Source: a virus
Direction: 5' to 3' (one strand)
IMG/VR virus record: IMGVR_UViG_3300025732_000026
Coordinates: 1 to 64,000 of that record
DNA: 64,000 nucleotides
Shown: positions 1 to 64,000 of the stretch, piece after piece
Layout of the letters: each line of letters opens with the position of its first letter
How positions within the stretch are numbered: position 1 is the stretch's first letter
Program-made: the position numbers and the translations under genes
The notes under the pieces: model-generated
Seen by the model: the letters and a program-made list of their open reading frames with translations, nothing else
Databases searched by the model: none
What the model was told of the DNA's origin: nothing

Positions 1-2
1 CA

Positions 3-398
3 CCATTTGTTCTAGTATTAAAACGAGAAGCTATTAGATATTATCTTAATAATACTAAGGTTGCACTCTATTATAACGCGAAACTTGATAAGCATTTTTC
101 AGTTCCTTATGGTCCTGATATTTCTAATCCAGCAATTCAAACGGAAGAAATTGAACAAATTGAAGAAGCTGTAATGGATATACTGCATAAAATTCATAAT
201 GAAAAACAAGCTCAAAGAGTTAAATTTGCTGATGGTTCAACTAGAAAAGTTGATGGAATGACTGCATCGGCAATAGTAGCATTGCATAAAGCTTTAAATC
301 CAGATGCTGCCGAAAAATTAAGAGATTTGGTCCATAAATCACCGTCTCATTTTGCTAAAGCATCCGAATTTGCTTTTAAACATACTACGATTAAATAA
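3..398 (+). CDS. Conserved T4-like head-region protein, 5'-truncated by the window edge (probable internal head protein)
   Basis: The frame of ORF 174..398 is open back to position 3 (PFVLVLKREAIRYY...FSVPYG...IEEAVMDILHKI). It lies directly upstream of the prohead core genes. Confidence 0.6.
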   Translation, partial: PFVLVLKREAIRYYLNNTKVALYYNAKLDKHFSVPYGPDISNPAIQTEEIEQIEEAVMDILHKIHNEKQAQRVKFADGSTRKVDGMTASAIVALHKALNPDAAEKLRDLVHKSPSHFAKASEFAFKHTTIK

Positions 399-399
399 A

Positions 400-867
400 A
401 TGAATAGTATTCAAGAATTTATTATCAACACTATTATAAATAGTAAAATAATAGAATTCCAGGAACAAATTAAATTTCGATTGAATGAAATAGCACAACA
501 TAGATTGGATGAAGCCAAAATCTATGTTGCTTCAAATATGTCAGACAACTTTAATGAATTATCAAACATTATATCAGAATCCGGTAAAAACGCAAATATA
601 GTTAAGATGGGTCGAGTGACTAAAATCCGTAGACGTATTCGAAGAAATGCTAAAGGAAAAATAGTTGTTCAGAGAAACGTCAAAAAATCTGGTATAAAAG
701 GCTATAGAATTTCTGGTTCAACTGTTAAACGAATACCAGCATTTGAAAGAATGAAAAAAGCAAGATTATTGAAACGATCATGGAAAACTTCACGCCGAGC
801 AAAATTAAGAAGAACATTACTAAAAAGAAAAATGTCAATGCGGCGCCGATCATCACTAGGAATTTAA
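400..867 (+). CDS. gp68: Prohead core protein, gp68-like
   Basis: Very basic C-terminus (RRAKLRRTLLKRKMSMRRRSSLGI) typical of gp68; located upstream of gp21. ATG 400 preferred over TTG 352. Confidence 0.7.
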   Translation: MNSIQEFIINTIINSKIIEFQEQIKFRLNEIAQHRLDEAKIYVASNMSDNFNELSNIISESGKNANIVKMGRVTKIRRRIRRNAKGKIVVQRNVKKSGIKGYRISGSTVKRIPAFERMKKARLLKRSWKTSRRAKLRRTLLKRKMSMRRRSSLGI

Positions 868-871
868 TAAA

Positions 872-1039
872 ATGGATAATATAAATTCATCTAACATAGA
901 TAAATCAGTAATCTACAATATCATAAATAATAGATTATTGGAAAATAACACTTTAATCAATACTAAATTACACAATATAGTTGAATCTAAGTTGAGAACT
1001 AAAAAACAAAATCTCAAAAAGAATTTTAATGGATTATAG
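872..1039 (+). CDS. Small 55-aa protein, possibly gp67-like (not in the ORF track)
   Basis: Manual translation MDNINSSNIDKSVIYNIINNRLLENNTLINTKLHNIVESKLRTKKQNLKKNFNGL; fills the gap exactly between two genes. Confidence 0.45.
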   Translation: MDNINSSNIDKSVIYNIINNRLLENNTLINTKLHNIVESKLRTKKQNLKKNFNGL

Positions 1040-1041
1040 AA

Positions 1042-1407
1042 ATGTTAGAAATAAAAAATACATTACGTTCAAAAAGCACGATACGAATTACCGGTAATAC
1101 TGCCACTACTATTAATTTAACTCATTTGTCAGTTAATACTACAACTGAGATAGTATCTGCGGCTAGTATAGCAATGGCATTTGCGACTGGTAGTGGTTAT
1201 TGGAAAATCTATCGAGGCGATAATGCAACTGGTAATGTTATTTTAGATTTATATCAAAATGCTAATTTACCACTGGTAGACTATGATATTCCTATAACAA
1301 CTAATGCAAGTTCCAATATTTATGTTACTAATTCAGGAACAGATGGCACATTGATATTGGTTATGTCCAAAGAAGCAACATATTCACCAGCGTTGGTAGG
1401 ATTGTAA
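1042..1407 (+). CDS. Hypothetical virion-associated protein
   Basis: Thr/Asn-rich, beta-strand-like ORF inside the head operon, abutting gp21. Confidence 0.55.
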   Translation: MLEIKNTLRSKSTIRITGNTATTINLTHLSVNTTTEIVSAASIAMAFATGSGYWKIYRGDNATGNVILDLYQNANLPLVDYDIPITTNASSNIYVTNSGTDGTLILVMSKEATYSPALVGL

Positions 1408-1408
1408 A

Positions 1409-2077
1409 ATGAAACTAATCACCGAAAATATTGATGACGCTAAATTCATAACTGAAAAAACAGAAGATGGTAAAAAGCGTTTATATATTGAAGGAACTTT
1501 TCTAGTAGCTGAAAAAGTTAATAGAAATAATCGAATGTATAAAATGGACACTCTTAGAAGAGAAGTCCAAAGATATACAGAAGAATATATAAATAAAAAT
1601 CGAGCATTAGGCGAACTTGCCCATCCGAGTTCACCCCAAATAAATCTGGATAGAGCTTCCCATCGTATTATATCATTAAAAGAAGATAATAATACTTTTT
1701 ATGGTAAAGCATTGATATTGGATACACCTTGTGGTTTGATAGCAAAAAATTTAATAGATGGTGGTGTAAGTTTAGGTGTTTCTTCAAGAGCAATGGGATC
1801 AATTGCTTTGACTAAAGAAGGATACAACTTAGTTCAAGATGATCTTAGATTGTCCACAGCAGCGGACTTAGTTCATGATCCTAGCGCAGAAGTATATGTT
1901 CAAGGAATTATGGAAGGTAAAGAATTTTGGTATGATATGGCAAAAGGAACATATATAGAGCAAGATGTTGAAAAATTATATGAAACATCTAAATCATTTA
2001 CAAAAAAACAAATAGAAAATACTGCGGCAAAGCTATTCGAGTGGTATTTAGATGGTATTACTCGTAAAAAAATTTAA
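1409..2077 (+). CDS. gp21: Prohead core scaffold/protease gp21
   Basis: MKLITE start; NRNNRMY, RALGELAHP, ILDTPCG, LGVSSRAMGS and ADLVHDPSA motifs. Confidence 0.95.
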   Translation: MKLITENIDDAKFITEKTEDGKKRLYIEGTFLVAEKVNRNNRMYKMDTLRREVQRYTEEYINKNRALGELAHPSSPQINLDRASHRIISLKEDNNTFYGKALILDTPCGLIAKNLIDGGVSLGVSSRAMGSIALTKEGYNLVQDDLRLSTAADLVHDPSAEVYVQGIMEGKEFWYDMAKGTYIEQDVEKLYETSKSFTKKQIENTAAKLFEWYLDGITRKKI

Positions 2078-2110
2078 ACTATTAAAATATAAGAGTAAAA
2101 TTCCCCATAT

Positions 2111-2118
2111 TATAAATA
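2111..2118 (+). promoter_or_regulatory. T4-type late promoter (TATAAATA)
   Basis: Exact gp55 consensus upstream of the gp22 RBS (AAGGAG). Confidence 0.75.
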
Positions 2119-2142
2119 AGAATATAACACAAGGAGATTCAA

Positions 2143-3135
2143 ATGGCAAGTGATAAATTAATGGAAGCAGCAGCAGATATTCTCAATCAAAGCAAAAAGA
2201 ATGCTCCTGCGGCACCTATGCAAAAATTAGACGCAGAAATAGTAGACTTAGGTGGTCCAAAAAACACCGATGCTAATCCATTGGATGATTCGGAAAAAAT
2301 TGATGCGACCAAGGCAGCTAAAAAAGCAACTGCGCCTACGACCCATCCTTCAGCAGCATCTTCAAAAACCGTTGATAAATTAACGAATGAAGATGCGGAA
2401 AACGATTCATCTGAAATTTTCAAAGAAGATATCAATGCTATTTTTGCTAATGAAAATCTTTCAGAAGAATTCAAAGATAAAGTAACTACGATTTTCGAAG
2501 CAAGGGTATTAGATCGCGTATCTCAGATTGAAGAAGAATTGGAATCACAATATGCAGAAGCTTTGGAAGATGCTGTTACTAATATCAATGAAGAACTATC
2601 GGAAAAAATCGACGATTATCTGAACTATGTAGTCGAACAATGGCTAGAAGAAAATGAAATCGCTATTGAGACTGGTCTTAGATCAGAATTAACCGAAGAT
2701 TTCATCTCAGGTTTAAGAAATCTTTTCGCAGAACATTATATCGACGTGCCAACTGAAAAAGTTGATTTGGTCGAAGAATTGGCTGCCAAAGTCGAATCCC
2801 TGGAAGATCAATTAAATGAAGAAATTGAGCGTGGTATCACGTTTAAAAAATCACTGATTGAATCCAAGAAAGATTTAATTATGAGGGATGTATGTGAAGG
2901 ACTAACTTCTACTCAAGCTGAAAAAATCAAAACACTTGCAGAGAGTGTGCAATTTTCCACAGAGGAAGATTATGAACAAAAGCTAGAGACGATTCGGGAA
3001 AACTATTTTCCGACTGGAGTTAAAAAAGTAGAAACTAACCATCTCCATGAAGCAATTCAAGACGATGGTAAACAGAAATATGTTGATCCATTCGTCGCGC
3101 AAGTTGCTAATGCAATTTCTCGCACAAAAATCTAA
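2143..3135 (+). CDS. gp22: Prohead core scaffolding protein gp22
   Basis: Acidic coiled coil with LSEEFKDKVTTIFEA, DDYLNYVVEQW, GLRNLFAEHYIDVP; lies between gp21 and gp23. Confidence 0.95.
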   Translation: MASDKLMEAAADILNQSKKNAPAAPMQKLDAEIVDLGGPKNTDANPLDDSEKIDATKAAKKATAPTTHPSAASSKTVDKLTNEDAENDSSEIFKEDINAIFANENLSEEFKDKVTTIFEARVLDRVSQIEEELESQYAEALEDAVTNINEELSEKIDDYLNYVVEQWLEENEIAIETGLRSELTEDFISGLRNLFAEHYIDVPTEKVDLVEELAAKVESLEDQLNEEIERGITFKKSLIESKKDLIMRDVCEGLTSTQAEKIKTLAESVQFSTEEDYEQKLETIRENYFPTGVKKVETNHLHEAIQDDGKQKYVDPFVAQVANAISRTKI

Positions 3136-3156
3136 TAATTTAAACAAGGAGTAATA

Positions 3157-4479
3157 ATGTATCTTTCAGAAAACTTACAAAGCAAATGGGAATCAGTATT
3201 AGATAATCCTGATTTGCCTGCGATTAAAGACCCATATCGTAAAGCGGTAACTGCGGTTATTTTAGAAAATCAAGCAGTTGAAATGCAAAAATCTGGTCAA
3301 ATGTTGTTTGAAGCGACTCCTGCCAATGCCGCCGGTACTGGTGGATACGGTGGTTCCGCAGCTTCAGGTGGTCCAGTTGCCGGTTTTGATCCTATTCTTA
3401 TCAGTTTAGTTCGTCGTTCATTGCCTAATTTGATCGCTTATGATATTTGCGGCGTTCAGCCAATGACAGGTCCTACCGGACTGATTTTTGCAATGCGTTC
3501 AAGCTATACCACTGCTAATATCACAGCGGGCGCAACTGAGGCATTCTATAACGAAGCTAATACCGGTTTTGCTGGTATCGCAGGTGCGCAACAATCATTG
3601 ACAGTTGGTTCTGCCGCTGCCAATACGTTTGTTGCTAATGCAGCCGCTTGTACCGCAATGGCTACTGCTACTGCCGAAGATTTGACTTTCCAAGAAATGG
3701 CATTCTCTATTGAGAAAGTAGCTGTTACTGCTAAAACTCGTGCATTGAAAGCAGAATATTCAATTGAACTTGCACAAGACTTGAAAGCAGTTCATGGATT
3801 GGATGCTGAAACGGAATTGGCTAATATTCTTTCTAGTGAAATTCTATCAGAAATTAATCGTGAAGTTGTTCGCACGATTTATGGTACTGCAAAAACTGGT
3901 TGTCAAGTAGGTACTACTACTGCCGGTCAGTTTGATTTGGATACTGATTCTAATGGTCGTTGGCTGGTAGAAAAAGTAAAAGGTTTGGCATTCCAAATTG
4001 AGCGCGAATGTAATACTATTGCTAAAACGACTCGTCGTGGTAAAGGCAATATTATGATCTGTACATCTGATGTTGCTAGTGCGTTGGCAATGGCGGGTTT
4101 ATTGGATTATAATTCAGCACTTCAAGGGCAAGTTAATTTGAACGTTGATGATACTGGTAATACCTTTGCTGGTACGATGTTTGGTCGTATCAAAGTTTAT
4201 ATTGATCCATATGCCGCAGTATCTTCTACTAGAGAATTTGCAGTAGTTGGATATAAAGGTACTAATGCGTATGATGCTGGACTTTTCTATTGTCCATATG
4301 TTCCATTACAAATGGTACGTGCAGTTGATACTAATAACTTCCAACCAAAAATCGGTTTCAAAACGCGCTATGGGCTAGTTGCTAATCCATTCGCTGAAGG
4401 AACTACTCAAGGTCTAGGTGGATTGAATGTATTGACGAATAACTATTATCGTGCATTTAAAATAACCAATCTTTTATAA
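3157..4479 (+). CDS. gp23: Major capsid protein gp23
   Basis: DICGVQPMTGPTGLIFAMR, AQDLKAVHGLDAETELANILS, FQPKIGFKTRYG motifs. Confidence 0.99.
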   Translation: MYLSENLQSKWESVLDNPDLPAIKDPYRKAVTAVILENQAVEMQKSGQMLFEATPANAAGTGGYGGSAASGGPVAGFDPILISLVRRSLPNLIAYDICGVQPMTGPTGLIFAMRSSYTTANITAGATEAFYNEANTGFAGIAGAQQSLTVGSAAANTFVANAAACTAMATATAEDLTFQEMAFSIEKVAVTAKTRALKAEYSIELAQDLKAVHGLDAETELANILSSEILSEINREVVRTIYGTAKTGCQVGTTTAGQFDLDTDSNGRWLVEKVKGLAFQIERECNTIAKTTRRGKGNIMICTSDVASALAMAGLLDYNSALQGQVNLNVDDTGNTFAGTMFGRIKVYIDPYAAVSSTREFAVVGYKGTNAYDAGLFYCPYVPLQMVRAVDTNNFQPKIGFKTRYGLVANPFAEGTTQGLGGLNVLTNNYYRAFKITNLL

Positions 4480-4504
4480 CATTAATATTTAATTATGTTA
4501 TAAT

Positions 4505-4532
4505 AAAAGGGAAGCAATTGCTTCCCTTTTTT
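4505..4532 (+). terminator. Rho-independent terminator after gp23
   Basis: AAAAGGGAAGC-AATT-GCTTCCCTTTTTT: perfect stem followed by a U-tract. Confidence 0.9.
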
Positions 4533-4597
4533 CATTTATAGATACTCTCCACGATACAGGAATATCCGAGAGTTCTAACATTACCAGAGATGTCAGC

Positions 4598-6268
4598 ATG
4601 AATATTTATACAGAAACAACTAATCAAAGTCAAGAAATTCCTTTATGTCCATGTGGACAACATACCCATTTAGATAAAGCATATCCAGAAAAGGGCTATA
4701 CACAGTATTGTTCAGATGCATGTTCTAAGAAATATAGAAGTCAAAATAAAGAATATAACAAAATATTATCCAATAAAGATTGGCTGATTGATCAATTCAT
4801 AGACCAGAAAAAAGCAAAATGCCAGATTGCTAAAGAACTAAATTGTTCCGAAACAGTAATCAATAAATGGCTAAAAATCCACGATATTATTAAACCAAAG
4901 AAACATTCATGTCCCGAAATTTCAACTATTAATTATAATAATATTAATTCGAACATTGAATTGACCAAAGAAAATTTAGAATTTTTAGTAAAAACATATA
5001 CAAGTAAAACAAAATTACTTGAGAAACTAAAATTAAAACCAACCCAATTTAGAAGATTGCTGAAATCATTCGACATAGAATATGATGGTAGAAAAACGAG
5101 TAACACTAGAAGAAAACATGAAATTCCATCTAAAGAAGTGCTAATCGAGTTATATGAAAATCAAAATCTAACAATATTAGATATTTCAAAGAAATTCGAA
5201 TCATCCAATGTTACTGTTAGAAAATGGTTCAAACATCATAATATTGAATTATTAGAACATGCTGTAAATATTAAAAATAAAGTGTTGCCTAAGACGCGAA
5301 AAATTATGCTTGAACGTTATGGAAATGAAGTATATTTTGCAACCGATGAAGCTAAACAAAAGATTGCTAATACATTCATTGCAAAATATGGGGTTCGATA
5401 TCATCCAATAGGAAGTATATCCAAAGCGGAATTGGAAGTTTTAGATTTTCTAAATGAATTGGAACCAGGATTTCAAAATACTAAAATATTCGGAATAGAA
5501 CTTGATGGATATAATCCAAATATCAAAGTAGCAATGGAATTCAATGGATTATATTGGCATACGGAGGGAAGGAAAGGTAAGAATTTACATGAAAGAAAAT
5601 ATCGATTATGCAAAGAAAATGATATTAGATTATTCACTATCTTCGAAGATGAATGGCGCCATAGACAATCTCAAGTTAAGTCATTTATTCGCTCGGCATT
5701 GAATAAAAATGATATTAGACTATATGCTAGAGATCTGAAATTAGAAATTGTTGAACATCGACATATAGATGCATTAAAATTTATAGAAAATCATCATATT
5801 CAAGAAGTACCTTCAATTTTGAGTATTTTAAAACATTTCATGTTACTGGATAAAAATGGTTCTATCATTTCTTGTATGACTTTTTCCAGACACCCAAGAA
5901 ACGAATCAGAAATAGTCCTAAGTCGATATTGTGTAAAATCCAATCATTCCATATTAGGAGGCGCTAAAAGATTATTCAAACATGCCATTGATTATTTCAA
6001 GTGTGATATTAAAACATGGTCTGATAATCGCTGGACCGAGGGTAATTTATATGATAGACTTGGTTTTAAATTGTATAAAAATCTACCTAAAGATTATTCA
6101 TATGTAATTCCAGGAAATAATAGTATTAGAATACCAAAACAATCAATGTCTAAAACTAAAATGAAAGCAAGTGAAAATCAAACAGAATATGAAAGAGCAT
6201 TAGAATTGGGATTTGATAGAATCTGGGACTGTGGAAAGAAAACTTGGATTTTTAAATACAATAATTAA
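4598..6268 (+). CDS. Putative free-standing homing endonuclease (Hef/Vsr-like PD-(D/E)xK) with HTH repeats
   Basis: N-terminal Cys motifs, HTH repeats, KYG repeats, ELDGY..KVAMEFNGLYWH and IFEDEW; C-terminal domain ending RIWDCG. Paralogous to 23511..25124. Confidence 0.75.
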   Translation: MNIYTETTNQSQEIPLCPCGQHTHLDKAYPEKGYTQYCSDACSKKYRSQNKEYNKILSNKDWLIDQFIDQKKAKCQIAKELNCSETVINKWLKIHDIIKPKKHSCPEISTINYNNINSNIELTKENLEFLVKTYTSKTKLLEKLKLKPTQFRRLLKSFDIEYDGRKTSNTRRKHEIPSKEVLIELYENQNLTILDISKKFESSNVTVRKWFKHHNIELLEHAVNIKNKVLPKTRKIMLERYGNEVYFATDEAKQKIANTFIAKYGVRYHPIGSISKAELEVLDFLNELEPGFQNTKIFGIELDGYNPNIKVAMEFNGLYWHTEGRKGKNLHERKYRLCKENDIRLFTIFEDEWRHRQSQVKSFIRSALNKNDIRLYARDLKLEIVEHRHIDALKFIENHHIQEVPSILSILKHFMLLDKNGSIISCMTFSRHPRNESEIVLSRYCVKSNHSILGGAKRLFKHAIDYFKCDIKTWSDNRWTEGNLYDRLGFKLYKNLPKDYSYVIPGNNSIRIPKQSMSKTKMKASENQTEYERALELGFDRIWDCGKKTWIFKYNN

Positions 6269-6271
6269 GAA

Positions 6272-6646
6272 TCAACATTTAACAACATCAACACAACCAT
6301 ATCGATCTTTTCTTGTTAATATTCTTTCTTTAATATCTATTAAAATATTTGATACCAAGGAATCATATGACATGTTACCGGTATTAGTAGGATAACTATT
6401 AAATATCTCAATTATTTGATCGATTTCGGTATTTACGATACGTTGAATAATATCGGATCGTTTTTCTGTTTCACTAACATACCTTAACGCAGTTTGATAC
6501 CTAGTCTCATCTGGAAATTTATGAGAAACTTGCATTAATAAAGTATTTAATTGAATATCTCTTTCATTTTGGGCATTTGTAAATTGAGATAATTCAAGAT
6601 ACAATTTATCAATAATTTCAGTATCTTTCTTTTCTATTATATTCAT
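6272..6646 (-). CDS. Hypothetical protein
   Basis: ORF in the tightly packed minus-strand accessory block. Confidence 0.6.
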   Translation of the reverse strand: MNIIEKKDTEIIDKLYLELSQFTNAQNERDIQLNTLLMQVSHKFPDETRYQTALRYVSETEKRSDIIQRIVNTEIDQIIEIFNSYPTNTGNMSYDSLVSNILIDIKERILTRKDRYGCVDVVKC

Positions 6647-6706
6647 TTTTACTAATACGATTCTTTAATTTAATTAATTTATACCAAAATAAAATTAACA
6701 ATATAT

Positions 6707-6898
6707 TTATTGATTACAGTCCCATGTAATAATGTCATATTCACATTTAAAAACTTTCCAGGCACATTTCAATCTATATAATAGAGATTTATTTCCTAAT
6801 GGTCTAGCATAAACCCAAACATTTTGTTTATTTGTTTGGTGTTTCCAATCTTTTATTTCATTAATTGAAAATTCAGATATGCCTTGAAATTTACGCAT
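6707..6898 (-). CDS. Hypothetical phage protein
   Basis: WVYARP...RLKCAWKVF pattern typical of small phage accessory proteins; overlaps its neighbour. Confidence 0.6.
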   Translation of the reverse strand: MRKFQGISEFSINEIKDWKHQTNKQNVWVYARPLGNKSLLYRLKCAWKVFKCEYDIITWDCNQ

Positions 6899-7115
6899 TA
6901 TTCAATTCTTTTAATTTATTACTAATATCAAGTAAATCTTTCCAATCATACACATATTCACAATTAGGATTAAACCACCAACCATCTGGCCACAAACACA
7001 ATTGTCCAACACAGATATTATTAAGATCATCATCAATAATATCGTAATGAACATCATTTATTTTAGTGAATGTTAACATAATAATTCCAATAATTTTAAG
7101 TAATGCTATACGCAA
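6891..7115 (-). CDS. Hypothetical protein (true start probably ATG ~7079)
   Basis: Minus-strand ORF coupled to its neighbours. Confidence 0.55.
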   Translation of the reverse strand: MRIALLKIIGIIMLTFTKINDVHYDIIDDDLNNICVGQLCLWPDGWWFNPNCEYVYDWKDLLDISNKLKELNNA

Positions 7116-7320
7116 AATCTAGCAATGTATCTATTTGAGATACATGATATGTATCCTCATACATTGGTTCACCACCATATTGCGGCACCGTAAAAACAAC
7201 AAACACATCCCATATGCGATATACTTCACACCCACCTTCTTCAATCCAATTTATTACACAATTTTCGTTATGTTTAAGATTTTGCAGTTTTACTCTATCA
7301 GTTTGCAATCTAGTATTCAT
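7096..7320 (-). CDS. Hypothetical phage protein
   Basis: EEGGCEVYR..VPQYGGEP motif; part of the accessory block. Confidence 0.6.
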   Translation of the reverse strand: MNTRLQTDRVKLQNLKHNENCVINWIEEGGCEVYRIWDVFVVFTVPQYGGEPMYEDTYHVSQIDTLLDFAYSIT

Positions 7321-7495
7321 TTAATTTCCATAGACTCACATGGTTTGGCCATTCTTTTTCTAGTCGCTTCATTATTTAATGCAACTAATCCACAACCAGA
7401 ACAATACATCCAACTCACTATTTTTTGCTAAAAATATGAGGTGCTGTTTTGAACGATTTTTGTTGATGCTCCCATTTTTCTCGTTTAGTTGCCAT
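7317..7495 (-). pseudogene. Small Cys/His (Zn-binding-like) protein interrupted by an apparent 1-nt deletion
   Basis: MATKREKWEHQQKSFKTAPHIFSKK then stop. Adding one A to the A6 run (T6 at 7421-7426) gives a 59-aa ORF continuing IVSWMYCSGCGLVALNNEATRKRMAKPC... Confidence 0.5.
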
Positions 7496-7591
7496 ATATC
7501 AACTCATATACTTTCAAATAATTATCATTTTGCGCGTATCAATATAAATTATATTGATGCCAGTATTAACATTATTAACATTATTAAAATG

Positions 7592-7663
7592 TGGTTGCGG
7601 TCGCAGGAATCGAACCTGTCCTTCAGTTTATGAGACTGATATGCACCATTACACTTCCCCGCA
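7592..7663 (-). tRNA. tRNA with CAT anticodon (Met, fMet-like 5' end), imperfect acceptor stem
   Basis: Minus strand TGCGGGG...TCAGT-CTCATAA-ACTGA...GGTTCGATTCC...CCGCA-A-CCA. Confidence 0.8.
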
Positions 7664-7700
7664 ATAGTTTCTAACTAAAAGAAATCAAATCATGCTTCAC

Positions 7701-7728
7701 ATTATACATATCAATTTTTATTTGGCAA
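7701..7728 (-). promoter_or_regulatory. Sigma70-like promoter upstream of the tRNA
   Basis: TTGCCA-16 nt-TATAAT on the minus strand. Confidence 0.55.
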
Positions 7729-7991
7729 GCGTTTATTAGTAACTTTTTTCAATTATTTACATATTCTTTACTTCGATGTATCTATTATAATACAATATAT
7801 CAAAATAACATTTTATCGTTTATAATCAATAACTAACAATTTTCTTAAACATTTAACAATATTCAATAAAAACAAAGAGTTACAAAAATATTAAAATAAT
7901 TACACTCGTTTTGATATATAAGTATGTCTTTCATTATTTTAATTATCATTTATATTAGGGAAATTATATATTATACAATCTAATCAATATG

Positions 7992-8246
7992 TTATAATAG
8001 AATAGGATGTACTTTAACTGGATATTCATGTATTTTTCTTAATTTTTTAATACTTTTCACTAAAAAATCAAATTCATTCCAATCTAAGTTGATTGCTCCA
8101 CTATCATTCGTGGATAAATTTTCTTGTGAAATGCATAAGAAAGTTCCAGCACCCTCATCTGAAATGTAAATATATGTATTATGTTCACCAAATATAGGTG
8201 ATTCATTTTCTTTATGAATCGCATACTTAATTGGAGTTATTTTCAT
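7992..8246 (-). CDS. Hypothetical phage protein
   Basis: ORF 7992..8303; likely start MKITPIK at 8246, preceded by GAGG. Confidence 0.55.
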   Translation of the reverse strand: MKITPIKYAIHKENESPIFGEHNTYIYISDEGAGTFLCISQENLSTNDSGAINLDWNEFDFLVKSIKKLRKIHEYPVKVHPILL

Positions 8247-8430
8247 ACCATTCCTCAAATTTAGATAATATAAATTTGGTAGCATTCGCTCCCACATCTT
8301 CAATCAATTCTATAGTAAATCGCATTATAATCTTATCAGATTCATTCACTATAATAATGCTATAATTTTCTTTTTTGCAAAAATAACCATCTGGTAAAAA
8401 TTGATTAATATTTTGTATTAGTTTATTCAT
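8227..8430 (-). CDS. Hypothetical protein
   Basis: Start overlaps the thyX stop. Confidence 0.5.
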   Translation of the reverse strand: MNKLIQNINQFLPDGYFCKKENYSIIIVNESDKIIMRFTIELIEDVGANATKFILSKFEEWYENNSN

Positions 8431-9392
8431 AATGTTTGTCTATACTGAACCCAACCTCTAAAATTACCACTCCATCTGTTTGCATATCTATCAGTATGAG
8501 TTATACCATCCTCATAATCTTGATAACCAGCTACATGCTTCATGGGAGTTGCTTGATGCTCCATAGGAGACATATGTCTAGCGTTTAATAATTTATCGGC
8601 TAAAGCTATATCACTATCAATAACTGGGCTACTATTATCATGAGTTAGATATGATACGCGAGCGCACCTCGCAGCCGAACATTTAATAGCTTGAGTTGTA
8701 GATAAAACTCCGTTTAAATCATTATTTATTTTACCAATAGGTAGATATTCATTACCAAAAATTGGATCAGTAAAATCCTTAAACTCAACATAAGGGAGAT
8801 GCCATTCCCCTACTCCCAATTCCCTTGGTACACTATTATCCATAGCTTCTTTCATAACTCTAGCCAGCTCCCGCATTTCTGGTTGAGCGGCTGAATCTAA
8901 ACGTAACGTAAAGAAATTATCCCATTCTGTCGCAGTAACAATAACCTTAATATGTTGAAATGTATCTAGTAGTCGATTCGATACTTGTTTATGTATGTTA
9001 ATATCATTAAATCGCTTTGTCCAAAATACAGCATCCTTCGCAGCAGACTTCCATAAACTTTCAGGCACACTTCTATCTGAATATTCATTATCAGCTTGCA
9101 TTCCTGGTTGATTTATACCCCAGTGAATTGGCATTGCTGGATTCTCTTTTATTTGATCTAACATTTTTTTAACGGGAATAGCTCGACTGCTAGATGCGTT
9201 TCTACTTAACATAGGATCATCCATAAAATCTATGGATTGCTTCAGCACTACATCGTAGTTCTCATCATCCATGCTAAGTAATCTATGAGTTTTACACTCC
9301 GCATGAATAAATCGCGGATATTCTAACTCCAATGTTGTTATACGAATGTTATTAGCCACGCTATCAGCTATTATTTGTGCAGAAATTGTCAT
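8427..9392 (-). CDS. thyX: Flavin-dependent thymidylate synthase (ThyX/Thy1, phage type)
   Basis: YPRFIHAE..THR, SRNASSSRAIP, HKQVSNRLL, AQPEM, SAARCARVSY, HMSPMEHQA motifs. Confidence 0.88.
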   Translation of the reverse strand: MTISAQIIADSVANNIRITTLELEYPRFIHAECKTHRLLSMDDENYDVVLKQSIDFMDDPMLSRNASSSRAIPVKKMLDQIKENPAMPIHWGINQPGMQADNEYSDRSVPESLWKSAAKDAVFWTKRFNDINIHKQVSNRLLDTFQHIKVIVTATEWDNFFTLRLDSAAQPEMRELARVMKEAMDNSVPRELGVGEWHLPYVEFKDFTDPIFGNEYLPIGKINNDLNGVLSTTQAIKCSAARCARVSYLTHDNSSPVIDSDIALADKLLNARHMSPMEHQATPMKHVAGYQDYEDGITHTDRYANRWSGNFRGWVQYRQTL

Positions 9393-9455
9393 ATAATAAT
9401 CTCTCTAAAAAGCATATTTTTCAATGCTGGTTGGGTTGTACGTTGGAATATTAGT

Positions 9456-9692
9456 TTATTCCAATTTATTTTTTAATGGGTGAGTAGTTGAATCAGTTAC
9501 CGATACGATTGTTGTATAAAGTGGAATATAAAAGACGCAATCAACACCTCGCTCCGAAATTGTGTATGGAAAAGCAATTCTACTAGACAAGTCTTGTGAA
9601 CTAGCTTTGACTCGATAACAAGTGCCAGCTTTCGGACACAAAGTTTGTGAACATAACATGTTCCAGTTTCCAGGCGGCTGATTTATGATCAT
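9456..9692 (-). CDS. Small Cys-rich hypothetical protein
   Basis: CxxxxCPxxxxCYR...C pattern. Confidence 0.55.
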   Translation of the reverse strand: MIINQPPGNWNMLCSQTLCPKAGTCYRVKASSQDLSSRIAFPYTISERGVDCVFYIPLYTTIVSVTDSTTHPLKNKLE

Positions 9693-9858
9693 AATGTCAT
9701 ATCAAATTTAAAATTATAATTTTTTATTTTCGAATAAAACATCATGTATTGTTATGTGATCTAGTATCAAGATTATATCTATGAACCACGATATTATTAA
9801 CATCAATAGGGGTTATCTTGTATTTTGTAGATTGTAGATTACTGACATATTAGTATTA

Positions 9859-10176
9859 TCATTTAAACAATTTGAGAAATTTTTGAAAAATATTTTTCTC
9901 TAGTTCTTGTTCAGCTAATATTTCATCTTTTGACATAAAATTAAAATTAAAATTTATGTGATGTTTGACTGTAATCTTTTTAAGATGGTTAATCGCATCG
10001 TTAATATTTTTAAATTGGCAATAGCGTTCTTGGTATTCTGGTATAATCCAGACATTGCTCATTGTGTTATCTACAAATCCTTTATTTTTAGAATCATATA
10101 TTCCAAATTTTCCATTAGAAAATTTGGCTATTTTGAAATGGCCAGACTCAAATTCAGTATTTTCAGTTGTTTCCAT
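9859..10176 (-). CDS. Hypothetical protein
   Basis: Strong SD (AAAGGAG) upstream on the minus strand. Confidence 0.6.
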   Translation of the reverse strand: METTENTEFESGHFKIAKFSNGKFGIYDSKNKGFVDNTMSNVWIIPEYQERYCQFKNINDAINHLKKITVKHHINFNFNFMSKDEILAEQELEKNIFQKFLKLFK

Positions 10177-10188
10177 TATAATACTCCT

Positions 10189-10213
10189 TTCAATTCAATT
10201 CAATTCAATTCAA
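10189..10213. repeat. (TTCAA)5 short tandem repeat
   Basis: Five perfect copies between the tRNA 3' end and the next RBS. Confidence 0.8.
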
Positions 10214-10217
10214 AATT

Positions 10218-10294
10218 TGGTGCGCCGTCAGGGACTTGAACCCCGCCTCTTCCCTTATGAGGGGAACACTCTCGACCAGGTGAGTTACCAGCGC
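10218..10294 (-). tRNA. tRNA with CAT anticodon (elongator Met or Ile2)
   Basis: Minus strand GCGCTGG...TTCCC-CTCATAA-GGGAA...GGTTCAAGTCC...CGGCGC-A-CCA. Confidence 0.85.
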
Positions 10295-10341
10295 GAATTT
10301 ATCATACAAATACACAATCTTTAGTTGTATAACATGTTATT

Positions 10342-10719
10342 TTATTCCAATGTTATTTCTACTATCTCATAATAATCATTTGGATCATCTCGATATACGA
10401 AACTAGGAACATTTTCAACAATTAATTCAAATATATCACTATTTTTAATTTCATTATCATCAAAAATATTTACCTTAAATTTGACTTCAATTTCCCTAAC
10501 AGTATTATTTGATGTTTCTATTAGAGGATCAGTTGCATCAAAATGATACCAATTTTTTGTATTAGCAACTTTCCATATTTGCTCAGTTATATTCAATAGA
10601 TTGATTGAATATTCAATAGAATTGATATCACAATATTTTTCACAAAAATCATATAGTTTTTTACGAGAACTTTCCAATTTCTCCAATTCGATTTTTGGAA
10701 CTTTGATATAATCACTCAT
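10342..10719 (-). CDS. Hypothetical protein
   Basis: First ORF of the minus-strand accessory transcript. Confidence 0.55.
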   Translation of the reverse strand: MSDYIKVPKIELEKLESSRKKLYDFCEKYCDINSIEYSINLLNITEQIWKVANTKNWYHFDATDPLIETSNNTVREIEVKFKVNIFDDNEIKNSDIFELIVENVPSFVYRDDPNDYYEIVEITLE

Positions 10720-10801
10720 ATTTTATCCATATTAAATTAAATCAAATTCTCCGAATACGCATCGGAGAAACCGCGACTATATCCAAATCTTATTGGATAT
10801 A

Positions 10802-10903
10802 GATTTCCCATGACTAAGAGTATTTTGATGGTAAAATGAAACAAAGAACAACCTAACCATTAGTTGTAAGAATATATCAAAATACTCTTAGTCATGGGAA
10901 ATC
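10802..10903. repeat. Perfect 28-bp inverted repeat with 46-nt spacer
   Basis: GATTTCCCATGACTAAGAGTATTTTGAT (10802-10829) / ATCAAAATACTCTTAGTCATGGGAAATC (10876-10903). Confidence 0.95.
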
Positions 10904-10927
10904 AAATATTCTCACTCAACAGACAAA

Positions 10928-10956
10928 ATTGTAATATATGTTCAAATCAATGTCAA
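10928..10956 (-). promoter_or_regulatory. Sigma70-type early promoter driving the inverted block
   Basis: TTGACA-17 nt-TACAAT on the minus strand. Confidence 0.75.
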
Positions 10957-10976
10957 GAATTATTTTAGCACGCTAT

Positions 10977-10984
10977 CATAAATA
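10977..10984 (+). promoter_or_regulatory. Late promoter variant (CATAAATA) upstream of gp3
   Basis: The same variant precedes other late genes (50250, 54040). Confidence 0.55.
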
Positions 10985-11014
10985 TTAATATTACAATCGA
11001 TTTATCAAAAAATC

Positions 11015-11554
11015 ATGACAGTTTTAACTAGAACACCATCTAATCCTAATCTATTACATCCTAATAAGTTTCAAATTAGTTGTCCTAGATTACCTAATAT
11101 TCAATATTTTACACAATCGCTGGCAGTACCTGGAATTGCAATGTCAGAATCATTCTTTCCTACACCATTTGTTGACATCTACCCACCAGGAGAGAAAGCG
11201 ATATTTGATATTTTAAATATTACATTTCTTGTGGATGAAGAATTAACAGCATGGCTAGAAGTGTATGATTGGATTTTCGGCATGACTTTTCCAACAGATT
11301 TTTCAGACTATAATACACTACCAACACAATATCGAAATAAGGTAGGAACAACTAAAGACCGATTTCCACAATATTCTGACATGTCAATAACGATATTGAC
11401 ATCATCAAATAATCCAATAGTAAGATTTGATTATAAAGATTGCTATCCTACATCATTATCAAATTTTCTTATATCTGCTACGGATGATCCTAATAATCCC
11501 ATCACTTCAGACGTATCAATTCGATATGCATATTTCAAAACAACTATATTATAA
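11015..11554 (+). CDS. gp3: Tail completion / tube terminator gp3
   Basis: NLLHPNKFQI, LNITFLVDEEL..WLEVYDW, DCYPTSLS motifs; gp3-uvsY-uvsW synteny. Confidence 0.85.
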   Translation: MTVLTRTPSNPNLLHPNKFQISCPRLPNIQYFTQSLAVPGIAMSESFFPTPFVDIYPPGEKAIFDILNITFLVDEELTAWLEVYDWIFGMTFPTDFSDYNTLPTQYRNKVGTTKDRFPQYSDMSITILTSSNNPIVRFDYKDCYPTSLSNFLISATDDPNNPITSDVSIRYAYFKTTIL

Positions 11555-11560
11555 AACATT

Positions 11561-12004
11561 ATGGAAAAACAAACTGAGTTAGATTCACTTTTAGAAACAT
11601 GGAAAAAAGATTCAAAAATAAATATCACTGAACCCGGCAGAGAATTATTGAATATTCCTGTATTACACGGTAAATATTTGAATATATTATCAAATCATAA
11701 AGTTGCACTTAAAAGATTGGAAATAGAATATGCCAAATTGAAACGAATTAAATGGGAATATTACTCAGGAAAAATGGATGAAACGACATTAAAAAAATAT
11801 GGCTGGAACCAATTTCCTTATGTACTTAAATCAGATATATCAACATATATGGAATCAGATGATGATTTAACTAAAATTACTGAGACTAAGATTATATATG
11901 AGGAAATAATTGATGTTTGTACAGCAATATTGAAAGAATTGAATAGTAGAACATATCAACTAAAAGCTTTTATTGATTATGAAAAATTCATTCAAGGTGT
12001 CTAA
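11561..12004 (+). CDS. uvsY: Recombination mediator UvsY
   Basis: WKKDS, IPVLHGKYL, KWEYYSGK, NSRTYQLK motifs. Confidence 0.9.
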   Translation: MEKQTELDSLLETWKKDSKINITEPGRELLNIPVLHGKYLNILSNHKVALKRLEIEYAKLKRIKWEYYSGKMDETTLKKYGWNQFPYVLKSDISTYMESDDDLTKITETKIIYEEIIDVCTAILKELNSRTYQLKAFIDYEKFIQGV

Positions 12005-13465
12005 TTGCCCGCTGATATAATCTGCAATAAATTAAACGAAGTATATCTTAAAATAGAGTGTGATAGATCCATCGCTATGGAATTGAATGAATTTTTCTCA
12101 TTCTATATTAAAAATTTCCAATTTCATCCTAAAGTTAAAGCTAAAATGTGGGATGGTAAACTACGATTATTCGATCTTAAAAATAGAATATTGTATATAG
12201 GTTTACTATCTAAATTAATTCAATTTTGCAAATCTAATGATTATGAAATATCAATTGATAAAAATCTACATATAAAAAATGAAATAGTGGATGATGAATT
12301 GCTTGATATAATAAAAAATATAAATTTATTTGATAAGTTTAAACTTAGAGATTATCAAATAAATTCATTAAAACATTTTCTCAAATTTGAGAAAATGCTA
12401 CTCATATCACCAACAGGTTCGGGCAAATCTCTTTCTATATATTCTTGTATCAACTCCATAATAAATGATGTTGATAGAATTTTAATACTAGTACCTAATG
12501 TATCTTTAGTTCATCAAATGTATGATGATTTTGAACAATATGGATTTGATTCCGATAAATACTGCCATCGTATATATTCTGGAATATCAAAACACTCATC
12601 TAAAAAAATATTTATATCGACATGGCAAAGTATATATAATAATGATCCAGAATATTTTAAACAATTTCAAGCAGTTATAGCAGATGAATGTCATTTATGT
12701 TCCGCAACATCGCTTACTAATATATTAAATGCTTGTATTAACGCAAGATATAAGATAGGTGCAACAGGATCATTAGATGATAGTAAAACCAATGAATTAG
12801 TTCTTGTAGGTTTATTTGGAAATATTTTTAAAGCAACATCTACGATTGATTTAATGAATAAAGGACAGTTATCGCCTTTAGATATTAAATGTTTATTACT
12901 TAAACACCATAATATAGATAAAGCTGTCAAAAAGTGGTCTTTTAGTGATGAGATTCAATATTTGGCATCTAATAATGTAAGAAATAATTTTATTAAAAAT
13001 CTAGCAGATTCGCTAAAAGGAAATACACTAATACTATTTACATTGATCGAGAAACATGGAAAAGTATTAAATGAATTATTAAAGTCCAATTCAAAAAAAG
13101 TATATTTTATTCATGGTGGAGTAGAAGTAAAAGAGCGAGAAGATATTAGAAAAATACTTGAAGTTGAAAATAATGCAATTATTTTAGCGAGCTATGGAAC
13201 ATTTTCAACGGGTGTAAATGCCCCCAATATTTCTAATATTATATTTGCAAGTTCATACAAATCTCAAGTGAAAGTAATACAGAGTATAGGTAGAGGTTTA
13301 CGACTACATATAAATAAAAAACAAGCAACATTATATGATATTGCTGATGATTTGAGAATAGATAAGCATGTAAATTTTACACTTAAACACTTAAATGATC
13401 GATTAAGTATCTACGATAAAGAAAAATTTGAATACAAGATTTACAAAATAAACTTAGGGAAATGA
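12005..13465 (+). CDS. uvsW: UvsW SF2 DNA helicase
   Basis: WDGKLRLF, SPTGSGKS, DECH, ASYGTFSTG, QSIGRGLR motifs. Confidence 0.95.
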   Translation: MPADIICNKLNEVYLKIECDRSIAMELNEFFSFYIKNFQFHPKVKAKMWDGKLRLFDLKNRILYIGLLSKLIQFCKSNDYEISIDKNLHIKNEIVDDELLDIIKNINLFDKFKLRDYQINSLKHFLKFEKMLLISPTGSGKSLSIYSCINSIINDVDRILILVPNVSLVHQMYDDFEQYGFDSDKYCHRIYSGISKHSSKKIFISTWQSIYNNDPEYFKQFQAVIADECHLCSATSLTNILNACINARYKIGATGSLDDSKTNELVLVGLFGNIFKATSTIDLMNKGQLSPLDIKCLLLKHHNIDKAVKKWSFSDEIQYLASNNVRNNFIKNLADSLKGNTLILFTLIEKHGKVLNELLKSNSKKVYFIHGGVEVKEREDIRKILEVENNAIILASYGTFSTGVNAPNISNIIFASSYKSQVKVIQSIGRGLRLHINKKQATLYDIADDLRIDKHVNFTLKHLNDRLSIYDKEKFEYKIYKINLGK

Positions 13466-13800
13466 TGCAAGAGCATAATGTAAAAATTTTTAGAATGAAA
13501 GATAATATTGATGTTATTTCCAAATATGAAGAAATTAATGGATTTGAGATTAAATTAATTGATCCATTAATTATAGGTATTGAAATGAGAGAAAAAGAAC
13601 CGGTAATGATGCTTTTAGCGTGGCTACCAGCAGTTCTATTAAAAAAGAATGAAGTTATTTTAAAAATAAATGATTTAATTATGTTAGAACCTACTGATGA
13701 TGTAATTGAATTTTATATATCAGCTTGTAGTAAACATTCTATAATTGAAGATGAAGAATATACTGAAGATATAGATTCTAATAAAAGAATTCTACATTGA
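13462..13800 (+). CDS. Conserved T4-like hypothetical protein downstream of uvsW
   Basis: Sm-like pattern with an acidic tail ending ILH; typical position. Confidence 0.6.
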   Translation: MMQEHNVKIFRMKDNIDVISKYEEINGFEIKLIDPLIIGIEMREKEPVMMLLAWLPAVLLKKNEVILKINDLIMLEPTDDVIEFYISACSKHSIIEDEEYTEDIDSNKRILH

Positions 13801-13836
13801 GTAAAGACTTAAAGAGAAAAGTTGCGTGGAGCGCAA

Positions 13837-13971
13837 TCTTTAGGAACGTAGTGACTAAAGATTTAATTGTAGAATATTAGTTGCAAATAATCAGTATATA
13901 AATTAATATCTGTATTTACTTCGTAAATGCGGCGTATTACGCCGTTTCTTTAGGAACGTAGTGACTAAAGA
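13837..13971. repeat. Two direct copies of a 25-nt hairpin, 110 nt apart
   Basis: TCTTTAG-GAACGTAGTGA-CTAAAGA at 13837-13861 and 13947-13971. Confidence 0.9.
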
Positions 13972-14328
13972 ATAAATCATTTAAGTATACACTTTAAATA
14001 AAGACTTGATTTATACTAATATAATGTGATTTTAAAGAAAAAAGAGTAATTGTGCAGATTATGTTTTATATAATCAATCTAACTATAGGTTTTATGATAA
14101 CATATTTTGAGACAAAAGTCAACTTTATTTTTACTAGATTGTTGTAAAAAAGATACAATAAAATTAGATTTATATCAGATAGAGTATTGTCGAATTACAA
14201 AGAAAAAATAGTATGTTTTTCTTTGTAAAAATATGAATAAATATATATAATTTATTGAATATTAATTAATTTTCTATATGAAATAAAAAGAGGGTATTCA
14301 ATTGACGATTTATTATTAAATTGTTTAG

Positions 14329-14357
14329 TTGACATATCATTTCAATTAATATATACT
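14329..14357 (+). promoter_or_regulatory. Sigma70-type promoter for gp55
   Basis: TTGACA-17 nt-TATACT. Confidence 0.75.
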
Positions 14358-14384
14358 ATCTAATTCAAATTAATAGGTAGAAAA

Positions 14385-14915
14385 GTGGCAAATAACCATT
14401 ATTTGGATAATGATTTCTTTTTAAAAGAATTAATTGAACATAAAAATAAATGTAACTTAGCCAAAGATGCTGGACTAGATGCACCTACGATTTCCAATTA
14501 TCTAGGTAAAGCTTTTTTATTATTAGTTAATAATATAATTAAAAAAGCTGATTACTCTAATTATCCCATTCAAGTTCGGGAAGATATGGTTTCCGATGCG
14601 ATATTGAATTGCATTCAATATATCAATTCCTTCAAAGCCGAAACATCAAGTAATCCGTTTAGTTATTTTACTATGATAATACATAGGGCATTTTGGCGCA
14701 GAATTGAAAAGGAAAGAAAGAGACTATATCAAAAATATAAGTATATTGAAAATTCTGGTATAATGGATGAGGAAGGATTATATGAAGATTCTGATGTCGA
14801 ACACCAGTATGATCAATATGATAATATCTCAAATTTTATTAGGATTTACGAAGAAAATGAGATTCGTAAAAAATTAAATAAGAAACAATCAAAATTGGAG
14901 AAATTTTTTGAGTGA
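14385..14915 (+). CDS. gp55: Late-transcription sigma factor gp55
   Basis: HYLDN, EDMVSDAILNCIQY, NPFSYFT..AFWRRIEKE motifs. Confidence 0.93.
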   Translation: MANNHYLDNDFFLKELIEHKNKCNLAKDAGLDAPTISNYLGKAFLLLVNNIIKKADYSNYPIQVREDMVSDAILNCIQYINSFKAETSSNPFSYFTMIIHRAFWRRIEKERKRLYQKYKYIENSGIMDEEGLYEDSDVEHQYDQYDNISNFIRIYEENEIRKKLNKKQSKLEKFFE

Positions 14916-15393
14916 TTTTATTGAATCTAAGGAATTTGTTGAACATTTAGATGCTTGGTTATTCAAATCTAATCCAAAAGATTCCAATTGGATTTATTTG
15001 AATAGAAATAAAATTCCAGAATATTTTAGAAAAAATCCAAAATATTTGTATAAGGGACTATTTGGTGTTCCAGAATTGTTCAATTTTAAAACTGGATTTG
15101 TTAAGTTACATGGTGCAGTATCATTTTCTGAAAGTCAATCTGTAGCAATACAGTTCTTAAATGATTCATCATTCAAGTTCAATGATCGAACAGATAATAA
15201 GATTAAAATATTAATTAGAAAGAAATTTCCTAGCGTTGTTTTTGACATATATAAATATTTTCTTTTCTACGGTGAAGATAAACTATTGAAAATGGGTTTT
15301 GATGAAATGAATATTGATTCGATGAAAAAAGAAAAGGAAATTTTAGTATATGACGTTAAAATTAAGTCAACTGATTTTACTATTATCAAATGA
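14908..15393 (+). CDS. Hypothetical protein, possible ADP-ribosyltransferase fold
   Basis: LYKG...SFSESQSVA..F...EKEILV resembles the R-S-E ART motifs. Confidence 0.45.
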   Translation: MSDFIESKEFVEHLDAWLFKSNPKDSNWIYLNRNKIPEYFRKNPKYLYKGLFGVPELFNFKTGFVKLHGAVSFSESQSVAIQFLNDSSFKFNDRTDNKIKILIRKKFPSVVFDIYKYFLFYGEDKLLKMGFDEMNIDSMKKEKEILVYDVKIKSTDFTIIK

Positions 15394-16460
15394 AGATAGC
15401 AATTTTAGGTGATACTCATTTTGGCATTAGAAATGGTGATACATCATTTCATTCATATTATAAAAGATTCTATGATTTTTTTATTGAATATCTAATCGAG
15501 AATGATATTCATACCGTTATTCAAACAGGTGATTTATTTGATAATCGTAGATTTATTAATATCAATTCGTTGAAATTAGTTAGAGACTACTTCTTTGATA
15601 GACTTTTAAATAACGATATTCAATTACATACAATTATAGGTAATCATGACATCTTTAATAAAAATACAGTATCGGTTAACTCCCCTGATTTATTATTTCG
15701 AGATTATTCAAATATTACTATTCATAACAGGTTCAATACTATTAAGATTGGTGGGTTGAGTATTGATTTTGTACCTTGGATATGCGACGAAAATCATGAT
15801 GAAATAGTTGAATCCATAAAAAATAGCAAATCTGATATATGCGTGGGACATTTTGAGTTAAATAATTTTTGCATGTATCGTGGAATACCACATCTGAATG
15901 GTGAATTTGATTCTAGTTTCGTGAAGAACTATAAGATGACTATTAGTGGACACTTCCATCATAAATCAAGTTCGAAAAACATTCATTATGTTGGTACACC
16001 ATATCAACTAACATGGGCTGATTATGAAGATGATAGAGGATTTCATATTTTAGATATTGATTCATTAAAATTAGATTTTCATTTGAATCCTTTTACAATT
16101 TTTCAAAAAGTCACGTATGATGATACGATTCAAGATATGGAATATTGGACAAAAATATTCGACTATGAGAAATTAAAAGATAATTTTGTTAAATTAATAA
16201 TTGATAATAAGTCTAATCCTTATATATTTGATACTGTATTAGATCGAATTCAGAAAATAAGTATTTTAAAATTGAATATTGTTGAAAACCACAATCATAA
16301 TGAATTGGATGATTTTCAAGAAGAAACTGATACTGAAGATACTATGGCTATATTGAATCATTTTATAGATGAAAATGAATTACAATTGGACAAAAATAAG
16401 TTCAAGTCTTTGATTCATGTAATATATAATGAGGCATTAAATACTGGAGTAACGGATTGA
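15390..16460 (+). CDS. gp47: Recombination endonuclease subunit gp47 (Mre11/SbcD-like)
   Basis: GDTHFG, GDLFD, GNHD, SGHFH metallophosphoesterase motifs. Confidence 0.95.
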   Translation: MKIAILGDTHFGIRNGDTSFHSYYKRFYDFFIEYLIENDIHTVIQTGDLFDNRRFININSLKLVRDYFFDRLLNNDIQLHTIIGNHDIFNKNTVSVNSPDLLFRDYSNITIHNRFNTIKIGGLSIDFVPWICDENHDEIVESIKNSKSDICVGHFELNNFCMYRGIPHLNGEFDSSFVKNYKMTISGHFHHKSSSKNIHYVGTPYQLTWADYEDDRGFHILDIDSLKLDFHLNPFTIFQKVTYDDTIQDMEYWTKIFDYEKLKDNFVKLIIDNKSNPYIFDTVLDRIQKISILKLNIVENHNHNELDDFQEETDTEDTMAILNHFIDENELQLDKNKFKSLIHVIYNEALNTGVTD

Positions 16461-18169
16461 AGTTAGTATTTAAAAGTATACGGTGGAAGAATTTTTTAAG
16501 TACAGGTAATTATTGGAATTCAATTGATTTGAATATTAATGATAATGTATTGGTGTATGGAGAAAATTCTTTTGGAAAATCTACCGTGTTGGATGCCCTA
16601 TGTTTTTCATTGTATGGAAAAGCATTTAGAAACATCAATAAGGGCAATCTAATAAATTCAATTAATCAGAGAGAGTGTTTAACTGAGATTGAATTTGAAA
16701 TTAGTAATAAATCATATAGAATTCTTCGTGGCATTAAACCTAATATTTTTGAGATATATTGTAATGATGTATTATTGAATCAAGATGCCGCTATCAAGGA
16801 TTATCAAGAGTATCTCGAAAAAAATATTATCAAGCTAAATTACAAATCGTTTACTCAGATTGTAATTCTAGGTTCGGCATCTTTTACACCTTTTATGCAA
16901 TTGACGGCAGCAGATCGTAGAGGTGTTATAGAAGATTTATTGAATATTCAAATATTCTCGACTATGAATGAAATAGTCAGGAATAAGTTATCAGTAAATA
17001 AAGATTCTATTCTCGAAATGAAATATTCTAAAGATTTATTAGAACAAAGACATGATATTATTGAAAAACATTTAACAGAATCTAAGTTAGATAAGAAAAA
17101 TGAAATAGAAAAATGTGAAAATGAAATAGCAGTATTGAATTCCAATATTGTTTGTTTAAGTGAGAAAAAAGAGTCTCTAAATGAACAATTGATAAAGTAT
17201 CAGGATATCCATAAAAATTCGGCGTCAATCAAAGAATCATATGCGAAACTCCATAAAATGAAAATTAGAGGTGAAAGTAGTTTAAAGAAACTTCAAATGG
17301 AATTAAGTTTTTTTTGTGATAATGATACTTGTCCAACTTGTATGCAGGAAATCTCACCAAATATTAAAGATGAAAAAAAGAGTGAAATTTCAGAAAAAAT
17401 TAATGAGTTAAATAATACTCTTATTAAACTAGATAATAAAATTTTTATAGTTGATAAAAATAGTAGAATAATGGATAATGTTGCATCAAAAATTCAAGAA
17501 TTGAAAATGCAAATTCGAGAAATTGATATTTTATGTTCTACTAATAAAACACAAAGAGAAAATATTGCAAATAAAAAGCAATCGTTATATAATGCTAATC
17601 GATTAGTTGAAAATACCGAAAATGATTTAATTGATATTAAGAATCAGATAGATGTTATTGATGCGAAAATAATCGATCTTGTATTAGATAAGCATCATTT
17701 AGAAGCTGCCGCAAATATGTTTAAGGACAATGGTATAAAAACTAGAATCATTAAGCAATATTTACCATTGATTAATAAAACTATCAATAAATATTTGAGT
17801 TTACTTGAATTTTATGTTGATTTTTCTTTTGATGAAACTTTCAAGGAAACTATTAAATCCAGACATAGGGATGAGTTTAGTTATTATAATTTTTCAGAAG
17901 GCGAAAAATCAAAAATAAATTTAGCAATTCTTTTCTCTTGGCGAGAACTAACATTATTGAAATCATCATTTAACACAAATCTATTAGTCATGGATGAAAT
18001 CATTGATGGTGCATTAGATTTGAATGGTATTGATTGTTTTTGGAATCTGATAGGCAATTTAAAAGATTCAACTGTTTTTATAATATCACCAAAAGGTGAG
18101 AACTATCTTGATAAATTTTCAAAGAATATTAAATTTATTAAACAGAATGGTTTTTCGAAAATTGAATAA
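16457..18169 (+). CDS. gp46: Recombination ATPase subunit gp46 (Rad50/SbcC-like)
   Basis: WKNFLSTGN, Walker A GENSFGKS, CPTC zinc hook, FSEGEK, MDE motifs. Confidence 0.95.
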   Translation: MKLVFKSIRWKNFLSTGNYWNSIDLNINDNVLVYGENSFGKSTVLDALCFSLYGKAFRNINKGNLINSINQRECLTEIEFEISNKSYRILRGIKPNIFEIYCNDVLLNQDAAIKDYQEYLEKNIIKLNYKSFTQIVILGSASFTPFMQLTAADRRGVIEDLLNIQIFSTMNEIVRNKLSVNKDSILEMKYSKDLLEQRHDIIEKHLTESKLDKKNEIEKCENEIAVLNSNIVCLSEKKESLNEQLIKYQDIHKNSASIKESYAKLHKMKIRGESSLKKLQMELSFFCDNDTCPTCMQEISPNIKDEKKSEISEKINELNNTLIKLDNKIFIVDKNSRIMDNVASKIQELKMQIREIDILCSTNKTQRENIANKKQSLYNANRLVENTENDLIDIKNQIDVIDAKIIDLVLDKHHLEAAANMFKDNGIKTRIIKQYLPLINKTINKYLSLLEFYVDFSFDETFKETIKSRHRDEFSYYNFSEGEKSKINLAILFSWRELTLLKSSFNTNLLVMDEIIDGALDLNGIDCFWNLIGNLKDSTVFIISPKGENYLDKFSKNIKFIKQNGFSKIE

Positions 18170-18194
18170 TATTTTATTTTAAAAGAGATGATAA

Positions 18195-18773
18195 ATGACT
18201 GAAATTTTAACAATTAATACTGAGCAAAATATAATTAAACATGATTTAATTGAACCATTGACAGTTTATACTGAAGGTTTTGAATCTCTAAATCAACGTA
18301 TACCCGAATACACTGGAAAATTACCAGATACTAAAATATCAAAAATTATTGATCAGTTAAAAGTGACGATGAAAAAATATAATGGCATGGGATTAGCAGC
18401 TAATCAATGCAATATTAATTTGAGATTGTTTATTTTAGGTTCAGAAAATTTTCAGTTTGTTTGTATAAATCCTAAAATATTGCGATGTTCTGATAAAATG
18501 ATTAGAGATAAGGAAGGTTGTCTTTCATATCCTGCATTATTTTTATCCAAGGAACGACCCGAAACAATTGAAGTAGAATTTTTGACGGAACAAGGTGAAC
18601 TTAAACAAGTAGAATTTTCTGGATTAACAGCTAGGATTTTCTGCCATGAATTGGATCATTTAGATGGTAAATTATTTACCGATAGTATTGGAAAAACGTC
18701 AATGCTTTTGGCTAGACAGAAGCAACAAAAATTGATCAAGAAGTTTTCGAGAATTGTTAAAAACAAATATTAA
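18195..18773 (+). CDS. def: Peptide deformylase
   Basis: All three PDF motifs present: GMGLAANQ, EGCLS, HELDHLDG. Confidence 0.95.
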   Translation: MTEILTINTEQNIIKHDLIEPLTVYTEGFESLNQRIPEYTGKLPDTKISKIIDQLKVTMKKYNGMGLAANQCNINLRLFILGSENFQFVCINPKILRCSDKMIRDKEGCLSYPALFLSKERPETIEVEFLTEQGELKQVEFSGLTARIFCHELDHLDGKLFTDSIGKTSMLLARQKQQKLIKKFSRIVKNKY

Positions 18774-18779
18774 ATTAAA

Positions 18780-19109
18780 ATGATAGAATCGACCAAATAT
18801 GATAGTTGTTTAGATGTTAGTAGCTCAGATAGAAAAATATCTGATTTTATGGACTTATCTGAAACTGAAAAGGAAGAATTATTCATTGATAAAGAATGGA
18901 AAAAATACTGGATCAATATGCCAGAATTTGTTCAAGAGGATAAACCCCCTCATCGAAGAATTATTCTAAATTTTAGAAGTGAAGATGATTATCAAAATTT
19001 TGCAAAATTGATCGAACAAAATTTGACAGAAAAGACTAAAAGTATATGGTATCCTAAATTAGAAAAAGATGATAATTTTTTGAAACGTTGGATAGAAGTT
19101 GAAGAATAG
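18780..19109 (+). CDS. Conserved hypothetical protein preceding the glycosyltransferases
   Basis: WxxMPEF...TKSIWYP pattern; coupled to the GT genes. Confidence 0.6.
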   Translation: MIESTKYDSCLDVSSSDRKISDFMDLSETEKEELFIDKEWKKYWINMPEFVQEDKPPHRRIILNFRSEDDYQNFAKLIEQNLTEKTKSIWYPKLEKDDNFLKRWIEVEE

Positions 19110-20154
19110 TTTAATATATAGTGCGTGGGGCATAACGAGCGAACCAACAAAAAATCTAATAAATCAAATTAGAATTTTAAATACAACAGATTCTAAAATT
19201 AATTTATTAACTAATGCTACTACAGATTCTGGTAAAAAGTATATTGAAAATATTGCTAATATAAAAATTAGAGAGCAAATAAATTTATTTTCTAATTTTT
19301 ATGAAAACAGAGTGAAAAAACTAGAAAATTGGATTCAAGTATATGATGAATTAAATGTTTGTGATTTAGAAAAATATGATGCTTTTTATATTTTCGGTGG
19401 AATATTTTCTAGTGCCTCTAAATTAAGGCGTGGAACTGATAGAAATTATGTTTTTCCTAGAGACAATGGTCAGTTAAGATTTGAAAGTATTGGCAAACAT
19501 TTGCTAAATATTTTAGCGGTACTTAAAGCGCATACTGATTATTGTATTCCTATCCATGATATTTGTTATGATCCATTAGAATATTCTTTAAGTTTATTTC
19601 ATCCAGATTATCAACCAAAATCAAATTATTTTTTATATCATGGATATGATATGCCAGCATATAATATGCATCGATTAGATTCAATGCAATATTATTTAAA
19701 TTTCAAAAAAAAGTTTTTTCAAATAGAAAAAACTTTAGATTTCGTTTTTGGTATGACAGTAATGGAAGCAGATAGAATGTCATATTATGAGTATGCAGAT
19801 TTATTTTCTAAAAAGTTTCAAAGGAATTTTTTTGTAGCAAATAATAAATTTAATAATATTAATACATTTGTCGATAGAGATAAATATTTAAATTTTATAA
19901 GCGCATCAAAATACACATTGATTTTACCGGCATATGATACTAATTCATTCTCAATATATAGATTGATAGAATCGTTATCAAATGATTGTTTGCCATTTAT
20001 ACATCAAGATTGTATAATAGATGATGTTGAAAAATCGTTTAATGTTGATCTGAGTATGTTAAAAACTGATAAGATTTTTTCAGAATCACAACGATTGGAA
20101 ATATTAGAATATCTTAAAAGTAAAATTTTAGTTGTTGAAAAATTATTTAAATGA
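19099..20154 (+). CDS. Putative GT-B glycosyltransferase, T4 beta-glucosyltransferase-like
   Basis: C-terminal SASKYTLILPAYDTNSFSIYRLIESLSNDCLPFI resembles the BGT nucleotide-sugar binding segment; size (351 aa) is similar. Confidence 0.55.
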   Translation: MKNSLIYSAWGITSEPTKNLINQIRILNTTDSKINLLTNATTDSGKKYIENIANIKIREQINLFSNFYENRVKKLENWIQVYDELNVCDLEKYDAFYIFGGIFSSASKLRRGTDRNYVFPRDNGQLRFESIGKHLLNILAVLKAHTDYCIPIHDICYDPLEYSLSLFHPDYQPKSNYFLYHGYDMPAYNMHRLDSMQYYLNFKKKFFQIEKTLDFVFGMTVMEADRMSYYEYADLFSKKFQRNFFVANNKFNNINTFVDRDKYLNFISASKYTLILPAYDTNSFSIYRLIESLSNDCLPFIHQDCIIDDVEKSFNVDLSMLKTDKIFSESQRLEILEYLKSKILVVEKLFK

Positions 20155-21011
20155 CAAATCCTAGTTATCCTGTTTATATAGTTTCTAAGAAAAGATCAGA
20201 TTCAATGTTTACATCTCGTTCTTTGACTAGGATGAAAGTTCCACATTATATTGCAATCGAACCCCAAGATTTGGAAAATTATCAATTAGCTTTAGATAAT
20301 TTTAATTTGAGAAACTTTGCAACATTATTGATATTGCCTTTTAGTAATCATGGCGATGGCCCAGGTAGAGCAAGAAATTGGTGTTGGGATCATGCGATCA
20401 GTTTAAATACAGAAAGTCATTGGGTGTTGGATGATAATATTCAAGATTTTTATAGGCTACATTTAAATCAGAGAATCAGGGTAGAATCTGGATGTATTTT
20501 TAAAGCGGCAGAAGATTTTGTCGACAGATTTGAGAATGTTCCAGTAGCGGGATTCCAATATAGATTTTTTGTTGCGCCTAATAGTTATTATCCACCTTAT
20601 GTTAAAAATACTAGAATATATTCTTGTCTATTGATTAGGAATGATTGTAAACATCGTTGGCGTTCGCGTTATAATGAGGATACGATACTATCATTAGATG
20701 TATTAAAAGACGGTGATTGCACTATTCAATTTAATGCTTTTTTACAAGGAAAAGTAGCAACTCAGACAGTTAAGGGCGGCAATACAGATGAATTTTATGA
20801 CCGTGAAGGCACACTAAATAAATCTAAAATGTTAGTTGATGTTCATCCAGATGTATCAAGATTAGTTTACAGATATGGTAGATGGCATCATCATGTTAAT
20901 TATGAACCTTTTAAAAAAAATAAATTGATACTTAAATCTGGATTAAATATTCCAAAAACTATTAACAATTATGGAATGAAATTGGTAACAAATTATTCAG
21001 AAAATACTTGA
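20151..21011 (+). CDS. GREB1/TAGT-like GT-A glycosyltransferase (DNA-modification type)
   Basis: PVYIVSK, ARNWCWD, HWVLDDNI, TRIYSCLLI, RYNED, KGGNT, RWHHHVNY motifs. Confidence 0.75.
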   Translation: MTNPSYPVYIVSKKRSDSMFTSRSLTRMKVPHYIAIEPQDLENYQLALDNFNLRNFATLLILPFSNHGDGPGRARNWCWDHAISLNTESHWVLDDNIQDFYRLHLNQRIRVESGCIFKAAEDFVDRFENVPVAGFQYRFFVAPNSYYPPYVKNTRIYSCLLIRNDCKHRWRSRYNEDTILSLDVLKDGDCTIQFNAFLQGKVATQTVKGGNTDEFYDREGTLNKSKMLVDVHPDVSRLVYRYGRWHHHVNYEPFKKNKLILKSGLNIPKTINNYGMKLVTNYSENT

Positions 21012-21036
21012 TATTTTGAATTGATTGTGATATACT
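21008..21036 (+). promoter_or_regulatory. Sigma70-type promoter with extended -10
   Basis: TTGATA-17 nt-TATACT with TG upstream of the -10; no ORF directly downstream. Confidence 0.65.
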
Positions 21037-21042
21037 GTGTAT

Positions 21043-21146
21043 AGGTTGATAGTTCTTCGCAACTATTATCCTTAAGAAGATTGGATGAGACTATCATTCC
21101 CTCCCATGATAGAAAGTCAACATCGATAAAGTTTGATCCTTGAATC
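21043..21146 (+). ncRNA. Candidate structured small RNA
   Basis: Two hairpins (GATAGTT/AACTATT; CTATCAT-TCCCTCCC-ATGATAG) immediately downstream of a promoter. Confidence 0.45.
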
Positions 21147-21596
21147 TCATTCAATCTTCTTTAAATTTATAATATCATGTTGAAATTCTTCTCTTTTTAC
21201 CCAGTTGCGATAAACTTTACTTCTGATATTATCATTTAAGAATTTATCTGTTAGTAGTGCATTATAATGGTATAACATACATTCTTCCGCATATAATAAT
21301 TCACCTTTTGATTGACAAAAGAGAAGAATTTCTCTATTAAAAACTTTTGGACTTTCTATGTTGATTATGTCTTTAATAGAAGGGGAAGAAGAGTGATATG
21401 ATAACCAATCAGATTCTACTTTAATTTTTTTTCTTTTTTTATTGATTGTTTTTATTTTAGATTGATATAGTAATTTTCTACCGATATATTTTTGCCCGGT
21501 TTTCTTGTATGTTAAAATGTAAATAAATCCTATGGAATTTGGTGGAATTTTATCAATCGAATCTATAATGTTCTGTTTATATGTCCAAGGATTCAT
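21147..21596 (-). CDS. GIY-YIG family nuclease
   Basis: GFIYILTYKKTGQKYIGRK, ESDW..Y.SS and FLNDNI motifs. Confidence 0.8.
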   Translation of the reverse strand: MNPWTYKQNIIDSIDKIPPNSIGFIYILTYKKTGQKYIGRKLLYQSKIKTINKKRKKIKVESDWLSYHSSSPSIKDIINIESPKVFNREILLFCQSKGELLYAEECMLYHYNALLTDKFLNDNIRSKVYRNWVKREEFQHDIINLKKIE

Positions 21597-21639
21597 GTTG
21601 ACTTTTTAGTTGACTTGATATATGATATGATATTAATTC

Positions 21640-21647
21640 TATTTATA
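21640..21647 (-). promoter_or_regulatory. Late promoter for the GIY-YIG gene
   Basis: TATAAATA on the minus strand, ~45 nt upstream of the start. Confidence 0.55.
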
Positions 21648-21658
21648 TTGGACGGTAT

Positions 21659-21916
21659 ATGTCAGACGGTTTAAATGATTCATGGATAGATATTCGAAAA
21701 ATCAATTTTGAAAAAAAACTTAAAATAATAGAATCGAAGAAAAAGAAAGTTGTTGTTAAATTTTTAATAGAATTGCAGGATTCGGTGTCAAAATTTCAGA
21801 AATCTAATCCAACATTAACTAAAAAACAATGGGAACTGTTAGGAGATATTGAAAAGAATTTGAATAAAATTTTTAAAGAACCTAAAATTGTTGTGGGCGA
21901 AGATCAAATTGATTAA
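21659..21916 (+). CDS. Hypothetical protein
   Basis: ORF only. Confidence 0.5.
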   Translation: MSDGLNDSWIDIRKINFEKKLKIIESKKKKVVVKFLIELQDSVSKFQKSNPTLTKKQWELLGDIEKNLNKIFKEPKIVVGEDQID

Positions 21917-21951
21917 TTTTCCAGCATTATGAAATTTAATAGGAGAAATCA

Positions 21952-22161
21952 ATGCATTGCGATATTTCTTGGGCTATAGCATCTTTTATATTTTATTTGA
22001 TGTTAATGGTGGTATCATCTTTTTTAGTTTTATATGTAAATGATAGATCATCAACCGATGGAATAATTTCTAAATTTGCAATTCTACCAATACTTGTATT
22101 GATGGTATCTTTTACTGTATATGTAATGTTAGATTTTTATTTTGTGTGTTTTCTTAAATAG
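21952..22161 (+). CDS. Small membrane protein (two TM helices)
   Basis: SD AGGAG; two hydrophobic stretches. Confidence 0.6.
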   Translation: MHCDISWAIASFIFYLMLMVVSSFLVLYVNDRSSTDGIISKFAILPILVLMVSFTVYVMLDFYFVCFLK

Positions 22162-22186
22162 TATTTATTAAATAATTCTTGAGAGT

Positions 22187-22372
22187 ATGAAATTTTTAGA
22201 AGCTTGTAGAAATACATGTGAAGCATCTTTTGTGAAAAATTTATTAATTCGATTCTTTTCAAAGAAAAGAAAAGAAAGAGATGATTTGTTGGATTGCAAT
22301 GTTATAATAGGTAAATGGTTTGGCAAGGATTATTTTATCGATTACGAAAAATCGGAGATTAATAATGATTGA
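22187..22372 (+). CDS. Hypothetical protein
   Basis: ORF overlapping the next gene. Confidence 0.45.
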   Translation: MKFLEACRNTCEASFVKNLLIRFFSKKRKERDDLLDCNVIIGKWFGKDYFIDYEKSEINND

Positions 22373-22724
22373 TGTGCAGACTGCGAGAAGTATTTTAAAT
22401 GAATTTCAAAATGAGTTTCAATGCGATAAATTCGCTACTATTAAGAATATAGATGAGAATGATTTTGATCTATATTCCGGTGATTATGGCAATTTCTCAG
22501 ATGCGGAATTTTTACCAGAGTATGAAGAAAAATTTAATAGATTATCCGAGTTTATTATGGCACATGATAAATTTGTAGTATATGATAATGATTTAGATTT
22601 TATCTATGATGCTAATCCAAATAGTGATGATAGTGATATTGAGCTATGTATTAAGTATCTAAATCAATTTATCAATAAAATTGAAGCAGAGCAAAATATG
22701 ATACATCATATGTCAAAGGATTAA
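22365..22724 (+). CDS. Acidic hypothetical protein
   Basis: ORF 22320..22724; likely start MIDVQT after GGAG. Confidence 0.55.
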   Translation: MIDVQTARSILNEFQNEFQCDKFATIKNIDENDFDLYSGDYGNFSDAEFLPEYEEKFNRLSEFIMAHDKFVVYDNDLDFIYDANPNSDDSDIELCIKYLNQFINKIEAEQNMIHHMSKD

Positions 22725-22829
22725 CGTGGAATTATTATATAATTTTCTATCGATAATGTTTACTATTTTCGGGATAATATTTGTATACGTGATTTTGGTG
22801 AATATTAAGAATATTTTTAAAGATAATTC

Positions 22830-22857
22830 TTGACAGTAAGAAATTTTTCTGTATAAT
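22830..22857 (+). promoter_or_regulatory. Sigma70-type early promoter
   Basis: TTGACA-16 nt-TATAAT. Confidence 0.75.
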
Positions 22858-22895
22858 TAAATCATATTGATTAATTATTGAAGAGGGATTATAAA

Positions 22896-23471
22896 ATGTT
22901 TTCAGTAAATACATTAAAAGCTGCAAGTAATTTTTGTATATCTAAAGGTGTTGTGAGTAAATCTTATACAAATATTAATTTATATCGTAGAAAAGGTTTT
23001 CTTTATATTATTTCAGTAGATGGTCCATCAATGTTAGTTCAACGATATATTGATTCTGAACAAGTTGAATCTAGTGAATTTTCATTTCACAATAGTTTAG
23101 TTAAAGATTTATCATCTAAATCATATTTTACTATAAGTGATTCTAAATTAGTGATTGCAGATGGTATCAATGTAAATGTTCCACTAGAACAATCAACAAT
23201 GAGTTTTGAAGCAATATGCAGAGTTATACCAAAAAATATAAGTAATGAACCTTCAGATTTCGATTTCAGAATATTGGATAAATTTGAAAAGGTGTCAAAA
23301 ATATTGACAATTGGTCGACCCTTTCTTTCACAAAATGGTAAAACTGGAACTTCGATAGTTAATTTCTTGAAAACAGATAATGTCTTTGGTGTTATTATGC
23401 CGCTTAGACTATTTAAAGAAAATGAAGAGAGGGTTGTTATTAATGTTGATGATATGTTAATGCTTGATTGA
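22896..23471 (+). CDS. DnaN (beta clamp)-related short protein
   Basis: ISVDGPSM, FEAICRVIP and GVIMPLR echo DnaN VATDGHRL, FPDYRRVIP and VIMPMR. Confidence 0.45.
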   Translation: MFSVNTLKAASNFCISKGVVSKSYTNINLYRRKGFLYIISVDGPSMLVQRYIDSEQVESSEFSFHNSLVKDLSSKSYFTISDSKLVIADGINVNVPLEQSTMSFEAICRVIPKNISNEPSDFDFRILDKFEKVSKILTIGRPFLSQNGKTGTSIVNFLKTDNVFGVIMPLRLFKENEERVVINVDDMLMLD

Positions 23472-23510
23472 ATGTTATCAATGTATGTGATTGGATTAGA
23501 TATAGAATGA

Positions 23511-25124
23511 TTAAAGATTTATGAAATACACTTTTTGGCCACAATCAAATATTCTGATCCAATCGTTGTTGAAGCAATTTTCTTCTTCTGTAAGCGTATC
23601 GTCAAAATTATCAAATATATTTTTTAATTTATGTTTTTGAAATTCTTGCCTATTTTTGATTAATCCAGATTTATAGTAAACATATCCTGGTTTGGATTGA
23701 TGTGAATATTGAAATCCGGATTTTTCATATGAAGTGCCATCGAATAATCTTAAATCACAGAAAGTTTGAATTGATGTAATATTATGATTTTTGACTGCGT
23801 GTTTCAGTAGTTTTGAAAATCCACCTATAATATTAGTGTTTATTAGATTGCAATATCGTAATAGTTCATGTGAATATTTCTTATCGAATCTCGATTTACC
23901 AAATCCAATAACAGCAACTAATTGTTTATTATATGTTAGTCCATATCGAATAGATGAATTAACATTGCCTTGAATATGATTATATTCTAAAAATTCTTTA
24001 TATGTATTCGAATTTAGTGGAATAATTTCGCATTTTCTTGCATAAATTCTTTCATTTAGTTTTAGATTTGATTTTATTATTGATTTAATAATATCTTGTT
24101 TTTGTAACCATTCAGTATCCCATATTTGAAGTAATTTGATATTTTGATCTTTGCATAAATTATATTTTATTAAGTGTCTATTTTCATCTTCAGCGTGAAA
24201 ATACATCCCATTAAATTCGATACCTAAATTATAATCTGGAAGATAAATATCGATTTCTTTAGGTTTGATGATTGTTCTATCGTTTATTTTTAAATTAGGA
24301 ATTCCTAATGACGATATAAAATCCTGTATTTCTTTTTGTTGTTTTCCAAATTTGGTCGAAAAGAAATTTATTTCTATATTATGTTGCTTAAACCATAGAT
24401 ATACTGCCCTATATGTCACTTGTAAATCTTTGGCAATATCAGTTATTGTTTTAGTTTTATTTTGTTCTTTTAGCCATTCTTTATTCCTAAGAGCATAATA
24501 TGCTTTTTCATTTTTTGATTTTAATATTTCATCGTTTGCATTTTGAATTTTTTCTTTTATTTCGGGCACTAAACACGTATGTTCATATCCATATTTTTCT
24601 AAATTTGTTTGTTTTGCTTTATCTATGTTATTATATTTTTCGTTGCCATATCTATCTAGTTTAGTTTTTTTTATTTTTCCAACAGATTCTTGTGTTTGAA
24701 AATAGTATTCTACACCATATTTTTTTAGATTAGATTCTTTTAACTTTTCTTGTAATTTTGAATAATCATTGTTAGTTTTTATTTTTAAATTTCTTTCATC
24801 CGATTGAGTTGAACAGTATTTCGAACAATAGTCATAATATCCATCATTAAATGTATTGAAGTTTACTGTATTTGATTGGCATGTTTTACAAATAGGAATT
24901 GTGGAAAGACCATTGATAATATGATAAATTCTTTCTGAGAATAAACAATCTTTAGATAAATGCTGTGTCGATGCTAATATATCATCATAGATTTCTTTGA
25001 TATTCTTGTTGATCCACCAAGATTCAAGACACACTCTATTGTTTAATCCTGATCTACCTTTTTTGGTAAAACAGTTTGCTTCGATCCAATCTTTTTTGTT
25101 GTTTAAATAAATTTGATATTGCAT
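23511..25124 (-). CDS. Putative free-standing homing endonuclease (Hef/Vsr-like)
   Basis: CxxC...YCSxxC, KYG repeats, EIDIYLPDYNLGIEFNGMYFH, IWDTEW, RIFDCG motifs. Confidence 0.75.
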   Translation of the reverse strand: MQYQIYLNNKKDWIEANCFTKKGRSGLNNRVCLESWWINKNIKEIYDDILASTQHLSKDCLFSERIYHIINGLSTIPICKTCQSNTVNFNTFNDGYYDYCSKYCSTQSDERNLKIKTNNDYSKLQEKLKESNLKKYGVEYYFQTQESVGKIKKTKLDRYGNEKYNNIDKAKQTNLEKYGYEHTCLVPEIKEKIQNANDEILKSKNEKAYYALRNKEWLKEQNKTKTITDIAKDLQVTYRAVYLWFKQHNIEINFFSTKFGKQQKEIQDFISSLGIPNLKINDRTIIKPKEIDIYLPDYNLGIEFNGMYFHAEDENRHLIKYNLCKDQNIKLLQIWDTEWLQKQDIIKSIIKSNLKLNERIYARKCEIIPLNSNTYKEFLEYNHIQGNVNSSIRYGLTYNKQLVAVIGFGKSRFDKKYSHELLRYCNLINTNIIGGFSKLLKHAVKNHNITSIQTFCDLRLFDGTSYEKSGFQYSHQSKPGYVYYKSGLIKNRQEFQKHKLKNIFDNFDDTLTEEENCFNNDWIRIFDCGQKVYFINL

Positions 25125-25245
25125 ATTGATTTTTTATTTTAGATATGATATTATAGTATATTGGGTGTAAAATAGCAAGATAAATATTATGATATGTGAT
25201 AATTCTATATAATGATTTTAGATAATTTTATATAGGATTTTTTTA

Positions 25246-26061
25246 ATGGAAATAAAAGTTAATATTGATGAATTAAAGAAAAATAAACTTTTTGTGGCGA
25301 CTCCGATGTTCGGAGGTCAGTGTAATGGTTTGTATATGAAATCATGTCTTGATTTACAGAATTTGATGAGTAGATATGGTATTGAAACTAAGTTCAGTTT
25401 TCTATTTAATGAAAGTTTAATTCAACGTGCCCGTAACTATTTAACAGATGAATTTCTTCGATCTGGTTTTACTCATATGTTATTCATAGATGCTGATATA
25501 CATTTTAATCCACAAGATATTATCGCATTAATGGCATTGGATAAAGATGTTATCGGAGCGCCATATCCTAAAAAATCTATAAACTGGAATAATGTTAAAC
25601 AAGCAGTATTGAATAATCCAGATATTGATCCTAAAGAATTAGAGAATGTTGTTGGTGAATATGTGTTTAATGTTGTTAATGGCACACAATCATTTAATGT
25701 GACAGAACCATTAGAAGTAATGGAAATTGGTACTGGATTTATGATGATTAAACGACACGTTTTTGATAAGCTAAAAGATGCGTTTCCTAAACTGGCATAT
25801 AAACCAGATCATGTTGGACAAGCAAATTTTGATGGTAGTCGATTTATTCACTCTTATTTTCCTGTAGAAATTGATACTCCTGATGGAATATTAGGTAATG
25901 GCAGTTATAGACTTCTCAGCGAAGATTATTTCTTCAATCAATTGTGGCGAAAAATTGATGGGAAAGTGTGGCTTTGTCCTTGGGTTAAACTCGGTCACGT
26001 GGGAACATACGAATTCAAAGGTAATATGAGTTCTGTCGCAGCACATACTGGCAAATTGTAA
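25246..26061 (+). CDS. GT-A fold glycosyltransferase
   Basis: FVATPMFGG, ESLIQRARN, LFIDADI (DxD), GTGFM, LSEDYFF motifs. Confidence 0.8.
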   Translation: MEIKVNIDELKKNKLFVATPMFGGQCNGLYMKSCLDLQNLMSRYGIETKFSFLFNESLIQRARNYLTDEFLRSGFTHMLFIDADIHFNPQDIIALMALDKDVIGAPYPKKSINWNNVKQAVLNNPDIDPKELENVVGEYVFNVVNGTQSFNVTEPLEVMEIGTGFMMIKRHVFDKLKDAFPKLAYKPDHVGQANFDGSRFIHSYFPVEIDTPDGILGNGSYRLLSEDYFFNQLWRKIDGKVWLCPWVKLGHVGTYEFKGNMSSVAAHTGKL

Positions 26062-26083
26062 ATCATAGAGCATTAAAGCATTC

Positions 26084-26119
26084 AGAGAAAGTGATTATTT
26101 TATAATCACTTTCTCTTTT
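26084..26119 (+). terminator. Rho-independent terminator-like hairpin
   Basis: AGAGAAAGTGATTAT-TTT-ATAATCACTTTCTCT followed by TTT. Confidence 0.7.
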
Positions 26120-26255
26120 CTATTATAGACATCATTTATTGAATAAAAATCAAACTAATTTTTAGGCTGTTTTCTTTTATTGGGAAAATCTGACTTGCTA
26201 TATTCTTCTCATTATGTTAGAATGTTTTAAATTATAAACTTAGGTGGAATTTGAT

Positions 26256-26528
26256 ATGAAAGAAATAGAATCTTTTGTGATTAAATCTTATGTGCTTGAA
26301 GAAAATATATTAACGATTCAAGCACAATTGGAAGGGAATAATAATCCAGTAGATAATCTATATTCTTATGATTTGAATAAGATTGAATGTTTTACATTCA
26401 TTTTTAAGAAATATTTTGAAAATTTTGTTGTATTAGAATCCTTCGTTCAGCAACATTTTAAAGGTTCTCAAGCTAGAGAGATATATAATGCAATTTATGA
26501 TTATAAGGTAAAAACTGCTAAATGTTAA
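26256..26528 (+). CDS. Hypothetical protein
   Basis: ORF overlapping the kinase start. Confidence 0.5.
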   Translation: MKEIESFVIKSYVLEENILTIQAQLEGNNNPVDNLYSYDLNKIECFTFIFKKYFENFVVLESFVQQHFKGSQAREIYNAIYDYKVKTAKC

Positions 26529-27160
26529 TAGGATTAGTTGGATTCGCTGGTTCTGGTAAAAATACTGTTGCCAATATTCTAAAAGAAGAGTATAATTTCC
26601 AACAATCATCATTTGCAACAAAACTCAAAGACATTGTTGCAATTTTATTTAATTGGCCAAGAGATTTGCTCGAAGGGATTACTGAAGAATCACGAATTTT
26701 TAGAGAAACGAAAGATGAGTATTGGAGTAATATTCTTGAAAGAGATGTTACTCCGAGATTTGTATTACAATATATCGGCACAAATATATTTAGAGTACAT
26801 TTTCACTCAGATTTTTGGATTCATTCATTGTTCTCGGAATTGGATTTAACTAAAAATAATGTAATATCCGATGTTAGATTTAGAAATGAGATATTAGCAA
26901 TAAAAGATTATGGTGGTATTATTCTTAGAGTGAAACGCGGCGATGATCCAATTTGGTTTAATAAATTATATTCTGCGCCATTAGTGGAAGGTATTCGTGA
27001 AGAAATCATGAAGAAATATAATTCACATCAAAGCGAATATGATTGGATATTGCCATGCTATACTGAAACAATTCATAATGATCGTGGAATAGATGATCTG
27101 AGATTATATGTAGAAACATGTATGAATAGAATTGGATTAATTGAAGGAGTTAAATTATGA
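26522..27160 (+). CDS. gp1: Deoxynucleoside monophosphate kinase (gp1-like)
   Basis: GFAGSGKNT, SFATKLK, TPRFVLQYIGT, ISDVRFRNE, HQSE motifs. Confidence 0.88.
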   Translation: MLIGLVGFAGSGKNTVANILKEEYNFQQSSFATKLKDIVAILFNWPRDLLEGITEESRIFRETKDEYWSNILERDVTPRFVLQYIGTNIFRVHFHSDFWIHSLFSELDLTKNNVISDVRFRNEILAIKDYGGIILRVKRGDDPIWFNKLYSAPLVEGIREEIMKKYNSHQSEYDWILPCYTETIHNDRGIDDLRLYVETCMNRIGLIEGVKL

Positions 27161-28167
27161 GTCAAGAAAAAGCTTTAGTTTTAAGAACGTGTAAAGCAGA
27201 CGGAACAAGTTATGGTGACTTTCAGTGGCCAACGGAGATTGGCTCGATTGTCAAATGTCCAGATTGGAAACCGACGAAAGAATGTGGAAACGGACTTCAT
27301 GGATTGCTGGATGGTCTTGGTGATCTTTTTCTATTGTCTAGCTCTATTGATGCCATTTGGCAGGTAGTTGAAGTTGATCGGTCGCAATGTATTGAACTAG
27401 GCGGAAAAGTCAAATTTCCTGAGTGTAAATTGGTGTATTCTGGGGATATGCTTGGTGCATTGATGCTGTTTGTTGACTATAACGTACAGCAATTGAAATC
27501 TGATGATGATTGTGCTGGATTAGTATCAACTGAAGATTATAGTCATTTAGCAGCATCTGGATATAATAGTCGATTAGCGGCATCTGGATATTATAGCCAA
27601 TTAGCTGCATCTGGAACAAACAGCCAATTAGCTGCATCTGGAAATAATAGTCAATTAGCTGCATCTGGAACAAACAGCCAATTAGCTGCATCTGGAAATA
27701 ATAGCCAATTAGCTGCATCTGGAAATAATAGCCAATTAGCTGCATCGGGGGATTTTAGTAGAATAGCGGCATCTGGATATTATAGCCAATTAGCTGCATC
27801 TGGAACAAACAGCCAATTAGCTGCATCTGGAACAAACAGCCAATTAGCTGCATCTGGAAATAATAGCCAATTAGCTGCATCTGGAAATAATAGTCAATTA
27901 GCCGCATCGGGGGATTTTAGTAGAGTAGTGACATCTGGATATTATTGTCGATTATCTGCATCTGGAAAAGGATCAATTGTAATGTGTGCAGGAGACGCAA
28001 ATACAGTTTCAGCAGGGGAAAATGGTACAATTGTGTTATCTAAGTGGAATAATATTGCGAAAAGACATGAAGTACGAGTAGGATATATTGGAGAGAATGG
28101 TCTAAAACCTAATGTTGCATATGAATTAGATCAAAATTTTGAATTTGTAGAATTTGTTGGAGTTTAA
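27157..28167 (+). CDS. Phage repeat (beta-solenoid-like) protein
   Basis: N-terminal FQWP...ECGNGLHG domain, 16 x 9-aa SQLAASGxx repeats, C-terminal GYIGENGLKPNVAY. Confidence 0.75.
   Translation: MSQEKALVLRTCKADGTSYGDFQWPTEIGSIVKCPDWKPTKECGNGLHGLLDGLGDLFLLSSSIDAIWQVVEVDRSQCIELGGKVKFPECKLVYSGDMLGALMLFVDYNVQQLKSDDDCAGLVSTEDYSHLAASGYNSRLAASGYYSQLAASGTNSQLAASGNNSQLAASGTNSQLAASGNNSQLAASGNNSQLAASGDFSRIAASGYYSQLAASGTNSQLAASGTNSQLAASGNNSQLAASGNNSQLAASGDFSRVVTSGYYCRLSASGKGSIVMCAGDANTVSAGENGTIVLSKWNNIAKRHEVRVGYIGENGLKPNVAYELDQNFEFVEFVGV
27541..27972 (+). repeat. 27-bp coding tandem repeat, 16 units
   Basis: Consensus AGCCAATTAGCTGCATCTGGAAATAAT with variable last two codons. Confidence 0.95.
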
Positions 28168-28185
28168 TTTTTAATAGGAAAATGT

Positions 28186-28872
28186 ATGAAATTTAGTAAT
28201 TTAACAATGCAGTTATTGAAAAATTTTGCGAATATTAATTCAGGAATATATTTCAAAGAAGGAAACAAACTTAGAACAATATCTACGCAGCAAGATATTC
28301 TAGTAGATGCTGAAATTGATGATGTTATTCCTACTGATTTTGGAGTATATGATCTGAATAATTTTCTCGCAGTTCTTTCTATTCATAAAGATTCTAGTCC
28401 TAATTTGGAATTTGAAAATAATAATATTATTATCTCTAGTGATGATAAACGTAGTAAAATTAGATATAGATTTTGTGAACCTACTATGATTGTTAGACCA
28501 CCAGAAAAAGATATTATCATTAAAGATGCTGAGATGAATTTTTCATTAGCGGAAAATGATTTAGCTTGGATATTAAAGACAGCAAGTGTTTTGAATTGCC
28601 CACAAGTATCATTCAAATCAGATGGCGAAAAATTAACTATTAATGCAGTAAACACAGTTGATAATTCAGCGCATACAAATTCGTTGGAAATTGGTGATAG
28701 TGATGGCAAAGTTTTTAATATTATATTCAAAACCGAGAAGATTCAGAAAGTATTATTGGGTGATTATGATGTAATCATTTCATCCAAAGGAATTGCAAAA
28801 TTTGATAATAAGTCAATCATATTGAAATACTATTTAAGTACGGAATCTGGATCGGAATACAAACATGAATAA
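28186..28872 (+). CDS. gp45: Sliding clamp gp45
   Basis: LLKNFANIN, FGVYDLNNFL, GDYDV motifs; synteny. Confidence 0.93.
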   Translation: MKFSNLTMQLLKNFANINSGIYFKEGNKLRTISTQQDILVDAEIDDVIPTDFGVYDLNNFLAVLSIHKDSSPNLEFENNNIIISSDDKRSKIRYRFCEPTMIVRPPEKDIIIKDAEMNFSLAENDLAWILKTASVLNCPQVSFKSDGEKLTINAVNTVDNSAHTNSLEIGDSDGKVFNIIFKTEKIQKVLLGDYDVIISSKGIAKFDNKSIILKYYLSTESGSEYKHE

Positions 28873-29806
28873 TGAAGAATTTCTATTTTCTCAGAAATAT
28901 AGACCCAAAACTGTTTCTGAATGTATTCTACCAAAACGATTAAAGGATTTGTTTCAATCATATGTTAATGATAGGCAAGTTCCGAATCTACTATTATATT
29001 CCGGTAGTGGAATGGGCAAAACAACCACCGCAAGAGCGATATGCGAAGAAATAGGATTGGATTATCTGATAATTAATGGTTCAGATGAGAATGGTGTTGA
29101 TACTGTAAGAAATAAAATAACTAATTATGCAAGTTCTATGTCATTGAAAGGTGGTAAAAAAGTTATTATAATAGATGAGATGGAATACATGTCCTTGAAT
29201 GCTCAAGCGATTTTGCGACATGCCACTGAAGAGTTTTCTCATAATTGTACTTTTATTTTTACATGTAATTATCCTTCAAAGATTATTGAACCATTGCATT
29301 CAAGATGTGCAGTCATTGATTTTTCTCTTAAAGCAAATGAGAAACCAGAAATGGCAGCACTATTCTTTGATCGAGTAAAACATATACTTAAAATAGAATC
29401 GATTGAGTATGATGCTAAAGTCATAGTGGAAATTATTAAAAAATATTTTCCCGATTATCGTCGAGTGTTGAATGAGTTGCAGAGATATTCTAAGTTTGGA
29501 AAAATCGATACTGGAATATTATCAGATTTAACAGATGAATCCGTTAAGGAATTGATCAAACATATTGCTAGTAAAGATTTTACGGCAATGCGCAAATGGG
29601 TAGGAATACATGGGTTGGATGCGTCTAATATATATCGTCAAATATATGATCAGTTATCCGCCACAATGGAAGCTGATAGCGTTCCCGCTGCGGTGATGAT
29701 TCTGGGTGATTATATGTATAAATCGGCATTTTGCTCAGATCAGGAAATTAATCTTGCGGCATGTTGTACGGAATTGATGGTAGAGTGTTCTTTCTTGGAT
29801 AAATGA
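28865..29806 (+). CDS. gp44: Clamp loader large subunit gp44
   Basis: KYRPKT, GMGKTT, IIDE, PLHSRC, FPDYRR motifs. Confidence 0.95.
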   Translation: MNNEEFLFSQKYRPKTVSECILPKRLKDLFQSYVNDRQVPNLLLYSGSGMGKTTTARAICEEIGLDYLIINGSDENGVDTVRNKITNYASSMSLKGGKKVIIIDEMEYMSLNAQAILRHATEEFSHNCTFIFTCNYPSKIIEPLHSRCAVIDFSLKANEKPEMAALFFDRVKHILKIESIEYDAKVIVEIIKKYFPDYRRVLNELQRYSKFGKIDTGILSDLTDESVKELIKHIASKDFTAMRKWVGIHGLDASNIYRQIYDQLSATMEADSVPAAVMILGDYMYKSAFCSDQEINLAACCTELMVECSFLDK

Positions 29807-29807
29807 T

Positions 29808-30188
29808 ATGACAGTTTGGGATTTTACAAATGCAATAATGCTTAACAAAAAGCAATTATTGGATAATGTTACTGAGAAAGAATTCATTCCATACATAATA
29901 AATAAAACATTATCATATCATCGAGATTGTATTTTTTATGCAAATGAGATGAATAGTAGATCATATTTAAGTAAAAATATGCAAAATGATTTTTACTTAA
30001 ATGCAATAAAACCAAGAAAACGACCATTCATAAAATGGTCGAAGCAAATAGATGATGTTGTTGTTGATCTCGTGAAAGATTTTTTTGGGTGTTCAGTAAG
30101 ACAGGCTAGAGAAATATTACCATTGATGGATGATAGTAAAATAGATTTCATAAAACAAAAAATAGATAAAGGTGGATTGAATGATTGA
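29808..30188 (+). CDS. gp62: Clamp loader small subunit gp62
   Basis: PYIINKTLS...ANEMN...KPRKR..KW..KGG motifs. Confidence 0.9.
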   Translation: MTVWDFTNAIMLNKKQLLDNVTEKEFIPYIINKTLSYHRDCIFYANEMNSRSYLSKNMQNDFYLNAIKPRKRPFIKWSKQIDDVVVDLVKDFFGCSVRQAREILPLMDDSKIDFIKQKIDKGGLND

Positions 30189-30588
30189 AATGAAAAATAT
30201 TGGTGTTGAGATAGAATTGCCAGATGATGAGTGTTTTTTGAAGATTCAAGAAACACTGACTCGAATTGGAATTCCTACTAAAGATTATAAGCTATTTCAA
30301 ACTGCACATATTTTACACAAACAAGGCAGATTTTGGATAGTACATTTTAAGGAAATGTTTATTCTTGATGGTAGGGAATCTAATGTATCGGATGACGATA
30401 TTGCGCGAAGAAATACTATATCCAAATTGCTTCAAGATTGGGAATTGGTTAAGATTCTCAATTTTAGATCGATAGAAGGTAATCTTGCTCCAATATCTGA
30501 TATTAAAATTATCAAACATTCAGAGAAATTTCGATGGGAATTATTGCCGAAATATACTATCGGAAAAAAACATTTTATTAGAAAATAA
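30181..30588 (+). CDS. regA: Translational repressor RegA
   Basis: FLKIQETLTRIGI, HILHKQG, IVHFKE, RRNTI, WELLPKY motifs. Confidence 0.95.
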   Translation: MIEMKNIGVEIELPDDECFLKIQETLTRIGIPTKDYKLFQTAHILHKQGRFWIVHFKEMFILDGRESNVSDDDIARRNTISKLLQDWELVKILNFRSIEGNLAPISDIKIIKHSEKFRWELLPKYTIGKKHFIRK

Positions 30589-30634
30589 GCTGATTAATTT
30601 GAGATTTACTATATGATGATCCTTGGAGATTATC

Positions 30635-30823
30635 ATGGCAGATAAAAAAAGTAGAAATCGGGTAATCCAGTTGAGAAATAGAATTACTAATGACGTTGTG
30701 TACACTAGAAGTATTGATGACATTGTTATTATTAATGGTGTAAAATTCATTAAAGCATTTAATGAATATCAACCACAACGATCATTTTTAATTAATTTAG
30801 AAGCATATGCCAGAATCCGTTGA
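30635..30823 (+). CDS. Hypothetical protein
   Basis: ATG preceded by GGAG; basic small ORF. Confidence 0.55.
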   Translation: MADKKSRNRVIQLRNRITNDVVYTRSIDDIVIINGVKFIKAFNEYQPQRSFLINLEAYARIR

Positions 30824-30842
30824 ATAATATGGAATATGAAAA

Positions 30843-31280
30843 ATGACAGAAAAAGAATTAAAATATCATACTTTGTACTTAGATATAGCAGAACGAATCT
30901 CTCAAATGAGTCATGCGCGAAGATTGCGAGTTGGAGCATTAATTGAGAAAAACGGTACTATTATTTCCATGGGATGGAATGGTACACCTAAAGGATTTCA
31001 CAATAATTGTGAACATGAATATTTTGATGAAATAGGTAATTGTACGTTAGAAACTAAAAATGAAACAATTCATGCTGAAATGAATGCCATTGGCAAATTG
31101 GCAGAAAATGGAATTTCTGCATCCGGTTCCAATTTGTATTTGACCCATTCCCCATGTCTTGAATGCTCGAAATTGATACAACGAGCCGGAATCAAAACAG
31201 TAATTTACAAGAAAGAGTATCGTAATGATAATGGAATTAGATTTTTAAAAAAATGTGGTGTGGAGATTTACAAATTATGA
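30843..31280 (+). CDS. cd: dCMP deaminase
   Basis: GWNGTP, HAEMNA, SPCLEC motifs. Confidence 0.92.
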   Translation: MTEKELKYHTLYLDIAERISQMSHARRLRVGALIEKNGTIISMGWNGTPKGFHNNCEHEYFDEIGNCTLETKNETIHAEMNAIGKLAENGISASGSNLYLTHSPCLECSKLIQRAGIKTVIYKKEYRNDNGIRFLKKCGVEIYKL

Positions 31281-31717
31281 AACGTATAGGATTCACTTGC
31301 TCTACTTTTGATTTACTTCACGCTGGACATATTATGATGTTGCAGGAAGCTAAAGAACATTGTGATATACTGATAGTGGGATTACAGATTGATCCTACTG
31401 TTGATAGACCCGAAAAAAATAAACCTATTCAATCTATTGTTGAGAGATTTATTCAATTAAAAGCAATAAAATATGTTGATGAGATTGTTCCTTATCATAC
31501 AGAAAATGATTTACTGGATATTCTAAAAGCATTTCCTATTGATATTAGATTTGTTGGTGATGAATACACTATTAAAGATTTTACCGGCAAAACATATTGT
31601 AGTGAAAATAATATTGAATTATTTTATAATTCAAGAAAACATAGTTGGTCAACAACTGAATTGCGTAATAGGATTTATGGAACATCATCTGTTGGCGGTT
31701 TAAAATATAAATTATAG
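31277..31717 (+). CDS. Cytidylyltransferase (TagD/glycerol-3-phosphate CT-like)
   Basis: FDLLHAGH (HxGH), RKHSWSTT motifs. Confidence 0.85.
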   Translation: MKRIGFTCSTFDLLHAGHIMMLQEAKEHCDILIVGLQIDPTVDRPEKNKPIQSIVERFIQLKAIKYVDEIVPYHTENDLLDILKAFPIDIRFVGDEYTIKDFTGKTYCSENNIELFYNSRKHSWSTTELRNRIYGTSSVGGLKYKL

Positions 31718-31724
31718 GAGAATA

Positions 31725-31802
31725 ATGAATATAATAGATATTATTTTATTGATACTGGGGTATGTTTTATACTTGGTATTAGTTTTTAAAATTACAAAGT
31801 GA
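31725..31802 (+). CDS. 25-aa hydrophobic peptide (not in the ORF track)
   Basis: Strong SD AGGAG; MNIIDIILLILGYVLYLVLVFKITK. Confidence 0.4.
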   Translation: MNIIDIILLILGYVLYLVLVFKITK

Positions 31803-31808
31803 GAGAAT

Positions 31809-32237
31809 ATGAACGTTTTTGAAGATCAAGCAAAATTTATGTTAGCAGTTGATAATACTGTTGGTGAATTTAATCCAAAACAATTTAAGTTGTATTTGAA
31901 ATTAATAGTTGAAGAATTTATCGAATTATTGGATGATAGTGAGTCGGGTAATAGGATCGATCAATTAGATGATTTAATTGATTTGTTGGTAGTCACAATC
32001 GGAACAATACATTCACTGGGAGTAAATCCAGAAGATGCTTGGAAAGAGGTAATACGATCTAATATGAGTAAAGTTGATCCTATTACTGGTAAAGTATTGA
32101 AACGCGAAGATGGGAAGGTTATTAAGCCAGAAGCATATTCATCTCCATTCTTAAATAATTGTGTGATTGGTGATGAATTGAACCAATTCGATTATTCAGA
32201 TGTAATTGCTGAGTTAAAAACTAAATTAGGAGTATAA
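31809..32237 (+). CDS. MazG/PRA-PH-like NTP pyrophosphohydrolase
   Basis: LIVEEFIEL...DDLIDLLVV...SNMSK...REDGKVIKP motifs. Confidence 0.85.
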   Translation: MNVFEDQAKFMLAVDNTVGEFNPKQFKLYLKLIVEEFIELLDDSESGNRIDQLDDLIDLLVVTIGTIHSLGVNPEDAWKEVIRSNMSKVDPITGKVLKREDGKVIKPEAYSSPFLNNCVIGDELNQFDYSDVIAELKTKLGV

Positions 32238-32239
32238 TC

Positions 32240-32551
32240 ATGTCGATTGCATTATTAACGTTCAAAGGATTGCAAACGGTTATCGCAACAGTCGATGATA
32301 ATTTTGTGAGTGAAAATAAGATAAAATTATCTAAATTGTTATTTGTAATGTCACAACCAACTCAGCAAGGTTCACAATTGGTATTCGTACCATTTTTAGA
32401 ATTTTCGGAACAGTGGGAAACTGGAATAGAATTTGATCGATCTGAATTTACTGTAATCAGTGATCCAATTTCTTCTATCACAGAAAAATATCGAGAAATG
32501 TTTAGTGAGATTCAAATTGCATCTGCAATGCCTAAATGGAAAGGCAGATAA
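32240..32551 (+). CDS. Conserved hypothetical protein upstream of gp43
   Basis: Sm-like small ORF in the usual position. Confidence 0.6.
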   Translation: MSIALLTFKGLQTVIATVDDNFVSENKIKLSKLLFVMSQPTQQGSQLVFVPFLEFSEQWETGIEFDRSEFTVISDPISSITEKYREMFSEIQIASAMPKWKGR

Positions 32552-35097
32552 GTGTACTATACAAATGTTGCGGTTCTTGGGAATAATATCTGTCTTAGAG
32601 GTATAAAGAATGGTAAAAGATTTAACTCTAAGATTCAATATAAACCTAGTTTATATGTCAGATCAGAAATCGATTCGATATATAAAACTATTCATAGTGA
32701 AAATTTAGATAAAATTGAATTTGATAATATTAAATCTACCAGAGAATTTATTAACTCGTATAAAGATGTTGAGAATTTTTCAATATATGGAAATCAATCA
32801 TTTGAGTATGCTTTTATTGCAGATAATTTTAAAAATGAAATTGAATGGAATATAGATGACATATCAATTGCAATTGTTGATATTGAAACGTATAGTGCCA
32901 ATGGATTTCCAGATCCCGAGAAAGCTGAACATCCGATAACAGCTATTACCATACGGTATTTGAAACAATATTCAATATCATTCGCATGTGGTGAATATAC
33001 ACCTAAATTCACAAATTCAAAATATATAAATTGTTTAGATGAATATGATTTGTGTGTCAAATTTGTGAATTATTGGAATAAAAATTGTCCAGATATAATG
33101 ACAGGTTGGAATATTCAAGGATTTGATATTGCATATTTATTCAATCGAATATCTAAAATATGTGGAGAAACAGAAGTTCAAAAATTATCTCCTTGGGGTG
33201 TTATCAATAAATCTCAAAAATTTTCAAAAACGACCGGTAAAGCATATAGTATATATAAAATATATGGAATAGCAGTATTAGATTATCTTGATTTATATAA
33301 ACAATTTTCACCAGTTAAACAAGAATCTTATAAATTGGATGTAATTTGTAATTATGAGTTGGGTACTGGTAAATTAAATTATGATGAATATAGTTCCTTG
33401 CACCAATTATATGTTCAAAATTTTGAGAAATTTATTGATTATAATATTATTGATTGTGAGTTGATAGAACACCTAGAAGATAAGCTAAAGCTAATAGAAC
33501 TTGCTGCGACATTGGCATATGATACTAAATCTCAGTTCGAAGATGTGTTCACACAAACTAGAATGTGGGATGCAATTATATATAATCATCTACTAGCCAA
33601 TAATGTGATAATTCCTGCCAAGGAAATTTCAACAAAGGACGTTAAATTTGAGGGGGCATATGTTAAAGACCCCGTAGTTGGAAAATATAAAAATGTTGTT
33701 TCGTTTGATCTTGAGAGTTTATATCCTAGTTTGATTCAGCAATATAATTTGAGTCCCGATACAATTATCGAACCGGAAAATTATACACCAGAGATACGAG
33801 AAATCGTATCGCGGAATATAACAGTTGATAAATTATTGAATCAGGAAATCGATTTTTCTAAATTACAAAATGTCGTAATGGCAGCTAATGGTCATTTTTT
33901 TAGAATTGGTAAACAAGGATTTTTACCAGAAATATTGGCAAAAATGGGTGCTGATCGAAAAAAATATAAGAGATTGATGCTCGATACCAAGAAAGAATTA
34001 GAAAAACACAAAATCAATAATACATTAACTGATGATATTTTAAATGAATTAGAAAGAAAAATTGCCAGATATAATAATCTTCAATTGGCAAAAAAGGTTC
34101 AATCCAATTCGGGTTTTGGCACGCTAGGCAGCGCGTATTTTAGATTTTTTGATACCAGAATCGCAGAAGCGATAACGTTATCAGGACAATTGGCTGTTAG
34201 GTGGGTTGAACAAGAAGTAGATAAACTATTGAATCATTTATTAAAAACGGAAAACGAGAATTATTGTTTGTATTCTGATACTGATAGTTGTTTTTTGCTT
34301 TTAAATCAAGTAGTTAGTAGAGCAAGTATAGATCATTCAGTAGTTGAGAATAGAATAAATTTTCTGGATAAATTATGTGATACTATTATTCAACCACATA
34401 TTCAAAAAGCATATGATAAATTGTTTCGATATATTGGTGGATATGAGAATAAAATGTATATGAAACGTGAGAAAATATGTTCAGATGTTATTTTTACCGG
34501 AAAAAAACATTATATTCTGAGTGTATATGATAATGAGGGTGTTCGATATTCTGAACCTCAGTTGGCAATAGTTGGATTGGAAATGATTAAAACTTCTACT
34601 CCAACTATTATTCGAGATAAATTAAAGAACTTGTTAAAATTTTATTATATGGTACAGAAGTAGAATTACAAGAAGATATTTTACATTTTGAGAAAAAATT
34701 TATAGAAATGACACCGGAAGATATCGCATTTCCTAAAGGAGTGAATGGAATTAAGGAATATACTGATAGCATTTCGATCTATAGAAAAGGTACGCCCATT
34801 CATGTAAGAGGGAGTTTAATCTTCAATCATCAATTACAAAAATATTCAATTGACAACAAATATCCGAAAATACAAGATGGCACAAAAATAAAATATATCT
34901 ATCTAAAAGAGCCAAATGTATTCCATGAAAATGTTATAGCATTTGTTGATAAATTGCCGGATGAATTTATGTTACTAGAATATATTGATTATAATTTAAT
35001 GTTTGATAAAGTATTTCTAGCTCCAATTAAAAATGTAACTGAACATATTGGATGGTCGGTTAGAAAACAAAATAGTTTAGTTGGGTTCTTTGGTTGA
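32552..35097 (+). CDS. gp43: Family B DNA polymerase gp43, with a -1 frame break at ~34624 (848 aa if joined)
   Basis: DIET exonuclease, SFDLESLYPS, KVQSNSGFG and YSDTDS motifs. The thumb continues in the -1 frame (ELVKILLYGTEVELQEDILHFEKKFIEMTPEDIAFP) into ORF 34708..35097. Confidence 0.93.
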
Positions 35098-35148
35098 ATG
35101 TTGTTATTGAATTTGTTATAATGTACGTTAACATTAAAATGAGAGAAT

Positions 35149-36195
35149 ATGGGACTATTAGATAGAGTAAAAGTTGCCGGTACAGTTAAGTCGGCGGAAA
35201 TATTATCGGAATCAACATTTTTTAATGAAAAGGATGTTATTCCAACAGATTTGCCCATTTTAAATGTGGCATTTTCTGGTAAATTGGATGGCGGATTAGT
35301 TCCTGGTTTGACGGTATTCGCAGGTGCATCCAAGACATTTAAAACACTTCTTGGATTATTTTGTATTAAAGCTTTTTTGACAAAGTATCCTGACTCAATA
35401 TGTTTGTTCTATGATTCTGAATTCGGTGTAACTCCTCAGTATTTGAAATCAAATGGAATAGATGCCAGTAGAGTATTGCATATACCTATTGAAAATATTG
35501 AACAGTTGAAATTTGATGTTGTTAAAAGGTTAGAGGCAATAGAAAGAAAAGATAAAGTTATCATTTTTGTTGATAGTATTGGCGCACTTTCATCTAAAAA
35601 GGAAGTGGAAGATGCTATAGATGAAAAATCAGTAGCGGATATGACTAGAGCCAAATCGATTCGTAGTTTATTTAGAATAATAACTCCACATCTTACTACT
35701 AAAGATATTCCTTGTATTGTGATTAATCATGTTTATCAAACGATGGAATTATATGCGAAAACGATTCTATCGGGTGGTACGTCTATAATGTACTCATCGA
35801 ATCAAGTATTCATAATCACGAAATCACAAGAGAAAGATGGAACGGATATTGTAGGTTGGAATTTTACAATAAATATTGAAAAATCAAGATTTGTTAAGGA
35901 AAAATCTAAATTCATGTTTTTGGTGAATTATGATAAAGGTATTCAGCGATATTCTGGATTGTTAGAATTGGCAATTGAGGGTAAATTTATACTGAATACT
36001 AAGCAAGGTTGGTATAATAAAGTTGATCTAACTACCGGCGAAATCGCGGAAAATGATAAGGGTATTCGACTAAAAACATTAATGGAAGATGTTGATTTTT
36101 GGGAAAATCTCTTAATAAGCGAAAAATTCAAGACATTCGTATCGAGTAAATATCAATTTACTTCGGAATCAATGATTGATTATATAGCCAAATAA
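35149..36195 (+). CDS. uvsX: RecA-like recombinase UvsX
   Basis: AGASKTFKT, FYDSEFG, DSIG, ADMTRAK, SGG motifs. Confidence 0.95.
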   Translation: MGLLDRVKVAGTVKSAEILSESTFFNEKDVIPTDLPILNVAFSGKLDGGLVPGLTVFAGASKTFKTLLGLFCIKAFLTKYPDSICLFYDSEFGVTPQYLKSNGIDASRVLHIPIENIEQLKFDVVKRLEAIERKDKVIIFVDSIGALSSKKEVEDAIDEKSVADMTRAKSIRSLFRIITPHLTTKDIPCIVINHVYQTMELYAKTILSGGTSIMYSSNQVFIITKSQEKDGTDIVGWNFTINIEKSRFVKEKSKFMFLVNYDKGIQRYSGLLELAIEGKFILNTKQGWYNKVDLTTGEIAENDKGIRLKTLMEDVDFWENLLISEKFKTFVSSKYQFTSESMIDYIAK

Positions 36196-36207
36196 TAGCA
36201 TCTATAC

Positions 36208-37551
36208 ATGAGTGATATTGAGAGAAAAATTCTTGAGAATTTATTACATAATGAACTATATGCTAGAAAAATTATACCTTTTATAGAGTTAGATTATTTT
36301 GTTGATTCAATTGATAGAACATTAGCACAAGAAATAGTACAATTTTTTGCTAAATATAATAAGCTACCTACGAAAGATATTATTAGCATAGAACTTTCCA
36401 ATCGAAAGAATTTATCGGATGAACTATTAACTAAATGTAATAAATTATTAAAGTCTTTGGAAGTAGATGATTCCAATATTGATTGGTTATTGAAACATAC
36501 CGAGAAATATTTTAAAGATCGCGCAGTCTATAATGCCATTCTAAAATCACTAACTATTATTAATAATGAGGATAAAGTTTTAACGCCAGAGGCGATACCG
36601 AAGATACTTCAGGATGCATTGGGAGTATCTTTTGATAAAAATGTCGGACATGATTATTTTATTGATGCCGAAGCAAGATATGATTTTTATAACCGTCGCG
36701 AAGAAAAAATACCATTTGATATTAATTTATTGAATAAAATTACAGATGGTGGCATGAGCAAAAAGAGTCTTACTATATTTCTTGCAATGACTGGATTAGG
36801 TAAAACTTTAGTGATGTGTCACATGGCGGCATCTGCTATATCACAGGGCAAAAATGTTTTATATATTACTTTGGAAATGGCAGAAGAACGAATAGCGCAG
36901 AGAATTGATGCAAATTTACTCAATATTGATATTAAAGATTTGGTGGCATTATCCAAGGAATCGTTTAATAAGAGAATTGATAAATTGCGTGATCGATCCA
37001 ATGGTAAATTAGTGATAAAGGAATATCCAACATCTAGTGCCCATGCTGGACATTTTAGGGTACTCTTAGAGGAGTTGAAAACTAAAAAGAATTTTCAACC
37101 AGATTTAATAGTAGTTGATTATTTAGGTATTTGTTCTAGTAGTCGAATTAAAATGAGTTCTGGTGCTAATTCTTATTTAATAGTTAAATCAATAGCAGAA
37201 GAATTGCGTGGATTAGCAATGGAATATAATGTTCCTGTCATCTCCGGTGCCCAAACTAATAAATGTTTGGTATTGAATACGTTAGTTGAGCATATGACTA
37301 AAGGAAAAATTCCGATCAAAGATTTGGTGATAGGTGATAAAATACTTGGTACGAATGGATTTGTTGATGTCAATCATATTTTTCCAATTGAAGAAAATGA
37401 AGTATATGAAATAGTATTAAAATCTGGGAAAAAAATAAAGTGTTCCAAAAAACACATTTTTCCAACAATTGATGGTATGAAATCGATAGACAATTTATTG
37501 CAGATTGGAGATTATTTATTTGTAAATAATGTTATTTCCCCAACACAGTAA
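36208..37551 (+). CDS. gp41: Replicative helicase gp41 N-extein fused to split-intein N half (intein 37264..37548)
   Basis: Walker A TGLGKT, TLEMAEE, KEYPT, VDYL, then QTNK|CLVLNT...KCSKKHIFPT (intein blocks A and B). Confidence 0.93.
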   Translation: MSDIERKILENLLHNELYARKIIPFIELDYFVDSIDRTLAQEIVQFFAKYNKLPTKDIISIELSNRKNLSDELLTKCNKLLKSLEVDDSNIDWLLKHTEKYFKDRAVYNAILKSLTIINNEDKVLTPEAIPKILQDALGVSFDKNVGHDYFIDAEARYDFYNRREEKIPFDINLLNKITDGGMSKKSLTIFLAMTGLGKTLVMCHMAASAISQGKNVLYITLEMAEERIAQRIDANLLNIDIKDLVALSKESFNKRIDKLRDRSNGKLVIKEYPTSSAHAGHFRVLLEELKTKKNFQPDLIVVDYLGICSSSRIKMSSGANSYLIVKSIAEELRGLAMEYNVPVISGAQTNKCLVLNTLVEHMTKGKIPIKDLVIGDKILGTNGFVDVNHIFPIEENEVYEIVLKSGKKIKCSKKHIFPTIDGMKSIDNLLQIGDYLFVNNVISPTQ

Positions 37552-37563
37552 AATGTTTGGAAT

Positions 37564-37602
37564 AATAAATAACTGTATACCACTAAAAAGGATACAGTTA
37601 TG
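37564..37602 (+). promoter_or_regulatory. Late promoter variant plus RBS-sequestering hairpin of the endonuclease
   Basis: AATAAATA overlaps the 5' arm of ATAACTGTAT/ATACAGTTAT, which encloses AAGG and the start codon. Confidence 0.65.
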
Positions 37603-38925
37603 GCAAGTTTCGATTATTTTTTAAAGACGATAAAGAAGAATGGTGTTGAGAATATTTCAGATGATGTGTTGAAGGAATTGCAGCGCATATTTGACGAATT
37701 TGGAGCGGTTCCTACGAAAATCATATCTAAACAGATTTTATTAGGGATACCTGATATATATAAAAGATTCGTAGAGTGTAGAAATAAATTAAAAAGTAAA
37801 GATTCTACCTCATATATTGCATGTATAATGAGATATGGTGAACATCATGGTGAAATAATATATCGTCAAAGATGTAAAGATTCAGCAATAACACTTGAGA
37901 ATTTACAAAATAAGTATGGAATACATCAGGGGGAGAAAAAATGGAATGATATGTTGGCAAAAAAATCATTTAGCTTGGCTGGATTTATTTTAAGGCATGG
38001 CGAAATAGATGGGCCAATAAAATACAAGGACTTTTGGGATAATACTAATTTTTCAACATCTAAAGATGCTTTTATTCGTAGACATGGTGAAATAGATGGA
38101 ATAGAAAGGTATAAGAAGTTTGTTGCAAAACAAGGATTCAACAATACATTATTAGCATATCATGAAAAATATGGTGTTGATTTAGGAAATATTCTATACA
38201 ATGAGCGACTTGCTAAGAAAAATGCAAATAGTAAAAAAGTTAAATATGTCACAAAATTGTTAGAATCTGGTAAAACTATAAATGAAATTAATGTTTTATT
38301 GGATAAAAGATATAATAAAACTTCGCTTAATAGTTTCATCAAAAGATATGGACTGGATATAGGAACTGCGAAATATACAGAATTTATTTCTAAACTAAAA
38401 AGTAATAATGTTCTATGTATCGAATATTATAGAAAAAGGGGCATTTCGGATACTACTTCGTTTGAATTGATATCCGACATTCAAGGAAAGAGAAACTGTA
38501 AATCCAATTTCTCAAAAGAATCAATGAAATATTTGTTGCCAATAGTTTTAAAAATTGAAGAAGTCACTGAAAATAATTGTTTCTATGGCGAAGATGAATT
38601 CTTTATTAGAACAAATAAAGAAGAATTTGATGTGTCTGGTAAAAGAATATTCTTTTACGATTTTGTTTTTCCTAAATTAAATTTAATATTCGAATATCAT
38701 GGTGTAAGATTCCATGCGGATGTTGATTATAGTTCAACTCATAGTTTGAATTTAGCGGAATTCAAACTCAATTTTGATTCGGATTTGTTTAAGAAATATG
38801 TGGCGGAAAATAGAGGTTTTGATGTTAAGATTATTAGAAGTTGGAACTTGAAAGAGGATATGAATGCTTTATATGATTATTTGCGCGATAGGGGAATAGT
38901 ATTATGTCAATCACTTTTTGTTTAG
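37600..38925 (+). mobile_element. Free-standing Vsr-like homing endonuclease between the split-intein halves
   Basis: Repeated (R/K)(H/Y)GxxxG units; C-terminal FYDF...IFEYHGVRFH...D..K...RGFDVKII. Confidence 0.8.
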
Positions 38926-39350
38926 ATGAAATCGTAAGTATTAGAAAAATTGGAACTGAGAAAACAGTTGATATATCAGTTTCGAATGATAATTTATTTT
39001 TTGCAAATGATATTTTAACTCATAATAGCGGATATGATAATTCAGATGTTGATTTGTCCAATATGTCGGAATCTTATGGACTTAATTCAACAGCAGATTT
39101 GATTTTAGGTTTGATTCGAACAGAAGAACTTGATAAATTAAATCAAATAATGGTTAAACAATTAAAGAATCGATATTCCGATCTATCAACTAATAAACGT
39201 TTCGTTGTAGGTGTTGATCGATCTAAGATGAGATTATATAACATAGAAGATGTCGGACAGGAAAGAATCGCCGATTCGGGAGTAGAATTGAATGATGATA
39301 GAAATAAGAAAAGACGATTCAATAAAGATTTTTCTGGATTAAAATTGTAA
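38904..39350 (+). CDS. gp41: Split-intein C half (41 aa, 38904..39026) fused to the gp41 C-extein
   Basis: DISVSNDNLFFANDILTHN|SGY, then SESYGL..TAD, VKQLKNRY, FVVGVDRSKMRLY. Confidence 0.93.
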   Translation: MSITFCLDEIVSIRKIGTEKTVDISVSNDNLFFANDILTHNSGYDNSDVDLSNMSESYGLNSTADLILGLIRTEELDKLNQIMVKQLKNRYSDLSTNKRFVVGVDRSKMRLYNIEDVGQERIADSGVELNDDRNKKRRFNKDFSGLKL

Positions 39351-39408
39351 TGAATTTGAATAGCTTGTTATTGTAAATAAGACACCTCTATAATTTTTAA
39401 ATTAAAAT

Positions 39409-39678
39409 ATGAAAAAAGATAAAAAAGTATTAGAATTGGTTCCTATTGATAAAAAAATAGAAAATGAATTCAATAAAATTGCTATTAAATTTCTGGAAGA
39501 TACTAAAGAACAATTATTAAATGGTGAAATTTCAGAATTAATTATTATCACAAAATTTGATGATTCGACTGAAATTATTCCAATAACATATTCGCTAACA
39601 TCAGCAGTTGGTATGCTAGAATTAAGTAAACAAGAATTGATTATCAGTAGATTCATGGATGAGATGATCGAAGATTAA
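39409..39678 (+). CDS. Hypothetical protein
   Basis: ORF coupled (TAATG) to the next gene. Confidence 0.55.
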   Translation: MKKDKKVLELVPIDKKIENEFNKIAIKFLEDTKEQLLNGEISELIIITKFDDSTEIIPITYSLTSAVGMLELSKQELIISRFMDEMIED

Positions 39679-40742
39679 TGCATCAATATACTTATATTAG
39701 TTCAACTATTACAGAACTAATACCAGCACTTTGTTTCAATAATAAATTTCTACCGAAAGATTATACTGAAATAGAACCGTTTTTCGAAGAATTGAATTTG
39801 AATGAAAAGAAATCAAGAAAGACTTTCGTTTCCGATTATAGTGTATCAGTTGGCAAAAATCTCGTTTTAAATAAAAATAAACTATCTCCCGAGATTCGTG
39901 ATTCCAAGTTTCAAAATTGTTATGGTATATTGGAGTATCTATATACTATTAATGATGCAAAACCAATAAAGAATTGTGTATGGGGCGCATACGATAAACC
40001 ATTAAATATTGATAAAAATCATCCAGGTGATATTTTTATAACATTTAACAATGGTGATGTTAGTGGCATATCAATTAAAGCCGGAACTCAGCATACAATC
40101 GAACCTAGATTAAATAGTCGATTGAAATCAACTTTATTGAAACCAGTATGGATGCAAGTGATTCCCAATTCTTTATATGAAATGAAACAAGAATTATGGA
40201 CTAAAATTTATAGTAATGTTCCAGAACTATCCAATACCGTAAATGCCGATAATTATATTCAATTTGATAGTCGAAATATAATTCGACCGAACAAATCATT
40301 AATTGATAGTTTAGTCACATTTCAAGAAAAAAATCCAGTTCATTTTGATGAAATGTATTGGGAATTACTTAGAATTTGCAATAGTCGAATGATTGGTTAT
40401 ATAAACAATCATCAAAAAACGTCTTTAAATTGGATAAAAAGTGAATTTAGAATTAATCAATCAAATTCTAGTCAAATACCTATCGTATTACTCAAAGCGA
40501 TTAACAATAAATATACTATATGCAACGATAATTTGGCAAAATGTATTACAGATACGAAAAATGTTAATGCGTATTTGAATCCCGAATCAAAACAATCATG
40601 GTATATTGATTTGGAAGCAATAGATTATAAACAATCATTAAATATGGTAATACGATCCGATTCTGATTTTAGAAGAGAGAAGCCAAAAGGCAAATTGGGT
40701 GCATTCATGAATTTAAAATTACAATATAAAGGTTGTAAATGA
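39678..40742 (+). CDS. Hypothetical protein, probable PD-(D/E)xK nuclease
   Basis: HPGDIFITF...GISIKAG motif. Confidence 0.5.
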   Translation: MHQYTYISSTITELIPALCFNNKFLPKDYTEIEPFFEELNLNEKKSRKTFVSDYSVSVGKNLVLNKNKLSPEIRDSKFQNCYGILEYLYTINDAKPIKNCVWGAYDKPLNIDKNHPGDIFITFNNGDVSGISIKAGTQHTIEPRLNSRLKSTLLKPVWMQVIPNSLYEMKQELWTKIYSNVPELSNTVNADNYIQFDSRNIIRPNKSLIDSLVTFQEKNPVHFDEMYWELLRICNSRMIGYINNHQKTSLNWIKSEFRINQSNSSQIPIVLLKAINNKYTICNDNLAKCITDTKNVNAYLNPESKQSWYIDLEAIDYKQSLNMVIRSDSDFRREKPKGKLGAFMNLKLQYKGCK

Positions 40743-41647
40743 ATAAAATAGATAATATAATCATTTCGTTGGACTATTCGAGAATAAATGATGCTATTGA
40801 AGATATTGATGATAAAAACATAAGCGATTTATTTAGAACAATACCCAAAAATTTCTTTTCAGTGTTAGAAAAGAATAAGATATTTCTTTTGTATTTTAAA
40901 AAATATGTTAGCGATATCAAGATTCGGGGAACAGATCATTCAAAATATGCTATACATTTTCTCGATAATTTTGAAAAATTTTTAAATAAATCTACGATAG
41001 GATCAAAACATAGAGATACTAGAATTAGACGAATATCTGAAAAAAATACTATTCTAAGATTTCTAAAAGTTCATTTTGAATATTTGGTTAAATTGTTTAC
41101 TTTAATTGACAATGCTATCGAATTTAGATATAATATTAAAGAAAGTCAATCAAATATTTCTAAAGATATTTTATCGATTTCTGGTGCAGGACAAGATGGA
41201 ACTGATACTCTTAGAAAAAAATATCAGAAAGATACGCCGGGTCAATTAAAAGAAGATCAGTGCCAATTATATAGTTACGAAGAAATAAAAGATTTGGAAA
41301 AATTTGCAGATAGACTATTAAATCAATTTAATGTTGATATTGCGTTTACTAAACATTTTGGTGAGCGATTGAGCAACGATAGGAACAGACCATGCATAAA
41401 ATTGGATGAATTGAAATCTTTATTTAAACGTATTAGTGCAACTAGAGCCGAAAAAATAAAAAATCATCCTAATGGAGAGTATGTCATTCAGGATTTACAG
41501 AAAGATTTGAATTTACCCGTTGTGGTTGAATTTAAAAGAGGTGAATTTGATGTTATAGTAAAAACAATAATGAGAAAAAAGAATTTCATGTCAAGTAATC
41601 CAAAAATACGAGTGGAATCATTTAAGAGCATAAAGGATAGAATTTGA
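40739..41647 (+). CDS. Modular hypothetical protein (possible head-packaged protein)
   Basis: Internal GAGQDGT...YQKDTPGQ motif; C-terminal FTKHFGERL..RN...KTIMRKKNF domain. Confidence 0.55.
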   Translation: MNKIDNIIISLDYSRINDAIEDIDDKNISDLFRTIPKNFFSVLEKNKIFLLYFKKYVSDIKIRGTDHSKYAIHFLDNFEKFLNKSTIGSKHRDTRIRRISEKNTILRFLKVHFEYLVKLFTLIDNAIEFRYNIKESQSNISKDILSISGAGQDGTDTLRKKYQKDTPGQLKEDQCQLYSYEEIKDLEKFADRLLNQFNVDIAFTKHFGERLSNDRNRPCIKLDELKSLFKRISATRAEKIKNHPNGEYVIQDLQKDLNLPVVVEFKRGEFDVIVKTIMRKKNFMSSNPKIRVESFKSIKDRI

Positions 41648-42321
41648 AAGATTTGATAGTAACCGCAATTACGGGAATAACATTTGAAAAGATTCTGCCA
41701 TGGTTAGACGCAATTAAGAAAGTAAAATTTGCTGGAGATATTGCTGTAGTATGTTACAATGCAACATTCGATACAGTAAATAAATTAAAAGAAAATGGTA
41801 TTATAGTATATACATTTAATGAAGATGTTTCCAATGAAAGATATAATTATATTAGAGATTTCAATTTGGATCGTGAAAAATACATTCATCTGAATACGTT
41901 CTTAAAAACTTTAACAGAAAAATATAGATATTTGATACTGTCAAAAATAGATAAATTTGATAGTATTGATAAAATTCCATTGACAGTAAAAGGAAATTCC
42001 TTTTCGCTGATTGAGAGTGAAAAAACATTTGCACAATCAGATTGGCACAAAAATAATATGATACAATCTTTTGGAAATTTCTATTTTGAAAAAATGAAAG
42101 ATAGAAAAATAATATTAGATGATATTATTGTTGGTGAATTTGATGATATGTTGTATTTATTTGAAATGCTCTATTTAATATGTTTAAATTCACCACTGCA
42201 TCCAGTAGATAGCAATAATGTTAGTTTGGGATCATCAACTATATCTGGATTGAATATACTTTTTCAATCAAAAATGTATCGTAGTAATTGTAAATTTATT
42301 TCGAATGAATATATTAAATAG
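41644..42321 (+). CDS. Divergent glycosyltransferase-like protein
   Basis: Parallels the next ORF (MKDLIV..I..W....F.GD) but lacks its DxD motif. Confidence 0.5.
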   Translation: MKDLIVTAITGITFEKILPWLDAIKKVKFAGDIAVVCYNATFDTVNKLKENGIIVYTFNEDVSNERYNYIRDFNLDREKYIHLNTFLKTLTEKYRYLILSKIDKFDSIDKIPLTVKGNSFSLIESEKTFAQSDWHKNNMIQSFGNFYFEKMKDRKIILDDIIVGEFDDMLYLFEMLYLICLNSPLHPVDSNNVSLGSSTISGLNILFQSKMYRSNCKFISNEYIK

Positions 42322-42328
42322 AGGTTAC

Positions 42329-43162
42329 ATGGAAGAAAAAGATTGTATTATAGGTTTTAGTAGTAATTATTCTTGGGACATAATTAAATATTGGGTTAAC
42401 TCATTAAATCGATGTGGATTTACAGGTGATAAGGTATTAATTGTAGGAAATTGTTCTTCGGACACAATTAAGAAAATTCAAAGTGAGAATATTTTTGTAA
42501 TTGTTGCTGGCCAATTGAATGAATTTGGTGATGCGATTTTGAACAATAATTTTGCACCTCATGTAGAAAGATTCTTCTATCTCTATCACCATCTTTCACA
42601 AAATTCTTATCGATATGTTATAACAACAGATGTTCGAGATGTTATTTTTCAAAAGAATCCTATCGAATATATAGAAAAACTTAATCCTCAAAATTGTATT
42701 TTTTCTTCCGAGAGTATTCGTTACCGTGATGAACCATGGGGCAATAATAATCTAAAAGAAACTTTTGGAGATTATATTCATGGAATATTTAAAGATAGAC
42801 TTATATATAATGTTGGAATACTTGCGGGTAAATATAATTCAATAATGAATTTGCTTATGGCCATTGCTGCAAATTCTGTCAATAGACCAATTAAAGTTTG
42901 TGATCAAGCTGTTTTCAATTTTCTCAATTGGACATCCAATTCAAATAATATACTATTAGATTCCGAGGATGGTTGGGCGTGTAATTTAGGAACTACGGCC
43001 GATCCCATGAAAATAAATGATTTTAGACCATATTTAATAGAAAATGTGCCTATTCTAAGAGATGATATGGTATGCACAAGTAATGGCAACGAATTCTTTA
43101 TAGTACATCAATATGATAGAGTGCCAGTTTGGAGAAATGTACTGGAGAAGAAATATGCCTAA
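42329..43162 (+). CDS. GT-A-like glycosyltransferase
   Basis: ERF, ITTDVRDVIFQKNP, DQAVFN, IVHQYDR motifs. Confidence 0.7.
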   Translation: MEEKDCIIGFSSNYSWDIIKYWVNSLNRCGFTGDKVLIVGNCSSDTIKKIQSENIFVIVAGQLNEFGDAILNNNFAPHVERFFYLYHHLSQNSYRYVITTDVRDVIFQKNPIEYIEKLNPQNCIFSSESIRYRDEPWGNNNLKETFGDYIHGIFKDRLIYNVGILAGKYNSIMNLLMAIAANSVNRPIKVCDQAVFNFLNWTSNSNNILLDSEDGWACNLGTTADPMKINDFRPYLIENVPILRDDMVCTSNGNEFFIVHQYDRVPVWRNVLEKKYA

Positions 43163-43973
43163 TATTTCAATTGTAACAGCATTTTATGATATTGGAAGAG
43201 GCGATTGGACGCCTAATAAAGGATTTCCACATTATTTACAGCGATCTAAAGATGTTTATCTTGAGAGATTTTCGCGGTTATTGAAGTTGAAAAATGATAT
43301 TACGATTTATACATCACCTGATCTTGTTGATGAAATTCAAAGACTATGTGATAATAGCAATGCATCAAAAACTAATATCATATCTTGGGATATTTTTAAT
43401 CAATATCGTTTTACTATAGACAAAATAAAAGAAGTTCAGAAATCACATGAATTTCAAACAAGAGTTCATTCAACGCAGAAATTGAATCCAGAATATTGGA
43501 ATAGTGATTATGTTCTCGTAACTAATCTAAAAGCTGCGTTTGTGTATGACGCAATAGCTCGTAAATTACCGCAGCAAAATACAGTTGCATGGATTGATTT
43601 TGGTTACATGCGATCGGATGATAAAATTCCTTCGAGTATGGAATGGAATTATAATTTTGATCCAGATAAAATTCATCTTTTCAATTATAAAGATTATGAT
43701 GATAAGCCAATTGAAGATATTATCTATCAGAATGATGTGTATATTTTAGGCGCAACAATGGTTGCAGATAAACAGAATTGGTGGAAAATGCATGATTTAA
43801 TGTTGGTGAATCAAGAAAAACTCTTTAAGAGGAAAATTGTAGATGATGATCAAGGTTTAGAATTGATGTGTTACCTAGATGATCCTGATAGTTTTGAATT
43901 GCATAGAATACCAGATCATCAATTAGGGTTTGATCCATTTGTTACATTTTCCAATTTTAATGAGACTATATGA
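43155..43973 (+). CDS. HtrL/YibB (WlaTC)-family protein
   Basis: IVTAFYDIGRGDW, PEYW..DY...K, AWIDFG, DDDQ motifs. Confidence 0.8.
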   Translation: MPNISIVTAFYDIGRGDWTPNKGFPHYLQRSKDVYLERFSRLLKLKNDITIYTSPDLVDEIQRLCDNSNASKTNIISWDIFNQYRFTIDKIKEVQKSHEFQTRVHSTQKLNPEYWNSDYVLVTNLKAAFVYDAIARKLPQQNTVAWIDFGYMRSDDKIPSSMEWNYNFDPDKIHLFNYKDYDDKPIEDIIYQNDVYILGATMVADKQNWWKMHDLMLVNQEKLFKRKIVDDDQGLELMCYLDDPDSFELHRIPDHQLGFDPFVTFSNFNETI

Positions 43974-45349
43974 ATAAACTAATAATATTTGATTTAGATG
44001 GGGTTCTAGTAGATTCTAGGGATTTGCATTACTTCGCGTTAAATGATGCTTTGCGATTGATATCAAATAAATATCTTATCACTAGGGATGAACATTCTAG
44101 TCGATATGATGGATTAAATACATATCGCAAATTAGAATTGCTTACACAAGATAAAGGACTTGATCCTAAATTTTATAATGAAATATGGCAAAATAAACAA
44201 TCAGCCACTTTAGAACTAATTAAACAGCTTAAATCTAGTTTGGCTTTACAAGAATTGTTGTCCAAAATAAAAAAGAATGGTTATAAGATTGCAGTAGCGT
44301 CTAATAGTATTCGAGATACTGTTAAATTCGCACTGTTAAGATTGGGAATATTTGAGTATATTGATTACTATGTATCAAATGAAGATGTGAAATATGCTAA
44401 ACCTTTTCCTGAAATGTACTGGCAATGTATGACAGTATTAGATTGTTTACCTCAGAATACAATAATAATAGAAGATAGTCATATTGGAAGAGAAGGTGCT
44501 ATTAATTCCGGCGCGCGATTATTGGCAGTAGAGAATGCATTAGAAGTAAGCGATAAGAATTTTATTTTCAAATTAGAAAAATATATGAATACTGTAAATA
44601 CATCACATAATAGTTTGCCGTGGATAGATGATTCAATGAATGTATTAATTCCAATGGCAGGTGCTGGATCAAGATTTGCTCAAGCAGGTTATACATTTCC
44701 TAAACCTCTAATTGAGGTTCGAGGAAAACCAATGATACAAATGGTTGTCGAAAATCTTAACATTAAAGCTAATTATATCTTTATTGTACAGAAAGAACAT
44801 TACGATACATATAATTTAAAATATTTATTGAATCTCATCGCACCTAATTGTAAGATAGTAGAAGTTGATGGTGTAACTGAAGGCGCAGCTTGTACAACAC
44901 TTTTGGCTAAACAATTTATTGACAATAATGAACCATTACTGATAGCGAATTCGGATCAGTATATTGATTGGAATGCTAACGAAACGATGTATTCTCTAAC
45001 ATCGGATAATATTGATGGTGGAATGCTAACATTTACTGGGAGTCATCCTAAATGGTCATACGCTAGATTGGATGAATCGGGATATATAGAAGAAGTTGCC
45101 GAGAAGAGAGTTATATCGAATATTGCAAGTGTAGGTGTATATTATTGGAGACATGGGGCTGATTATGTGAAATATGCTGAACAAATGATTGATAAAAATA
45201 TTAGAGTTAATAATGAATTCTATGTTGCACCTGTTATAAACGAGGCAATCGCGGATGGGAAAAAATTTAAAATTAAAAATATTTCTGCTATGTGGGGTAC
45301 AGGTACACCAGAGGATTTGAATTATTTTTTAAATAATCATGGTAAATAG
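43970..45349 (+). CDS. HAD phosphatase fused to sugar-phosphate nucleotidyltransferase
   Basis: FDLDGVL, KP.P, IEDS; then IPMAGAGSRF..PKPLI, EGAACT, NSDQ, GTPEDL. Confidence 0.88.
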   Translation: MNKLIIFDLDGVLVDSRDLHYFALNDALRLISNKYLITRDEHSSRYDGLNTYRKLELLTQDKGLDPKFYNEIWQNKQSATLELIKQLKSSLALQELLSKIKKNGYKIAVASNSIRDTVKFALLRLGIFEYIDYYVSNEDVKYAKPFPEMYWQCMTVLDCLPQNTIIIEDSHIGREGAINSGARLLAVENALEVSDKNFIFKLEKYMNTVNTSHNSLPWIDDSMNVLIPMAGAGSRFAQAGYTFPKPLIEVRGKPMIQMVVENLNIKANYIFIVQKEHYDTYNLKYLLNLIAPNCKIVEVDGVTEGAACTTLLAKQFIDNNEPLLIANSDQYIDWNANETMYSLTSDNIDGGMLTFTGSHPKWSYARLDESGYIEEVAEKRVISNIASVGVYYWRHGADYVKYAEQMIDKNIRVNNEFYVAPVINEAIADGKKFKIKNISAMWGTGTPEDLNYFLNNHGK

Positions 45350-45352
45350 TAG

Positions 45353-46159
45353 ATGAAAAGATTACTATTTTTTATAACACATTCAACGCTGACATTACAA
45401 CATGCTAGAATGACATTTAAGAGTATTTCTAAACAATCGAATGTTCATCAAAAATTTGATAAATTTTATCTGTATAATACACATGAGAATGAATTATCCA
45501 ATGTAGATTTAATTGAGTTATTTGAATATTATGGATTATATAATTTTTTCAATGAATTGTGTATTTTTGAGTATGATGTAAATACTCCCAAATCGCTTGG
45601 CGCCGATATTGACACTATTAAAAAATATTGCGAGTGTAATTATGATGCTAATGATAAAATATTGATTTTGAAATCGGATTGTTACTTATCCAAAAATTAT
45701 TTCAATGATTTATTCGAATTTGACATTGAAAATGAAGATTGCTATTTTACGGCTCCTTTTATTGTATCAAAGGCAAGAATACCGGAAAATGAAATAATAA
45801 AATATGGTGATAGGGAATCTTTTGTAAAATCAGATGATATAACATTTTTTGTTGAGGATGAGAGGAATAGTTCAGATAATGATTTTTTTAATAGGAAAGA
45901 TATAGATGTCACTGATGAAAGAATAAGATTTATATCGTGTACAGTACAGGGTGATTTCTCATGTCACTACATTCCAATAAAATTATTGAAAGATTTGATC
46001 ATATCATATGATTCGTGGGGTGGCGTTAAATTCTATCGTATTCAACATTTATGCAGATCAACTAAAAATAGTTTTGTGATTCATCAATATCATGATATAA
46101 TTTCAGATAATAGATCAAATGATCGTGAAGGGCCTGTTAAAGTTTGGATGAATAGTTAA
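45353..46159 (+). CDS. Hypothetical protein in the sugar cluster (possible GT-A)
   Basis: ILKSDC and HQYH motifs; operon context. Confidence 0.5.
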   Translation: MKRLLFFITHSTLTLQHARMTFKSISKQSNVHQKFDKFYLYNTHENELSNVDLIELFEYYGLYNFFNELCIFEYDVNTPKSLGADIDTIKKYCECNYDANDKILILKSDCYLSKNYFNDLFEFDIENEDCYFTAPFIVSKARIPENEIIKYGDRESFVKSDDITFFVEDERNSSDNDFFNRKDIDVTDERIRFISCTVQGDFSCHYIPIKLLKDLIISYDSWGGVKFYRIQHLCRSTKNSFVIHQYHDIISDNRSNDREGPVKVWMNS

Positions 46160-46168
46160 AAGGATAAT

Positions 46169-46870
46169 ATGCAACCCACAATTTGTAATCAAGAAAATTC
46201 ACAAGAAATTTACGATAGTTTCAATGATTTCATCTTTTCAAAAGATCGAAATGTTTTTAATAAACTAATGCTTCGACATGAGTTATATTCATCTGTTAAA
46301 CATCTACATGGCGATATTGTAGAATGTGGTGTATTCAAGGGTTCTGGTATAATGACTTGGTGTAAGTTGTTACAGATGTATGAGCCAAATAGTATTAAAA
46401 AAGTCATAGGTTTTGATATGTTTTCAAAAGATTTTGTTGGTGAGCTATCAGATGATATAGAACGTGATATGATGTCCCAAGTTTTTACTAGAGATGCTAA
46501 TCTAAATAATAAAACTATATCATTAAATTCTGTAACTAATAGATTATTAAATGCTAATATTCCAGCAAAATCGTTTGAATTAATTGAAGGTGATGCGAGT
46601 GAAACTACCAGAGAATATACTGAGAATCGACCAGGTTTTCTAATTTCTTTATTGTATTTGGATATGGATTTATATGAGCCAACATTCAATACACTAAAAA
46701 ATTTATGGGATTATGTTACTCCGGGCGGTATAGTTGTGTTTGATGAATATGCATATTCAGCATGGTCAGAAACACAAGCTGTTGATAATTTTTTCTTAGA
46801 TAAGGAAGTTGAAATATTGAATACGAATTTTGCAGCCCCAACAGCTTATGTGATTAAAGAGAGAGAATGA
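46169..46870 (+). CDS. TylF/MycF-family O-methyltransferase
   Basis: GDIVECGVFKG, GFDMF, LDMDLYEPT, GGIVVFDEY motifs. Confidence 0.88.
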   Translation: MQPTICNQENSQEIYDSFNDFIFSKDRNVFNKLMLRHELYSSVKHLHGDIVECGVFKGSGIMTWCKLLQMYEPNSIKKVIGFDMFSKDFVGELSDDIERDMMSQVFTRDANLNNKTISLNSVTNRLLNANIPAKSFELIEGDASETTREYTENRPGFLISLLYLDMDLYEPTFNTLKNLWDYVTPGGIVVFDEYAYSAWSETQAVDNFFLDKEVEILNTNFAAPTAYVIKERE

Positions 46871-47565
46871 AAACCGCTATAATTTTATCTGGAAATATTA
46901 GAACTTGGGATATATGTAAATCGGATTTTGTTGAAAAATTCAAACATCTAAATGCTGACATATATATTGATACTTATAGGCTGCGATATGATTATCATCC
47001 TGTGATAAAAGAACGAATCCATGATTCAGATGATGTTTTTTTTACTGAGTTGAATGGCATTTATGAGTTATTTGATGATATTGAGAATACGAAAATCTTC
47101 AATATTGAAGATAATTTTTTCATTGACTTAGAACAATATCGAAAAATATTTGATGCTAAGTTTAGGCATTTGAACATAAATTGTTTCGGCGCGATAAGAA
47201 AATTATATAATTTATTGAATCAAGAAATAATGAAGAAATATGATTTAATAATCAAAACTAGAATGGATTTAACATATCATGATATTATGAATATTGATTT
47301 AGATAATATTAAATCTAATGAATTGATAGTTGATGCTAGTAATGTTTATCCAAATGATTGTTTTTTAGCGGGATCATTTGATACAATGTATAAGATTTCA
47401 AAATTCATGTATGATGAATTTTTTAATCCTGTATTTGAAAATAGTGCCGAAAATGTGCCACATAATTTATTATTTAATGCAACGTTACATAATAATATTA
47501 AAATAAATTCACACAAAATAATGAAAAGCGTGATACGCAAAGGAAATATTGAAAATTTCTACTGA
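46867..47565 (+). CDS. Putative glycosyltransferase-like protein
   Basis: MKTAIILSGNIR...YDLIIKTRMD...ND motif. Confidence 0.6.
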   Translation: MKTAIILSGNIRTWDICKSDFVEKFKHLNADIYIDTYRLRYDYHPVIKERIHDSDDVFFTELNGIYELFDDIENTKIFNIEDNFFIDLEQYRKIFDAKFRHLNINCFGAIRKLYNLLNQEIMKKYDLIIKTRMDLTYHDIMNIDLDNIKSNELIVDASNVYPNDCFLAGSFDTMYKISKFMYDEFFNPVFENSAENVPHNLLFNATLHNNIKINSHKIMKSVIRKGNIENFY

Positions 47566-47572
47566 TACCAAT

Positions 47573-48316
47573 ATGAAAATCGCTGTCGTACTAACTGGTC
47601 ATATGAGATGTTGGAATGTAGTTTATCCAAATTTCAAAGAAAGAATATTGGATAAATATAGTCCAGATATTTTTATTCATACTTGGAAAGATGAGGGTTA
47701 TTGGACTCCACAAGAGATTAAGACTAAATCGGGCGTTCAAGACAATACTCCAATGATTGATGTCAACTTAATTAAAAATTTATTAAATCCAATTGATTTT
47801 GTAGTTGAAGATTGGAATGAATATAATGCAATCTTCGATGAATATGCAAAACAATTTCCAAATTTTGCGCATAAACCTAAAAATATTTTATCAATGTTTT
47901 ATAAGTTAAATGCTGGCATTTCATTATTAGAAAAATATATCAATATTACTGGAACGCAATATGATTTAGTTATCAGAATGCGGTCAGATATGATTCTCCA
48001 TGATGAGCTAGATTTGTCGAAATTTGATAGAAATGTATTTTATACATTAGCACATAGAAATCATATGGGTCAGGGAACTGGAGATCAAATTCATATTGGA
48101 AATGTATTTGATTCTATAGCATTTGCTAAAATATCATGTTTTATTCCTATGTTATATGCGTCAATTGGATTATTATGTCCACATGTCATGTCGGTTGCTT
48201 GGTTAAAAAATAGATTTAATTGGTCAGAATTTTATATTAATAAATCGTTACAGCATACGCCGAATGGTGAGTATGTCCTATCAGATGAGTTGAAAGATGT
48301 TGATAATCGCGCATAG
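47573..48316 (+). CDS. Putative glycosyltransferase-like protein (paralog of the previous gene)
   Basis: MKIAVVLTGHMR, DIFIHTW, SMFYK, YDLVIRMRSD motifs. Confidence 0.65.
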   Translation: MKIAVVLTGHMRCWNVVYPNFKERILDKYSPDIFIHTWKDEGYWTPQEIKTKSGVQDNTPMIDVNLIKNLLNPIDFVVEDWNEYNAIFDEYAKQFPNFAHKPKNILSMFYKLNAGISLLEKYINITGTQYDLVIRMRSDMILHDELDLSKFDRNVFYTLAHRNHMGQGTGDQIHIGNVFDSIAFAKISCFIPMLYASIGLLCPHVMSVAWLKNRFNWSEFYINKSLQHTPNGEYVLSDELKDVDNRA

Positions 48317-48779
48317 AGGTAATTTATCTGGAAGTAATCCAATATCTGAAAATCAACCAGAATATATAGATGATGCATTGAGAAATGGGTTTGACGCTGA
48401 AATTGATCTGAGAATAGTAAATGATGAGTTATTTTTGGGGCATGATTCTCCAGATCATAAAATAGATTTTGACTGGTTATTGAATCGCAGAAATTTTCTT
48501 TGGATTCATTGTAAAAATGCTGAGGCATTAGTCTTTCTCAATAATAATACATCGGCAAATTTGAATTATTTTTGGCATAATACTGATGATTATACACTAA
48601 CAAGTCTAGGTTATATATGGGCATTTCCTGAATTACCAAATATTGGTAAATATTGTATATCAGTAATGCCCAAGATAATAGATACTCCTAAATTATACAA
48701 ATCATATTCTTTTGGTGTTTGTACAGATTATGCAATTGCTACTAGAGAGTTATTACTAGCAAATAAGGAATGTTTCTAA
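48297..48779 (+). CDS. Glycerophosphodiesterase/PI-PLC-like phosphodiesterase
   Basis: IAHRGN, EN.P, EID, LGHD, WIHCKN, GVCTDY motifs. Confidence 0.8.
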   Translation: MLIIAHRGNLSGSNPISENQPEYIDDALRNGFDAEIDLRIVNDELFLGHDSPDHKIDFDWLLNRRNFLWIHCKNAEALVFLNNNTSANLNYFWHNTDDYTLTSLGYIWAFPELPNIGKYCISVMPKIIDTPKLYKSYSFGVCTDYAIATRELLLANKECF

Positions 48780-48780
48780 T

Positions 48781-49683
48781 ATGAAAATTTTAGTAACAGG
48801 TGGTGGTGGATTTATAGGATCAAATCTTGTAGATTGTTTGATTGCTAAAAATTATGATGTAGTAGTAGTTGATAATCTATCCTCAGCTTATGTATCAAAA
48901 TCTAATTTTAATTCTGATGCTAAGTATGTTTTTTGTGATATCGCTGATTACAAATCAACGAGAAAATTATATGACGGTGTTAGTTATGTCTATCATCTAG
49001 CAGCAGAGTCAAGAATTCAACCATCAATCAATAATCCCTTATTAGCAGTTAAAACGAATACTATGGGCACTGCCACTGTATTACAATGTGCTAGAGAAGC
49101 AAATGTTGAGCGAGTTGTATATTCTTCTACATCCGCTGTTTATGGATTAAAAAATAAACTTCCATCTAATGAAAATATGATAGATGATTGTTTAAATCCT
49201 TATTCAGTATCGAAATTATCGGGTGAGAAATTGTGTCAAATGTACTCAAGACTTTTTGGAGTAGACACTGTAATATTTCGATATTTTAATGTGTATGGTA
49301 ATAGGGAACCTATTAGCGGCCAATATGCATCGGTTATTGGTATTTTTTTAAATCAATTGAAGAAGGGAATGTCTTTAACGATTGTTGGTGATGGCAAACA
49401 ACGTAGAGATTTTGTTAACGTTAATGATATAGTTCATGCTAATATTCTAGCAATGGATTCTAAAATAAAATCGTTTGGTGAAATATATAATGTTGGAACT
49501 GGTGTAAATTATTCGGTGAAAGAGTTGGCAGATATGATTTCAACTAATCAGATTCATGTCGAATCGAGACCGGGTGAAGCAACCGAAACACTAGCAGATA
49601 CTACTAAACTAGAACGTGTATTTAATTGGAAACCAACTATTCAATTGACTGACTATATTGATAGTACAAAGGAATTGACATGA
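48781..49683 (+). CDS. NAD-dependent sugar epimerase/dehydratase
   Basis: TGGGGFIG, SSTSAVYG, YSVSK, RYFNVYG, RDFV motifs. Confidence 0.93.
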   Translation: MKILVTGGGGFIGSNLVDCLIAKNYDVVVVDNLSSAYVSKSNFNSDAKYVFCDIADYKSTRKLYDGVSYVYHLAAESRIQPSINNPLLAVKTNTMGTATVLQCAREANVERVVYSSTSAVYGLKNKLPSNENMIDDCLNPYSVSKLSGEKLCQMYSRLFGVDTVIFRYFNVYGNREPISGQYASVIGIFLNQLKKGMSLTIVGDGKQRRDFVNVNDIVHANILAMDSKIKSFGEIYNVGTGVNYSVKELADMISTNQIHVESRPGEATETLADTTKLERVFNWKPTIQLTDYIDSTKELT

Positions 49684-50234
49684 ATGATATTAAGATATTT
49701 TTAGATTTTGGTACAGATGATGGAAAGGAACTTCTAAAATATATTGATAAGTTCAATATGTATACTGGATGGAAAATACTAGGATTTGAGTTTGATCCTG
49801 TTAAATTTGAACGACTTAAAAAAGAAGTAGTACCGGAACATAGTAATTTAGATGTTTATGATTTTATTGCCACCGATAAAATCATAAAGTTTGATTTATC
49901 AGATAAGAATGAATCTGATTGGACACCTTGGAGCAATAATGTTGCATTAGAAAAATATCGAAATATTGGTAGAGTTAAATGTTTCGATGTTAGAATGTTC
50001 TTGCGAGAATTTTTTTTCAAAAGTGATCATATTGTAGTACGAATGAACATTGCTGGTGCTGAATATCAGCTATTAGAACATCTAATTCAACATGATATTA
50101 TAGATTATATAGACGAATTATATATTAGTTTTCATTCTAAGAATTTTGATAATAAACAAGATATTCTTAGGAGAGAGAGCAAGATTCTTGATACCTTAAT
50201 ACAAAAGAATGTTAAATATCATGTAATTGATTAG
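49680..50234 (+). CDS. FkbM-like methyltransferase (divergent)
   Basis: FLDFG...FE; VRMNIAGAEY resembles KMDIEGAEY. Confidence 0.6.
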   Translation: MNDIKIFLDFGTDDGKELLKYIDKFNMYTGWKILGFEFDPVKFERLKKEVVPEHSNLDVYDFIATDKIIKFDLSDKNESDWTPWSNNVALEKYRNIGRVKCFDVRMFLREFFFKSDHIVVRMNIAGAEYQLLEHLIQHDIIDYIDELYISFHSKNFDNKQDILRRESKILDTLIQKNVKYHVID

Positions 50235-50242
50235 TGCGAAAA

Positions 50243-50305
50243 CATATAACATAAATAGAATATCGACAATACTATAGATGTTGTATTCTATTTCTATGTT
50301 ATATG
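50243..50305 (+). promoter_or_regulatory. Late promoter (CATAAATA, 50250-50257) inside a long start-codon-sequestering hairpin
   Basis: CATATAACATA-AATAGAATA pairs with TATTCTATT-TC-TATGTTATATG, whose last ATG is the start codon. Confidence 0.7.
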
Positions 50306-51652
50306 GAAAAATTTAATACTTTCTGCAATAAAAAATATACAAATCTTAGCGAAGAATTTGAGAAATTTTTAGTTGAGGGCGTATATGATAAAGCAATATT
50401 CAAAGCTGTTTTTCTACAGGGTCCTCCTGGGTCAGGCAAAGATTATGTTTTAGATAAAGCATTATCTGGCCATGGTTTAACCGAAATTAATTCCGATAAA
50501 GCGTTTGAATATCTTTTAGATAAAGAAGGACTATCTCAGAAGATGCCGGAATCTGAAAAAGAAAAACGTGGGTTTATTCGACTGAAAGCTAAGAATACAA
50601 CTGATCTCCAACATCATCTAGCACTTCATGGCAGAAATGGACTTATCATAAATGGAACTGGTGACACACTAGAAAAAATAAAAACAATAAAAGATATCCT
50701 TGAAAAGCGAGGATATGAAACAATGATGCTATCAGTAAATGTTTCGGATGATATTTCTAAACAGCGAAATATCGAAAGAGGTGAAAGAGGTGGTAGAACT
50801 ATTCCTGAAAATATTAGACGCGAAAAATTTGACAATATTCAAAAATCTAAGCCGGAGATTAAAAAGCTATTTGGCGATAATTATATGGAATATGACAATT
50901 CCGTTGATTTTAGATTCGAGGCACCAGAAATAGTTGATAAGAAAAAAGATGAGTTGATGACTATTTTCAAAAAAACTAAAAAATTTGTAGAAGCGCCTCT
51001 TAGGACACCGGAATCTGAAAAATGGATTTCCAAAGAATTAACTAAGAAAAATACTTTGCCCATAAAAACAAATCAATCAAATAATAATACAGATGCTAAA
51101 CGACTTGGATTAGATTATTATGGCTTTGGTAGATATGGTAAAAATCATAAAGTTACGCACAAAGAAATGAATGGAAAATTAATACCTGTTCAAATATCGG
51201 AAAATAAAGTGGAATATCACAAAGATAGAGATAATAAAATAAAAAAATATAAAGTTAGGCGATTCGCCGCCAAAGATGCTCATCAAATGGATGGTGAAGT
51301 TGTGGTTGTTGATGGTAAAGAATATGTGATCAAAAAGAAAAAAATTAAAGAATCATTTGCATCTGATACTGATGCAAATGATATATTTTTGTCGAGTGAT
51401 GAAATAGAAGTGATCGATTATATGAATATCAATGAAAACATTAATGCACTATTTGAATCAATTGATTTGGGGATAGAACCTGGTATGGCATTGAATTCTT
51501 ATGCTAAAGAGAAAATCAATAAAAATGGTAAAATCACCGTGACAGAACTAACTGGTGATGAATCAACAGCGACAATTTCTTCCAAAAAAGAAGATGAATT
51601 AAGGAAAACTGGAATAGCATTATCTAGTTTTAGGGCTAAAAATATTATTTGA
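50303..51652 (+). CDS. Zeta-toxin-like P-loop kinase with C-terminal extensions
   Basis: LVEGVYDKAIFKAVFLQGPPGSGKD, INSD, GLIINGTG, QRN..R...GRT motifs. Confidence 0.7.
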   Translation: MEKFNTFCNKKYTNLSEEFEKFLVEGVYDKAIFKAVFLQGPPGSGKDYVLDKALSGHGLTEINSDKAFEYLLDKEGLSQKMPESEKEKRGFIRLKAKNTTDLQHHLALHGRNGLIINGTGDTLEKIKTIKDILEKRGYETMMLSVNVSDDISKQRNIERGERGGRTIPENIRREKFDNIQKSKPEIKKLFGDNYMEYDNSVDFRFEAPEIVDKKKDELMTIFKKTKKFVEAPLRTPESEKWISKELTKKNTLPIKTNQSNNNTDAKRLGLDYYGFGRYGKNHKVTHKEMNGKLIPVQISENKVEYHKDRDNKIKKYKVRRFAAKDAHQMDGEVVVVDGKEYVIKKKKIKESFASDTDANDIFLSSDEIEVIDYMNINENINALFESIDLGIEPGMALNSYAKEKINKNGKITVTELTGDESTATISSKKEDELRKTGIALSSFRAKNII

Positions 51653-51700
51653 TTTTATAGATCATTAATAAAAATTTTCAATAATTAAATAGGAAATAAA

Positions 51701-53857
51701 ATGTTTAACGATAAAATTACATTGAATGTTGCAGAAGCTATAGCAAAAGTGTTGAATAAAAATCTCGATGTATCTGAGGGATTAATTGATGATTTGAAAG
51801 ATAATAAAAAAATCCGGCAAGAAACCGATTGGTATCATGATAAAAATGATCGGCAAGAAAAGAAAAAGTCGGAACCCAACATAAAAACATTTACGGGTAA
51901 ATATGGAAAATCTAATTATAAATCAGTGAGTGAGAATCTATCAGACATAGATGAACAAAAAGATGTGAAACATGAAATTCAAGTTAATAGAATTCATGAA
52001 GATTTTGAACAGGAAGACGTGACATACGAAGAAATGAACGAGGGTTGGGGTGCCAGAGAACAGCAGCAACGCCGAGATGCTCAAAATAAAGCATGGGACG
52101 AATTGTTAGACAAACATAAGGAACATCCTAAAAATACTGAAAAATTGAAAAATTTGAGATTGAAAAATTGGAGCGCACCAGCCGCCGAAAAAATGTTGAG
52201 GGAAGATTCTGAACAATTAGATGAATTATCTAAGAAGACTCTAGGCAATTATGTAAAAACTGCCGGTGCAGATTTGATGGTTACTTCACAAGATACCGGC
52301 TGGGGATATAAAAAAGGAGAAACTGAAAAAAATTTAAAGCGAATGATGAACAGATATAAGGGCATAAAACAAGCGGCCGATAAACTAACTAAAGAAGAAT
52401 TTGAACAATTAGATGAAGTTGTTAGTGTGTCAACAATTGCAGACAATTTAATAAAACGTGCGTTAGGAAAATCTAATATTAAGAGAAATTCTGATCATAC
52501 TTCATCTGTAAATAAAGGTGATTTTATTGTGCATGATAGAGGTGCAGTCGTTGCAAAATTAGAAAAGGGTACATGGGAAAAACACGTACCTAATGAACAT
52601 AAATCAACATTTAATATTAAAGAAGATTTGGGGCAATTAGATGAAGTTGCGGATAAAGTTTATGATCCTATTACTAAAAAAAATATTAAAAGAAAACCTA
52701 TAAAAATTAAAATGGGTGGTGGTTATAGGAAAACGGTGGATGGAGTTGTGGTTGATTCATCTGATAAAAAAGAGATAGGAAAGAAATTTTCTGAAAGCTT
52801 GTCAATTTTTTCCGAAAAAGGATTAAAAGGTTTATTTGAGTCAATATATAGTGTTTCGGATGAGACTGTAGAAATTATAAATGAAACATCTGAATTTGTT
52901 GGTATTCCACAATCAATTAATACTATCAGAAAAACTAAAGAACATCTAAAAGTCAATACAAATTTACCAAAATCTATTCGAAAAGAATTGGAACAAAAAA
53001 TAGAAGATCATAGAAAACATTTGGAAAAATCTGGATTTGATTTTAAAGAAGATTTTGATAATATTGATTGGGAAACATTACTGGAAGAACCTGATAGCGA
53101 TGAATTTGCACAAGAAGTAAAAAAAGCTGTTAGAAAGAATAAAGGTGAATTGAGAAATGATGAGAACATCGCTAAAGGTGAGGTTCTTGCTGTTAAAAAT
53201 GAAGAAGTTGAATATATTGATGAAATGAAAAAATTAAATAAAGTAAATCATGTTTATTCTGATGTAAATGCTGAAAAATTTGCAGATGAATATGTTAAGG
53301 GGCATTCTGGTGATTATCGTGAAGGAGGTCCAACAAAACAAGATTCGGAACATAGTGAAAATTTTCACACAAATTATACAACAAAACATGTCAAATCTGG
53401 ATTTGCTGGTGGTGGGAAAAAGATATTTACTCATAATAAAACGGGCGAAAAATTTGAGGTTGAGATTGAACCTAATGGAAAAACTTTTTATGGAAATGAT
53501 CATAGAGTTCGCAAATTAAATGAAGAAGTTGAAAAATATCCTTTTGTTGCAGTTCATGTCAAAAAGGGCACGCATCAAACCCATGGAAGCACGTCTTATG
53601 AAGCTGCACAAAATGCAGCAAAACATTGGAAATTAAAAAGCACCGCTGGCATTGATGTTTATCGCGCAGATAAAAAACATGTTGCCGAAAATGTTGAAGA
53701 TTTAGATGAAGCACATATGACAGATACCGAAATGGAAAAAAGAGAAGAAATAGTTAAAGGAATGAAAAAGAATCTATCATCTTTTAAAGATCGATATGGT
53801 AATCGCGCAAAAGATGTTATTTACGCTACCGCAACAAAAAAAGCAATGGCGGATTAA
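51701..53857 (+). CDS. Probable internal head polyprotein with repeated gp21-type cleavage linkers
   Basis: Charged modules separated by EQLDE/EYIDE/EDLDE; C-terminal REEIVKGMKK...RYG..VIYATATKKA. Confidence 0.6.
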   Translation: MFNDKITLNVAEAIAKVLNKNLDVSEGLIDDLKDNKKIRQETDWYHDKNDRQEKKKSEPNIKTFTGKYGKSNYKSVSENLSDIDEQKDVKHEIQVNRIHEDFEQEDVTYEEMNEGWGAREQQQRRDAQNKAWDELLDKHKEHPKNTEKLKNLRLKNWSAPAAEKMLREDSEQLDELSKKTLGNYVKTAGADLMVTSQDTGWGYKKGETEKNLKRMMNRYKGIKQAADKLTKEEFEQLDEVVSVSTIADNLIKRALGKSNIKRNSDHTSSVNKGDFIVHDRGAVVAKLEKGTWEKHVPNEHKSTFNIKEDLGQLDEVADKVYDPITKKNIKRKPIKIKMGGGYRKTVDGVVVDSSDKKEIGKKFSESLSIFSEKGLKGLFESIYSVSDETVEIINETSEFVGIPQSINTIRKTKEHLKVNTNLPKSIRKELEQKIEDHRKHLEKSGFDFKEDFDNIDWETLLEEPDSDEFAQEVKKAVRKNKGELRNDENIAKGEVLAVKNEEVEYIDEMKKLNKVNHVYSDVNAEKFADEYVKGHSGDYREGGPTKQDSEHSENFHTNYTTKHVKSGFAGGGKKIFTHNKTGEKFEVEIEPNGKTFYGNDHRVRKLNEEVEKYPFVAVHVKKGTHQTHGSTSYEAAQNAAKHWKLKSTAGIDVYRADKKHVAENVEDLDEAHMTDTEMEKREEIVKGMKKNLSSFKDRYGNRAKDVIYATATKKAMAD

Positions 53858-53858
53858 T

Positions 53859-54032
53859 ATGAAAAAACTCTTTGAATTATTTGACGATTCTAAAAATAAT
53901 GATAAACCTAGAAATCGTAAAAAACAAATAATTAAGGATGCAGTAAAGGATTCGATTAAAAATAAATTATCTGGTAAAAAAGATGTATTTGATCCTGAAC
54001 CTGATTTGAATTCTAGTGAAGTAGTTAAATAA
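53859..54032 (+). CDS. Small hypothetical late protein
   Basis: ATG 53859 just after the previous stop; FDPEPDL motif. Confidence 0.5.
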   Translation: MKKLFELFDDSKNNDKPRNRKKQIIKDAVKDSIKNKLSGKKDVFDPEPDLNSSEVVK

Positions 54033-54073
54033 CGAATTTCATAAATACTAAAATAAATATTAGGAGAAGAATA

Positions 54074-54880
54074 ATGGCTTTATGGTCGAATACGGACGCA
54101 AATACGAGTATACCAAAATTTGCGCCATCATTAGTTAAGTTGTCTAATTCACAAGCAAATAATGATTTGTTGTATGCTAATACGACACAAGATGCATTTA
54201 TTGCTGGACAAATAGTTGGAGTTTTTGGGGTATCACCTGGTGAGAAGGCTGGTGTAGGTAATGTGTCGGCTGTAGCAGTAACAACGGCAGGAGATTCTGC
54301 CTATGGAAAACCAACAGTTACGATTACAGGCGCGAATACTACTCAAGCAACAGTAACGTCTAATCTAAAATTGGTATCTGCTAGTATTCATGCAGCGGGT
54401 TCAGGATACGCCAATGGCAATACTTTTCAAGTACATGCTGGTACTAATACCACTACCGCTGTATTGACTGTAACTAATGTCGGTGCTATAGGTAATATTA
54501 CGGGTATTTCCGTTACAACGGCTGGTAAATATTCCACCATTACGACTTCGAACATCAATACATTAACTGTTAATACTGCATCTGGTACAGGATTTAGTGC
54601 AAATTTACGATTTGGTTTTGAATCTATTACAGTATCAGCAGCAGGTGCTGGATATAATGTATCAACTGTTGGTGCAGTTGCAAGCGGTAATGGTATATTA
54701 AATACCGCGTTCACTGTTACATTGACTGGTCAAGAAGGTACCGATAAGGGCGCATTAGCTGGTTGGAATTTGCGAACAGAGGGTACTGGTAATCGTGCCG
54801 GTCGCGTCCGTTACGAGTGTTTGGTTGCTATGGGATCAATGACAGGCGATGCCGCAGACGATACGCAATTAGCTGAATAA
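54074..54880 (+). CDS. Virion structural protein (Ala/Gly/Thr-rich)
   Basis: Late promoter CATAAATA at 54040, SD AGGAG; MALWS...AGW...GRVRYECLVAM termini. Confidence 0.7.
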   Translation: MALWSNTDANTSIPKFAPSLVKLSNSQANNDLLYANTTQDAFIAGQIVGVFGVSPGEKAGVGNVSAVAVTTAGDSAYGKPTVTITGANTTQATVTSNLKLVSASIHAAGSGYANGNTFQVHAGTNTTTAVLTVTNVGAIGNITGISVTTAGKYSTITTSNINTLTVNTASGTGFSANLRFGFESITVSAAGAGYNVSTVGAVASGNGILNTAFTVTLTGQEGTDKGALAGWNLRTEGTGNRAGRVRYECLVAMGSMTGDAADDTQLAE

Positions 54881-55278
54881 TGGATTCAAATAATACAATA
54901 GAGTGTTCACTGGAATTTATCAATTCGGTAAATTCCAGATTACTTGCTGAATTAGATGCATTAATATTATCTCCTGAAGCGGGCATACAGAAAATTCGAA
55001 AAGTGTTGTATCAATTTGGATTAGATATGCCAGCACTATATGATGCGTCAAGAGATGGTGATGAGGTATTATTTGATATTTCGGATTATTTTAATGATGA
55101 GTCGAAAATTCAAATCTATCTTTATTTCATATATTATCAAACTGAAGATGGTAATTATGAATTTCATTCTGAATTAGTGTGTCCCGATAAGTTAGAAGAG
55201 TTTTTGGATGATGTTGATTTTGATGTTGATTTTGATGATGATTTTGATGATGAACCATCCAAATCAGACTCAGTATAA
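54880..55278 (+). CDS. Acidic hypothetical protein
   Basis: Coupled ORF with an Asp-rich tail. Confidence 0.6.
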   Translation: MDSNNTIECSLEFINSVNSRLLAELDALILSPEAGIQKIRKVLYQFGLDMPALYDASRDGDEVLFDISDYFNDESKIQIYLYFIYYQTEDGNYEFHSELVCPDKLEEFLDDVDFDVDFDDDFDDEPSKSDSV

Positions 55279-55282
55279 TTGA

Positions 55283-55684
55283 ATGCAATTTGAAAATCTA
55301 ACAAAAAATAATATAAAATTATATTCAATAAAAGCATATGATAATCCGAATATGCTTTTATCTGAATATATGGCAGACTATAAAAGATTCAATTATGTGA
55401 AACGACTATTTAACAAATATATAAAAACTAATGTGATACATGAAAGATTGATATTAAATCATATTATTATTATATATAATGTTTTTGGCATAGAACATGC
55501 AACTAGAATGCTCTTTTATTTTTTACCAGATACGCAATATCCTGTATTGAAAACATATTTATATTTTCTGAATTTAATGCCAGAAATTGTATATGGTATA
55601 AATAATTTAAATATCAATTTAAGTCATATAGAAATAGATAATAATGTATTGTCGATTTTAAATAACATTTATGAAAAAAATTAG
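55283..55684 (+). CDS. Conserved T4-like hypothetical protein
   Basis: YDNP...DYKRFNYVKRL...ERLILNHIII.YNVFG motif. Confidence 0.7.
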   Translation: MQFENLTKNNIKLYSIKAYDNPNMLLSEYMADYKRFNYVKRLFNKYIKTNVIHERLILNHIIIIYNVFGIEHATRMLFYFLPDTQYPVLKTYLYFLNLMPEIVYGINNLNINLSHIEIDNNVLSILNNIYEKN

Positions 55685-55826
55685 AGAAGATGTTCCCGCA
55701 AATACGATTGGTGCTGGAAATATTGCCGGTGCGGGTGTTGGTCAGAATGGAGAACCTGGTATCAATAAGAAAAGAAAAATTCAACCATTTCTATCCTTTG
55801 TTCGACGCAAATTACCAACATCATGA
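55671..55826 (+). CDS. Small Gly-rich protein (not in the ORF track)
   Basis: MKKIREDVPANTIGAGNIAGAGVGQNGEPGINKKRK...; overlaps both neighbours. Confidence 0.6.
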   Translation: MKKIREDVPANTIGAGNIAGAGVGQNGEPGINKKRKIQPFLSFVRRKLPTS

Positions 55827-56299
55827 GAATAAGTGAACGAGGTTTAAAATTATTATCTGATTGGGAGGGTCTAAGAAATGAAGTATATCTTGATGTTGCA
55901 AAATTTCCTACTATCGGAATAGGACATTTACTGACAAAGGATGAACTTTCATCTAATAAAATACTGATTGATGGGATCAATGTTGATTATTCTTTTGGAT
56001 TAACAAATATACAAATTGAACGTCTATTAGTTAAAGACCTGATGAAAATCGAGGAAAAGATTAATAAACTCATCACGGTTGATATTAGTCAGAATCAATA
56101 TGATGCTATTGTGATATTCGTGTTTAATATAGGAATTGGTGCATTTGAGAGATCAACTTTTCTCAAATTACTAAATAATAAAAAATTCGATCAATTGCCG
56201 AATCAATTTAGACGTTGGAATAAATCGGGTGGTCAAATAATTAGCGGTCTAATACATCGCCGCGAAAACGAGATAAAGCTTTTCGAGGGTTTGCTTTGA
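55823..56299 (+). CDS. Endolysin, GH24 lysozyme
   Basis: EG...YLD...PTIGIGH triad (E-D-T), QYDA..FVFNIG, RRENE motifs. Confidence 0.92.
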   Translation: MRISERGLKLLSDWEGLRNEVYLDVAKFPTIGIGHLLTKDELSSNKILIDGINVDYSFGLTNIQIERLLVKDLMKIEEKINKLITVDISQNQYDAIVIFVFNIGIGAFERSTFLKLLNNKKFDQLPNQFRRWNKSGGQIISGLIHRRENEIKLFEGLL

Positions 56300-56344
56300 T
56301 ACAACAAAAAATAAAAAACAATAGCAATAAGGGACAGAATATCT

Positions 56345-56794
56345 ATGGAAAGCTCTTCAAAGGACATTCATGATGTAGATTTAAAACTAAATTCATTATC
56401 AAAAGATGTTGAACAAATAGATAGGTTGTGTTTAAAAGTAACAGAATCAATTGAAAAACTTCAAGAAGTGAATTCAACATTGACCAAAATATTGGTTCTA
56501 CATGAAGAAAAACATGAGCAACGACAAAAAAATGAGGATCAATTTAGAATTGAACTTAAAGAACTTAATGTTAAAATAAATAATATATATAAAGATGTGA
56601 TAGAAAAAATTGATGCCATGGATAAAGAAAATTTGAAGAGAATTAATGGTGAGAGTTTAGCGAAAATCAATAAAGAGAATTTACCTATTATAGAATTGTC
56701 TAAAATACATTGGATGATGTTGGGTGGCGCATTAACATTAGGTTGGTTATTGAGCAATGTGAACTTAGAAGGATTGGCGCCATTGTTTAAATAA
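56345..56794 (+). CDS. Coiled-coil protein with a C-terminal TM helix
   Basis: Heptad repeats then WMMLGGALTLGWLL; lies next to the endolysin. Confidence 0.6.
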   Translation: MESSSKDIHDVDLKLNSLSKDVEQIDRLCLKVTESIEKLQEVNSTLTKILVLHEEKHEQRQKNEDQFRIELKELNVKINNIYKDVIEKIDAMDKENLKRINGESLAKINKENLPIIELSKIHWMMLGGALTLGWLLSNVNLEGLAPLFK

Positions 56795-56797
56795 TAG

Positions 56798-56826
56798 TTG
56801 ATTTGTGATTAAAATTAGCGTATACT
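56798..56826 (+). promoter_or_regulatory. Sigma70-type promoter for primase
   Basis: TTGATT-17 nt-TATACT. Confidence 0.6.
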
Positions 56827-56855
56827 GCATTGTTGAATAAATTACGGATCAATAG

Positions 56856-57878
56856 ATGTCAGTTTACATTGATGCAAAATATGTAAATTTAATTTCATAT
56901 AATCTTAGAAATTTTAAGCGAAAAAACGAGCAATTATATCAAGCATCTTGTCCGTTTTGCGGTGATTCTAAGAAGGATAAAACAAAAGCTAGATTATTTA
57001 TTTTTAAAAATAAGAATAGCCTTTTTGTGAAATGTTTTAACTGTGGTAAAAGTACAACCTTTGCAAATCTTTTAAAGTATATTTCTCCAATTTTATATTC
57101 TGAGTATGTACTAGAAACATACTCAGATAATCAATCATTGAATCCTTTGAGAACTTCTAGTATAATGGAAAAAATGCGATTTGATAATGTATCCAAACAG
57201 AAATCATTCAACAATGCGGAATGGTGTGATAAATTGCCTGAAAATCATGTTTGTGTTCAATATCTACAATCCAGAAAAATCCCAATAGCAGCATATTCGA
57301 AACTATTGTATACTGCTAATTTTAAGGAATTAGCAGATGAGATATATATTGATCATGGCAAAACGTTGGAGTGTGATTCCAGATTAGTTATACCAATGTA
57401 CGATAAATATCATGTATTATATGGTATTGCTGGCAGAGCATTATATGATTGTTCGGATAGAATGAGATATATAACGTTGCGTACAAATGATTCGGAAGAT
57501 AAACTTGTATATGGCGTGGATCAGATAGATTCCACAAAAGATATTAGAGTAGTTGAGGGTCAGTTAGATTCCTTATTTATTGATAATTGTATCGCGGTTT
57601 GTTGTGCAGAATTAAATATTGCCGAAGAATTATTTCCAAAAGAGAAATTGATATTGATTCCAGATAATGAACCAAGAGCGCCGATTCAGGTTAAAAAGAT
57701 TAAAGGATTTATTAAAAAAGGATTTAATGTTGTATTATTTCCAGAATATATATCGCAGAAAGATGTGAATTTGATGATCATGAATGGCGTAAATGATTTG
57801 GAAAATATAATTGTGAATAATACATTCCAAGGAATTCGCGCAGAATTGGAATTTGCTAAGTGGAGTAAATGTGTATGA
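56856..57878 (+). CDS. gp61: DNA primase gp61
   Basis: CPFCGDS...CFNCG zinc domain, VVEGQLDSLF, DNEPR, KDVN motifs. Confidence 0.95.
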   Translation: MSVYIDAKYVNLISYNLRNFKRKNEQLYQASCPFCGDSKKDKTKARLFIFKNKNSLFVKCFNCGKSTTFANLLKYISPILYSEYVLETYSDNQSLNPLRTSSIMEKMRFDNVSKQKSFNNAEWCDKLPENHVCVQYLQSRKIPIAAYSKLLYTANFKELADEIYIDHGKTLECDSRLVIPMYDKYHVLYGIAGRALYDCSDRMRYITLRTNDSEDKLVYGVDQIDSTKDIRVVEGQLDSLFIDNCIAVCCAELNIAEELFPKEKLILIPDNEPRAPIQVKKIKGFIKKGFNVVLFPEYISQKDVNLMIMNGVNDLENIIVNNTFQGIRAELEFAKWSKCV

Positions 57879-57952
57879 TAACACCAAATGCCTATAAGCG
57901 AGATGTTGAACAGATTGGAAACGAATTTAAGTAACTAACATATATAAATTAA

Positions 57953-60349
57953 ATGACGATAAAAACGATAATCAAAAGAAATGGCAATATCGAGGAATTT
58001 ATTCCTTCAAAATTAAACAAATGGGGTCAATGGGCAGCAAACAATCTAACAGATAGAGTAGATTGGTCCGAGATCATTTTAGAAACTGTTAAAAATTTAG
58101 ATGATTCTGTAACTTCTAAGAAACTTCAACAAACATTAATCAAAACTTGTATTCATAGAAAAGATTGGGCACATAATTTAATGGCGGGTAGATTATATGT
58201 TGCATTATCCAGAAAGGATATGTTTGGTAATAATATACCATCTGTCAAAGAAATGTTTGAAAAAATGCTAAAATTAGGATTAATGATAGAATTCAATTAT
58301 ACAGATGAAGATTATGTTGTAATTGAATCAATCATAGATCATTCCAAAGATTTTAATTTGACGCATTTTCAATTGAAGCATATTGAATCTAAATATGTTC
58401 TACAGAATAGATCAACTAGAAAAAAATATGAGACACCGCAGTTTACTTATATGCGAATGGCATGTGCCTTAGCACATGATGAACATCCAGAAAAACGATT
58501 GGAAATGATTCGAGATTGGTATAATCATTTTTCGGAAGGTAGAATAAGTCCACCGACTCCAAATTATGTAAATTTGGGAACACCTCATAGAGGATTTGCA
58601 TCTTGCTGTTTGTATTCGGTTGGAGATTCTGCTAAATCGCTTGCAGTAGGCGATCATATCGCCTACACAATGACATACATGTCTAGTGGTATTGGTGGAA
58701 TATTGCATACGAGATCAGTTGGAGATTCTGTTAAAAACGGTGCAATCGAACATCAAGGCAAACTTCCATATTTTAATTCCCTTGCAGGTGCAGTAAAAGC
58801 TAATTTACAAGGCGGTAGAGGCGGTGCTTGTACTAGCCACTATTCTAGTTATGATCCAGAAGCATTGACTATTTCACAGTTGCAGAATCCAAGATCAACT
58901 GAAGATAGACGAAACAGAGATATACATTTTTCAATGCTATGTAATCGATTATTTGCTAAAAAAGTAGCGGCAAATGAAGATATTTTTACATTCAATTGTT
59001 ATACTGCACCTGATTTATATGATGCTTTTTTCTCAGGCGATTCGAATGAATTTGAGAGAATATATGCAATATATGAGAGCAATCCTAAATTCAAGAAAAA
59101 TTATGTAAATGCTCGAAAATTTATAATAAATGCTACTCAACAGAGTTATGAAGTGGGCACTCATTATTTCGCTTTTATTGATGAGATTAATAGAAATACG
59201 CCTTTCAAAGAAAAAATTTATAGTTCAAATTTGTGTCAGGAAATTCTATTACCAACTTATCCATATGAGAATATAGTTGATTTATATAGAGAAGTTGATA
59301 ATGGTATATTTGAATATATGGACCATAACGATAATATTATAAAATTAAATTATAGTGATTGGGTCACAGATTCTAATGGAAAATTTACATTTGCGGGTAA
59401 TCTATCAAATGATCCAAAGGTAAAAAAGGTTCTCAAATCTATACCATCATCTGAAATCGCACTATGTACCTTAGCAAGTATAGCGGAATGTAATATAAAA
59501 AATGACGATGAATATCGATCCGTTGCTTATTATGCGTTGAAGATGATAGATAAATGCATCAATATGGCAAATTATGAATTGCCGCATATTGGATATACTG
59601 CAAAGAAGCGCATGAATGCTGCCGTAGGATTAATTGGAATCGCATATACGCTGGCTAAAAATAATTTAAAATATGATAGCGATGATGGACGCAAAAAGAT
59701 CCATGAAATATCAGAACGTCATATGTATTTTCTGATTGAACAGAGTTTAAAGATTGCTAAGGAAAGAGGTACCGCTGAGTGGATCAATAAAACTAAATGG
59801 CCAGACGGCTGGCTACCTATTGATACATATAAGAAAAATATAGATTCATTTGCTAATTTTGAATTGAAATATGATTGGGAAAAATTGAGACAGGATATTA
59901 TTGAAACTGGGGGAATTGGACATTCATCTTTAGTTGCACATATGCCAACTGAGGCATCATCCAAGGCAATTGGATTGCCTAATGGTGTATATCCTATACG
60001 AGAATTGGCCATGAAAAAATCAGATGCCAGTAATATTATTGATTGGTGCGCCAAAGATTCCGATATTTTAATAGATAAATATCAATCTGCATGGAAAATT
60101 TCATCTAAAGACATGATAAAAGTATATGCTATTATTCAGAAATTTACCGATCATGCTGGCAGTTGGGATTTATATAAGGATAGATCAGAATCAATTGATT
60201 TATCATCATCGGAAATGATAGAGGAATTTTTAGATATGGTTAAATTTGGAATTAAGACTCGATATTATCAGAATTCATTAACGTCAGACGCCGATGTTAA
60301 TACACAAAATAAAAAAACGGTTTGTGCGTCAGGTGCATGTGATGTATAA
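57953..60349 (+). CDS. nrdA: Ribonucleotide reductase class I alpha subunit
   Basis: ATP cone, ETPQF, PTP, ASCC, SNLCQE, ALC, MPTEASS, TRYY and C-terminal CASGAC. Confidence 0.95.
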   Translation: MTIKTIIKRNGNIEEFIPSKLNKWGQWAANNLTDRVDWSEIILETVKNLDDSVTSKKLQQTLIKTCIHRKDWAHNLMAGRLYVALSRKDMFGNNIPSVKEMFEKMLKLGLMIEFNYTDEDYVVIESIIDHSKDFNLTHFQLKHIESKYVLQNRSTRKKYETPQFTYMRMACALAHDEHPEKRLEMIRDWYNHFSEGRISPPTPNYVNLGTPHRGFASCCLYSVGDSAKSLAVGDHIAYTMTYMSSGIGGILHTRSVGDSVKNGAIEHQGKLPYFNSLAGAVKANLQGGRGGACTSHYSSYDPEALTISQLQNPRSTEDRRNRDIHFSMLCNRLFAKKVAANEDIFTFNCYTAPDLYDAFFSGDSNEFERIYAIYESNPKFKKNYVNARKFIINATQQSYEVGTHYFAFIDEINRNTPFKEKIYSSNLCQEILLPTYPYENIVDLYREVDNGIFEYMDHNDNIIKLNYSDWVTDSNGKFTFAGNLSNDPKVKKVLKSIPSSEIALCTLASIAECNIKNDDEYRSVAYYALKMIDKCINMANYELPHIGYTAKKRMNAAVGLIGIAYTLAKNNLKYDSDDGRKKIHEISERHMYFLIEQSLKIAKERGTAEWINKTKWPDGWLPIDTYKKNIDSFANFELKYDWEKLRQDIIETGGIGHSSLVAHMPTEASSKAIGLPNGVYPIRELAMKKSDASNIIDWCAKDSDILIDKYQSAWKISSKDMIKVYAIIQKFTDHAGSWDLYKDRSESIDLSSSEMIEEFLDMVKFGIKTRYYQNSLTSDADVNTQNKKTVCASGACDV

Positions 60350-60362
60350 GGATATAAAATAA

Positions 60363-61463
60363 ATGTTACTAAACGATAAAATATTTAATTTAGAGAAAAA
60401 AGATTATGTAATCCCATCCTTGTTTCTAGGTGAATCCATGGGATTTTTGGATTCAATCAATAAGCATTACCCAAATTTATTTGATCTATATAAGAAGATG
60501 AAATCCCAGGATTGGGATGAGAATGAATTCAATTTTACATCGTGCAATGTAGAATTTAAAACATGTCCAAAAAATATATATGATATGATGCTATTGACGT
60601 TGGCTTGGAAATGGGAAGCGGATTCAATCGCTTCAAGGAGCGTATTTGCTATTACGGCGCCATTCATTAGTTCAAATGAATTGAATTGTTTATGGCAGCG
60701 AATATCTGAAAATGAATGTTTACATGCATTAACATATTCGGAGATTGTTAGAAATTCTTTTGATAATTCCGCTGAGATATTGGATTATTTATCCACACTA
60801 AATAATGTTTTTGATAGATCATATATAGTAACGGAGATATTTGCATATACATTTGATATTGGACATAAATTATCGCTTGGATTAATTCCAAAAGATCAGA
60901 CAGCATACGATGCAATTTTTATGTTTGTTGTTACGTTATATTGTCTTGAGAGAATACAATTCATGGCCAGTTTTGCCGTGACATTTGCAATAGCAGATTC
61001 TGGTATATTTGTGCCTATCGGCAAAGCAGTACAGAAAATATGTAAGGATGAATTTGATATTCATGTTAAAGCATGTAAAACTATTTTAAACTATGAATTG
61101 GTGACTGAACGTGGCTTGATGACTTTTAATCGAATGAAACCTAAAATATCTGAATTATTAACATCAATAATAGAATCCGAGTTTAAATGGATTAATTACT
61201 TGTTCTCAGATGGTAGAGAATTGGTAGGAATGGATGCAGAATTATTGAAAAAGTGGGTATTATTTAATGCAGCAGATGTTTATAATTTTTTTGGAATACA
61301 ATCTAGTATTGAGTTGCCTAATAAAAATCCATTGGGATTTATTGAAGAATGGATTAATATAGATAAGATTCAAGGATCGCCACAGGAAGAGAAAACAGCG
61401 GCATATTTGGTAGGTGCTATAATTAATGATGATGAAGGTAAAATATATTCAACAGAATTTTAA
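60363..61463 (+). CDS. nrdB: Ribonucleotide reductase class I beta subunit
   Basis: W..ADS, ENECLHALTY, LERIQFMASF, DEFDIH, SPQE motifs. Confidence 0.93.
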   Translation: MLLNDKIFNLEKKDYVIPSLFLGESMGFLDSINKHYPNLFDLYKKMKSQDWDENEFNFTSCNVEFKTCPKNIYDMMLLTLAWKWEADSIASRSVFAITAPFISSNELNCLWQRISENECLHALTYSEIVRNSFDNSAEILDYLSTLNNVFDRSYIVTEIFAYTFDIGHKLSLGLIPKDQTAYDAIFMFVVTLYCLERIQFMASFAVTFAIADSGIFVPIGKAVQKICKDEFDIHVKACKTILNYELVTERGLMTFNRMKPKISELLTSIIESEFKWINYLFSDGRELVGMDAELLKKWVLFNAADVYNFFGIQSSIELPNKNPLGFIEEWINIDKIQGSPQEEKTAAYLVGAIINDDEGKIYSTEF

Positions 61464-61482
61464 TCACATATAGAGGAATTTT

Positions 61483-61728
61483 ATGATAGATTTGGAAGAT
61501 ATTGATTTTGAAACATTTTCAAATTGGCATCCAGCAGTACAAATAGTTGCAATAATTGTTTCATTTTTAGTATTAGCACCGTTGCTATTTGGAATATTTG
61601 CTTCGATTTCAATGATAATTTTTTTTGGAACTATTTGTGTTGGTATTGGTTTATTTTGTTTTACGATATTAGAAATAGTTGATAGATATAAATTGAAAAA
61701 AGATATTGACAATTTAACTAAATTATAA
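61483..61728 (+). CDS. Small membrane protein
   Basis: SD GAGG; long hydrophobic segment. Confidence 0.55.
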   Translation: MIDLEDIDFETFSNWHPAVQIVAIIVSFLVLAPLLFGIFASISMIIFFGTICVGIGLFCFTILEIVDRYKLKKDIDNLTKL

Positions 61729-61734
61729 TAGAAT
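61706..61734 (+). promoter_or_regulatory. Sigma70-type promoter for tRNA-Asn and the adjacent ncRNA
   Basis: TTGACA-17 nt-TAGAAT, 12 nt before the tRNA. Confidence 0.75.
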
Positions 61735-61746
61735 TCTATTATCAAT

Positions 61747-61836
61747 TCCGCCCGGACTGGCTAGGTGAAAGTCTCTGACTGTTAATCAGAAGGCGCAAGA
61801 AATTGCGGCGAGGTTCGAATCCTCGGAGCGGAGCCA
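61747..61836 (+). tRNA. tRNA-Asn(GTT) with a long variable arm
   Basis: TCTGA-CTGTTAA-TCAGA; variable arm CGCAA-GAAA-TTGCG; CGAGG-TTCGAAT-CCTCG; G73-CCA. Confidence 0.9.
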
Positions 61837-61841
61837 AGTTT

Positions 61842-62109
61842 AACATATTATGGAGGTAGGATTAGAGGCGTCCATCCTTTAAAGAGTAGTGATATGCGCG
61901 TGTAATCTGGGGATAGTTTACTCATATGAACCCCCTGAATGTCGAGTTTGACAAACTGGAATTATGAGCGAGAATATCTAAAGGCGAAGAAGTACACAAC
62001 AGTCGGTTTGTAATGTGATACAGAAGTCAAGGTATTAGAAAAAAGATTGCCTGGGCGAACGAACAAAAATGTCCAATAGCTTTTGGCGTAACAGCACACA
62101 TAATATGTT
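61842..62109 (+). ncRNA. Structured RNA containing a 23S rRNA GTPase-associated-centre (H43/H44) mimic with a 198-nt insert
   Basis: 11-bp closing stem AACATATTATG/CATAATATGTT around GAGGTAGGATTAGAGGCGTCCATCCTTTAAAGAGT...GCGTAACAGCACA. Confidence 0.75.
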
Positions 62110-62126
62110 TTTATTTTAGGAAATTT

Positions 62127-62501
62127 ATGAAAAAACTATTTGTTTTTGGAAGTAATTTACGTGGCGTTCATGGTGCAGGTGCAGCCAGATTTGCATTTGA
62201 CAATCATAATGCTAAATGGGGATGTGGTATAGGTAGAACGGGCGATTGTTATGCTATTCCTACAAAAGATGATAATATCAAAACATTGCCATTAAATGTG
62301 ATAAAAAATTATGTTGATGAATTTGTTCTTTATGCCAAAGAACATCCTGAGCTAATGTTCGAAGTTACTAAAATAGGTTGTGGATTAGCTGGATATAAAA
62401 ATAAAGATATAGCTCCTATGTTTCTTGATGCCCCGGAAAATTGTTTATTAGATGATGAATGGGTTAAAATAATAGATGAGTTAAAAATTAATGGAAATTA
62501 A
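62127..62501 (+). CDS. Conserved phage protein, macro-domain-like (A1S_2505 type)
   Basis: FVFGSNL.G.HGAGAA, YAIPT, VTKIGCGLAG motifs. Confidence 0.75.
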   Translation: MKKLFVFGSNLRGVHGAGAARFAFDNHNAKWGCGIGRTGDCYAIPTKDDNIKTLPLNVIKNYVDEFVLYAKEHPELMFEVTKIGCGLAGYKNKDIAPMFLDAPENCLLDDEWVKIIDELKINGN

Positions 62502-63015
62502 CGCCAAGGAATTAACTTGCGATTGGATAAAGACCTTCGCTGCAAGTGAAAATTTAGATTTGTATCATATGACATTAGTATATGATTTTTTCCAAAACGG
62601 AAATTTCCATGCTGACAACATAAATGCATTCTTTGCAACATTTTATATGCGAAGATTTTTACCATTTTTATTATCAACTAAAAATTATCATACAAATTTT
62701 CAACGAACTCGCCAACCAACAACATTCGCATTTGTATGTGATCACTTAAACAAAAACTCCGAAAAAGATCATATTTACAGTGGAAAGTTGTTTAATCATG
62801 CTATCGTATGTGTTCCAAATGCAATTAAGGATAAGACATGCGCACTTCTGGGTGTAGATACATTAACAAAAGAATTTTCAATTCCAAAAATATATAATAT
62901 TAAGTATTCTACTTTCAAAAAATGTGATGATGTCGCAATTGAAATTGCAACTAGAAGTATTTTCAAATACCCAAATTATCAAATTTTTTCACCCAAAGTA
63001 AAATTTAAAAAATGA
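62491..63015 (+). CDS. Hypothetical protein
   Basis: ORF overlapping the previous stop. Confidence 0.55.
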   Translation: MEINAKELTCDWIKTFAASENLDLYHMTLVYDFFQNGNFHADNINAFFATFYMRRFLPFLLSTKNYHTNFQRTRQPTTFAFVCDHLNKNSEKDHIYSGKLFNHAIVCVPNAIKDKTCALLGVDTLTKEFSIPKIYNIKYSTFKKCDDVAIEIATRSIFKYPNYQIFSPKVKFKK

Positions 63016-63044
63016 AATTGGAGAAATTATGGGCAAAATAATTT

Positions 63045-63073
63045 TTGACAGTAATAAATTTTTGATATACAAT
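63045..63073 (+). promoter_or_regulatory. Sigma70-type early promoter
   Basis: TTGACA-17 nt-TACAAT; sequence similar to the promoter at 22830. Confidence 0.7.
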
Positions 63074-63218
63074 GAACTTATATTGATTAATAAATGTGAG
63101 AGAATGAAATGAAAAATTTAATTGAGAATAAAGTATTGATAGTGATTTTCTTGATATCAGTATTCTGTTTTGTTGCAGTTCTCGTACAGCAACTTAATAA
63201 TTATTTCGGAGATTAAAA

Positions 63219-63437
63219 ATGTTTATTATGTTTAGTACAATTGTTGTATGTGTTTCAATATTGATAATGCTTATCATCACTCAAGAAAACATATCATTAC
63301 CTAAAAGTTTAGAACTATTAATTTTAATTTTAATGTTTTCTTCAATTATTGTGATCGAATCCGGGTTTGAGTATTTGTTAGATTATGATTCCCTACAACT
63401 GGAATTTAAAGAATACAAATTGGCACAAACTAAATGA
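63219..63437 (+). CDS. Small membrane protein
   Basis: SD GGAG; two hydrophobic segments. Confidence 0.55.
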   Translation: MFIMFSTIVVCVSILIMLIITQENISLPKSLELLILILMFSSIIVIESGFEYLLDYDSLQLEFKEYKLAQTK

Positions 63438-64000
63438 AAATAAATGGTAAAGAATTGGAAAAATCTTTTATTTTTCCAGCGGGTGAAGTACAAATAAAAT
63501 TACCTAAATTCCACATTAATGGTAAAGAAAATAAAATAGTAGTGGAAACAGTTATCGATTCATCTGATAAAATTATGGAATTGCTTCTAGTCAAAGAAGC
63601 GTTAGATAATTATTATTCTTGTTATTATACTAAATTGATTCTACATTATTTACCATATGCTAGACAAGATAGACGTTGTGCAGATGATGAATCATTTGCT
63701 GGTAAAGTTGCAATTGAATTGATTGATAATCTATGTTTTTCTGAAATTGAAATAGCAGATATACATAATGTGAATTTACTGAATCATTTTATTCGAACTA
63801 AAGTTAAACATATTTCGGTATTGGATATCATAACAAAAAATAGTGATATTCTTCAATATGTTAATACTATAATTGCGCCCGATAAGGGCGCATTGGATAA
63901 AGTAAAGGAAATAGCTGACACATATAAAAAAGATTTTCTATTCGCAACCAAAAAACGAGATGTAAATACTGGTAAAATTACTGATTTATGTTTTGAATTC
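63434..64000 (+). CDS. prs: Ribose-phosphate pyrophosphokinase, 3'-truncated by the window edge
   Basis: Manual translation: FPAGEVQ, YLPYARQDRRC, DIHN, IIAPDKGA, KKRDVNTGKI. Confidence 0.88.
   Translation, partial: MKINGKELEKSFIFPAGEVQIKLPKFHINGKENKIVVETVIDSSDKIMELLLVKEALDNYYSCYYTKLILHYLPYARQDRRCADDESFAGKVAIELIDNLCFSEIEIADIHNVNLLNHFIRTKVKHISVLDIITKNSDILQYVNTIIAPDKGALDKVKEIADTYKKDFLFATKKRDVNTGKITDLCFEF

What the first reader, a model, noticed from the sequence alone, without database searches (positions are those of the whole stretch)
61842..62109. Phage ncRNA that rebuilds the 23S rRNA GTPase-associated centre (L11/thiostrepton site) around a 198-nt insert
Seen: 5 nt after the CCA of tRNA-Asn and downstream of a TTGACA-17-TAGAAT promoter, a perfect 11-bp stem (61842-61852 / 62099-62109) encloses GAGGUAGGAUUAGAGGCGUCCAUCCUUUAAAGAGU (to 61887) and GCGUAACAGCACA (from 62086). 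Established: bacterial 23S ~1056-1103 reads GAUGUUGGCUUAGAAGCAGCCAUCAUUUAAAGAAAGCGUAAUAGCUCA (E. coli, from memory) and binds L11 and the translational GTPases. The phage copy keeps both loops (UUAGA.GC and GUAA.A, the A1067 and A1095 equivalents). It shows compensatory changes (GGC/GCC to GGA/UCC; U1090-A1101) and a non-rRNA closing helix, which argues for selection on structure rather than a recent rRNA contaminant. The intervening 198 nt are ORF-poor and contain helices (CUCAUA/UAUGAG, GAUAU/AUAUC, AGGUA/UGCCU). Inference: a ribosome-mimic RNA that could titrate L11, act as a decoy for RelA/EF-G/IF2, or absorb rRNA-targeting anti-phage enzymes. I do not recognise a named family for it.
Basis: partly seen in the sequence, partly recalled or inferred. 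Interest (0 to 1): 0.9.

Follow-up and report, generated by a model that had tools for sequence, protein, structure and literature searches.

The report
Phage RNA copying ribosome's uL11-binding centre
This freshwater T4-like phage makes an abundant small RNA whose two ends rebuild the piece of ribosomal RNA that binds protein uL11 and meets the translation GTPases, split by a 198-base extra domain; it belongs to a large phage RNA family that I found in no database or paper, and its job is untested.

Summary
61842-62109 (+) is a perfect 11-bp stem enclosing a copy of 23S rRNA helices 43 and 44 (the GTPase-associated centre, GAC), interrupted between positions 1090 and 1091 by 198 nt. It is not chance and not an rRNA contaminant. 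A covariance model built from 24 other phage copies finds it as the only hit in the window (82.9 bits, E 8.6e-24). The family shows strong covariation: 96.4% of cells paired against 72.8% in shuffles, and 16 of 24 pairs change on both sides. It occurs once per genome in 5 of 5 phage genomes tested, including cultured Pseudomonas phages pf16 and UNO-G1W1 and Cronobacter phage GAP32, usually inside tRNA arrays. New here: contigs from two metatranscriptome runs of one study cover 61860-62100 with the insert retained, at depths 14.7 and 118, and end at 62100 in adapter letters. The flanking genes have no cover. So it is an abundant RNA that keeps its insert. No Rfam family matches, and nine paper searches found no description. 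The function is inferred, not shown: an off-ribosome imitation of the GAC, most likely binding host uL11. This scan has noted the same family before on other genomes.

The parts
61706..61734 (+). Sigma-70-like promoter, TTGACA-17-TAGAAT, 13 nt upstream of the tRNA-like gene
   Evidence: 11 of 12 matches. The region gave 6 such sites against 4.7 expected, so this is a consensus match only.
61747..61836 (+). tRNA-like gene, anticodon GUU, 90 nt with a long variable arm and an encoded CCA. It lies directly upstream on the same strand.
   Evidence: ARAGORN. The Rfam tRNA model scores 27.9 bits, under the gathering score of 29.
61842..61852 (+). 5' strand of the closing stem, the stand-in for H42. 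G61852 corresponds to G1055.
   Evidence: 11 nt, 100% complementary to 62099-62109. The family stem covaries at 9 of 9 pairs.
61853..61878 (+). G1056 plus the H43 hairpin (1057-1081). The loop UUAGAGGCG holds the A1067 equivalent at 61864.
   Evidence: H43 pairs form in 100% of cells in 24 family members.
61879..61887 (+). Junction (1082-1086) and the 5' strand of the H44 base (G1087, A1088, G1089, U1090)
   Evidence: G1087-C1102 pairs in 46 of 46 members and U1090-A1101 in 45 of 46.
61888..62081 (+). Lineage-specific inserted domain. It is closed by a short helix: 61888-61890 pairs with 62079-62081 (A-U, G-C, U.G).
   Evidence: In the family, the first four insert pairs form in 46, 46, 41 and 35 of 46 members, with several pair types. 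The window's insert has no homologue among the fetched loci. Insert (61888-62085, linker included) GC is 39.9% against 29.6% for the window.
62082..62085 (+). Conserved single-stranded linker UUUG between the insert helix and the H44 top
   Evidence: The linker is TTTG in 37 of 46 members.
62086..62098 (+). H44 top hairpin (G1091-C1100, loop GUAACA, A1095 equivalent at 62090), the 3' strand of the H44 base (A1101, C1102), and A1103
   Evidence: A1101 is found in 45 of 46 members, where Salmonella 23S has U.
62099..62109 (+). 3' strand of the closing stem. The RNA contigs stop at 62100.
61860..62100 (.). Stretch covered by contigs specific to this phage in two metatranscriptome runs. The insert is kept and the contigs end in adapter letters.
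   Evidence: records 9 and 18. Depths are 14.7 and 118.2, with 0 and 2 other letters. No joint is reported, and cover is zero on 61600-61735 and 62110-62600. Strand cannot be read from contigs.
62127..62501 (+). Next gene, 124 aa, function unknown. It is not a conserved partner of the RNA family.
   Evidence: No Pfam family. phrog_2072, unknown function. In other members the neighbours are tRNA genes.

Best explanation
Shown:
- 61842-62109 encodes a non-coding RNA of a large phage family.
- Its two ends form a self-contained copy of the 23S rRNA GTPase-associated centre. This comprises the H43 hairpin, the three-way junction and H44, closed by a stem of free sequence where the ribosome has H42.
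- A domain buds out of H44 between 1090 and 1091. It is helix-closed, variable in the family (85-313 nt) and 198 nt long here. A conserved UUUG linker follows it.
- H44 top and base have no linker on the 3' strand, so they can still stack.

Shown as a hint:
- The RNA is abundant in environmental RNA and keeps its insert.
- It has an end at 62099/62100.

Inferred:
- It is transcribed with the upstream tRNA-like gene from the promoter at 61706 and is cut out by the tRNA-processing enzymes. The long stem may serve as a processing stem.
- It then acts off the ribosome as an imitation of the GAC. It most likely binds the host's uL11, whose C-terminal domain recognises exactly this autonomous tertiary fold.
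- By doing so it would change uL11-dependent steps of host translation or stress signalling.

Confidence is about 0.9 that it is an expressed structural GAC mimic of this family. It is about 0.45 that uL11 is the partner.
For: - Family membership: model R1 was built without the window and hits 61839-62108 full length, at 82.9 bits and E 8.6e-24. It is the only hit in 64 kb. Real Salmonella 23S scores lower, at 54.5 bits.
- Structure: 96.4% of cells are paired against 72.8% in shuffles (0 of 500 shuffles reach it). 16 of 24 pairs change on both sides. The covariation score is 0.639 against at most 0.19 for slid controls.
- The pair 1058-1080 uses G-C, U-A, A-U and C-G and forms in 46 of 46 members. 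The non-standard contacts of the rRNA fold are kept as non-pairs: purine1056.A1103 (G.A 31, A.A 14, G.G 1), U1060.pyrimidine1078 in 45 of 46, and G1093.A1098.
- Homology to rRNA: the 5' arm of member L023 hits Rfam LSU_rRNA_bacteria at model positions 1089-1152 (E 6.2e-6, below the gathering score).
Of 74 distinct loci, 42 have the canonical 3' arm.
- There is one copy in each of 5 of 5 phage genomes.
- 40 of 60 loci have tRNA or tmRNA genes on the same strand within 300-500 nt. In 16 of these the tRNA abuts the element.
- Expression.
- None of the 5 phage genomes encodes a uL11 domain, while the control rang in 14 of 14 genomes. Any uL11 partner would therefore be the host's.
Against: - No binding was tested, so the partner is inference only.
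- Thermodynamic folding gives no signal. The whole element has z -0.73 and 61888-62081, most of the insert, has z +0.33. That is expected for the GAC, which has few Watson-Crick pairs, but it adds nothing.
- Rfam's LSU model does not reach the window's own copy.
- The RNA evidence comes from contigs of two runs of one study. Strand and 5' end cannot be read from them. The contig start at 61860/61861 probably reflects words shared with other family members.
- An end at 62100 would remove most of the 3' strand of the closing stem. That sits badly with a mature RNA 'closed by 11 bp'.
- Ribosome-bound uL11 is already occupied, so a sponge could act only on free or exchanging uL11.
- Much of the core's invariance was forced by my search patterns. 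These fixed 1065-1069, 1071-1072, 1081-1088, 1091-1096, 1098-1100 and 1102.
- Some members have altered H44 loops, so not every contact of the rRNA site is kept.
Confidence: 0.5

Rival explanations
1. Decoy substrate. The RNA soaks up an agent that attacks the ribosomal GAC, such as an ADP-ribosyltransferase, nuclease or thiopeptide used by the host or by competitors. Ribosomes would then keep working during infection.
For: A bacterial toxin that modifies exactly this site exists. Tre23 ADP-ribosylates 23S H44 at 1095-1098 and impairs EF-G GTPase (PMC8661411, passages read). The RNA is abundant. The H44 loop G1093, U1094, A1095 and A1098 are kept in most members, including variant loops.
Against: No anti-phage system with this target is known to me, and none turned up in the searches. 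One sub-lineage (L005, L032, L040) keeps H43 but has rewritten the H44 loop. That does not fit a decoy for an enzyme aimed at H44. A decoy would have to compete with thousands of ribosomes.
Confidence: 0.15
2. Factor trap. With or without uL11, the RNA binds a protein that docks on the GAC (EF-G, IF2, RF1/RF2, RelA with its tRNA). It would lower that protein's free pool, for instance to damp the stringent response or to change stop-codon termination.
For: Both loops that touch the factors, including the A1067 and A1095 equivalents, are kept in the window and in most members. The phage also carries other translation and stress genes: a MazG-like pyrophosphohydrolase, a RegA-like translation repressor and a peptide deformylase. 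Members L032 and L040 sit near a suppressor-type tRNA with anticodon CTA. The dependence of RelA and RF1 on uL11 is recalled knowledge, not from a call.
Against: On the ribosome these factors bind through many contacts (sarcin-ricin loop, bL12, the 30S subunit), which the RNA lacks. No part of any insert resembles another 23S region: hits outside the GAC are scattered 10-14-nt matches with E of 0.007 or more. The window phage reads normally in the standard code.
Confidence: 0.1
3. No trans function. The element is only a structured spacer that guides processing of the tRNA-array transcript, or a cis-regulatory leader for the next gene.
For: It lies within or beside tRNA arrays. The closing stem covaries although the RNA contig ends inside it. 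In the window it ends 17 nt before the next ORF.
Against: A spacer or leader has no need to copy the GAC loops, the junction and the non-canonical contacts. Downstream neighbours differ between members: tRNA genes, unrelated ORFs, and intergenic DNA in GAP32. The RNA accumulates while the neighbouring gene has no RNA cover.
Confidence: 0.05
4. An rRNA remnant: a captured or mis-assembled piece of host 23S rRNA, perhaps carrying a self-splicing intron.
For: The sequence is similar to 23S. The insert interrupts a helix strand, as rRNA introns do.
Against: No other 23S sequence is present in the record. The closing stem replaces H42 and covaries. The same design recurs in many unrelated phage contigs. 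There is no intron or ribozyme hit at E up to 10. Inserts as short as 85 nt exist. The RNA contigs keep the insert and show no joint.
Confidence: 0.02

Closest known systems
GTPase-associated centre of bacterial 23S rRNA (tip of H42, H43, H44; the roughly 58-nt uL11/thiostrepton-binding domain)
   Same: It has the same H43 hairpin and loop, the same junction, the same H44 top hairpin and the same non-canonical contacts. The 5' arm is identical to Salmonella LT2 23S at 27 of 34 positions. The domain is known to fold on its own and to bind L11 only when folded (PMC6239185, passages).
   Different: It is free-standing in a phage genome. A stem of arbitrary sequence closes it instead of H42. H44 is split by an inserted domain plus a UUUG linker. 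Position 1101 is A where Salmonella has U. It is not part of any rRNA gene.
rRNA-mimicking leaders of ribosomal-protein operons (for example the uL1 site of the L11-L1 operon, and the L10(L12)4 leader)
   Same: These are RNAs outside the ribosome that imitate an r-protein's rRNA binding site (PMC10931766, passages).
   Different: Those are cis-acting mRNA leaders of cellular r-protein operons, and they are partial mimics. This one is a separate stable RNA in a phage and a near-complete copy of a whole rRNA domain. It lies next to no r-protein gene: 0 of 5 phage genomes encode uL11. I know of no natural uL11-binding mimic (recalled).
Phage T4 species 1 and species 2 stable RNAs (rnaC, rnaD)
   Same: They are small stable RNAs encoded at the end of a T4-type phage's tRNA gene cluster on the tRNA strand (annotation). 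That their function is unknown is recalled.
   Different: There is no sequence or structure relationship. The best R1 score over the T4 tRNA region is 8.2 bits, E 0.041, with filters off.
Phage-encoded tRNAs and tmRNA
   Same: They are translation-related RNA genes of large phages, found in the same arrays and on the same strand. A tmRNA gene lies beside member L066.
   Different: Those are working copies of cellular RNAs. This one copies only one domain of an rRNA and cannot work as a ribosome part by itself.

Membership tests
   61839-62108, model positions 1-200 of 200, 82.9 bits, E 8.6e-24. The window was not in the model.
   (window letters). A1101 is found in 45 of 46 members.
   In the window, 61888-61890 pairs with 62079-62081 and the linker is 62082-62085. 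In the family the pairs form in 46, 46, 41 and 35 of 46 members, and the linker is TTTG in 37 of 46.
   In the window the stem is 11 bp and perfect. In the family 9 of 9 stem pairs change on both sides.
   The window is a T4-like phage, with a tRNA-like gene 5 nt upstream. 40 of 60 family loci have tRNA or tmRNA genes on the same strand.
Bacterial LSU rRNA (Rfam RF02541) | Match to the LSU model at or above its gathering score, within an rRNA gene | tested here: not met
   No match in the window or the whole record. The control rang in 13 of 14 genomes.
Group I / group II intron or other ribozyme within an rRNA fragment | Match to an intron or ribozyme model, and removal of the insert from the RNA | tested here: not met
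   There is no such Rfam match at E up to 10 over 61600-62300. The RNA contigs carry the insert unbroken, with no joint in the RNA runs.
Ribosomal-protein autoregulatory leader | Sits in the 5' UTR of the operon of the protein it binds | tested here: not met
   The downstream gene has unknown function and no Pfam family (phrog_2072). No uL11 domain was found in 5 of 5 phage genomes.
uL11-binding RNA (functional class) | Binds uL11 C-terminal domain; binding stabilised by thiostrepton and Mg2+ | not testable with these tools
   No RNA-protein binding or RNA 3D tool is on hand. This needs a bench assay.

The most novel reading that the evidence does not exclude
Large phages of many hosts carry a portable, protein-free copy of a ribosomal functional centre and express it at high level. 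With host uL11 it forms an off-ribosome 'stalk base'. That particle would reprogramme uL11-dependent steps, such as RelA activation and the balance of RF1/RF2 termination, or shield ribosomes from attack on the GAC. The variable domain budding from H44 would be a lineage-specific adaptor that tethers the particle to a further partner. This would be a new class of viral host-takeover RNA. It would also give a first function to one of the 'extra' stable RNAs found in phage tRNA clusters.
Probability: 0.3. Interest if true: 0.95.

Novelty: categorically new. Interest (0 to 1): 0.85.

Why it matters
Phages are known to carry tRNAs, tmRNA and a few ribosomal proteins, but a free-standing copy of an rRNA functional centre is not among the described kinds of phage RNA. 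The family is large and spans many host groups, from Pseudomonas, Cronobacter, Xanthomonas and Aeromonas phages to Clostridia-associated contigs and this freshwater T4-like phage. It also has members in cultured phages with tractable hosts (pf16, UNO-G1W1), so its function can be tested directly.

The GAC is the docking site of all translational GTPases, of uL11, of thiopeptide antibiotics and of at least one bacterial toxin. An abundant imitation of it during infection therefore points to an unknown way of manipulating or protecting host translation. The RNA is also a natural, self-folding GAC scaffold that tolerates large insertions at a defined site, which may be useful for RNA structural work.

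Tried and rejected
1. Homologues of the window's own 198-nt insert, wanted for covariation:
- blastn against all fetched loci gave nothing better than E 0.77.
- GenBank phages gave no match to the element.
- A viral-contig pattern of the window's H43 variant gave 12 loci, all of a short-insert sub-lineage.
- A search for loci related to the downstream protein gave none.
- The one metagenome scan gave a near-identical strain, L137, differing at 2 nt.
- So the insert's structure could not be tested.

2. Does the insert imitate another part of 23S, such as the sarcin-ricin loop? No. Hits outside the GAC are scattered chance matches of 10-14 nt.

3. Insert-less copies carrying the family's A1101: 0 in viral contigs. 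A contiguous form with those letters appears as a loose end in RNA run X20, but I cannot tell whether it is a phage RNA or some organism's rRNA.

4. A variable-gap pattern on the window found nothing, because the gap range I gave was too short for a 198-nt insert. It is uninformative.

5. T4 rnaC/rnaD as relatives: rejected.

6. Thermodynamic z-scores: uninformative.

7. Cover in the RNA runs:
- The tRNA-like gene is covered only by contigs of other organisms, with 5 differences in 41 nt.
- No contig shown reaches upstream of 61851.
- The contigs specific to this phage start at 61860/61861.
- So co-transcription with the tRNA and the 5' end remain open.

8. DNA runs X4 and X10 gave only short pieces. 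One X4 contig has both arms with a different 159-nt insert in place of 162 nt.

9. Habitat labels of the runs (freshwater, aquatic, estuary) were not checked by laying them in full.

10. The paper search on uL11-dependent RF1/RelA effects gave no usable passage, so those statements are recalled.

11. Supplements of PMC10690425 were not opened. The family could be among its 8,495 unnamed candidates.

Full report
**What is there.** The window is the first 64 kb of an 88.6-kb IMG/VR virus record, estimated about half complete. PHROG matches show a T4-like myovirus. It has the major head protein, protease and scaffold, a late sigma factor, clamp and clamp loader, a RegA-like repressor, DNA polymerase, UvsX/UvsY, MazG-like and peptide deformylase genes, and nrdA/nrdB just upstream of the finding. 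The genome is AT-rich at 29.6% GC. The element has 39.6% GC and its insert 39.9%.

The layout on the + strand is as follows:
- A promoter-like site, TTGACA-17-TAGAAT, lies at 61706-61734 (11 of 12 matches).
- ARAGORN calls a 90-nt tRNA with anticodon GTT at 61747-61836.
- Five bases later the element begins. The arms 61842-61852 and 62099-62109 are perfectly complementary over 11 nt.

**Is it like the ribosome, and more than chance?** I used a tool-supplied reference, Salmonella LT2 23S rRNA.
- The 5' arm is identical at 27 of 34 positions, with local score 20.
- The best score for the same query anywhere else in the window, on either strand, is 12.

I number positions by the E. coli convention, which is recalled: the A of the UUAGA loop is taken as 1067. 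The differences from Salmonella fall in pairs: 1058-1080 is G-C instead of U-A, and 1064-1074 is A-U instead of C-G. In H44, U1090 faces A1101. G61852-C62099 takes the place of G1055-C1104, and G1056 and A1103 are kept, so the 11-bp stem continues the register of H42. Rfam's LSU model does not reach this copy. It does reach the 5' arm of another family member, L023, at model positions 1089-1152 (29.2 bits, E 6.2e-6, below the gathering score).

**A large family.**
- By eye, about 20 are chance matches and 2 are ordinary contiguous rRNA (L039, L109). The rest share the design of the window.
- After removing duplicates, 74 distinct loci carry the 5' arm followed by G. Of these, 42 have the canonical 3' arm within 420 nt.
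- In 24 more I found a complement of the closing stem. By eye, 18 of those carry an H44 arm with a variant loop, for instance GUAGCA or GUAGAA. One has a compensated C1092-G1099 to U-A change.
- In 46 distinct split members, including the window, the insert is 85-313 nt long, median 141.5.

**Structure test.** I aligned 24 members with inserts of 142 nt or less, leaving the window out, and counted pairs for the rRNA-derived structure.
- 96.4% of cells pair, against 72.8% in shuffles (0 of 500 shuffles reach it).
- 16 of 24 pairs change on both sides.
- The covariation score is 0.639, against 0.11-0.19 when partners are slid by 1-3 columns.
- All 9 closing-stem pairs and all 4 insert-closing pairs covary.

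Across the 46 members:
- 1058-1080 is always paired, using four pair types.
- The contacts that are non-standard in the rRNA fold stay non-standard.
- U1090-A1101 forms in 45 of 46 members.
- The linker after the insert is UUUG in 37 of 46.

One caution applies. My patterns fixed 1065-1069, 1071-1072, 1081-1088, 1091-1096, 1098-1100 and 1102, so invariance there is not evidence. The covarying positions were free to vary.

**Membership of the window copy.** The covariance model R1, built from those 24 sequences, finds one hit in the window. It spans 61839-62108, full length, at 82.9 bits and E 8.6e-24. Real Salmonella 23S scores 54.5 bits with the same model.

**Where the family lives.**
- R1 finds exactly one copy in each of five phage genomes: this record, a complete 196-kb IMG/VR phage, and Pseudomonas phage UNO-G1W1, Pseudomonas phage pf16 and Cronobacter phage GAP32.
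- blastn with a member's 5' arm also matches phages of Aeromonas, Xanthomonas, Erwinia, Serratia, Pectobacterium, Yersinia and Vibrio. The match lies under no annotated feature in most of these records, and under a 'hypothetical protein' CDS in two.
- In UNO-G1W1 the element fills the gap between tRNA-Trp and tRNA-Arg. In pf16 it lies between tRNA-Asn and tRNA-Pro. In GAP32 it lies in a 293-nt intergenic gap.
- Of 60 IMG/VR loci scanned, 40 have at least one tRNA or tmRNA gene within the 300-500 nt held, always on the element's strand. In 16 a tRNA ends about 20 nt before the H43 motif, that is, at the foot of the closing stem, as in the window.
- In one genome for each of 185,579 prokaryote species, the 3' arm signature occurs in 44 contigs. 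Of these, 28 are full-length R1 hits. Most are MAG contigs. A few are isolates of Clostridia (for example Flintibacter muris), presumably prophages, which I did not check.

**Expression.** Two metatranscriptome runs of one study hold contigs that match this phage's element through the insert.
- One contig covers 61860-62100 with 0 differences at depth 14.7. The other covers 61861-62100 with 2 substitutions and one inserted base, at depth 118.
- Both end at 62100 in letters that I recognise (recalled) as the start of the Illumina adapter.
- No contig goes on into 62110-62600 or covers 61600-61735, and no joint skips the insert.

I read this as an abundant, discrete RNA that keeps its insert and has an end at 62099/62100. 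Several limits apply:
- The evidence comes from contigs of one study.
- Strand is not readable from contigs.
- The left end at 61860/61861 probably reflects words shared with other family members, whose contigs overlap 61851-61900.
- The end at 62100 would leave only two pairs of the 11-bp stem. The covarying stem may therefore be a processing stem rather than part of the mature RNA. This is inference.

**The insert.**
- It has no detectable relative beyond a near-identical strain.
- A DNA contig of a related phage keeps both arms but has a different 159-nt insert, so inserts turn over while the arms stay.
- The only natural variation seen inside the window's insert lies at 62050-62052.
- The three proposed helices have pair probabilities of about 0.01, 0.4 and 0.3.
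- The fold of 61888-62081 (194 of the insert's 198 nt) is no more stable than shuffles.
- The insert matches no Rfam family and no other region of 23S.
- Twelve of 46 members share a motif near the 3' end of their inserts. The window lacks it.

**What it probably does.** Established knowledge:
- The GAC is an autonomous fold that L11 recognises only when it is folded (PMC6239185, passages).
- It is the site of thiopeptides and of the toxin Tre23, which ADP-ribosylates H44 at 1095-1098 (PMC8661411, passages).
- Cellular mRNA leaders imitate rRNA sites to bind r-proteins (PMC10931766, passages).

None of the five phage genomes encodes uL11. A free, abundant and faithful copy of the domain most simply binds what the domain binds, and uL11 is the one partner known to need nothing else from the ribosome. 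I therefore favour an off-ribosome uL11-binding mimic. A sink for GAC-targeting agents and a factor trap are the rivals. The sub-lineage that keeps H43 but rewrites the H44 loop leans towards a partner that reads H43 and the junction. No step of this paragraph was tested.

**Novelty.**
- No Rfam family covers the element.
- None of the nine answered full-text searches turned up a description of it.
- The main texts of two large surveys of candidate structured RNAs do not mention 23S or L11 (PMC10690425 and PMC5737381, term searches). Their supplements were not read.
- T4's rnaC and rnaD share the genomic setting but are unrelated.
- Earlier notes of this scan describe the same family on other genomes and reached the same reading. 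I saw them after forming mine, and I re-derived the family, the covariation and the model independently.

Noticed in passing
window 61747-61836 (+): The upstream 'tRNA-Asn' is unusual. It is 90 nt long with a long variable arm, which in bacteria is the type-II shape of Leu/Ser/Tyr tRNAs (recalled). It has anticodon GUU, G before the encoded CCA, and one C.A mismatch in the acceptor stem by my reading. The Rfam tRNA model scores 27.9 bits, below the gathering score of 29. If it were charged by its body rather than its anticodon, it would misread Asn codons. UNO-G1W1 also has an 86-nt 'tRNA-Asn' annotated.
   Followed up: partly
window 7596-7662 (-) and 10218-10294 (-): There is a second tRNA region far from the finding. 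tRNA-Met is called by both ARAGORN and Rfam. A further Rfam tRNA match (34.4 bits) at 7596-7662 was not called by ARAGORN.
   Followed up: no
window 32552-35094, 36208-39347, 4598-6265, 23514-25124: The DNA polymerase is in two ORFs (32552-34660 and 34708-35094). The DnaB-like helicase is in two pieces (36208-37548 and 38904-39347) with an unrelated ORF between them. Two large HNH/homing-endonuclease genes are present. These signs suggest mobile elements active in this phage's replication genes.
   Followed up: no
L032 291-435 and L040: In a short-insert sub-lineage of the family, a 90-nt tRNA with anticodon CTA (an amber-suppressor type, which ARAGORN calls 'Pyl') lies about 100 nt upstream of the element. 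Between them is a weak match to an HDV-like ribozyme model (26.1 bits, E 0.14, below the gathering score).
   Followed up: no
inserts of L003, L006, L008, L009, L038, L044, L048, L060, L067, L098, L101, L115: Twelve of 46 members share a conserved motif (CACCCC-purine, a few bases, GGUAAG) ending 15-17 nt (30 in L115) before the end of the insert as I cut it, linker included. This looks like a common sub-domain of one branch of the family. It is absent from the window.
   Followed up: partly
RNA run X20, loose end behind window 61885: A short, well-covered RNA contig continues from the junction straight into an H44 arm that carries the family's A1101, with no insert. No such contiguous form exists in IMG/VR by exact pattern. 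It may be an insert-less relative or some organism's rRNA.
   Followed up: partly
window 61913-61926 with 62126-62139: A 14-nt imperfect inverted repeat (86% complementary) joins the insert to the start codon region of the next ORF. It could be chance, or it could be a pairing that masks the ribosome-binding site in an unprocessed transcript.
   Followed up: no
window 31809-32234, 30181-30585, 18195-18770, 63434-64000: The phage carries a MazG-like pyrophosphohydrolase, a RegA-like translation repressor, a peptide deformylase and a PRPP-synthetase-like gene. This is a set of host-translation and stress-related functions alongside the rRNA-mimic RNA.
   Followed up: no
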